62,473 bases of DNA, filler included, from Choristocarpus tenellus KU-1152 (GCA_964200185.2; 8 parts of 8 records of this genome joined end to end with filler, not necessarily neighbours in it); one strand, 5' to 3'; positions 1 to 62,473 are shown, counted from the whole stretch's first letter. Notes: a model not told the origin generated them from the sequence alone. Numbers and translations are program-made.

Positions 1-3
1 TAG

Positions 4-3000
4 GGACTACACCAGCATCATGTCCATGCCAGAGCTAAGCGCCGAAGCTGAGGACCTACCAGATAAGCATGTATTGCGAGCCAACGCATTGCTGGGGGCG
101 ATGGCTCACGCGTTGAAAAACATGTCCCTAGGCGACACTGACATCCCTCAGTGCGTGCTTCGTCCGTGGAAGCGTCTTGGTGAACGGATGGACAGACCAA
201 CCACTAGCTTCAATTCTTTGGACTGGTTCGTCTATAATTTCGATTATGTACCCGAGCGATGCTGTGAAGGTCCTGAGCAAGGAGGGCAGGTGGAGATAAC
301 CAATGGTTGGGCGCAGCTCAAACCAGCTGTGATGGCCTGCGGTGGTATGGTAAGCGGAGTTGTCGTATTGTTGATTGTAAATGCTTGTATTCCCCTCATC
401 CTCGACGTTACTACGCCGCTTCTGTGATCTTTGGGACAAATCAAGACGAGGGATTGGACTCTGTGGATATTTCTCCTGATGTAGAAAGGTTCCACCCAAG
501 GAATCAGTTGTCTTTAACATGAGTGCCTTTCCCGTCCTCCGTTTGCAGGGTGAGTATAACTTCATTATCTCTTGCCACATGATTGAAAGAAGCGCTGCCC
601 GACTACCGGGCGTTGTAGCTCGTGCTCAGCAGGCAATCCTCTCCAACAACCCGGACGCCCTCCGTGTAGAGCTACTCAACCTGCTCACTATTGTGGAGAG
701 GATGACGAAGGCTTTCCTTGGAAGTTCCCCATGCCCAATATCTTCAAAGTACGTTGACCAAGTCACATGGGGCCAAGGTGAAACGATTCGGAACTATGGG
801 TCAATAAACACAACAATTCTTACTTGTGGTTTGTCAAAAGCGCATATTCCCTGCTTCCACACAGTTGTGTAATACCTTTCTCCAGTTGTCACTAGCTGAA
901 CGGGTGGTTTTGTGACCTCAAGCACCCCTCAACCAGTTGAAACCTTCAGCAGCTTGTGGACAATATGAGAAATAGTGTAAGCGGGTAATATCTTTCCTCT
1001 GACAACTGGCCGGGATAATCCCCAAGCTAGAGTGATATGTAGTATTAGAAAATATAGCTACTACTCAACAAGTTGAAACTTTGTTAGTGGGTGGGCAGGT
1101 TTGATACAGCCCTGCCGTCACATATATGTGCATCATCCTAAATTGAAAATCATCTTTCTTGTAGGTCCCATGTGTTGTACACTGCCTGGGAACGATATCC
1201 TCTGCTGGAATCGCTGGCAGCAATCTTCTCCTTGCATCCTTTCATTGCAGTTACCGTTTGACTCGAGCAATGATTTTTATCCTCCTTCTCCCCCTGCATC
1301 ATCCACCTCCCAATTTCACTGCACAACCTGATTTTTTCATTGTGTACAAACTAGTGATTGGACGATGTGCATCTGCTGTGGTGGCCAAGGAAAAGACGAT
1401 TTCAGGCCTACTTTTTCCGAGCATCCACCTCTTGGATGCCTTCCTGGGGCGAGACCCTGGCAAAAGCTACAAGTCAGACATGGGAGTCCTGGCGTCTACC
1501 GACCTCAAGTGTCTACCCAAGTATGTGTGAAGTTCCTCATTAGTTGATGCTAGTAGGCATTGTATCTGCATACGTTACACTGAGGGTTCTGTAGAGATAA
1601 AGTGACCATTTTTATAAGTGGAGACTAATATGCCTTTTGATGCTTTAGTTGGAGTATGCTCTGTGTTGTTTCTTGATCATGTACTTCATGGGTGTTGAAA
1701 GGGTTCTTCTTCGTGTGTAGTGCGCTGTTTATAACCTTGTTTATCTAGAGTGAGTCAAATTAAACGCGAGGTACTCAGGATTGCATTTTTCGGATGCTGA
1801 CAATGTGTGCAAATTTTGGCATTTTTTACAAATGTGTGGAGGATATTTTGTTGATTCTGTCGAAACATTTCGAGCAATAGAAAAATTAACGCTCACAAGT
1901 CAAACTTACCACTTCATCCATAGAAACATGGGTTAATTGCAAAGGATGGAAGCAAATGGCTTAAAATGCAAAAAGGCCAAAACCTGGGTACCTCTCATTT
2001 ACTTCGGCTCAGTAGTACCCACAGGAATCTCAGGTATATGTAAGGCTAGCTTGTTGTGGACCCATTGCGACTATCTGTGCGGACAGTTGTGTGATGCACT
2101 AGGTTTCAAACCTTTCGACCCTGTTGCTCAAGTCACAGGTCGAGCAAAAAATACTCCTGACAAGTGCATGATACTCACAACTTGTGCGAGGGTTCAGGCA
2201 TGAAACAGGCTTACAAAAACAGATATCAGCAACAGGATTTGGTCAAATATTGCTGAAAGAGCTTAATTTTGAAATGGTGAACTAATTTCATTGAATCAAT
2301 TAGAGCGTTGTATGCCTGTGTATTTGGACATCAGGGTTGAAAAGATGTTTATTGCTCATGCGTTGTTGGATTTGGATGCTGTGGCTGTTGGAGTAAAGAC
2401 CGCCTTTGAGTGCTAAATTCGTTTGAAATAAGAAGTTTACCTTTCTGTTGTTTTTTGTCTCTTCCTTTCACCCTCCATACCTTCAAGTGGTTGTGTGGTT
2501 CAAAAAATTCTTTGGTGTTCACGCAGCTTGAGTGATGACGGAATAGTCCGACTGTAAACTCAACTCCAACAAATCTTTGTGTTCGCCTGATTCAACAGAT
2601 ATAGAGTGTGTTTTATTTACGATATACTCAAGTACTCTAAAGTATGTAGTGCTTCAGGATATTTACTTCCAAGATAGATATTGTCCAAGTAGTGATGACT
2701 TGATGAGGATCAAAGTGAGGAAAAGACGGAGATGGGAGGGTCACACACCTATCTTTGCTTAAGCGTCAAAAGTCAAATGGTTGTAGAACAGAAGAATGGC
2801 TTAGAATGTACTCTCGCTCATGTGTCTTCATGTTTTGGGGGAGTTTTTTATTGGTCTGATTATTGCTTACCCTATGAATTACATTACATCATGTGAGAAG
2901 AAATATCGGTCGCAACACAATTTGCCGACATCAATTCACCACGGTACAATTAATGTCGTACCAATGTCCTTGTCTTCCAGAGAGAACATATGATGATCAA

Positions 3001-6000
3001 TACCATTCAATTACCTATCAAGTTGATTGTTATTTTGGGATGTTTGAATTTAAAGTTCAAATGATCAAATTTATTTCTGATTTGCAGGTCATTGAGACTC
3101 GATGACGTTTCTTGGCACGTTTCTTGGTACTTTGTTTCCCTTCATATAACGATACCTACGCGAGTAGGAGCTCGTACTGCGCCCTACCATATAGGACAGT
3201 TTTATTTCCTCTATAGTATGACAGGATGAGGGAACCTTTCGCGTGTATGACCCCCCACCTGCTTACTCTCTTGTAACAATCGCATCATGGGGAAATAAAC
3301 AAAAGGAGAGTCAAACACCTTCCAATATTCTCTCAGATCTCCTTAAGTTATATTTCCTCTTTGGTGAACACTGAGACAACAAGAAGAGCTATCCCTCACA
3401 TTTGATCAGTTAATCTGCGCACACATCACAGGGTTCAATAGGTTTTGATGCTCACACGATTCCCCTTTGCCTCACTACCTCGCCATTGACACACCATGGA
3501 CTAAAGTCAAACATTAATTCATATATTCAAGAGAGAAACGACTTACATAAGTCGTGTATTGCGTACGACTCGGTATATATTTTGTTATCTGCTCGGCAGG
3601 CTCCACCGTGACTTCTTCGATGCAGTAAGAGGGGTATCCTTACTGTCATACATTGAACTCACGAACAGTAAGGAATTCCAGAACATGTTCAGGGAGGTGC
3701 ATAGCCTGTTCGTGGGCAAGGAGGGCTCATTTGGATTCCTTGAGGTGAATAGAGTTGAGGAAAAGTGAACAACACACAATGCAGATTTGCGACACCATAA
3801 TCGATGAACAGCCACCAGATATCTCACTTTCTTGTAGTCACTGATATTAAGGCTGAGCCTATGTGTCTCTACACATCCTCAGGCATTGACGCTGTAGCGC
3901 ACAATAAGTCTAGATGGAGAAGAGCCTTCAAGACAACTATATCCTTTAGACATTGTTTATCTCAACATATCTTATTGTCTCGTGTCTCGTCCAGGTCTCA
4001 ATACAGATTCAGGTTTTAGTGCCTTAGAGCAATCCTCTTGCAACACTGCTGTACCGTAATGGGAAGCCTAAATCACGCAACCTTCTCTCTCCCACTCTGC
4101 CCACTACATGTTTGTCTCCCAACAAACCTAAGGCTCATCGCCTTAAGATAATTGGATTTATGGAGGTAGCAACCAAGACTGGGCGGGCAAAAACAGCCGC
4201 TGGTACAAAGCTTGATATTGGATGGCAGTACCGGCCCTGGCTCAGAGTGAACCAATCCATGCTAGATGCGATGACTGAGCGCCAATGGATGGTGTCTGGT
4301 TCATGTACGTTCACAACTGTGCAGGTGTGTGATAGATAGGAGTGGTAGTCCACATTTCTTCTCCTTCCTCCTTCACACAATAGCACCTCAAGCCCTGAAG
4401 GGAGGTCAGTGACAAATGTTTTCAACACTAGGCCTTCACAAGCGGGCAACATGTTGAGCATATGCTTTGATGTAAGAGTCCAAGTTACCAACTTCACTCT
4501 AAGCTGTTTGCCGGCTGCATTTTGTAAGAATGTGTCCGAAGGACTAGTATTGTTCCATTGGTACATGTGAAAAATATACAGTTTCCATATTTTCTTGCAC
4601 TGTGTTAAAACAACCTTCAGTACAAGAGCAGGAACTTGACAAGGAGGTAGCAGTGATGACCCCCAAAGTGAAACAGTGGCCGAAATTCCACTTGAAGCAA
4701 GCACCTCATTAGAAGATAACAAATTGTGGGCACCAAAATGTAGACTGATGTTTATGATTTCTCTTCAAAAAGGAGTGGAACATACCTGAATACTCCCAGG
4801 AATAGTCCTAAGGTGTGATCCAAGGATAACCGTAAAGCTACGCAGAGACCTAGACGGCTCACTCCATCTAAGGATATTGCATGTATGCAATGAAACTTTG
4901 TGTTTGGTGCTCTAAAGAGAAAAAGAGGTAAATTACACTGATGAAAGCCTATCACTTTATATTGTCAACACCACAAGATTTTTCGTCCAGTGGTTTAAAT
5001 TTCTTGGTAATTCGATACTTAAGGGAGTGCACTTTTGCTGTAGGTGCTACGCCAAATACATGCTGGTCAGTTGAACTGATACCACACTCCCTAAATGTGA
5101 CAGCGAAAGGGGGCTTCAGAGGAAAGGGGGTGTGACCGTCTATGACAGAAAGATGTATATATATACTTCCCAAGTATTATCATTGGATCAAGTGTATATT
5201 TAAAGGCATTTCATGCTCTATTGTAGAAAGAATCATGGCTCCTGGGCACATACGCTCTGATACAAGGGGCCCCATGGGGGTGTGTCTCTAACATCCGAAG
5301 GGGTACCTCTGGTGCCCTTCAAAGGTGGGTCAACGGGTGCTCTCGTGAAGTTATTCATAGTGTGGGTAAGCATAGAAAATCGCCAATACATGATCTCATG
5401 GCAATCCCTAAACTTAATGTACCTGACGAGGGAATCTGCTACATTCTCCACCAATAGAATTCATTATACCATTCACCCCAGCTTTTTTATTAATTGGAGG
5501 GAATAGGGATGTGCTTTTAGGGTTAGGGTTAGGTTTAGGGTTAGGGTTTCACTTCCATATTCTATCCGATTTATCAAAAATACTGTGGTGAAAGTTAAAA
5601 CGAAGTCCATCAATGGAGAACATAGTAGCTCCCACTAACAAGGACAGCAAGTAGAGACCGAGCCATAGCGCAATGTATTGGCACCCAGTTCTTTGGATAG
5701 GAAGTAATTGACGTTGTCAACAGTGGGAGAGGGTGGACGAATCTTAAATTCCAATGTACGGTCCCTGATCTATTGACTCTTGGAGTTTTTCTTTCAATCC
5801 TAGAACAGCATCATATCGGGCAACACTAGAAGAAACCTGTATTGTATGTAGAACCAGACATGCCTGGCACCCCCCATGCCCCAACCACTCTTCCCCACCG
5901 TAAGCCTAGGCTCAAGCCCAACCTCAAAGAAGCCCTGATGATGGAGTGAAAGTATCTTAGAGGGTACGAATTTTGCCCTGTTTGTCCCTTTGGTGCTTGG

Positions 6001-9000
6001 CTCCTCATGGGGTCTTTTTATGACATTTTCCTACTCCAAAATGTTTTGGAGTAGGTAAAATGTGTACGTTATGAAAAGGTGTGTCTGGAACAAGGATATT
6101 GACACTTCCTAACAAATACCATAGCCAAAATTATATCAAAATCACAACATTGGATTTTGACTCCCAAATGGACAGCGCTCTACCCTCTAGGATACTTTGA
6201 CTCATGGCCTCTTATGTACTTGCTTCATGTATCGTTTAGCTCAAGAAATACACCAACCAACCCACCCACAAACAAATTACGCGGGTGCCGTTTCCTGTGT
6301 TGAGCTGTTGGTCCACGTCTGACCTCAGTTTTCATCCGAGTTGCCATGATCACTAGTCAGGGGTCCCGCAAAACACCCATACCTTGTACCGGAACCCGTC
6401 ACCCCCCACGGTTGCACTCACGCACTACAGTACCGTGCAGATGATATTTCCAGTATATTTCTTGCCCCAGAAGTGCGCTGGGTATGTGTCATGTCGTGTT
6501 CCCGCAAAGGCAATACATCATACATTATTTGACCACATCAATGCACCATGATGTATATTAATATTGCACCCACTCTTATGGCTTGACACTTCATACTACT
6601 GTTGTGAATTTTGGTGGAGGAGCTTTACCACTCATGCAGGTGCGCAAGCTTATAGGAGTACCCCCACTCAAAAGAATTTCTAGACCTAACCTAAAATGTA
6701 TACATAAAAATATGTAATGCAAACAGAAAAAATTGCACAACAGCAAATATGAGTAGGGTGCCCCTTATACCTGGGCACCTACATGCCGAGAAAAGCTATT
6801 TCAATTTTGGTGATATTGTAAAATTCATTTCGACAGTTATTTGTACAAGAGTTGTAGATACACTGTTACACTGTATCGAGTAGATCAGCTGAGTCTGCTT
6901 CTACTAGCCTGTACCATCTCATGCCAATATTCCAGCACTCAGTAGGAAATGTAGGGATAATACCCAAATTTGGGCTGGATTCATTTTCCCTTTGGGCTGA
7001 AATTGTAGGCCTTGTTAGAACTCACTCAGAAATATATTACATTCTCTTCAATTCTGACTATCATATTTTAATAGTCCAATTTCTTAGTGCTGCTATCGCT
7101 CTCAAATACAACCAGAGCTGTCTGGAAGATGACAGTGCTTTGGGGTAGTACTCACTCCTTTTTCCGCAAACATTATTGCTTATGTCCGAGCAGTTGCTCC
7201 CTGGGTCATCATAGTAGTATGAACCTTATGTAGAATGACTCGGTACCAAGTTAAAATATCTTTAAGAAACAATATTGCAAGCTCCAGAGTATTTCGAAGT
7301 GTAAAAAGTCTGTATATACTGTATGGTGTCTATCTGTACATCACACCATAGGTGAAACGAGTGGCAACATTGCCTGGAACGGATGCCAAGATGTTGACCT
7401 TCAACATGAAGGAGACTGGACTCCTGTTTCATCCTGGAGATCGTCTATCTGTGTTGCCGTCAAACAGTGACGAACTAGTGAATGAGACATTGGATGCCCT
7501 TGGCGAGGTGAGGGGTACAAAGTATGGGGAGAGCCGTGTTTTTGTCCCAATTGCTTCAACTGATCTCTCTCTCTCTCTCGTAGGCTCTAACCTTTTTTCC
7601 TTCCCCCCAAATTCCCTCAGACTTGTCGTGAATTTTCCAGTCATCTGCCTCTAGTATAAAGCGTATGAGCTACTAGTTGTACTCATACTTGGATATATTT
7701 ACTCTTCTGTTGCTCATACATGTCTCTTATCTCCCTGCTATTGTACCTTGAATCAACCTCCCTGAGCCATGGTCCCTTACTTGTCTTCCTCTCCACCCCC
7801 ACTGTTTCACTGTACCTCATGAACCAGGATGGAGCGCTCCTGATACCCCTTACTAATGAGTGGAAACAGGAGTGTAGGGAGAGACATATTGTCTTAGTCA
7901 AAAATAGTAGTGGCAATGAATTCCTGCCGCTATATGAGTTCCTGAAGCATGCGACTCTACACCCCATGACGCGAGATATTGCAGAGGGCACAATGAAGGC
8001 GATGTACTGCACAAGCACATTTGTCACTCGGAACTATCATCGTCTTCAGCAGGTGCTTCAACGTGATTTCTGTATGTGGAAAATTCTTTGTGTTGTTTTC
8101 TTGATGACTTCTTGTGAAGATCAGAACCTCAACATCGCTACAACAGCAGTACTAGAAATAGAAGTTACATAGATAGTGCCCATTTTGGTTCATTTCAAGC
8201 TTGGAAATTGCTTTGAAGAAGTTGGTGGTCGACTTTGAATTGGATTGGTTATCGCACTTCTCACAGGAGTTTGGAAGGTACATCTTGCCGATGTGCACAA
8301 TTTTATCGTTTGTAAAATCACTGTACTGGGCCAATCACAGAATACTGGTTTTACCACAAACAGTCTACCCTTCCCCTGCTCCGCCAGACGGATTTTGCCA
8401 CCTTTGTATCATTGGTCTTTGCAATCTCACATGTGTCACCAGGCCATGCACTACTGCAGCAGCTTGCATCCATCCTGCCCCCATTGCGCCCAAGAGAATA
8501 CTCCATCGCCTCTGCACCTAATCCACCAACTGCCCCTGAGGAGCTTTCCATTGTGGTAAGTGCAATGCTGCCTTTCCAACACTGGATTAGATAAATTGGA
8601 GATATTGAACAGACTCCTATGCGAATACGGGCACGATATTCTCCATTAATGCCCTCTTGCCACTCTTCTTGTGGACCTAGAGCAGGCTGAACTGGAACAG
8701 CTCTCCCATGTTTTATATACAAGATGTGTTTGCTCGTATAAGAATGTTACCTGCCACCCTGCAGTACAGTTACCTCAACCAACGTTTGGCAATTATTTTT
8801 CCGTTTTTACAATGTTTTTATGGTGGACTGGTCTGACCAGGTGGGTCGAGTGAGATATGGGATCACTGGACCAGCCTGGATCTTTGATTGCTCGAGCTAT
8901 ACTGACGGGAGTGGTAGATCCAATGGGTCGACCAGCAGCAGTCAGGATATAGAGGAGGTGCAAAGTAGCGGTATCTCCTTGGTGGCACCAATGGCATGTC

Positions 9001-9716
9001 AACCGGCAGGTGATCTTTCTCGAAGGAGAGAGGACAAAATTCTCCATGTCATAAGAAACGAAAGACTCAAGCCACCTCCGGCCCCACCAACTCCTTTCCG
9101 TCCAGTTCAAGTTCAAAAAGCACAGAAACATTGTCCACTGATGATGTTCATTGACAATATCGCCGTAGATCACCCTATTGTGGCACAAAATGTCAAGAGT
9201 GCTGTGGTCATGTTTTCCAAAATAAAGGGAGCCACAATGCAAACTGTGGACTCATCAACATACCTCAACTCCACTGTTGAAGGCAATGAAAAGGGATTTT
9301 CCACTGAGCGAACTTGGACTGACTCTGAAAAGGCTATCCTTGAGAAGTGTTGTGCTCTTATGCACAAGCCCTTAAGAGGGGGCAGGTTTGCGAGGATCAG
9401 AATCTGGTTTGTGGAGCTGAGTAGGGTGATCAAGGCAACAAAGGGGGTGATAGGACCTCCCCATCGGACATGGAAAGCCTTGGGGACTCCAAAGGGGATT
9501 GGGGACCTGACAGGGACGGCGTCAAACCTCTTGCTGGACCATGCTGGTCCTGGTCTGCGTTTACCAACAGCCATCTCCCCAGCCCCGAATTTTCGACTGC
9601 CAGAAGACCCAACTGTCCCAGTTGTGATGGTGTCCATAGGGACTGGGGCAGCACCGTTCATGGGATTCCTGCAGGAGATTGCAGTACAGTCAGAGAGGTT
9701 GAACATACGGAGAGAG
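4..9716 (+). CDS. IDO/PrnB-like heme dioxygenase domain fused to CPR/NOS-type FAD- and NADPH-binding reductase (partial, spliced)
   Basis: Phase-consistent GT-AG exons: 4-349, 549-777, 1355-1520, 3600-3744, 4133-4324 (IDO-like: [27 protein letters not shown]; [12 protein letters not shown]; YVDQVTW; [17 protein letters not shown]; [12 protein letters not shown]; [10 protein letters not shown] with likely proximal heme His), then 7352-7507 ([18 protein letters not shown]), 7828-8052, 8388-8555 ([15 protein letters not shown], RxYS(I)AS FAD motif), 8841-9716 (GTASNLL; [34 protein letters not shown]-domain start). 5' end is upstream of the contig and the rest of the NADPH domain is not found. 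Confidence 0.85.
1752..2010 (+). mobile_element. MITE family B copy 1 (PIF/Harbinger-like)
   Basis: TIRs GAGTCAAATTAAACGCGAGGTAC ... GTACCTCTCATTTACTTCGGCTC, perfect 3-bp TSD AGT/AGT; internal blocks (CTTCATCCATAGAAA, GCTTAAAATGCA) shared with 13271-13460. Confidence 0.8.
5517..5549 (+). repeat. Interstitial (TTAGGG)n telomere-like tract
   Basis: ttagggttagggttaggtttagggttagggttt inside an intron of the IDO-reductase gene. Confidence 0.85.
5944..6203 (+). mobile_element. MITE family A copy 1 (PIF/Harbinger/Tourist-like)
   Basis: TIRs GAGTGAAAGTATCTTAGAGGGTA ... TACCCTCTAGGATACTTTGACTC; 3-bp TSD ATG/ATG; non-coding; internal hairpin 6030-6055. Confidence 0.9.
6637..6781. mobile_element. Small (~145 bp) inverted-repeat element, probable MITE
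   Basis: Left CAGGTGCGCAAGCTTATAGGAGTACCCCCACTC versus reverse complement of right end TAGGTGCCCAGGTATAAGGGGCACCCTACTC; flanked by CATG on both sides; A-rich interior. Single copy in the window. Confidence 0.5.
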
Positions 9717-10172
9717 GTGAGCTGTTCCAAGCTATGTATTGTCACCACCTTTGCTTCTTATCTTTCATTTTTCAACATTTCTCGTGATGGGAGGGAATGA
9801 GTTGTGCTACCTTCACAATCCCATGAGAAAATATGTGTTCCTTTCTACATTGACTCCCACCCTTCCGGCCCCCACTTCCCACCATGAACCCCTTCTACAA
9901 TTCCTAAACTGCTCGCAGATGTATCAACCTCGAGTGTCTCTTCTTTGTTGTGTCAATCTTTGTGTGTTCCTGCATCATCTGTCCAGAGCAGTTCTTCCAA
10001 GAAACATACATAAAGTGCCACCAGTGCAGATTATCTCCACACTCTGAACAAACCTTGCCCAACTTTCCCCTTGGTACACTTCACGATCAAGTCAATATGT
10101 CTTGTCCTTACATTTAAACCTGATGTAGAACCTGCTTGGATGGCACCACAATTGTCCCGAAAATAAGGGGTA

Positions 10173-10432
10173 GAGCCAAAGTATCTTAGAGGGTAGCGCC
10201 GCGTCCATTTGGGGGCCAAAATCCAATGTTGCGATTTTGTTGTAATTTTGGCTATCGTGTCTGTCAAGAAGTGTCGATATCCTTGTTCCAGGCACACCTT
10301 TTCATAACGCACACATTTTACCTACTCCGACACATTTTGGAGTTGGAAAATGTCATAAAAAAAACTCATGGAAAGCCAAGCCCTAAATGGACAAACAGGG
10401 CAAAACTCGTACCCTCTAAGATACTTTCACTC
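10173..10432 (-). mobile_element. MITE family A copy 2 (flanks do not form a TSD)
   Basis: Full-length reverse copy, GAGCCAAAGTATCTTAGAGGGTAG ... TACCCTCTAAGATACTTTCACTC; flanks GTA vs CTT. Confidence 0.9.
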
Positions 10433-11062
10433 CTTGGTCATGCGCAGTAAAATTATTGCGATGTACACAAAATGCTCCAAAACATCATGATGGAGATTAG
10501 AGCTCTAGATGTCAAGTACTCTTCTTCAAACCTGACTCTAGTATCAGACCTTAGCACAGACTATAGGCAATGTCTTTGCTTTTATCTTGAGCCTTTGTCT
10601 CCTTCCCAAAAGATCCCTGGGTTGCCATCATTTCGAGGTCAAGGTTGTATCTTATAATCCGTCCCCAATTCCACTGCCATTATTAACATCTTGAGTAGAA
10701 TCATATTGCTACGCCCCGAGCTACATGAGCCAAGGATTCATACCAAGTACATGGTTAAAAAGCTCAAATTCTTCACCTTCACTGCTTATGTCAAGCATGC
10801 AGGAGGAAACCTATAGACCAGCATCTGCCCTGACCATGTACAACCTTTCTATATCTGACACTTAGCACGCTTCTTCAAACCCTAGTTTAAGCGGCTGTCC
10901 TGGCCTCGATCCAACTCAAGTCCCAACCACAAGCGATCTTCACCATCAGAATAAAATGCTAGAACGTGTTACATAAGATGCAGATCCTAACAGAACCCAC
11001 CATGACTCCACCTCAAACTGATATAATGACTCCTAACCCCTACCATGCAAAGAAGGCGGCAG

Positions 11063-14000
11063 AAATCAGCAGCCCTTATGGAGTGCAAGGCAGGACCCCA
11101 TGAGGAGGGTGAAGAGGATGCACAAAGGAAGGGGGAGAGGGGATGTGCTGGTGGGGTCAAGGACACGAGGAGAGGAGATGGCATTGAGGATAGTGGCACG
11201 AAGCTGCTGTCTTCACGCATTGGGGGACTCACAGTATCTGGTTCCAATCATGATCAGGTGGAGAGATTAATGAACTTTGTCACTCCCTCGGATACTGGAT
11301 AGTGATTGCCATTGATCTTAAAGTTGTAAGGATGCATTAACACGGTATGTTCAAATATTATTCCTCCTCTACTGAAGATTTTGCGGTGAAATGGTCGTCG
11401 GACATCTCAGGACCCACTTTATATATTGGATTAGAAAGCAGTACTCAAGTTGAACACAGCATAGTTTTGGTTGATGGCACTTCTAAGTTCTTCCAAGTAA
11501 CGTTTTGGTCTTACTACTTAATAACGTACCTGGTGATCCCAAGAGCAATTGTCAAACCCAACAACGGCCCAATGACCCCTCCCAGCCATCTCGAACATAT
11601 GTTTGGTCACACAAATTGTTTGAAGGTGGTGGTTGGACAATCTTTGCATGATCCAAGAAAGATCCAATCATTCTTCTTACTAGATGGACCGCTACTTCTC
11701 ACTCAGCTTTGTTTACCCTCAGATCAAATTTGAATCCTGACAAAAAAAAAAAAATTGGAAAGTTGGGAAAATATTTGTTGGCAGGCAATAAACTTGCACA
11801 AACTGCAAACGGTGTGCCTGACATGACCTCAAATATGTACCATGGCAACAGAGAAACTTGTTATTTGTTCTGCATTTTGGTACACTTTTTAACCGAGTGG
11901 ACATTTTCCCAATATTTCTTCTGTAGTTTGTGCAGATCCACAAGGTATAGTTTTATGTAATCGTTGAGAGAGTACATCTTGGATCGTCTCAACAGCAATG
12001 CAGGTGGACAACCAATTGGACAAGTATCACACTTTTCATCCTGTGGTTTGTTTTAGTAGTATACTACTGGCATCATGACGGATTAGTGTACCAATGCATC
12101 TCCTCCACTCCACCTTCTTGCTTTCCCTCCCCCCCCTTCTCCTCCTCCTGAACTTTCACCGCTATACTTCGCTTTCTCCCCCTCTAATATCCACATTGTG
12201 ACTGCCTACGTTGCACCAAAGCTGCAGGGCGGCAACATCGGTAATCAGAAAGGAAATCAGGAGGAGCACGTGGAGGAAGGGGTTCAGGAAAATGAGTTAG
12301 GCGGACAGGGGCCAGGCAATATACAAGAACACCAGGATAAGCCAGAGGGGACAGATGTTGTGCTTGCAGAAGCAAGGACATGGATTCTTGCCGAGAAAAG
12401 ACCCACTCTGAGGTAGGGGAGCAAAATGAAAATATGTTAGAGGGTAACAGTTTTGCCCTGTTTGTTCATTTGGGGCTTGGCTTCCTAAGGGTTTTTTAAT
12501 TACATTTTTCTTACTCTAAAATGTTTCGGAGTAGGCAAAATGTATACGTTATGAAAAGGTGTGTCCGGAACAAGGATATTGACACTTGTAACAAACACGA
12601 TAGCCAAAATTAAATCAAAATCGCAACATTGGATTTCGGCCTCAAATGGACGCGGCCGTACCTTCTAAGATACTTTGGCTCAGCAGATGGGGGTGAATCT
12701 TACTTACCATACTAACTTTGTTACTTCCAGTTGGTTGTACTTTTCAAAAGCGTCATAAAAAAATATTGCAGGCGTTTTAGCATGCAATAGTCTGGAAAAT
12801 TGCCAATTTCTGCTCACTAAAAACGTTATGATAGTGGGCGGAGCAATATATGATTTCATAAGGTATTTACTTCAAATGGCAAGTGACTTGATACATACCA
12901 TCAACAGTTTTCTGCATGGTCATACCGTGCTATTCAATACATTGCAACCCTATCTTGAAGGCTGCATCAAAACATGATACTATACTGAGAGTGTTTCAGA
13001 ATTAACTGGCGCACATCCCTTCGCACTCTTCACTGGATCAGAACTGTAATTGTGTGAAGAGACCACATTATAAATGCAGTATGTCCATCCATCACCCGTA
13101 GATACATCATTCCACCTGCCCTGCGTACGACTCACATATCGTGTTTTGGTAGAGAAATATGTAGGCGATTTTAGTAAAAGAATATTGAGTTTTCAAACAT
13201 AGGAAAAATGAGAGAAGTGTCAAGCTCCGAATTTCTTGGGCGCTTTCGTTACATGAACGTTCAAAATGTTAAGTCAAAGCAAGCGAGAGGTACCAAAGGG
13301 TTGCAATTTAAGGATGCCGAAAAAAATGTGCAAAATTTGATTTAAGGAATTTTCTTAGCAGCGCTTCATCCATAGAAATCAGGTTGAACAGCAAGAGATA
13401 AAAAGAGTTGCTTAAAATGCACAATTGCCGAACCCGAGTACCTTTCTTTTATTTTGGCTCATTGTTAACTTGACGTACGCACATGTATATATACACTCCA
13501 AGTCCTCCAAATTACTCCAGATCTGCAGGTTCATTGTCGACACTACACTAGAGCTCTGCACAACGTTGAAGTGGCATAACAAGTCCCCCTATTTGCAGTA
13601 CGAAGCCTCTTTGAGCCTTACCCAATAGGAACGTGAACTCAAGCATGGAATAGCAGGATGAGGTGGTCGGGAGCCACAACACATATTTTCATGTTGTTTA
13701 GCCTAGCTGCTGGATCAATCGTTAAATGACACACCCGTGCCCTTAGTTGGGACAGAGGTGATTAATGTCTTAAATCACATAATACCAACATGATCTTGTT
13801 TCTATTCACCACCAGCACATGGCATACTACAGTCTGATGTTACTCCTCCTTGCATATACCACTTCGGAATAGTATACAGAGAGATTGTACTACTGAGTTT
13901 ATACCACAGTGAACAGTCAAGTGCTTCCTTTGTTGGTGGCCTAGTCCTCACTCACTCGCAAAACTAGGCCAACTACCTTTGTCTACCTTTTCTACAAGAC

Positions 14001-17000
14001 TATTGGTTTGGTGACCAACAACAACCCGGTGGTCTATTGATCTGCATGGCAGGGGGCTCATGGAACATTTTGATATGTCCAAGGCCAATGCTCGACTGTG
14101 TATGGATGGCATGATCAGTGAGGGGTACCTTGTCAAGGTGAAGCTGATGCATGCACTGGTATTTATAATCCAATACTTTTCCTTGCCTTCTTGTTATTGC
14201 TGCATATACTATACTATCCATCTAGCTAATAATCCACAGAAATGTATGTATGTGCTCCGAATATACTCCTTATTCAAGTCATACCTAATAGCACCCAGAA
14301 GTATGTCATCACAGGTGAAAAATAATATAAGGTGTAACTTACTCGATAGTATGTGACACATAGCCCCTGTTACCACAGAGACCACTGATGTGGGCTATGG
14401 CTCCTCTTTTGAAGTATTTTTTTTAATACAGCGTACCTGTCTGTTGAAGTTAGATGCTACATGAAGAGACCCAACAGAGAAGCAGTTAATTACCTGTGTC
14501 CCTAATCCTGCTTTAAATCTGTTGCGAATAATTTCGAACTAGAATGAGCTATTCAAAGCAATGAACATAAAATCTAAGCATCCCTGCCACCACCAAAGAG
14601 AAGAGTGATGATACTCCGGAGTATGTGTGTATGGGTGAGTGTGTGCTTGCGCATGTGCAAGGATCAACATTAGGAATATATTAGTGCTATTTCCATTGGA
14701 ACATGCAGTAGGTTTTTCCGCACGTAGGTGGTGTTGCCCTTAACGTTCTATCGTAGCTTCACTATGGACGATTTCGGGGTTAACCAGAGGGAGACATGAA
14801 AATGCTTCTGGTACGAAAACTGCAAGGATATTTTTGAATTCAACAAGAAATATTGCAATAACTAGAACGTTTGATGGACCCACTTGGGTGTGATGGGGAT
14901 ATGGGGGGAGAATTTCAGAAGAAAGGAGATACACAAGATGATTTGGGGAGAGTGATCCCTGATGCTCTGATTCGGTCAATATTTTTAGTAGTTGCGGAAT
15001 GACGTTTGTTGTATAGGTGGAAAGATTGAAAGAGGTTCTCCTATTTACTATTTTCTAACTGTACTTTGAAGACAAAGTGTCAAGGACATGCTCCTGAGTA
15101 TTTACAAAAATTGATAAACTTACATATTTTCCAATATGACATTTGCAGCTAGTTGTATACAACTCTTTTATAGCCCACAGTATTGTGCAGAGCAATGACC
15201 CCTCATCCTGTGCCCTCTATCAGGACGCAAACCACCACTACAAAGTGGTAGGTAAGAGTGAGCATCACAAGGTGCCTCGACCAGACACAATGACTCACAA
15301 CACAGGCAGTGGCGTGGGTGGTACCGATGACATCAGTAGTACCAACTGTATCAGTGGCAACAAGGGTCCTGATCTCATGGACACTGGGACCGACGAGGAA
15401 TCTGTGCATTCTCAGGTATACTTTATTTTTCGTCATTGGAATCTTGTGATGTTATTGATGATTTAACACATTCGATTTGATATATCACACTGCTACATCA
15501 GAGGTAGATGTAAATGTGCCTGGCGACATTATTTTCGTCACTTCATTGGTTGGTGAGGAAATGACAATAGACTCAAAGTATCTCAGAGGGTAGAGCCACG
15601 TCCGTTTGGGGACCAAAATCCAATGTTGCGATTTTGAGGTAATTTTGGCTATCGTGTTTGTTAGGAAAAGTGTCAATATCCTTGTTCTGGATACACGTTT
15701 TCATAACGTGTACATTTTACCTACTCCAAAACATTTCAGAGTAGCCAAAAGTGAAAAAACCCTTTGGAAGTCAAGCCCCAAACGGACAAAAAGGGCAAAA
15801 CTTTTACTTTCTAAGATACTTTAACTCATAATACCTACTTTATATCAACAGTTGTTCATGCGAGATTACCCTGTCACTTAGACGGTTTTCTATATTCAGC
15901 TGGAACATGGAACGTGAAACTCAAGGTGCCCTTATCCAATCCTCCACCCACCAACCCCCGTCTCATGACACACTAATGAATAATGCACAATTGCATAGGA
16001 ATCCTCCTATGCCCCCAGCAACGACTCAGCCACACAGCTCCCTGAGGAGCTCACTGCGCCCCTCCAGTTTCCCCCAGCCCATGATACTGCCACACCATCA
16101 ATCATGCCCCCACCAGCAGCCCTGGGTGGCTATGAGGGCCGAAGTGTTCATTCTGGTGAAGTTTCTGCAACTGGCATGAGCAATATGGATTACACCACTC
16201 CTCCAGTTCCAAAGAAGTGAGTTTGTGGGTAGCTTAATTGCATGCATGAGCATAGGGGTGTACCGGCATGTTTGTGACATAGGAGGGATTGAATTTGTTG
16301 TGTCTTAAGTGTCTCTTCCTTCTCCGCACTTATAAATGTACTTGAAATGCTTGGCAGTCTGGATGAAGTGGACATGGACTTTGCTGCACATTATATAAAT
16401 GCTGATGTACTGGCTGGTAGGGCGGACATATTGTCTTGCGATGACTCATTCCCCCAAACTGTTAAATGCATAGCGAGTCTTTTGATCATTCTCAAGACCT
16501 ATGTTGCCTAGTCTAGCACGCTGGGGCAGTGAATCACATTGTTGCTGAGCATCACCTCTAGGAATGTACGCTATGACCTGCAAGACCTGAAACGGTAAGT
16601 ATTCACCCCCTAAACAGACTTCTATGCATGGAAACTCACTGCAATTCATGCAACTTCACCCAAAAGCAACCCTTCGACAACCGCCTCCACGAGAGTAGTA
16701 CACTCTTTGGAGTACTTAGTTCTACAGGGAAGCAAATCATAAGAAATATTGGACCCACCTCTGATGTTTTTTGTTTTACCACAAGAATTTATGCTATTTT
16801 TTAAAATATTCTATTAGGAACTTTGCAACTACGAGATACATATACAATCAAGAGCCATAGGATTTATGTAGTGATGTCGACCTCACATGAAGGTATACAT
16901 TTTTTGTGAGAATAAAGTTGTTGCAGTAAGGTGTATCACAAGTCACGTAGGATGGGTCAAAAGCAAAGATTCTTTCCAACCCTTCATTGATTGGCCGACT

Positions 17001-17337
17001 TAAGAACCAATTCTGACATTCACTGCCCACCAATCCCCCCCTCTTCACCCCACGCTGTGCTCTTCAACAAATAGTGGACTACATACGTACCTACTCATTC
17101 TATCATGACTTCTTGTACCCTGCTGCTACCCCCCTCATCTCCCTCGCTCTACACAGTGGGCAAGTCCGGCAGCAACCCCCAGCTCAGCAAAAGCCCCCTC
17201 AACCCAAGGCCCTCCTCCTGTCCACGGGCACCAAGCGAGTGCTTGACACTAGATGTGCTCCTTCCGAGGACGAGGAAGAAGACGAAGAGAAGGAAGGGCA
17301 GGATGAGAATGTTCCTTTGGACATGTATGGTGGCACG
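11063..17337 (+). CDS. Unidentified protein fragment with a winged-helix-like domain in low-complexity sequence (spliced, partial)
   Basis: Phase-consistent exons about 11063-11257, 12222-12412, 14053-14137, 15224-15415, 15999-16216, 17157-17337, giving ...VLAEARTWILAEKRPTLR|GLMEHFDMSKANARLCMDGMISEGYLVK|DANHHYKVV... (helix-turn-helix plus wing pattern) flanked by G/E/Q/P/S-rich segments. First acceptor is uncertain. Confidence 0.65.
12419..12681 (+). mobile_element. MITE family A copy 3
   Basis: Same internal sequence; left TIR degenerate, right TIR TACCTTCTAAGATACTTTGGCTC. Starts about 6 bp after the donor at 12413. Confidence 0.88.
13271..13460 (+). mobile_element. MITE family B copy 2 (internally deleted)
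   Basis: AAGTCAAAGCAAGCGAGAGGTAC ... GTACCTTTCTTTTATTTTGGCTC; flanks GTT/ATT; homologous to 1752-2010. Confidence 0.72.
15570..15827 (-). mobile_element. MITE family A copy 4
   Basis: Reverse copy, GACTCAAAGTATCTCAGAGGGTAG ... CTAAGATACTTTAACTC, TSD ATA/ATA. Confidence 0.9.
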
Positions 17338-17735
17338 GTGAGCGCTTGTTTTGTCTGTTGAGATCATGGTGCATGGGGGGTTGGTGGTGTTTTGAGGAAC
17401 AGAGTCAGAAGGATAGGCACATATGGGATGTGCGGATAGTGGTGTGCATGGGAGCTGACAAGAGGTTTGACGAACAATGGAAATGGAGGTTATGACCATG
17501 AACTGCATGAGTTAAAAATTGTTTGGCAGGGCTGGTTTCCTTGAGTTAGAAAAGGGATGGGGATAGGAGTTTGACGCCACCACTACCTAATACCACCGTA
17601 TGCAACCATAGCACTTTGTTCTTACAAGAAACAATGCAAAAATATCAAAATCAATGTATTTTAGAACCACTGCGCACTCTGCATGGTACCCCTCCCCCCC
17701 AACGTATTCTGGCTATTTGTTTATTTCTCGTGCTA

Positions 17736-17963
17736 GAGTGAAAGTATCATAGAGGGTACGAATTTTGCCCTATTTGTTCATTTGGGGCTTAACTTCCCAT
17801 GGGTATTCTAGGACATTATCCTACTCCGAAATGTTTCGGAGTATGTAAAATGTGTAGAACTATGAAACGGTTTGTCGGAACAAGGATATTGACACTTCCT
17901 AACAAGCACGATAGCCAAAATTACATCAAAATCGCAACATTGGATATTGGCCCCCAAACGGGC
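17736..17963 (+). mobile_element. MITE family A copy 5 (3' truncated)
   Basis: GAGTGAAAGTATCATAGAGGGTACG start and family interior; right TIR absent. Confidence 0.85.
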
Positions 17964-20339
17964 ACATAGGGTCACTCTTTTGAAGCTGAACAATATTTTG
18001 AGATGTCCACCATGTCGCTTCTCTGGTGTCCCCATACACAGTGAGCTGCCTTCACTCTCTCTCTCTCTCTTCTGACAATCAACCAAGAGAGTACCATACT
18101 CTAAGAACGTTTTGCCATCACGATGGTCCATAGGACTCTAGCACCACGATTCAACTTCAACTATTCGTACACAAGTGAAGAACACTGGACCACAACCCAT
18201 TGTTGCAATTTGGTCAACCATATGCTTCAGAAAACCTATGGTGTCTAGCACATATCCCTTGCAATATATTACTTTCAGTTGACATTTTGTCTTCCTTTAG
18301 CCTTTCGCTGTACTCATGCGAGCAAAGGAGGAGACTCCATTGGTAAATCTTGGCCCTGTTCTTCATAGAGGTTGGACCTAGGCACTGGTGCTGCTATTTT
18401 CTGGAGAACTGGTTGGTACATCTGGTGGCTGAACAGTAGTTAGTTGCTGTGACCGGGCCTTTGCATTATTTTCTTTTTTCTCAGGTCATTATTATTACTT
18501 CTTGCTTTTATCACTTACTCTGCATTGCAACCTCTCCCAGTAAGTTTGAGAAGACTAAATCGAGTTCCACGTTACCTAACAATAATCAAAATGTACATAC
18601 GGCTCATGAACTGAGAAAAAATAAACATAGCACTAAGGTCCATGAGCAGATCACACGCAAAACAACCAATTGAAACTTTCCCTTCTACTTACACGCAATC
18701 GAATCAAACCTTTGCAAATTGAATAGCTTAGATTCACAACCCTAGGGAACAAGAACGCAAGAAATCTCGTGGACAAAAAATGAAATACAAACACATGTAC
18801 TGAAACTACTCATAAAATACACGAGTGGACTGAGATCATGGCACTTTCCGGACCAACATGTAGACACCACAAGGACATTCCCCTCTATAGGCTGTCAGTA
18901 TATGCTTGTTCAGTTTGTTGAGAAGGACTCCTTGGGTGATGCACCGTAGGTCAACAAAGTCAAGTAATGCCTACCACCTCTCCCATACACATAAAAACTA
19001 CTATAGTCCCCCAGAGCTCAGCCCAAGCTCAACAAAATACATACCAAAATTCCCCTTGTTCCTCAGATGTCAAATGTACAACCAGATGCATGAAAACAAT
19101 ACAAACACGGCTAGAGTCAACTCAAAGATCAAACTGCAAAACCACAAAATGCAACTAAACATCCAATTCAGCGGAGATCCAGAAGAACCAGTCCCTACTC
19201 AGCACAGAACTTCTGGGTCTTGTCACACTGCTCACTATGTCCCATTGTAAATCACACCAAAATAGTACCACAAATATGAAGGTAAGAAGATAAGAAGTCA
19301 AATATCCCTCTGCAATTGTCTCCCTTGGCAAAGTACACAACCAGTCACCTTCAGAGTACGTAACAGTCACTCTCGAAACTCAAACCAGTTGATGAGGACA
19401 TGGTCCTAACACTCTGTCTGACACACACACACACACACATGATCTTCATCTGAGCTCCTTTCACCGACTCGTACACACTGGAGACAAGCAGATACTTTCC
19501 CAAGCAATCTCTGGATCATAAAGGTCACCTCTCATTTCAGCCTCTGCTTATGGGAAGGTTCCCTCCGACAGTGCAATCGTACTTCCCAAACCCAACACTT
19601 CACTAGCCTGGGCTAAGGCCACAGCTCCGGCACCCAGATCCCCAACACCATCACTGGCCACCAGCACTCTCTTGATGCATGACTATCACCAGAAGTTGGT
19701 CATCCATTTCCAGTAGTCCCATCCCTCAGCACAGAGAGTCAGGCACCCATTGATCTAACCTGTAAAGATCCAAAGTTATCGCATGCTGCACCATTATCAT
19801 TGCCTTGGTCAACATAATGTACATTCCTTGAATAGCAATGGCCCACACCCCCATCCCTAAGGGAACCATCATACCACATGTAGCCTACCTCATAGATGGC
19901 CTCAAACCCTGCAAGAGATATTTGATGTTGGAACCACAGTTCTCCTTGCCACCTCCCTTTGTCACCTGATACACTATACACACTCTACATTCCGAACTCA
20001 CAACACAGGCGCTGCACACATAGCCAAAGGAACGTCTCCTTCAACTGCCTCAGTTCCCCCAAACACAATTATTCCCACTCCTGGAGGAGCTGCTTTCCCA
20101 GGACCTATGCAGCTCACTCTACATACCAGCACTTACAAAAGGCCCTGCCTTGCTGCTGGTGAGGGTCACACCTACCCCTGGACACAGAGAGATCGCCATC
20201 ATGATAGCCAGTGCACCCTTAGGGGACAAAATTCTTAGCTGCGGGTCAAAGTATCTGAGGGGGAGGGGGGGGGGGGGGGTGTTGGGGGCCGTTTTCCCCC
20301 CTTTTTTTGGTTTTTGCTTTTTTTTGTTGCGGTAGAGCG

Positions 20340-20439
20340 NNNNNNNNNNNNNNNNNNNNNNNNNNNNNNNNNNNNNNNNNNNNTTAATTAATTAANNNNN
20401 NNNNNNNNNNNNNNNNNNNNNNNNNNNNNNNNNNNNNNN
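20340..20439. other. Artificial contig spacer
   Basis: N44-TTAATTAATTAA-N44 (stops in all six frames). Confidence 0.98.
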
Positions 20440-20962
20440 AACTTGAGAGTATTAGATTTAGTGGTAGGAGGATGCCATTGCTTCCAGTGACATTTGTCAT
20501 TATCTATCCTCAGTGCTTGATTATTTTCAGGTTATATCAATAAAACTTTGTACGCAAACAGAACTGTTAGCGGTCACAAACATTTCATGTTGCGTTCAGT
20601 GTGTGAATAAAAGTGACGGGAGAGGCAGTAACAGTGTTTGAAATTTTTGTTAGAGCGTAGTTATTAAATGCTCTTTGGGTCAAGAATATGGATTGGACGA
20701 CCCCAGGTCATTTTTGTACAAAATTTTGGCAAGAAAATCCCAGCAATCTTGAATGTAAACCCTTTTACTTTGTTTCCTGAGGAATCTAGACTTGTCTTAA
20801 CAGAGTGTTCTCTTCTTCTGGGCCACCCCAACTTGAACATCATATCTCCTACTGCTTTTCTATCCAAGACAGGTCCCAACACCCGTGTGACAGCAGCCAA
20901 GAATGCCTTCTGACTTCCCGAGCCATATAATGTAATGTTGAATCTAATGTGCTTTGTTGCAG

Positions 20963-23900
20963 GGGATGATGATGATGTTCTCACAACAGATGATGGTGGT
21001 GTTCCCACAACAGATGATGGTGGCGTTCCCACAACTGATGATGGTGGGGTTCCCACAACTGATGATGGTGGTGTTCCCACAACGGGGGACGATGATGACC
21101 AAGTTGCAACCCAAAACGGCAATAGGGGGTCATCGGACATCATCATGATTGTAGCTATTGGTGGATCTATTCTGGTTGTTTTTGCAGGTATAGCAATGTA
21201 TTGCATCAGGCTAAGAAGGTCGAAAGGTAAGAAACCCCAACCTAGCACAACGACCCGAGATTTGTCGGTGCCCCAGGAAGGAGGGGGGGGGGCATCTTTT
21301 CTTCAAGAAGGGGCGGCAGTGGGAGCATCAGGTGATTCCATGCAGCATATCAGGTGCTTAGAGTTTGCGATGATCATGTCTGGTGTAGTGGTTGGGTGTT
21401 CCCTGGTATTGCTGGTTGTCCTCTCGCTGCATGAATACTTGTCGACCTACTTTCGAATCTAATGATTAAGCCTTCAAAGATGTAAAATGCTTTGTTGGAA
21501 TGATGATCTGTTTTTGTAGTCTAATGAATGTTTGTTGTACAAGGCACAAGTACCATTTAAAGTGTGATGTGATGTATTGACTTGAGACGTTCACAGCGCC
21601 TGCAGTTTTACACAAACCCAGTAGCTTATAAGAATGGTGGAGATGTCAGGATTGAGTGGGCCCCACGTTCTTGTGGGGCTACTATAGGGGGCAATACAGG
21701 TGGAATAACCTGAGGGGGTGCTGTTGATGGCCGTCCCGCAAGGCACAATTGGCACAATTCACATCCGGGTTACAAGGACAATGTTTCTTGGTCATGTGTG
21801 AGAGAAAGATGGAAGCGTGAATAGCATTTGCTCAATGGTTTGTACGTCAGATTTTGGTCCAACATGTAAATGGGCTGTTACAGTTTTCCTTTGAAGTCCT
21901 GGACAACCCTTGTGGTCCCGTATGGGGTATACTTCCTTTCGAAAAGATTGATCAGCATAGATGCATGTTTGTATAAGTTACAGAGCTGAACTTAGGTGTG
22001 AATGGCTGTAGTAATTTAAGCATGTCCCACTTGTAACTGGTCTCCTGAAGTTGATACAATCCAAGATATATTTCCTTAAACACCTCTACACTATATGGTA
22101 GAATCTTCAGTTTTTTGTTTTGCTGAAAGTGTGCAATGGTGTGTATGTAAGATACCTTTTATTGACAAACTTTCACAACCATTTGTGCAATACTAGTAAT
22201 TTTCTGCAGAAGATGTAACATAAATGTCCAAACAGTCTATGTTTATTGATAGGACTGAACAGTTGTAAGCATTGTACTGATTGCTCAGTATGATCGACTG
22301 TGCTCATCTCCTCCTTCCCTCTCCTGCTCCTACCTGCATTCTCCATGCATCCCCCCAATATTTTCATCTATTTTTATGTGAGGTTAGGTGGAGGAAAGAC
22401 TTTGTCTGCATCGAGTTCAGATCACAATGCACAATCACATGTGAGTGACAGTCGCTCTGATGTGCCTCAACCATCTTCTGCAGCGCTCACAAACATCACT
22501 CCAGCATTCTTTGATATGCCTGGGAATGAAGTTGCTGCCAACACAGGGCATCCGGCAGGGACAGGTTGGAGTAGTGTAGCAAGTGGGGCTTCAGTGGCTG
22601 GGGTTTCCGCTAGTGTTGGATCTGCAGCTCTTGTAAGTTCCATATCGGGGGGGTGGACAGCTGTTGGTATCGTGGCAGATCATTTACTGTGGATCCGGGA
22701 TGTTTACGGTCTGCTAGATTCTGTTGTGCAGCACGTGCAAGCCCGCAAAGACATGAAGGTGTGTGTGTGTGTGTGCATATACTATACCCTTTCTTGTGTA
22801 TTGTTCTTATCTTGTGGATGGATTTATTGCATGTGGGAGTGTAGTTCTGTAGAAGTGTTTGCTTGGAGTCAAATTATGTTAAAGTGTAGAGTCGCGTCCG
22901 TTTTGGAGCCAATGTCCAATGTTGCAATTTGGATGATATTTAATCTATCGTGTTTGTTGAGAAGTGTCAATATCCTTGTTCCAAACACACATTTTCATAA
23001 CATATATATTTCATCTACTCCAAACCAAAACATTTTGGAGTTGGTAAAATATCAGAAATAACCTGTGGGAAGGGTGGGAAGCCAAGACCCAAACGGAAAA
23101 ACTGGGCAAAACTCGTACCCTCTAAGATACTTTCACTCTTGCCTATCCAATATTTTTTCTTATGCTGTGTTCAGTGTCAGGTTGTTCAAGCCCCAACTCT
23201 TGCATTGTTTCATAAATAATTTTCACAAAATAAGTTTCTTTATTCTAAAATGTGGAAGAAGTGCAGTATGTACACAATATGGATAGTAGATTTGGGCATG
23301 CAAAATATCTATGATACAGGAATGCTAATAAGAAGAGCAATCATTTTTGTTGCTATTGTGGGGCAGAGCAAAACCTTTAAATTGGATTGGAGAAACAGCT
23401 CGTTGAAGAAGGAATGGAGTGCTTTTTGATTTTTTTTCGATGCATTTGTTTTTTGACTTGCGAGTAAATGAATCCCCCCATACGAACTCAATCTGGCTGC
23501 TGACTGCATGGTGCCATGTAGTATGACTGTTTTCGTGCAGTCTGTTGCATGACTGCTATGTGTGTGATCTCTTCACTTTTCCAATCCCTTTGACACCAAA
23601 TATCCTTTTTCGTTTTCATGCAAATCTGTGTTGGCAGAATAGAATCTTTTTGTAAGTATCTGCAAGCCTATCTGAGTTCAAATCCCTTGTGTGCCAGACT
23701 TTTTTCATGCAGAAGAGTGGAAGGAGAATAGAGGCAGCGGAGAAGTGGAGGGATGTTTGACGATAGCAACTACTTTTAGTGCTATGTAATATATTATTTT
23801 ATGTTTCACTGCTTCATTGCCATCCCCCTCCATTACTATTAGTGTGAATTTTTTTTTTTCTATATTTCCTGTTTTTTTATGGCCTCCTTTGAACAGGGTA

Positions 23901-34838: not shown

Positions 34839-37800
34839 CTTGGACTGGGAAGTCATTCCTTCAGTCGAATTTCTCTCCCCTCCCATATGTTCAAGGCTCT
34901 CATTCTTCAACTCTGTGGACGTGGACCCCTTCCCACCTGCTGGAATTGAGGAGGTGTTATCGCTGCTAGGGTCACTGCCACTGGTGCCAGTCCCTGGTTC
35001 AACAGCAGAGGCAGCGTAGGAAGCTGTTGTCGACGCAGCAGCAGCACCTGATAGTGCCTCCTTCTCAACTGAATATTCTTTTTCTTCTTCAGAGGCTGCA
35101 CCAACACCAACATCAACATCAACATCAACACCAACACCAACATCAACACCAACAGCGGTCTTGTCTCCTGTCCCCGAAGGCGAACCTTCTTGATTGATGT
35201 TGGTGTCAACTGTTTTAAAAAACAAAAAAAAGAGGGCGGAATGGGAACCGGCAAGCAAAGGGGGTAGTCTCTTAGACCTTGAATTAGGACCGATCAAGAG
35301 TAACAGCTGCACAAGGGTTCTCTTTTATACAGGTAGTTCAGGTTAAAGCGCAAGGCAACAGTGGTGATACTGCTGCGAGGCGAGCGCTATTGAAGTTTTG
35401 GGGGAGGAGGGGAGTGAAGAGTGTGGGGGAGGCTCAGTCCAACTCGATGAGAATCAAGGCACACACAGAGCAGTGTAATTAGTTGTTATAGTGGAACACC
35501 TAGTACAACTAAATTGAGTGTGCAGTGCCTCTGACCACGGGTCATGCTCGACCCAGACCAAAATGTAGGTAACAAATAATCCAAGTTGGTGTAGCAAAAC
35601 CTGCACGTGCTTATTTGATCATGTTTCTTCACAGCGATCAAACTGCTACCAAGTAAACACAGAGTACTTCACAGCAGCTTACTCAAAACCTTAGCCGACC
35701 CACAGCAGCTATTCAAAACGCACACTCACTTATACTAGTACATACTATAGTACATATTGGGCAACCCACTACAAGAAAAAAAAAAGTAAGGATGAGCAGC
35801 TGTACAGCACTGCAGCAAGGGAACATTGCCTGCGTGTAACCCCAAGCAGAGATACGAAAACACCCACCCTCACACATGCCCTCTCCCCCTCAGGAGCAGT
35901 AGCAGGAGAAGAGGGGAATGTAAAACACACACTTCTAAGTAGTTCTTGACATAGAGATAACCGCCTGCAATAGGTCGGGTTCCACACACACACCCAGACC
36001 CATTAGAGCAACAACACATAGAGCATCGGTCCAGCATCGGTCCATCGGAGCTGGTATTCATCACCGTAGAGACAAGAGACAAATTTTAATCCCTCCTTAA
36101 GACCTATTAATACGATGGCATTAAGGAATGCCTAAAGTTATCATAAGACAGGCTAACTGACCTTCCAATGACGTTGTTGTCCCAGCAGCTGCTGCCGCTG
36201 CTGCCGCCGCTGCCTCTTGCCTTTCTCGCCTTTCACGGGCCTTGGCGGCCATTTCATGGATTCCTGGCAAAGGCTTGAACATGGACCCCACATAGTTATG
36301 TGGGAACCTGCCAGCCAGAGGGGCATATGTAATCAAAATCCAGCAATGGTAAAATAATACACGTACTGAACCATGAGACGGATTCCCAGCGGGGGCTTCA
36401 ACACCATCATGACCCAAACCTCTTTTTCTTAGGCACATAGTGCCTGGGCTGTGGAAAGACATTGAGAAGAGGAGTTTGTTCTAAAAGTTGTGTCGAGATT
36501 TTTTCCCATTCATGATGTGCTGTTCAACAGCCTGAAAAAACACAAACCACAAGCATACCGGAGAACACTTAAGCAGTGAATCTGGCAAGTAATCCATCTA
36601 CGTGAGAACACCACAATGTACAACTAAGAGCTAGCTGAGAAAGTTAACACATTCTGATCATCATGAACCAAAAAGAGTGTCTAAGCAGCAGCACAAAAGT
36701 GTCGAGCCTTTCCCTCAACACTACACACCAAAACCGTAATGTTGATAAAATTGAGGGTGATGTACAAATAGAATCAGCTCAGAAACTATCAATGTACCCG
36801 CTTAATCTGAGCGTGAGCATAGCACAAGGCCAACGAGCCCATCGCCTTGGTGAGGAGACCCACAGGAGGCATGTTTTTAAAGATACTCTTACTCCCGAGG
36901 TCTCATACCACTAACACACACACACACACACACAATATTTCTTGTTTGAGAGACACTTCTATCTCATGCTTTGCTTGAAAGGCTAAAGAAGGGGTGGCTG
37001 AAAAGTTTGTAAAAAATTAACAATCTACTTGTAGCTACACAAGCCTGTCCGTACTGTGTGTACTCTTCATATCTTAGCCTTCGTCTTGCAATCCTCAGCA
37101 ACCCACTATAAGGCATCCTTCTCCAGTCAGGCGTTATGCACGAGCATGAACATGAGGAGTTCCACTATTTCTGGCCCTGCCCTGCATCATTCTTAAGTGA
37201 CTTTTTCCAAACATTTTGAGGACATATGTTGCATGCCTGCCAGTGTAATAGGAATGGACAAAATTCAGGAAGCAAGATTGACCGAGCACAGGAATCTTCA
37301 ACCCTATCCTTGCAACAACTCAATCAGGTCATTGTCTTGCTCACTCTGCACATCCCTTGATGTGAGTCCCATTGCCCCCTGCAAGGCCTCAACTGGTGCT
37401 GCCTGTTGGATATGCTCCCTGACTGTGAGTTCAACTACCCCAACAGTAGCAGCTAACTCCCCCAGTACATCGAACGAAATGCTTTAGCAACCCTCCCCCC
37501 CTACCACTTCCGGTGGAACTGACCCATTTTGAGCATGGGCGGTGGATGAACATTGCTCCATCAATAGACATCAATAGACATCAATAGCCATCAAGCCAGG
37601 TGGTTCTGCTATGCCCTGTCTTGTATGGTCCATGCAACACAATAGTCGCAATAGTCACAATAAATACTACTTCAAGAAAAAAAGGGAATGTTGTATACAT
37701 GGACCAAAACATCATCAGGAAGCTCTAATCGTCTCGTCCCGCCTAATTTCCCAAGGCCCCTGCCTGTCTCTCTGCAAAACATCCTTAACAACTCAGCTCA

Positions 37801-40410
37801 TGGCACAATCCTGCAAAAGCTTCTACAGCCCTGGTCTAGTTCTTCAAAAAACATTCTTCCACATCCAGCTCACAGCCTGCCTGCCCCCATCACAGCTTCC
37901 TGGTCCAGCATAAAGCCCTGTATTTTCCTCTTTCCAGGTTGTGAGTTATTTGTTATTTAGGCCAGGAATTTGTTCTCTAGAGCTCGGATCCATCCCCACC
38001 TCTGTCTTTCTTTTGTTGTCATCCCCCTCATGATAACAAAGACACACATGAGGATGATACACATGAGGAATGGCGTTCCCAGCATGTGGAGAGATTGGAC
38101 TTGTTGGCTACACCATGTCCTCAAATCAACATCATCGGAGTCGTAGACACATTCATGACCTGATTCAACATCATCAGAAATATTGCATCTCTGCACATAG
38201 TATCAAGAGTAGAAAGTTAACCAAGGCCTTTTTTTGAACTACAGACCAGTCCTGTCAAAATATCTGACCACCTTGGACCAGGCCTGACAAAGAGTATTGG
38301 TACAAAGCGAGCCTACAACAAATCCTGTAAAAATATCTGATAGACAGTTCCAGGTCAGTCTTGTCAAGAAGTGTTGGGTTGTTGGGCCAACCCTTCAGCC
38401 CTGCAACGAAAAAAATTGTTGAGAGGAGAATCCACAGTGAGAATAATACAAAAAACTATAATACTATCAACAGTGGCTATGACAGCTGTTCACTCCAGGT
38501 TGTGCTGGCACTGACAGGCTCTATCTCCTCACCCCCTTCCTGTAAGTAATGTTATCATACAGTCTCTGGTATTGCGCACCTGCTCCCCATTCTGAGCATT
38601 ATGTGCTTGCCCTACCTTGGCACCATCCATGTCCTCATGATCATTATGTGCACCCCACGAGTTGCTGCAATCTGTGTCAACTCATTTCGACTCTTATCTT
38701 TTTTCTTTGAAAGCTGTTCCTCCCAAGCATCTAATTGCAGTCTCATTTCTCGAGTGTTTATCCTACAGGTTACTACTAGTCAGACTACAGCCTGGCCCAA
38801 TGAGTGTCCCTCTATTATTTTATACCTAGCTATTTTCCACAATCCAGACAACTCAGGAGCAGCAGAAACTGAAATAATGCATGCCCTCTGATATTTTGCA
38901 AAATTTTCGAGGGGCAAAGGTAAGGGCACAACACACGTTCATTAGTGTCAAGCATTAAATCGCAATCGACATAACCCTTTCACGGATGTGTGCTGACTGC
39001 CTTTGTGTCCATACTCTCGTCAAAGTCTTGTTGAGGACTTCAGGTGTCAGCAGCCCGTTTCCACATCCAAGGCTCCAAATAGTGCAACTCTTGTTACAGC
39101 TTCTTACTGGAAGAATATACAAAAAAAAACATATACTTTCACATTTCAACACTTCAACATTTTGCAGGATCCACACAATTCACAATTAATACACGGACAG
39201 ATCGGGGATTAGATAAGAGCAGGCCCAGTTAAGTTTTCTGACACCCCACGGATTATCACCATTGCAATAACTTATAGCCCTGGATCGATTATGTTAAAAC
39301 GTGTGACACCCTAGACCACAGCCCTATAAATGTTGGAACGGGGCTTGCTGACGGAATGGTCCGTTCGCATTTTCCCAAACTGATGACAAGCTATCGTGAA
39401 GAATGGTCTACACACTTGTTTAGAATCATGTTGAGCTCACCACTGTTGTGGTTCCAAGAGGTATATGGGGATCTAAAACTAAGGTAAAGTGCAGAGTACA
39501 ACTGACCCCCCAACTTTCTGCCAAAGCTTGTATCTGGCCCTAAACAAGACGGAGAGTTTGATACCTCCCGCAAACTCACCACCCTTCTTTGCCCCCCTTC
39601 TCTAGCTTTCCCCAGCTCCACATCTCCTCCTTCTCCACCACGGTGATCCGATCGCCAACCTATTTTGTAAGAGAGTGGGCGGGGCAAGCATCATCTCGAA
39701 TCAGTATGATGGGATCTGCATCTGCATTGGTGCTTCAAACTCAACCCAACCCCAAGGACACATTTACTTTGTCGGTAACTCCCTGTCACAGCTTACTTCT
39801 TAACACAAACGCAGGCCCCTAATTCCTTTCGCCTTTGGACGCCTGGGTCCTCCTAATACAAAGTATTTTGTACAGGTACACCGTGGAAGGTGGTCAATAC
39901 CAACATCTGCTTGCACCAACTTTGTTCAACATTCTGGATTTCGCAACTACACGCATCACCAACACACTCGCAAAACCCAAAAAAGAAGAAATCCCTCTGT
40001 AATTCAGAGTGGAGCTCAGCCATACTTGGAAATAGTGCTGACTTCGAAGTGAGGAGATCGTTCGACCTATGAGGTAAAACGCATGAGTCAGCCAAAAAAA
40101 AGTATGGTTTCTTCAATAGGCCAAAATTAATATCACTCGGCACCAAAGGTCTCACAGTAAAGGACAATTGCTTCAGTTCGTCATCTCCCTGAAATGGGTA
40201 AGATGCAGTGACCGTTGCCCCGGTCTCGACATCCAATTTGTAGGGATTGGTCATCTGGGGAGCTGCCACAACTTCCTTCTCCCCTCCATTCTCTTCCCTA
40301 ACAACTGCAGCTCCATCAGTATTGACCAAGGACGTCGCGACAGCTCCCACTGGTCTGTAGGCAACGCGTTGATTCTCCGTAACGGGAGCGACATCTTCTG
40401 TTTGGCCACC
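34839..40410 (-). CDS. SH3-domain protein with low-complexity tail (partial, spliced)
   Basis: Exons 40410-40156, 39659-39580, 36307-36162, 35209-34839 (runs into gap) rebuild a complete SH3: ATVTASYPFQGDDELKQLSFT|VGDRITVVEKEEMWSWGKLEKGGKEGW|FPHNYV, then poly-Ala and S/T/G/E-rich sequence. Confidence 0.85.
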
Positions 40411-40594
40411 CTGATCCATACCCCTCAACCCACACGTATAATTGAACCTTCTGTTAATAATTCAGAATTCAGCGTTTAAAAAATTAGGTTGAGGATCACC
40501 TCACCGCACGGCATCACTCACTACTATTTTGTTTTGTTTTTAATACTATTGTCAGGGACAGGTTCCTTTTTGGGATCTCCGACACACACTGTAT

Positions 40595-40694
40595 NNNNNN
40601 NNNNNNNNNNNNNNNNNNNNNNNNNNNNNNNNNNNNNNTTAATTAATTAANNNNNNNNNNNNNNNNNNNNNNNNNNNNNNNNNNNNNNNNNNNN
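40595..40694. other. Artificial contig spacer
   Basis: N44-TTAATTAATTAA-N44. Confidence 0.98.
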
Positions 40695-40918
40695 CCCCCC
40701 TCCCCCCAGATATTTTGGGTCATTACATGTTCAAGAAGCTGCACTCTCCCCCACTTACTTAATTTCTCATTCTGAGAGTGTCTGACAAGCAAGGTAAATT
40801 GAGATATGGAGACCGGTTTTGATACAATCCCACATCCACAACTGATGTCAATCATCTGTGCGGTCCCATTTGACAGAATACTCCTTAAGTACTATACCTG
40901 CATTCAAAAATATCTTAC

Positions 40919-43900
40919 TTGACTCAGGTCGTCTGCAGGAAGTCCCTTTCCTTTCCACACCAGTAGCTGCGACTCTGTGGACAGTAAGCTACGGAATGAG
41001 AACGGAGAATTGAGACCTAGACTATCTGACCAGCGATCCAGCATGGTCCGCCGGACGTTCTCTGGGTGCCTGTTGGAGTCATACCATGATGTAGTATTCG
41101 ACATGTCAGCTTGGGCAAAGAGTTAATCACTAAGGCATTGCATAGGAGGGCGTTTTTTTTCTATTCTGGGTTGGCACTGGATTGATTTAACTTGTTGAAT
41201 GACGTAACCAACACTTGCGACTTGTTTGGCTGAGACACATCCCAGTTGTATGTTGGGTTAGCCATAGCTGATATGCACTTTGTCAGAGGTGGAAGCATGC
41301 CAAATTTCTATTCTTCTACGAGACAATTCTGCCACACTTAGAATATTCCTCATAGGTCAAGAATATATTGATTGTCAGCAATATGTGAGACAGAAACCGA
41401 ACAGATAGGGTAAGGGAAATATCCATACTATTTTGTAAATATGCCAAAATGATCCCTTGACTATTTTATAGGTGAAGAAGTTGTCATGATATGATACTCA
41501 CTACCACCTCAATCATGGCATTACTCTTGAGTAATGTACTATTATGAGGAGTGTCAACTGTAGATAAGAAACAAGAACATGAGATGGAGGAAATTCCTGC
41601 AGCACTTGCCTTGCCCTGAGCTCAGATCATTGCAAGGGTTGTACATCATATGCAAACATGCGAGAGTATTTTCTTTGTCAATGCCATTCCTTTCTCACCG
41701 AACGAGATACGTGGCAAATCCAGCAGCGATCAGCATCTTGAGTGGCAGTGTTGAAATGTCTTTGCGTAGAAAACTTGCCTGCTGCTGCCAGCGGTCCTGT
41801 TCCCCTCCAAGCTGGGATACCAGCCTCTGGGCTTTGTTGAGTATCCCCTGGGCCCTTTCTAGTCCAGTACGGAGTGTTTCAGCCTCTCGGGTTCTTGAGA
41901 GTCATGGACAGGAATACGTTGCACAAGCATGAGGTACGTTACACAAGCAGTGAGGGTGAATTGCAGGTGTCAAGAAACAGAATTTAGATGTGAAGTGATC
42001 TTGAGACTGTGAGCCCACACTGGGGGTGGATTCAACTGAGGGTAGAAGTGGAGTTGAGGAAAGATTTGTCGTTTTGGACTTGGACCATGGTCTGAAGCTG
42101 ATCTCCTCTCTCTATGCCACCGACAAAAAAATTCCTGATGCACAAAAAAGAAATGACTGGATGACTCTTGCACAAGAGCAAAAAGTAATGTAGAGGAAAT
42201 ATTTGTTGCTGCATGTGAAGTATAGTATATTGCACAATGGAAATGGTAATGGTGAATTTAGAAACACACTGGGTCATTCACCATTTCGTATGGATTACTC
42301 CGTGTGTTGTGCTCCAAGTAGAGCACCATGCTAATGTAGAACCGAATCGATACCTCAAACTACAAAATTCCCCATTCGATACTTCTCGGCACCTTGTGCA
42401 GTTTCTTTATACCCTTCCCCTATCCCATACATACCGCCCCTAGCTACTTCCCTGAGGATTGGCAGAAAATTTCACTATTACATAATCTGAACATCAACAA
42501 CAAGAGTGAACGTATCTTAGAGGGTACGAGATTCGGAGTAGGAAAAATGTATACATTATGAAAAGGTGTGTCCGGAACAAGGATATTGACACTTGCTAAC
42601 AACCGCAATAGCCCAAATTTCATCAATATCGCAACACTGGATTTTGGCCCCCAAACGGACGCTACTCTATCCTCTAAGATACATTGACTCACAATAAAGG
42701 TCATGTCATGGATATACCTGAAAAATGTCCTCCAACTATTTATTTTATGGTAACAATGGATGAAATCAAAGGAAAAAAAACACTAAAATTTGGTTGCACC
42801 TTTGAGAAAACTCATCCTTCAATTGGGAGGCCCTTCGGTCAATTGCAGCCATCTCATCCTCACATTGGGTCAGTCTGTTGTAGGGGTAGATGTGTGTGGG
42901 CTTGTCAGACATGTGGAAGAATGAGGTGGGAAATATTCTGCTCTATAAGACCTTTCTAGATGACGTGATGTTAGTACGGTGTGAGTTATCACTAAGGGGA
43001 AAATGCAGGATGGCATATTTTCTTTTCAACAGATTATAATTAAACTATCTGGCTGTAGGAAGAGGACATCTGCCACCTCACTACAAATGACTGAGTAGTT
43101 CAAGATTTGTTGAATAAGCCATAAACTAGATTGGGATGAGTACTGTACACTGGACTTGCAACCCAGTCATTTGCAACTCTTCTCCCAACAGTGTCCGACC
43201 TAGATTGAGACTTCTCAAGTGCTCGAACTGCCTCTTGCAGCTCCTCTTCAAGCGGATGTATCTTTTCCAGGATGGTAGAGTACCTGATGCAAAGATTGGG
43301 CAGTGGGGTGTGCACTTTATTGGATCAGGGGAAGGTTTGTTCAGTATGTCTGCAACACGGTGGCCTTGTACCGTTCTTCTTGAATCTTGAATACCAACCC
43401 CTATCTCTAACTTTGACGCCTGCCCTGACTTCATATGCTCCCATTCAAACTCGAGATGCTTCTTGATTGAATAATTGACATCATAGCAACTGATATTGTC
43501 GGTGTGGTCGTGTTTACGTGTCAATGATGAGAACACTTCTGTCGACGTATTAAATCATTCAATGATGGGAAACTATTTTTTGAGCAATGCGTATAAAAGA
43601 GCTACTGAGCTCTCCAAGCCAACAACACCAAATCCATTAGTCTATCGATGCAGACTAACTACATACCATGTCAAGACATCAAAGAGCTCACTTGATATTT
43701 GCTTTGACCCAGGTGGCAAGTGGTGCAGCTGCCACGCTTACCCTGTATATATTTGCATGCTCGAAGCTAGATGCTTTCTGATGTAACAACTTACTGACCT
43801 GCCTTGGCAGTTGAGGGGGTGGCCTTAAGTTGGACCATTCAGAAGAATCACAGGAATTATGGGTAGGAACAGGTAGATAAACAGTGCAAGACTGCTGATG

Positions 43901-46900
43901 ATAATCTGTTGCTGAAGGTATCAAGTCCAAACAAATCCAAACAAAGCCCAAAGGCCAATAAATATACCTACAAAAATACTTACACCAAGTGAGCTATTCA
44001 TCTACGAATTCAAATCAAGTGAGCCTTGGTCATGCAGAGTCAACAGTTTCCATGTGCAGAGCCCATTCATGCCTCAAGGGTTATTTTTCTTAGTTAACAT
44101 ATTATTGCTTGGTAATTAGAACTGTTAGGTGTTGGACAGGAATGGAAGAGGTAAATATATTGTGTGTCGTGGGATCAGGACAACGGATACATTGTTGTAC
44201 TTTAGAGGGAGTGAAGCTGTACCAGCTAGAGCCTTCACCTTGGGTGGAATCTGGAAGTGGATAGGCATCATGTTGATCCGTCTCAGAATCAGGATGCTTC
44301 ATTGAAGTTTTTGCATTATCTTTAGTCAGCAGTATTCTACTTGTGCATTTAACTCTACAACACACGATTTTGAAACATTCACAAACCCTTAACCCATTCT
44401 TACCTGAATTCCATATTTCCTTGGGGAATTTGAATGGCTGAGAATATGATAAAACCATTTGTATCCGAGACTATTATGTCCCACCTACCCGTGAGTACTA
44501 GTTACTACCACACCTGAGCACGCAATTGGGGGTCAATCCTGTGTGCATCAAAGTTGAGGATGTCATCTTTTATACCACGGTTTCCAAGGAACTTCTTCAT
44601 GGAGAGCCATGAGGTGTCTCGAATACCCAGTAACATCAACACAGCTCCAAGAACATCAGCAATTGGCTCTGGGGGCATTTTTAAGGACCTGTTGCGCATG
44701 ATATACTTAGTGTAAGAAAGCATCATGGAAAGCTGACAAAATCAAGCAACCAAAGATGTTGTACCACTATTCTCAAGGGGTTGATTGTGTGTTTCAATTT
44801 TTTTCGTTTTCTGATGAGATTGTGGGATAGGTTGGATCATCATTGGAAGAATGTATTTGAAAGGTGCCTGTTGATGAGTATTCTTTGGTTGTGACTATAT
44901 TACTTGCCAAGAAGTATATAGTTGATTGTGATTAGATATGCCTCCAAATTGTGGATATATTTTTTCAAAGGTCGACATATAATACAACTGCAACGGTGCC
45001 CTTGAATAAACTCTGTTAATTGAATACCAACCTCTGCAGTCAAACATAGGACCCTTGGTGGGAGAACTGCAACCAATGTTTAGAGCTCTAGGAGACAGAG
45101 CAGTGATTGCAGGTGCATATTCTAAAATATTTGAATATGCATTCGTCCAGTATCAAAATGTTAGGTTCCCGCTAGGGTGCCAACTGCATGCCCCATGAAA
45201 GTAATTTGTACACCACTACAGTTTCCTTACAGTATGGTTCTAGTAGTTCTGTTTTCTTGATAACAGAATATCATCTGACATATATATATATATATATGTG
45301 CTGGTCCAGCTTTAAATGGTACCGTGGTGGTCAATTTGTTCAGTCATGCAGGTGAAACGTACCTTCAAATTTTGTAGGGTGTTGTTCAATGTGGTGAAGG
45401 GAGACAGGAAAAAGAAGAAAAATATAATATTGTATTGCTTGGTTTTGAACTACATCCAGATCACATGGGAATATTTTCAATGAATATCATCCCCATCTGT
45501 GTGAAAGCCAAGGTGATCTTCTAAGTCATTTTTTTTTTGTTCTCTTTTGTACAGTCAAGTAACTCTTCAGAAAATTGATTAAGGGAAGTGGTTATTTTGG
45601 GAAGGGGCTCTGCTAAAATCAAGGATGATCTCCATACCATGTACCACAAAGTAAGATTTCAATTGTCGGTACTAGCAGGCCCTGACAGAGGATATAAATT
45701 AATTCCTAAGCCTCAGGTGATGCTACAGAATAACACGTTGTGGGATGTTAAACAGCAGTACATGCAGGTGCATGGGTATGATGATGGTCAGAGAGACAAC
45801 TTTCACTCTAATGGGTGGGCGATGCTCGTGAATCTCTTGTCGACCACTCAGCTAGGGCTCACCTGATCTCATTAATATGGTCAGATTTAATCTGACCCAC
45901 AGCCTGCTTGGCACTGTCCAACACTGGCTGAATTGAACTTAGTTCCTTTTTGTGTGTGGGAAGTATGTGTGCAATAGGTGGTTGAAGGGGGGACAAGGGT
46001 ATATGTGAACTTCCTGGAGTAGGTGCTTGAAATTTGCACAGAATCTGACAAACCCAAAATTAGTACTGGAGCAGTAAATCGCATCCAAAACGCAACACAA
46101 TCTACTCAACTATTCATGCAATAGTGTTCAAATTCATAACCAATGAATACACAACTCAAATCGCTCCATACTCTGAGGCCTTCTCAGGACTCGGACTCGT
46201 TCCTGAATCCAATCTGATGACCTATTGGTAATATTTTCTCCCTTTTTGAGTGAATGTTTGGCCCTGTTCGTTGTATATTTGGGGCTTGGCTTCCCATGGG
46301 TTTTTTAAATGGCATTTTCCTACTCCAAAATGTTTCGGAGTAGGCAAAATGTGTACGACATGAAAAAGTGTGTCTGGAACAAGGATATTGACACTTCCTA
46401 TCAAACACGATAGGCAAAATTACATCAAAATCGCAACATTGTATTTTGGCCCCCAAATGGACTCGGCTCTACCCTCTAAGGTACTTTGGCTCTTTGCATC
46501 TTCTGCAGGTCTACTCCTTCTCTTCTTTTTAATTTTGTATCCATGCTGCTTTGCACTCCTCTTTATTGCAGCGCCTTACTCCAGAGCACAAAGTTCTCCA
46601 CCCTCTTCATTCCCTAACAAGGAATGTGCCATGATCACACCATTTCTCACTTGCTCAATATCTTCTTTCCGACATTTGGTGGCCTTCTCATTGACTGCAA
46701 GATCCTCCTTTAGCCGTTCTACTTCACTCTTGCGCAAACTTGCCTCTGACAGAGCGTTTGTGATCTGCTCCATAGCGTTATCTGCAGCCACCTGTAAGGT
46801 ACCCACAATCATCAGTGAACCCCAACCCAAACAAGCATGAGAGGTACAAGGACTGTATATAGCTTGAACTATTTTGTCAGTTGTGATTTTGCAGTTGCTG

Positions 46901-49900
46901 ATATATTGTTTCCTATATACTGCATCTTGTGTTTTTCATGTTGCCACTCCTTTAGAAATATACGGAAGGACTGAGGAAGGCATGACATGTGGTGCAAGCA
47001 GTTCAACATCAATGTTCTACTCTCAAGATGATGTTCATGAGATGGTCCTATGAAAGTGTGGAAAAAGTTCTTTGAAGATGCAATAGAGGTCATATTATAA
47101 TAGTATATGGACTAGTCAGGACCATTAGTTCTAATACTCAATCATCTCTATCTCAGGATTCATCTTGTCAAAGGTTATTGCCCCTAACACTCAGTCTTAG
47201 TGCAGAGGTGTTAGTTGCATACATTGGCAAAGGGAGAAAAAAGAACTATAATTTTTCACAAATCTTTTAGGTTGACCAAAAAAACTGTTTGTTGAGGAAA
47301 AGTGAATCCTTGAAATTCATGAGAGGAAGTGGATCTATGTATTGATCTGCTCAGTAATTCAACATTTTGGTGAGGATAGAGACTGTAACAGGGGGTAGGA
47401 ACAAAGTAAACAAAGAGAGAAGAGGAAGAACGCCTAGATGTCATGCAAGGAACAACGACAAGAATGGCAGAATCATATACTTTCAGGGCGAGACCTCCTA
47501 AAATAGTCTTGAAGATACCAACTAACTACTCAGACAAGACAAAGATGGATTGTGAGGAGGCGGGTGGGAGAAGACTGTGGGAAGGAGTATGTGCACCTGC
47601 GCAGTTTGCAGCTCTTTTTGCTTTGTTGCAGCGCTCTTGCTGAGATCGTCCACCGTAGAAGAGGCTTGTTCCAGCTTATCCAGGCCAGCTGTGAGATGGC
47701 CAAGTTCCTCTCTGAGGGAAACCTTATTTCAGAAGGGGTCTTGTGTCAAGCAGTTGTAGGGAAGGGAGCTAGATATGGATCCCAGCTTGATAAATCCCAG
47801 CTCCCATGCACTTGGAGTGTGAGCTGGTGCTTACATGAGCATACTTCCTCGTGCTCAATTTCACGAACAACTGCAAGCTCTGGAAAAATATGTGTAGCAA
47901 GATTCTTGGATAGAAAAATAGGTTACACTCCTTACTACCCTTAGATGTCGTGTCTTAAGCACACTCACTGGTGCACAACTTCAAAATTTGAGGGTGAGAG
48001 GCAGGCAATCTCATGTGTTCTTTTTTTAAAGTGTTTGACAAAAATGCATATTTTTTTGAGAAAACCAGATATCTTGTAAGACAAAGGGAAAGAAAAGAAA
48101 TCTGTAAGGACTTGAGACACTGCAATTTTTCTACTCAGTTCATGTGAGACCAGAAATGAAGGCTAAGACATACAGGGTTGCTTCGTACTGTTTGAAGAAA
48201 TCATGCACAACTTTCAACCACCGATATCGTTGCAATGACGGGTTTGATTCCTACTCTGGTGGCAAGGGACCAGGAACAACATCTAGCCAAGTTATCCCTG
48301 ATTATTCATCGACCCTCCAATCTCTAAGTGTATTGCCCTTCCGTTTGTAATCAATAGGGCTAGTGAGATACCTTCTTGGACTCATGCATTGCAAACCAGC
48401 TCCTGAGAAATGATATATACTCCATTGGGGTGGCTGAGCCAGAGGAGCTTGTTGCCCCTGTGCTCTCAATATCGGAAATGCTTCCACTTCCCCCTCCTGA
48501 TCCGTGACTGGTGCAGGACTCGTGGATCCCAACAATCTTCTCTGCCAGCTCATCAGGCGAGAGGGCTGAGAGCCCATTGGGGTTTATTTAGAGACCACAG
48601 AAGCAACTTCGGTGTATAGGCTGACGAAGTCTAGATAAATGGGTTTGAATTTGTTCTGTTGGTGGGATTCTTTTCTTTCTTTCCAGTATTAATTTTTCTT
48701 CATTTATATATCTTCAGTTATTTTTATTTCACTAGTTTTGTTTTTATTTTGTTGTAGTTGTTTCGTTTTCTCAACCTGTCATCCCCATCCTAGAAGAAGT
48801 ATGGCAGGCTGGGGGCAATATAGCATATATGCTGTAGTACACACGAATGACGTTTCGGAACGTACAGGAGGGATTAAAGAATTTCTGGATGGTTGGTGCA
48901 TCTGCTCTCGTCCTCAGGTTAAGTTGAGTCGGCAGGAGCTGTAGGGAGTCGATTGAAGGAGCATGAAAACAATCACTCCCCACTACAAGAAAAGCAAGTT
49001 TGGAATGTTTGATCATCTAAAGTAGTATAACAAATATATACTCGATCACTACGGTTGTACCTCTGCTACCCCTATAACTCCATTCTTCCTCTTCCAACAG
49101 TTTTATGAAGTTCTCCCTGAAAGAGATACTGATCCGACTTGAACCCAATGACACCTTTCCCACCCCTACCTGCGTTGCTGTCCCCAATGGAGAGTCCTTC
49201 ATGCTTGCTTTCCCCACGACCAGCCTTCCCCTCACCTCTCTCATCCGACATATACCTGAAATGCAAGATTTCTTGTGTTAGAGTGGCAGACATAAACTTG
49301 AGTGTTACACAGGAGAGCACTTGCCATTCCTAGTGCCTTGTAGTGATGTTGTTGCATATATCGCTGTGGCATGTTATTGTGTGCTACAAAATGAAGAAAC
49401 TAGGTGGAATACTGAAACAAATTGGTCACCAAGCTTTAGCGCATTCGTCAAAATTGGCAAATAAGGAATGCTCCACCTAGACATATGGATGGAAGCAATA
49501 TTTGTAATAGTGTGGTACTTAGAAGTTTATTGTATCCAAAATATATGCATAAGCCCAACTGTACTATTGGCAGAAGATGGTTGATAGGGTGGAATACTTC
49601 ATTTAGCAGACCTTTTTATGATGTATTTGTGAATAAAACAGTTGCCAAGATCCAATGCCAATTGTGTAACACAGTATCTAGTTGACAGGATCCTGAATAT
49701 TGTTCTGGGAAGAAAAGCAGGCGATGCTGCATTCAACAGACCGCTTCCCAATACTTTTCTACATGAAACGTCCGCCAGGAAGTAAATTTGTCTTCTTTTC
49801 TTTGATTTGGTGGAAGCATATAGCCACAATCCGGAAAAAGTATAATTGCTGCAACAATGACATTGTTGTATGCCAACTAATAGTATAGACAAATTACAGG

Positions 49901-51491
49901 GAGGAGCAACAAAATATGGAAAAAAATAGATACCAAAGAGTGAATGTACATGAAGGATGGTGATCTAAGATACATCACTTCTACTTCCTTCATTGCATAG
50001 TTAGTGAGATCTCAAACATCTAATGATGGGGTCTAGTGGCAACATCACTACTCCCAGCTATACTTCATATCACCAGAAGTTGTAGTGACAGGACAAGCAT
50101 TTGTCAGTATGTGATAAATGAATCGAATTGCATGCCCAGGATATTGACTGCACTTGAGGAATCAACAAGTGGATCCGAAAATACATCCAATTGCATAGTC
50201 ACCAAGATCAAGATACTTTTGCATAAAACTGCCACCTCGGTCCAAAGTGATGACTTCAAGCAGCAGTAGAGTCTTGTAAATATATATATATATAAAGATA
50301 TTTCGACCATACACTAAGCAAGAGTCACTCTTGGAGAATCACCCCTTTCATGCACCAGTATCTCATACCTTGCATTGTAACACCGAAATCGGTCACTTTC
50401 AATGTCAATGACAACGCTCCTACCTTGCTGACAGTATATAGTTTTCTCACCCATCTTTCTCGTCTGCTCTTCCATCCTTACCCTCACTGCAAAGCCCATT
50501 GACATCTGAAGAGAGATCACTTCTCTCCAAGAGATCTCTCACACCTTCCATCATCCTTGAAAATGTGTTCATTGTTGAGTTTTGTCATAATTTGGTGAGG
50601 TTTGAGCGCTTTTTGTTTAAATATGTCTCAGGGCTCTTGAGGTGTAGGTTTTGTGTTAGATAGAATGTGAAACTTCAACTTGATATTCACCCTGAAGTAC
50701 TCCACGCCTACATAGCATCACTGCTCTTCCAGGGCTCAAAAAGTAAAAAAATGGGAAACATTTCGTGATATGTGTTGAACAGTGAAATGTGAGGTCATTG
50801 TGTGCTGTCAGCAGAAGGGATCCGGGGAGGAATTCAAAACAAACCATCACACGTTATCATGGCTGAGTCTTGAAATAGAAAGGGCCCCCTTGTCATAGCT
50901 TCAAAGAGACTGCACAACCCATGCACATATTTTTTCGCGAAGGAAGAACGAACTGGAAACTCAAGATAAGATAGAGAAAACTTCAATTGAGGTGACTGGG
51001 GAGAATTATGTTACTGAATTAGTGTATGGATATCTAACACTAGACACTACGTACATGTTCTAAATCACAACAGTAGTAATCTCAAATTGGAGTACAAGTT
51101 CCTGGGCACCAGAGGTTCTCTCACAATTCGAAATTGAGTACGTAGAGTATCATCAGTCAAGATTATTGTTAATCTTGGCATTTAATTGTCAACATAAATG
51201 TTTTGTCATTGGATATCAACTTTTTTTTACAAGGAAGTGCTAAATAGATAAGGGGGAAGAAACAAATGGTGGGTGCACCTTGAAGAACAATAAGAGCATC
51301 TGTAATGCTCAAAGAGGGGTGGTGAATCACATCTGCTCGTATTTCTGAGCGGAGGGGCAAGGTTCCTAACAATACCTTGGGACAATGCGCATGCTGGCCC
51401 TCCGCCACTCTCCAAACCATAGGCAGGAGCAGCGGTTGTATAAAGCTGGATTTGACTCACATCGAAGAACAAACTTCAAATTTGTTGGGTC
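40919..51491 (-). CDS. DYNC2H1: Cytoplasmic dynein-2 (IFT dynein) heavy chain, internal fragment: AAA4 end, stalk/MTBD, AAA5 start
   Basis: Exons 51491-51376 (RCESNPALYNRCSCLWFGEW), 50505-50451, 49255-49170, 48565-48372 (IHESC..ATPMEYISFL), 47722-47597 (HLTAGLDKL), 46791-46651, 45945-45863 (QPVLDSAKQAVGQIK), 44688-44514 ([34 protein letters not shown]), 43798-43692 (AAAPLATWVKANIK), 43283-43200, 42874-42800, 41893-41699, 41069-40919 (STESQLLVWKGKGLPADDLSQ). Colinear with dynein-2 heavy chain as I recall it. One small exon between 51376 and 50505 was not resolved. Confidence 0.95.
42504..42690 (+). mobile_element. MITE family A copy 8 (internal deletion)
   Basis: Both TIRs present, about 70 bp deleted after the left TIR; flanks ACAA/ACAA; lies in a dynein intron. 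Confidence 0.88.
46248..46492 (+). mobile_element. MITE family A copy 9
   Basis: Left TIR partly deleted (GAGTGAA...), right TACCCTCTAAGGTACTTTGGCTC; TSD TTT/TTT. Confidence 0.88.
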
Positions 51492-51934
51492 CTGGAATCA
51501 TGGTATCCATAGTGAGGTGGTGGTGGTGATATGGGCAATATGGTAGATAAATCCATGAGAGGCTCGACTTTTTTTATTCTCAAGTACTACAGAGTACGAT
51601 TAATTGACATTTGACCAGTGATGAATCAGGCAAAGTGATTGGGGGGAAGGAAGAGGGGATGTTTCAAAGGAATGAGATTAGAGAGGCAAAGTAGAACTAC
51701 AAATGAAAGCATGGAGAAACTGCAGGCTCAATTTAGGAATGCATAGCAATGATTTTCTGTGTTCTGGATTTGTGGCAATATACCTTTCTGGAACTAGTGC
51801 TCAAATTGTGACTTGGTCATTGCAGTATCCTAGTGACCCAAAGTATCTGGGGGGGGGGGGCGGGGGGGGTCTACACCAGGGGGTCCATTTGGGGCAAAAT
51901 CCGGGAGAGTGCATTCACATTATCCATCCGATAT

Positions 51935-52034
51935 NNNNNNNNNNNNNNNNNNNNNNNNNNNNNNNNNNNNNNNNNNNNTTAATTAATTAANNNNNNNNNN
52001 NNNNNNNNNNNNNNNNNNNNNNNNNNNNNNNNNN
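51935..52034. other. Artificial contig spacer
   Basis: N44-TTAATTAATTAA-N44. Confidence 0.98.
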
Positions 52035-52250
52035 CCCCCCCAGATGCTTTGAGTCAATACCAAAGTGAGCTAACCCTAACCCTAACCCTAACCCCCTTTA
52101 AAAAAATTGTCCCGCTACTGGCGTGACCGTTACAATATCGATTGTATACGTATCCTGTGGATTGTGTTACAACTCACATCACTCTTGCCAATTTTTGTGT
52201 TGTGTGTGTGTGTATGTGTTGGGGGTTTTGTGCTTTTTTTTAATTTATAG

Positions 52251-52436
52251 GACGTGGTGGAAACTACTTTGGCCCTCGACAACTTCAAGCGGGCGTGTGA
52301 CTGCGGGAGGGGGGCAGTTTTTTTCTCCGTGGCCAGGGGAAAGGTGCTTCTTCTTTTTCTTCTTTTGTTCTTTGTTATGAGGAACAGTTTTAGTAGAGTA
52401 CACTATTTCGTTACATGTTTGCTTACATACACACAT

Positions 52437-52470
<34 letters not shown>

Positions 52471-54108
52471 TTATTCATTCTATTTTTTTTAATTAGGGTT
52501 GGGGGACTCTGTCGTGATTCGTAGGTCGGTTCTTATTCTCGACGAGCAGGGAAGAAAAAAAAATGCAAAAACGAAAAAAGAAATAAATTTTATTTTGTTT
52601 TGGTTGATGAACGCAGTAAAAAAAAATTGAGCGAATGAAGAGTGTTAACGATTTTTTTTATGTATACCTGTGGGTGTTGTCGATGTCAATCATGACCAGT
52701 TTTTTTTTTCAAGTATATCTAGTGTTAGAAAAAAAAAATGTAGTGAAAAAAATATATATATATTTATATATATATATATTTGGAGTGGTAAAGAAAGCTC
52801 TGCCATTAAGTCTAATTAGATCTCCAAACGATACTTTTGTGTTTTTTATTGAACCTTTTTTTTAATTACGTGATTCTAAGGTCGGAATATTTCTTGGGGT
52901 GGGACAGCCTTTCCACTCACAGGCAAGGACATGTGGTTGATTTCTCATTCCAAAACAGCACTGCCTGTTGGGGCACTCCAGCAGGAACTATCTTAAAAAC
53001 ACTTACACTCTCAACTTTGATTTTAAGAAATCTGATCATTCTCAACCCCCGCCACAACCCTAACCCTAACTAGCCTCATAATGTTCATTTTTTTCTCTCC
53101 CTAACACAGCCCTGATCCTAATCTTGTCCTTGTTTTTCTTGTTACTGTTTTTTTTCACCCAAAACCGCACAACCCTAACCCTAACCTTTTTTTGAACAAG
53201 GGTAACTCCAAATCTACAATCTCACTGTACAACCCTAACCCTAACACTATTAACTCTTTTCCCACTTTTGGGGGGGCCCTACCACACAAGTCAGTCAACT
53301 CGTATGTCTAAAAAGCTTGATACCCCCATCAGTAAACGCTGTAATCAAACTCTTAACCCCTTTGTACTTTCAAGCTACTGATTCTGCTTGGTATCAATAT
53401 TTGCAACTACCTAACTCCACATTAACGCACTTGGGCTCTGACCACAAGCTACAATCAATCTACTCCTGCAGCTTCTACTTCTACTTTCTCCTTGTTCAAT
53501 GAAACATCTCAGTGCCCCTTTTTTAAGGACTCTCTCAATGAAACCCCCCTTGGGTCGCTGGGAGAGGCTCAAATAGTTGTGTGTGTGTGTGTGTGTGTGT
53601 ATGTGTGTGCTTGCTATGTGCAGGTTATGTGCTTATCATGTGCTTAGTATGTGCTGATGGGAGTGATAGATGAATATTTGCCGCCAGTGTTTCTTTCCTG
53701 CCCTTGAATAATTTCTGTTAACACTCCTGCTGCTTCTCTATGAATATAGCATTTGTTGCACCAGAGAGAACTAGAACGTGACCTTTTTTTGTTTTATTGC
53801 TCTCATTAATGTTCTGTTATTGTTTTTGTTGTTCTCATTGGCGTTCAATTTTTATTCTCATTAATGTTCTGTTATTATTTTTTGTTGTTCTCATTGGCGT
53901 TCAAATATTATTCTCATTATCTTTATTGTTCTGTTATTGTTTTGTTGTTCTCATTGGCGTTCAATTATTATTCTCATTATCTTTATTGTTCTGTTATTGT
54001 TCTGTTGTTCTCTTTTGCGTTCAATTATTATTCTCATTATATTTATTATTCTCATTAGTGTCTTGTTACTATTTTTTTCTAATTGTTCATTTGCTCTGAT
54101 GTTTCTTT

Positions 54109-54139
<31 letters not shown>

Positions 54140-54317
54140 ATGTATGTATGTGTGTTTGTTTGTTTGTTTGTTTGTTTGTTTGTTTGTGTAGGTCGCAGAG
54201 GGTATTGATTTTGACAGGCACTATGGGAGATGCGTGGTGATGTTTGGAGTGCCCTTCCAGTACACACGTAGCCATGTCCTCAGAGCTCGGTTGGAGTATC
54301 TCAGGGCTACATTCCAG
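52251..54317 (+). CDS. ERCC2: TFIIH helicase XPD/Rad3, two internal exons (helicase domain 2)
   Basis: Exons 52251-52343 ([31 protein letters not shown]) and 54192-54317 ([42 protein letters not shown]): the diagnostic SVARGKVxEGIDF motif. Confidence 0.95.
53791..54057. repeat. 60-bp T-rich tandem repeat (about 4.5 copies) in the XPD intron
   Basis: Unit about TTTGTTGTTCTCATTGGCGTTCAATTATTATTCTCATTATCTTTATTGTTCTGTTATTGT; consecutive 60-nt lines align. Confidence 0.9.
54109..54187. repeat. Compound microsatellite (GC)n(GT)n(ATGT)n(TTTG)n abutting the XPD acceptor
   Basis: Directly visible. Confidence 0.9.
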
Positions 54318-55186
54318 GTACGCACACGGTGGGGTGTGTGACTGGGTCGATTGTTGGATTGGATGGGTCTGCGTACGGGAATATGTTATTTAATTATTTT
54401 TTAGAATATGTTATTCAGGTTTCAGTTTTAATTATTTTTTACATTGATGATGATGGTAGTGGTGGTAGTAATAATAATAATGTATTTTTTTGTATGGGTG
54501 AAGGGGCAGTCTCTCTGTGTATGTGTGCTTGTAATTCTAAGTAGGGTTAGGGTTAGGGTGTAGGAAGACGTGAAGCAGGGTTAGTTAGGGTTTGGCTTGG
54601 TGCGTTAGGGTTGTAGCTTTTGTGTTTTTTTCTTCATCCAAGACCAGTTGAATTGAGTTTTTTCATGTGCAGTTTCTTGCGCCCTCGACATCTGTCAAAT
54701 GATACAATTTTAACTTGAGTATACAAAGTAGAAGAGCGTTGCAGTCTTTGCTCTATTTGTATACATGGAAGGCTTGTCTGTTCACGTCATTTTTTTGTGT
54801 TTTTTTATTTTACAGTGGACATGTACTAATAATAATACTATTAATACCAGCAGTGCACAGGATGTATGTGCACTGCTAGTACATAATGTTTATTCTTTTT
54901 CATTCAGTAAATTTACACGTTTACAAAACTTACACTGTATACTGTTGGATGATACAATCTGATTGGGGGCGCTTCACAACAACAAAAAAAAAAAAATCAA
55001 GACTATAATATGCTATGCTTAAGATATAAATCTGAACAGATTCGTATTATTCTCCAAGTAATTCTTTTTTTTTCAAGTGTTTTTGTTTTTTTTTCTCATT
55101 CCCCATCAACCCTTCTGCCCCCCCCCTCCCCAGCTGACTCCCTCCGTTTGAGTGTAAGTTGTTCAGGGAGTGAAGGTCTACAAGAT

Positions 55187-55286
55187 NNNNNNNNNNNNNN
55201 NNNNNNNNNNNNNNNNNNNNNNNNNNNNNNTTAATTAATTAANNNNNNNNNNNNNNNNNNNNNNNNNNNNNNNNNNNNNNNNNNNN
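55187..55286. other. Artificial contig spacer
   Basis: N44-TTAATTAATTAA-N44. Confidence 0.98.
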
Positions 55287-55439
55287 TGAGTTATGTGTTG
55301 TGTTTTGAGTTATGTGTTGTGTTTTGAGTTATGTGTTGTGTTTTGAGTTATGTGTTGTGTTTTGAGTTATGTGTTGTGTTTTGAGTTATGTGTTGTGTTT
55401 TGAGTTATGTGTTGTGTTTTGAGTTATGTGTTTTGAGTT
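55287..55439. repeat. Perfect 19-bp tandem repeat TGAGTTATGTGTTGTGTTT (at least 7 copies, runs into the gap)
   Basis: Directly visible at the contig start. Confidence 0.95.
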
Positions 55440-56584
55440 CAGCCCCTCTAGCCAGGATTGTTGCTCGGATCCTGTTGTTTTACACAAGTTTTCCCAAGAA
55501 GTGTATATTCCAAAACTGACTGGTAGGGAAGAAAAGGTCGTAGCACATGCATTTGCTCTCCTGTGGAAGTAATCGTACCTATAATTGTCCTTTTGCAGTC
55601 TTTTTTTTTTAATACAATTAATCTATTGAGCCTTCTTTCGTAATATGGCACAAGAAAATAGTTTGTTTTTCTATTGTTCACTATATACAAGGATAACTGG
55701 AAGAAAAACGTCAGTGCAGTTAGTTGTACGGGCACATATTTTGTTGAGACTACATAATTTCACTTCTCTCCCTGGTATTTCACACCTTAATGAAGTTGCT
55801 GTGATTGAATTAGATAAAAATGTGGAAACATTGACTTTAGTACAGGCATTAGAAGCTAAGTTTGAACCGTAATGACACCAAGTCTTAATTCATATATCCT
55901 CGTTGGTTGAACCTCCTGCGACAAAGCAATGATGCTAATTCACACATTGGACAGATTAAGGTTAGGGATGGACTCATTGCTTGTGTTGCCCTACTACTCT
56001 CGGTCAAATTTTCACTGCAATGCCTGTTTTCAAGGACAATCTTCGAATTTTGGAGGTGTTCCTTCTTCATATTGTCTGCTGTCCAAGGACAAGACTAAGC
56101 CACTTGCTCTGTTTTCATCAAATGCGTTGTACCAGACAACATTTGGAGTCTGTTTGCTCAATGTTGACTGTTGTCAAGAAAACCTCTTGAGACCTTTAGC
56201 TATATAATATCTGTTTCATCGACAATTATCTGTGGTGTACATAGGAAATAAACGGCCAAGTTGTGATATGGGAGCACTGCACCTATCCTATTGTAGATAG
56301 GAGCTCCTCTCAGTCCCCTTGCCCAAATATCTGGCCATATTTCTAAACTGGGCTTGACACAAGCTGATGATAGGTGTAACTGCCAACAGAACAAATGCAC
56401 GCAGAAACCCTACACATACATAAATCCTTCATAAACCCAAGAGGAACACAACAGGACTATATTATAAATTTGTTTCCACGAATTTTCTTCTTTTTCGAAT
56501 TCTAACCCGGACTTGATAGATATACTTCGAAGCATGCATATATATATATATTTATATGCAACTCCCCGAAAAACGAGTCACTCA

Positions 56585-58087
56585 CGTTCTCAATCTCCCT
56601 TCGGTTTTCTCCAAGTGCTGTCTTGCCTTCTTCTGTCGGAAGTACAGATCAGGGTTAGAGCCATTCTCATCATTGTCATAATGGTGATTCAGACTTTGTC
56701 ACAAAACGGGAGAATCAAACATCACCCTTTTGATTTCCTTCAGATATAATGTCGTGTATCATCTTGTAGTTATATGTGAGAATATACATAGGTTAGGACC
56801 AAAGACTGCTTATAGGGTTAGGGTGGTAAAAAAGTAATTGCCTCTTCACCAAATGGTACTGCAAGAAGTAAGGATATTAATATACTCAGGAGAATATATA
56901 TATGAATATGTTACATTATTGTCCATCAAGCTAGTCCCAATCAATGCTTTGTACACCAAGCTAGCCCATACCCTATGGCATAGCATGGACAGCCTATTTA
57001 TACATAGACCAGACTAGTTCTATCCCTGAACTCTCTGGTACACAGAGCAATATATGTACACACAAAGCTAATCCTAACTGGTGCATTAGCACAGTCAGCT
57101 TATACTTACTTTCACTGAGAGTTAATCCCAACCCTAGGAAACATAATTTTTCGAACAACCGCAAGTCCTTCTCCTCCAACAAGTAAATGGTTGGTTTTTA
57201 CGCACTCTGAATATTTGCAGTTTGCTCTTGCATCTACTAGAAGAAATAGTCCTAGCCCTATCCCTAATCTGAAACCTCATGTCGCAAGAATCTCATCATC
57301 CCGAACGCACACACTCACCCTAACACCCAAGTCCTAATCTACTCCAGTATTACATAAGAGAAGAATCAGTACATAAATATGCATCACATTTCATGTTTTT
57401 CTTTGAGTTAGGGTTAGGGACATACGTGGCGGAGAACTTCGAAATGGAACCTTTTCATTGGAGGGTCAATCACGAGAGGAGAAAGACTCTATGTATATGG
57501 AAAGATATGCTTTGCTAGAGATCACCAGCTATAATGTATTGTTAAGTTTGTAGATTTAGCTTTGAACCATCAGTGCAAAATAACTTTGAACTGCACCGGG
57601 ACCGCAAATGCACCTGAGCTTCGATTTTCCTGAGAAATTGGAGATTCCCACCAATAGATGTGGGGGGTTCAACAGGTTGAGTAAAGAGGCAAATTTTTCA
57701 CCACTCACCCTATATTCAAACGTCAGCATACCATTGATGGGCAGCATTTCTCGTCTAAACCCTAACCCAACCAACCCTAACCTAAGAATACTGCACACTT
57801 TTTCCTTGCAATCTTCACCACCCCAGAATAAATGCTGTGTGTAGACAATGTTGACACCATGAGGATCAGAGTTAGAGTTAGGGTTAGGTTCAGGGTCAGG
57901 GTCAGGGTCAGGGTTGGGGTGAGCGCTTCATCACCTGGTAGAACAGCAGAGCAATCTCATTTAATCCCTTGGAGAGGGACTCTTCTGATGTACTGCAGTC
58001 GTGCACCTTCGGATTTTCTTCTTGTGTTATCCTGATGGATTTTTCACCGAGCCATTTGTTTCGGGGGCAGTTTGCCAGTCTTCCGTA
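56585..58087 (-). CDS. Possible exons of an unidentified gene
   Basis: AG/GT-bounded open segments about 58087-57935 (YGRLANCPRNKW...GLNEIALLFYQ) and about 56693-56585 (LNHHYDNDENGSNPDLYFRQKKARQHLEKTEGRLR). No family recognised and phase chain incomplete. Confidence 0.3.
57864..57919 (+). repeat. Degenerate telomere-like hexamer tract (TTAGAG/TTAGGG/TCAGGG)
   Basis: agagttagagttagggttaggttcagggtcagggtcagggtcagggttgggg. Confidence 0.85.
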
Positions 58088-58282
58088 CTGCTCAAGAAAG
58101 TGAGGTAAAGACATAGGGTTAGGAGTATAGCCTCAGGTTTTGCAGGTTATGGTCAGGAATACCAACAGCAAAACGGGCAGGAGTTTAGATAAATTATCTA
58201 TAAGAGCAATCAACCTAACTTGTGCCTAGTTCTAGAGAAATGAAAAATAATGTTCTGTGGTTGAATAAAATAAGATAGCATG

Positions 58283-58540
58283 GAGTGAAAGTATCTTAGA
58301 GGGTACGAGTTTTTCCCTTTTTGTCATTTTGGGGCTTGGCTTCCCTCGAAGGTTTTATGACATTTTCCTATTCCAAAATATTTAGGAGTAGGCAAAATGT
58401 TTACGTTATCAAAAGGTGTGTCCGCAACAACGATATTGGCAATACCTAATAAACACGACAGCAAAAATTTCATCAAAATCGCAACTTTGGATTTTGGTCC
58501 CCAAATGGACGCAGCTCTACCCTCTAAGAAAATTTAGCTC
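58283..58540 (+). mobile_element. MITE family A copy 10
   Basis: GAGTGAAAGTATCTTAGAGGGTACG ... TACCCTCTAAGAAAATTTAGCTC; TSD ATG/ATG. Confidence 0.9.
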
Positions 58541-59226
58541 ATGGAGAAATTTATGAGCAATTATACCTCAACGATACAAAAAAATATTCTAAACAGTATA
58601 GAAGTAGTTGCAGCTTTTAATATTTTGCTTCAAGGAATTTAGGGAAGGAATCAAGACTTACTCCATATATTGCTGTTTGAGAGCTCTGGGAAAATCAATG
58701 TACATTCTTGACTAGTAACTACAATGCATATATATATATATTTCAATTAACACATGGACAATCCTTGGCACATTCTCCTTCCTACAGTTTGGAGCGCCTA
58801 GTTTTCCTGAATTGTAGCATTCTCATTTGATGATGGAAATCGTGACCAGTGCTGATTTGTCGAATTCTACAGCTCCTCAGGAAAACAATCTGCCAATGTT
58901 TGGCCCGTAGTATCTTAGAGGAGGGGGGATTTATCCCAAACCTTCTATTGGGCTGAGGGTTGGGTGTGTGTATAATACCCCAGTTTGAGGCCTATTTTGT
59001 GGGAGATTTTTCTTCAGACTTAGTTCTGGCAGGGGGATGGGAAAGGAAGGTGCATCCAGATGAAGGAAATAGCCTTGGTATCTGACACAGTCACTCAGGT
59101 GATATCTGAAAAAAGTCCTGAAGGTGCTCAAATTATCTGGGGGGGGGGGGGGGGGGGCCACAACGGGGCGCCTTTTCAGGCCCCCACCCGGGGAAGGGTA
59201 AGTCACAACTCCCCCAGCCGTAACCA

Positions 59227-59326
59227 NNNNNNNNNNNNNNNNNNNNNNNNNNNNNNNNNNNNNNNNNNNNTTAATTAATTAANNNNNNNNNNNNNNNNNN
59301 NNNNNNNNNNNNNNNNNNNNNNNNNN
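59227..59326. other. Artificial contig spacer
   Basis: N44-TTAATTAATTAA-N44. Confidence 0.98.
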
Positions 59327-59791
59327 CTCTGACATTTTGCAGATGTGTCAGGGGGAAATCAATGAAAACTATCAAAATATGTATATATAATATGTCCTCA
59401 ACATAAGAATACTATAAGACAATGCGTGGAAGCCACTAATCAGTTACTTCACCACTGTCAAATACCGTACTACTGTCGTCCTATTTATATATCTATATAT
59501 TGTTCTGTCGTTGTGATTCGTGTCAATATCACAATTCACTCACTACTGAAGAAGTATACAGGATACCAAATTAACCAACCAATGAAATCCAGACCGAATT
59601 TATGCACACCAGTAATAACAAACCAAGTCAGAAGACTGAGGGCCTCTTGAAACATAATCACACAGATTTTCCATTTTTCCCGTTTCTTTGTTTGTTCTCC
59701 ATATATAGTGTTGTGTTGCGTTTGGGGAAGCACATTGAGGTAGAGTGCAAGGAGAGGAGAAGCAGGGTTGGGCCAGGGATAGAGTGAGACA

Positions 59792-61704
59792 ATGGTTCCT
59801 AGCCTAGTTGCCGCCGTCTTTCCATTGTTGGTTCTCCTCATTGGCTTGTCGCCTTCTGTAGCGGTCATCCCGACCTCAATGGTGGAAGTATCGACGGGAT
59901 ACATTGCATTCGCGTCCCCAGCCTGGTTTGGACCACAGGTTCCGGAAAAGGGACAATCAAGCTGGTTGACTGTTCTCATGCCGACCAGCTCAGCTGATGC
60001 GTGTGAAGAGGTCGAGGTGGATGTACCGGAAGAGGGAGAAGATTTCTACCTTTTATCCGACCGTGGCAATTGTGCGTTCGAAGCTAAGGCTATTGCTGCC
60101 GAGGCCGTGGGGGCTAAGGGACTCTTGGTCATGAACTCGTTGGAGGGTATCTACCAGGTTTGTGAGTGTAGGTGGACCGAGTAGAGTACCGGACCCTTTT
60201 AAATAGTCCCCACTGCCTTGCCTACTCACACAACCTGTCACGGTTACCTATCATCCACTCCCCCCTATTCAAATTGGACAGGGCAATAGTGTAGCTGTGG
60301 ATAAATTGGACTATGAGTGCTCGAACGGTGAGGGATGGGTTGCGGAGCTTGCTTCCCCTGTGTGGAGCACGGAAAACACAGATGTAGCCTGTACATCGAA
60401 CCCAAGTTGCTCTTCCCAGGTTTGCGTTGTTACCAACACAACTGACTCCACTCTGGGGCATAAGGTGCGTTTTTCACCTTCTTCTCTCGAAGAACGACCT
60501 TTTGACACGTTTCTTTCAGATTGCACCAAAAAAAGCAAGGGGCCTGTTGTTGCCTATCTGTTGCATTGCTCTTGAAATTGTTTTCCTTACGCCACGTAAA
60601 GCAAGGGGGGCTGGAGTCTCCAATGCATATTCACCCCAAGAGCGTACTTGCTTGCCCACCCTCCAAGATCGAACTGGGAATGAAGGAGGAAGGCTTATTT
60701 TGGTGGATGCTGACGACCCTTTCTACAATAGTAATGTTGATAGGATGGAGTTTTGAACGCGAGAGCAATAGAAGCAATGTCTAGAGTTTTTTTCTCCAGG
60801 AAAGAAAACTACCCATGTTATTGCACGCCTGCCCATTATTTTGGTACCAAATCGTTGCTGGAGACGAACCTATCTCACAGAGTAGCTCACCTCTTTCTTA
60901 AACCCGATGCTGACGATTTGCGCCAAGTCAAACTCGAGAGTAGTGTTCGTGCTAGAAAGGATACTCTGAGGGAGGGATATATTTTGGTCTTCAAGTTGCA
61001 GAAGGCCCCCGATTTCTCACAGAATTTGATCTTGTCACCGTTTAATTGTGGCGGGGTTAATATGATAGTATGCAAAATTGTTGACAGTACAAGCCAATCC
61101 ACAGAGGCCTTGCTGACTTTTTTCACAGTCATAATGCACCATACTACCAAACCACGACCATATTTACATCTATGTTAGAAATCAGGGAATCACGTCATCT
61201 TTTCTATTACCTATCACTTGTTATTATTGATTTACTCTGTTTTGCCCATGCCCTATTATACATACGGGTGTGCTTTCTTTAGAGCGGTGAGGTACACTAT
61301 TCGATAGTTTGGTAGTAGCTGTTGTGGTGAAAGGGTCATGTTAGTCCATGGCCTAATGTTACGGGTTTGGTGTACCCTCCTTCCACATGAAGAGAAAATT
61401 GTTTGTCAAACTCTCCCTTTCACCATGCCTTGTTCCGCCTGCTCTGTCATGGCTAAACACTTACATATGATAGGCTATTCATTGTTTTGATGTAGGTTTT
61501 GGTTGCTGCTGCCCGTAAATGCTTCAGAAGGCTCCCGGGTTGCACCTCCCGATGTCTTCAGAAGTGATGCTTTTGCTTAGTTGACCACAACCTCTATTTT
61601 TGGAAAGAGTTCTTTTGATTGGTTGATTCCTGCCTCTCTTTTTGAAATGACTGCTTTTCATTCGTCGGCCACTACCTCTATTTAAAGAGAGAGAGAGAGG
61701 GAGA

Positions 61705-61745
<41 letters not shown>

Positions 61746-61752
61746 GGAGAGA

Positions 61753-61805
<53 letters not shown>

Positions 61806-62252
61806 TTCGATTGGTTGATTCCTGCCTCTCTTTTTCGAAATGACTGCTTCTCATTCGTTGGGCACGGCCTCTATTTTCGGAAAAGACAACAACCCTTGGT
61901 CGGTTCATTAGTTAGTGCCTCCGTTTTCGGAAAAGACCCCTTGCGATTCGTCGACCATTGCCTCTGCTTCTGCTCTCTAGGAAAGAGATTGCTCTTTTCG
62001 ATTGGTCGGTTTCGCTTATTGCACCTGACGCCAATGTTTTCTTTTTCTTCTTCTTTTTCTTTTTCTTTTTTTTACCTCTTTTTTTTTTTTAAATGAAAGG
62101 TCTGCTGCGTGTGGGACCTCTATCTGACGATGGGGTTCTCAGACCCCTCCGTGGCGAACCAAGTATCCATACCGACCATGTTTATTACCATGGCTGAAGG
62201 GAAAAAGTTGAAGGAGGAGCCGCACCTGCAGGAGGGTACCCTTGAATTGCTG
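59792..62252 (+). CDS. Secreted/lumenal PA (protease-associated) domain protein, probably signal-peptide-peptidase-like (5' part)
   Basis: Exons 59792-60157, 60282-60464, 62100-62252, all phase 0: signal peptide MVPSLVAAVFPLLVLLIGLSPSVA; PA motifs AWFGP, DAC, DRGNCAFEAKA..AEAVGAKGLLVMN, and closing VSIPTMFITMAEGKKL. Catalytic domain is outside the window, so the SPPL label is inferred. Confidence 0.85.
61685..61803. repeat. (GA)n microsatellite embedded in a degenerate ~40-45-bp tandem array
   Basis: About 60 GA units; flanking 61615-61683 and 61807-61875 are near-identical direct repeats. Confidence 0.95.
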
Positions 62253-62473
62253 GTGAGAGGTGTTTGGGGCAGGGGGGCAATCGAAGTACGAACTCAAGCC
62301 CCCCGGTGAATGTGTGGGAGGATGGATGGAGAAAATAAGTACACTTGATTGAGAATGTTCAGCTTCCCGGCGTACTGGCGGGAATTGTAATTGTAATTTC
62401 CCACCCCCCCCCCCCCCCCCCCCCCCCCGCCCCGATGTCTCGGGGTGTTTCTTTTTTTTTGTTGTTTTGTATT

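Follow-up and report, generated by a model that had tools for sequence, protein, structure and literature searches.

What keeps the haem of IDO ferrous inside cells is a question decades old, and cytochrome b5 together with a flavoprotein reductase is a leading candidate. In human IDO1, H346 is the proximal haem ligand and R231 anchors the carboxylate of tryptophan. Human IDO1 and IDO2 are stand-alone proteins of ∼400 amino acids, and their redox partners act in trans. NADPH-CPR, with or without cytochrome b5, supports human IDO1 in vitro, and cytochrome b5 has been named a major IDO1 reductant in cells, as reported in PMC13142367 and refs 49, 54 and 55 therein. In P450BM3 (CYP102A1) and NOS, an N-terminal haem oxygenase domain with a Cys-ligated haem is fused to an NADPH/FAD module, and an FMN (flavodoxin) domain serves as the one-electron shuttle. 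Flavohaemoglobin (Hmp) joins a His-ligated, O2-binding globin domain to a small FNR-type FAD/NAD(P)H reductase lacking FMN, with direct transfer from FAD to haem. In assimilatory nitrate reductase, NCB5OR and fungal CBBR (PMC12462446), a b5 haem is covalently joined to a reductase of the FAD_binding_6 type, which usually uses NADH, and the b5 haem feeds a third redox centre, the partners being a Mo-cofactor, CS or P450.

We analysed a 62,473-nucleotide stretch of DNA, filler included (the window), from Choristocarpus tenellus, which is a brown alga, in keeping with the stramenopile host suggested in an earlier note on this DNA. The gene described here is confirmed as a real, expressed member of a widespread fusion family, for which we found no description in the literature searched (subscription journals lay outside its coverage). 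Like human IDO1 and IDO2, members of this family are predicted to have the same fold over the whole haem domain, with the distal Ser, the SG loop and a proximal helix bearing the putative ligand His, and they share the redox partners, b5 and an NADPH flavoprotein, that are reported to support IDO1 in the microsomal system. Unlike IDO1/2, the family carries these partners in cis, shows an identity of just ∼18–20% and has a 22-residue extra loop, and R231 and F163 appear not to be conserved. P450BM3 and NOS also have an N-terminal haem oxygenase domain joined to an NADPH/FAD module, and theirs are related to the module found here (E 1e-43 to 1e-36). In contrast to these, the present proteins have an IDO fold that is putatively His-ligated, they lack an FMN domain, and their b5 haem follows the reductase. 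The likeness to flavohaemoglobin lies in a haem domain that is putatively His-ligated and O2-binding and in the FMN-free FAD/NAD(P)H module, whereas flavohaemoglobin has neither b5 nor helical tail. The b5–reductase fusions likewise have a b5 haem that is linked to an FAD/NAD(P)H reductase and feeds a third centre, as is predicted here, but the present module is of the CPR type (FAD_binding_1) with an NADPH-type AFSRE motif, and its partner is IDO.

Gene structure and splicing on contig C401

Nine GT..AG exons with consistent phases were found on the plus strand of the window at 2–9716, giving 2505 nt or 835 stop-free codons; the exons were taken one by one for all window evidence. Five of the nine encode the haem domain, as the earlier note had counted, and the gene is cut at its 5′ end by the contig edge. 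The pattern of exons and motifs is far beyond chance, and the exon 3 motif, AHRLK in exon 5, the exon 6 motif, REYSIAS in exon 8 and the FRLP... sequence in exon 9 all lie where that note had placed them.

Exon 1 (2–349; haem-domain profile positions 69–178, E 3e-33; donor GTAAGC) carries part of the IDO small and large domains. About 39 N-terminal codons are absent from it, and they were not found assembled anywhere in the genome; in the paralogue protein P0001, to which exon 1 is 91% identical, residues 1–39 precede the matched part. Exon 2 (549–777, AG/GT sites; profile 171–256, E 6e-23) ends in phase 1 and carries the predicted distal-pocket helix, with a Ser equivalent to IDO1 S167 in the alignment to IDO1, and the segment YVDQVTW. 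Exon 3 (1355–1520; profile 249–307, E 2e-17) holds a 17-residue loop/helix motif equivalent, in the IDO1 alignment, to IDO1 GGSAGQSSVFQCFDVLLG, and its W-to-SG spacing is that of the family consensus. Exon 4 (3600–3744; profile 303–356, E 2e-8) contains LHRDFF...GFLE, matching the PPAHRNFL... region of IDO1. A short form of this exon with its donor at 3711 was rejected in favour of 3744, because the exon 5 piece of the RNA contig begins at 4131, which makes AG the end of the preceding exon, and because GFLE-AHRLK matches the family motif GFLGKHRLR. Exon 5 (4133–4324; profile 355–416, E 1.5e-16) completes the IDO domain and carries AHRLK, in which lies the putative proximal His of the haem.

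Intron 5 (4325–7351, 3027 nt, GT..AG) owes part of its length to one copy, at 5936–6204, of a ∼260-nt high-copy repeat. It is followed by exon 6 (7352–7507; FAD_binding_1 31–68, 24.8 bits; reductase profile 7–56, E 3e-11), encoding the first strands of the FAD-binding barrel, and exon 7 (7828–8052; reductase profile 58–126, E 1.4e-7; tblastn of P0006 and P0004), encoding the ‘connecting’ helical subdomain of a CPR-type FAD domain. Exon 8 (8388–8555; FAD_binding_1 169–203, 23.1 bits; reductase profile 131–187) carries the FAD RxYS motif as REYSIAS, and homologue alignments begin at 8382/8391 (tblastn). An alternative pairing for exons 7 and 8, with donor 8071 and acceptor 8443, took no account of these alignments and made the region 11 residues shorter than in the homologues, and 8052/8388 was preferred. 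Exon 9 (8841–9716; profile 288–368, E 5e-20) is open over 292 codons and comprises GITGPAW, a poorly conserved insert of ∼230 amino acids and the start of the NADPH domain (FRLP, GTGAAPF). The insert site holds 120–320 amino acids in homologues and no insert in the bacterial member.

Sequencing run X3 behaves as RNA, its coverage being confined to exons, and the 4324→7352 joint is absent from the two DNA-like runs. A 678-nt X3 contig (depth 44) matches 4131–4322 without mismatch and goes on to 7443 in exon 6, crossing the junction 4324→7352 (4322/4324→7350/7352) and skipping 3027 nt. The junction 8555→8841 is likewise present in X3, and a single contig (depth 50) covers 8864–9518 in the interior of exon 9. 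Depth is zero across 4500–5499 and 6300–7299 within intron 5; contig depth is no measure of expression level. No X3 contig covers exon 7 or the beginning of exon 8, and exon 7 is placed by homology only. The window copy is expressed and spliced.

The 3-kb gap between exons 5 and 6, and an in-frame Met 14 codons into exon 6, would fit two adjacent genes, one for a free-standing IDO-like protein and the other for a reductase, whose fusion is only apparent. The spliced contig nevertheless links 4324 to 7352, no in-frame stop follows exon 5 across the junction, and the exon 5–6 gap is just ∼500 nt in the paralogue on contig C2358. Moreover, the domains form one ORF with the same spacing in every full-length homologue, intron-less bacterial and transcript-derived members among them, and we regard two genes as extremely improbable. 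The in-frame, direct fusion of the haem domain to an FAD/NADPH module of the CPR/NOS/SiR type, as proposed in the earlier note, was thus found in RNA with consistent phases. Catalytic haem and NADPH reductase are in one polypeptide, as a single ORF in homologues and by a spliced junction in RNA here.

An IDO-family haem domain joined to an FMN-free reductase

Single window exons gave no useful match to Pfam IDO or to PDB sequences, being too short and too divergent for this, and family profiles were used instead. Exons 1–5 are colinear with the family haem-domain profile over positions 69–416 of 433 (E 3e-33 to 2e-8), and this profile matches human IDO1 at E 1.8e-25. P0001, the product of exons 1–3 of a paralogue and 82–91% identical to window exons 1–3 (tblastn), scores 45 bits against Pfam IDO (PF01231; cut-off 26), and full-length homologues score 48–78 bits. 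An AF2 model of residues 1–450 of homologue P0003 (pLDDT 83) superposes on IDO2/IDO1 with Z 38 and an rmsd of 2.1–2.6 Å over 340–359 residues spanning IDO1 10–403. These comparisons indicate that exons 1–5 encode an IDO-family haem domain, as had been claimed for the N-terminal half; the earlier label of an IDO/PrnB fold holds for IDO, the matches being to IDO1/IDO2, and PrnB is not the best name for it.

The His-Arg pair in AHRLK of exon 5 is invariant in 12 family members and lies on a helix at the expected offset. This His is assigned as the putative proximal ligand by invariance and spacing only, as the HMMER alignment to IDO1 ends at residue 343, three before H346, and the fold search gives ranges only. 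The equivalents of IDO1 S167 and S263 are retained in the family (NFIIS, ISG). In a gapped and hence provisional local alignment, F163 is replaced by Asn and F226/F227 by Lys/Thr-Tyr; R231 likewise provisionally aligns to Pro in the family or Gln in the window, within YVD(P/Q)V(E/T)W. With this provisional loss of the Arg that holds the carboxylate of tryptophan in IDO1, free L-tryptophan is at most a candidate substrate.

Exons 6–9 match the reductase-half profile over positions 7–368 of 806 (E 3e-11 to 5e-20), and against the PDB this profile finds P450BM3 reductase, SiR-FP, nNOS and CPR at E 1e-43 to 1e-34. Exons 6 and 8, taken alone, each fall below the FAD_binding_1 cut-off of 32.3 and the homologues lie above it. 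The REYSIAS and GTGAAPF motifs are in the window, and AFSRED, YVCG and D-L-F are on another contig, C1175. Exon 5 is spliced straight to the first FAD-barrel strand, and Flavodoxin_1 had no match in 8 scanned or 15 precomputed homologues (Pfam), in agreement with the earlier statement that no FMN domain lies between the haem and FAD parts. Because the FMN-binding flavodoxin domain is absent, the predicted protein is not a diflavin reductase, although its FAD/NADPH module is of that type.

Each segment of the gene is present exactly three times in the genome, corresponding to three paralogues, and in the one on C2358 all parts lie on one 11.4-kb contig. Values of dN/dS against the paralogues are 0.09–0.36, and, judged from these ratios, the window copy is under purifying selection. 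Full-length homologues of ∼1100–1600 amino acids occur in red algae, an amoebozoan, fungi and a few bacteria, which bears out the patchy spread that had been suggested; those from Endostelium and Eucheuma are transcript-derived full-length ORFs. Algal and protist members are 35–56% identical, and fungal members, of ∼1600 amino acids, only ∼25%. The homologues have the order IDO, FAD_binding_1, NAD_binding_1, cytochrome b5 and a helical tail of ∼200 amino acids, and Pfam finds IDO, FAD_binding_1, NAD_binding_1 and Cyt-b5 in P0002–P0008. Some bacterial variants lack cytochrome b5, which all other full-length homologues have; a homologue in the Proteobacteria MAG BP9.bin86 has the same IDO-FAD-NAD-b5 order without the insert. 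Database names are automatic and follow the reductase part only, as in ‘NADPH-cytochrome p450 reductase’ for Gracilaria domingensis, and the Fusarium and Colletotrichum homologues are named ‘sulfite reductase flavoprotein’ or ‘uncharacterized protein’.

The 3′ part of the gene and integrity of the window copy

Contig C1175 gives reductase-profile positions 371–652, straight after position 368 in the window, from a phase-0 acceptor at 3724. At C1175:5645–5851 it encodes a cytochrome b5 (PF00173; 56 bits against a cut-off of 23.7) with the two-His motifs VHPGG and QAHG, so that the C-terminal b5 mentioned in the earlier note is present both in homologues and on this contig. We infer that C1175 carries the 3′ exons of the window gene, that is, the rest of the NADPH domain, cytochrome b5 and the tail. 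The enzyme had been called self-sufficient: its haem domain and reductase are fused as stated, but self-sufficiency requires the b5 domain, which the window copy would receive from C1175. A structure model of the helical C-terminal domain (pLDDT 86) had no credible relative in the PDB (Foldseek) or the ESM Atlas; this conserved tail might be a docking or regulatory element.

The region past exon 9 (9717–20339) is presumed to be either intron 9 or sequence beyond a rearrangement, and it contains four more copies of the ∼260-nt repeat. Searches by tblastn and profiles found no exon of the fusion gene in it, nor any other gene, tRNA, Rfam match or ORF with a family match. With no 3′ exon in the 10.6 kb after exon 9, either the intron exceeds 14 kb or the copy is split. 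A stretch of 99.6% identity between window 10173–10432 and C1175:1293–1552 was considered as a contig overlap and rejected, since it coincides exactly with the repeat unit and represents two young repeat copies. The last 100 residues of exon 9, used as a homologue query for RNA-derived bridging peptides, gave no match.

A rearrangement, or a large insertion in intron 9, could have parted the 5′ three-quarters on C401 from the 3′ quarter on C1175, leaving a truncated IDO-FAD transcript lacking a complete NADPH site and b5 beside functional paralogues. Such a break would account for the long exon-free region, given that intron 9 spans ∼330–460 nt in the paralogues, as well as for its abundant repeats and for the fall in X3 depth to 4.8 at 9500–9699 and 0 at 9700–9899. 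It sits poorly with 835 open codons, intact splice sites and expression of the spliced copy at X3 contig depths of 44–50. It also sits poorly with dN/dS below 0.4 for the C401 exons and 0.15–0.19 for the C1175 exons, which are all open, and with an acceptor on C1175 that is in phase and continues the family profile without loss. Contig ends at repeats are, in addition, common in this assembly of 27,310 pieces. We therefore think a broken gene unlikely.

Predicted electron path and candidate chemistry

We consider it probable that the window holds codons ∼40–875 of one of three paralogous genes for a multidomain haemoflavoprotein of ∼1250 amino acids, in which the IDO haem is kept Fe(II) through NADPH, FAD and b5 for O2 chemistry. 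The predicted chain runs from the IDO haem domain through an FAD/NADPH domain with a lineage-variable insert to cytochrome b5 and the conserved helical tail. NADPH, which the motifs suggest is the preferred donor, would reduce FAD, and FAD would hand single electrons to the b5 haem. The b5 would then reduce the IDO-type haem to Fe(II), which could bind O2 and activate it for reaction with a substrate that is indole-like or otherwise aromatic. The protein would amount to an IDO with its cytochrome b5/reductase system built in.

A dioxygenase needs re-reduction only occasionally, and a permanent fusion to an NADPH chain is more typical of enzymes that use electrons at each turnover. This disparity between occasional need and a whole fused chain counts against the explanation given above.

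MarE is a monooxygenase on a TDO scaffold. The same architecture could likewise serve other chemistry, with the IDO-fold haem using one or two electrons per turnover as a monooxygenase, an NO dioxygenase or another small-molecule redox catalyst, in the manner of flavohaemoglobin, and not as a re-activated tryptophan dioxygenase. The fused NADPH→FAD→b5 chain is an electron-consuming design, as in P450BM3, NOS, flavohaemoglobin and nitrate reductase, and the apparent loss of the carboxylate-binding Arg in the family points the same way. Tryptophan oxidation, as proposed earlier, is no more than a candidate activity: besides the Pro or Gln aligned to R231, kynureninase, 3-HAO and TDO were not found in this genome, a weak negative that also favours other chemistry. 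The aspartate route, and not the kynurenine route, is the reported source of NAD in brown algae (PMC4217691), monooxygenase activity is documented for human IDO1 (PMC12921851), and the b5/b5-reductase system is reported to serve the NO dioxygenase cytoglobin (PMC7948950). Against this, the family keeps the distal Ser and SG loop of tryptophan-handling IDOs, and an IDO-like myoglobin was reported not to be a faithful NO dioxygenase (PMC3820574). We judge such chemistry rather unlikely, and favour an O2-activating IDO haem kept ferrous by its own chain.

Tentatively, and with considerable doubt, the family may be a third, independent design of the P450BM3/NOS/flavohaemoglobin type, built on an IDO scaffold with b5 replacing the FMN domain. 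NADPH electrons would then be used at every turnover on a non-tryptophan substrate or NO, in an undescribed oxidative or signalling pathway of brown algae.

The natural fusion of b5 and a reductase to IDO, conserved across bacteria, fungi, red algae, amoebae and brown algae, lends support to the pairing of these partners, which enzymologists could measure here within a single chain. Names derived from the reductase conceal the catalytic domain of these proteins. If the proposed path is true, it would lengthen the short list of self-sufficient haem oxygenases by one in which both the haem fold and the shuttle, b5 in place of FMN, are new, which would be of interest for biocatalysis. Brown algae reportedly lack the kynurenine route to NAD, and three expressed or conserved copies of the gene would imply an unknown substrate and pathway.

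Exon structure and transcript support

The fusion gene occupies positions 2-9716 of the window on the + strand, in a contig of 20,339 bases (C401) from an assembly of 164 Mb in 27,310 contigs. Nine exons were modelled with AG acceptors and GT donors, namely E1 (2-349), E2 (549-777), E3 (1355-1520), E4 (3600-3744), E5 (4133-4324), E6 (7352-7507), E7 (7828-8052), E8 (8388-8555) and E9 (8841-9716), all on the + strand. Together they sum to 2505 nt, or 835 codons, with zero stops and compatible phases, and every motif named by the earlier note was found in its place, the reductase motifs RxYS and GTGxAPF included. E1 is truncated on its 5' side by the contig edge, and the first ~39 codons of this copy had no match elsewhere in the genome assembly. 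Homologue tblastn and profile searches found no part of the fusion gene in 9717-20339. The 3' end of the contig (18500-20339) is C/A-rich, low-complexity sequence of strong strand asymmetry (GC skew -0.27 to -0.34, AT skew +0.17 to +0.23) in which coding signal is absent.

The locus is present in three public read runs of one study. Two show even depth over introns and exons, and are thus DNA-like. Coverage in the third (X3) is restricted to exons; its run type is unrecorded, and we read it as RNA on this coverage. The direct splice proposed earlier, from an IDO-like haem domain at 4324 to an FAD/NADPH reductase at 7352, is borne out by a 678-nt X3 contig (depth 44) that covers 4131-4322 and then 7350-7443 with zero mismatches, at a GT..AG joint skipping 3027 nt. 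The 8555 to 8841 joint is likewise present, and the interior of E9 (8864-9518) is a single unbroken contig. E7, for which no X3 contig was seen, and the first part of E8 were placed by homology only; fragmented contigs are expected here because there are three similar expressed paralogues.

Evidence for the window copy was gathered exon by exon, and fold tests were run on homologue sequences. In profiles made from 12 homologues, E1-E5 correspond to positions 69-416 of 433 of the haem half (E 3e-33 to 2e-8) and E6-E9 to positions 7-368 of 806 of the reductase half. Since profile positions are continuous from E5 to E6, no exon is concealed in the 3-kb intron.

Intron 5 was enlarged by a ~260-nt interspersed repeat, found in both orientations at window 5936-6204, 10173-10440, 12427-12682, 15570-15828 and 17736-17961, and on contig C1175 at 1292-1552, 6146-6406 and 8068-8330. 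Copies are 80-88% alike, the pair at window 10173-10432 and C1175:1293-1552 being 99.6% alike. In each of the three runs the contig depth summed over the repeat is at least 1e5, a depth that marks it as very high-copy. The repeat resembles a SINE/MITE-type element; ARAGORN found no tRNA part, and there was no Rfam match.

Paralogues and the probable C-terminal part of the gene

Each segment of the gene has three copies in the genome. C2358 holds a complete copy within 11.4 kb, C16849 (5' exons) and C2357 (remaining exons) are complementary, and C401 is complemented by C1175. The last gives profile positions 371-652, directly following the window's 368, and its phase-0 acceptor (cag|GTG at 3724) fits the phase-0 donor of E9. 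Its exons are all open, with NADPH-type AFSRED and YVCG motifs and an aromatic residue (D-L-F) at the position of the FAD-stacking Trp of CPR. A cytochrome b5 domain, such as the earlier note anticipated at the C-terminus, lies on C1175 (56 bits, HPGG and AHG), together with the beginning of a conserved helical tail. We infer that C401 and C1175 are one gene, which implies either an intron of >14 kb (330-460 nt in the paralogues) or a split gene.

The dN/dS values indicate purifying selection: 0.27-0.36 against paralogues for all C401 exons, 0.15-0.19 for those of C1175, while the haem exons, compared with C16849, give 0.09. E1 (2-349) differs from C2358 at 4.6% of synonymous sites and E8 at 6.4%, against 13-43% in most other exons; E1 differs from C16849 by 32%. 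The E1 pattern suggests that paralogues have undergone gene conversion, or else that the assembly is chimeric at the contig's end.

C16849 encodes the protein CAM9902478.1 (NCBI) of the brown alga Choristocarpus tenellus, the source of this genome, at 100% identity. The deposited model of this protein (C16849 2208-2483, spliced KPA|YNF) loses nine residues (VMACGGMGE), including a family-invariant Glu; C16849 and the window both have a donor GTAAGC and acceptor cacag|GGTGAG with which the nine residues are retained.

A family of fused IDO-reductase proteins

A HMMER search with E1 alone returned 86 proteins, mostly of 1000-1450 aa, and homologues are colinear with the window exon after exon. 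In the best seven full-length homologues, Pfam places IDO, FAD_binding_1, NAD_binding_1 and Cyt-b5 in identical order, and flavodoxin is absent from these seven, as had been claimed of the window gene; precomputed domains agree. Members occur in red algae (Eucheuma; Gracilaria, whose protein is named "NADPH-cytochrome p450 reductase"), in the amoebozoan Endostelium, in fungi (Fusarium and Colletotrichum, with proteins of ~1600 aa labelled "sulfite reductase flavoprotein" or "uncharacterized") and in bacteria (two MAGs, one of Proteobacteria, with bacterial neighbours, and one of Actinomycetota; also an FHA-domain variant). Of 301 genomes taken from across the phylum to which the Proteobacteria MAG belongs, that MAG alone has the whole fusion, and the spread is therefore patchy. 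This MAG also encodes a stand-alone 386-aa IDO-like ORF, 30% identical (G001:C41:6820-7803). The variant (ENA contig_4347, 6001-9108) has an N-terminal FHA domain, then IDO and FAD_binding_1, without b5.

The reductase half finds its closest matches (E 1e-43 to 1e-34) in FAD/NADPH modules, those of P450BM3, sulfite reductase flavoprotein, nNOS and CPR. Between the GITGPAW strand and FRLP, E9 carries a ~230-aa insert that is expressed and poorly conserved (pN/pS about 0.6 versus 0.1-0.3 elsewhere). Its length varies among homologues, the bacterial member having none, and we interpret the insert as a loop that is either disordered or lineage-specific.

After cytochrome b5, the algal and protist members examined and the bacterial homologue P0037 share a ~200-aa all-helical domain with the motif LEHRSVFxLDxNxF (homologue P0003:1065-1275; C1175 7866-8006). 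AlphaFold models it confidently (pLDDT 86, pTM 0.84); it has no Pfam family, and Foldseek against PDB and the ESM Atlas gave no credible relative.

The haem half and its likely chemistry

The family haem profile matched human IDO1 (E 1.8e-25) and IDO2; PrnB, the other label proposed earlier, was not among its matches. When the haem domain of a homologue was modelled with AlphaFold (pLDDT 83), the model could be superposed on crystal structures of IDO2 and IDO1 with Z 38 and rmsd 2.1-2.6 A over 340-359 residues, spanning IDO1 10-403. Two serines are retained, the distal one (IDO1 S167; window NFIIS) and that of the GGSAG loop (window ISG), and the His-Arg of AHRLK in E5, on the putative proximal helix, is invariant across the family. 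Residues that hold L-tryptophan in IDO1 appear not to be retained in the family: in a locally gapped alignment the carboxylate anchor R231 falls on Pro (Gln in the window) and F163 on Asn. A separate IDO-like gene (C4654:273-1716, - strand), which matches Pfam IDO directly with 61 bits on one exon, was missed when the fusion protein served as query; the genome thus holds a more canonical IDO of another clade as well.

Domain order suggests that electrons would pass from NADPH to FAD, the b5 haem and then the IDO haem, b5 taking the place that the FMN domain occupies in P450BM3 and NOS. A permanently fused chain of this kind is more typical of enzymes that spend electrons at every turnover, and for this reason monooxygenase or NO-dioxygenase activity is kept as the main rival. 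The retained distal Ser and SG loop speak for O2 chemistry of the IDO type, with an indole-like substrate. The apparent loss of the Arg, the aspartate route by which brown algae reportedly make NAD (PMC4217691), and the failure of kynureninase, 3-HAO and TDO to match in an exon-by-exon search of the fragmented assembly (a weak negative) argue against plain tryptophan catabolism. We found no paper describing the architecture in the openly accessible full-text literature, and the family is catalogued through automatic annotation yet appears to be undescribed. The fusion belongs with known kinds, IDO and self-sufficient haem-reductase fusions, and the window gene is one expressed member.
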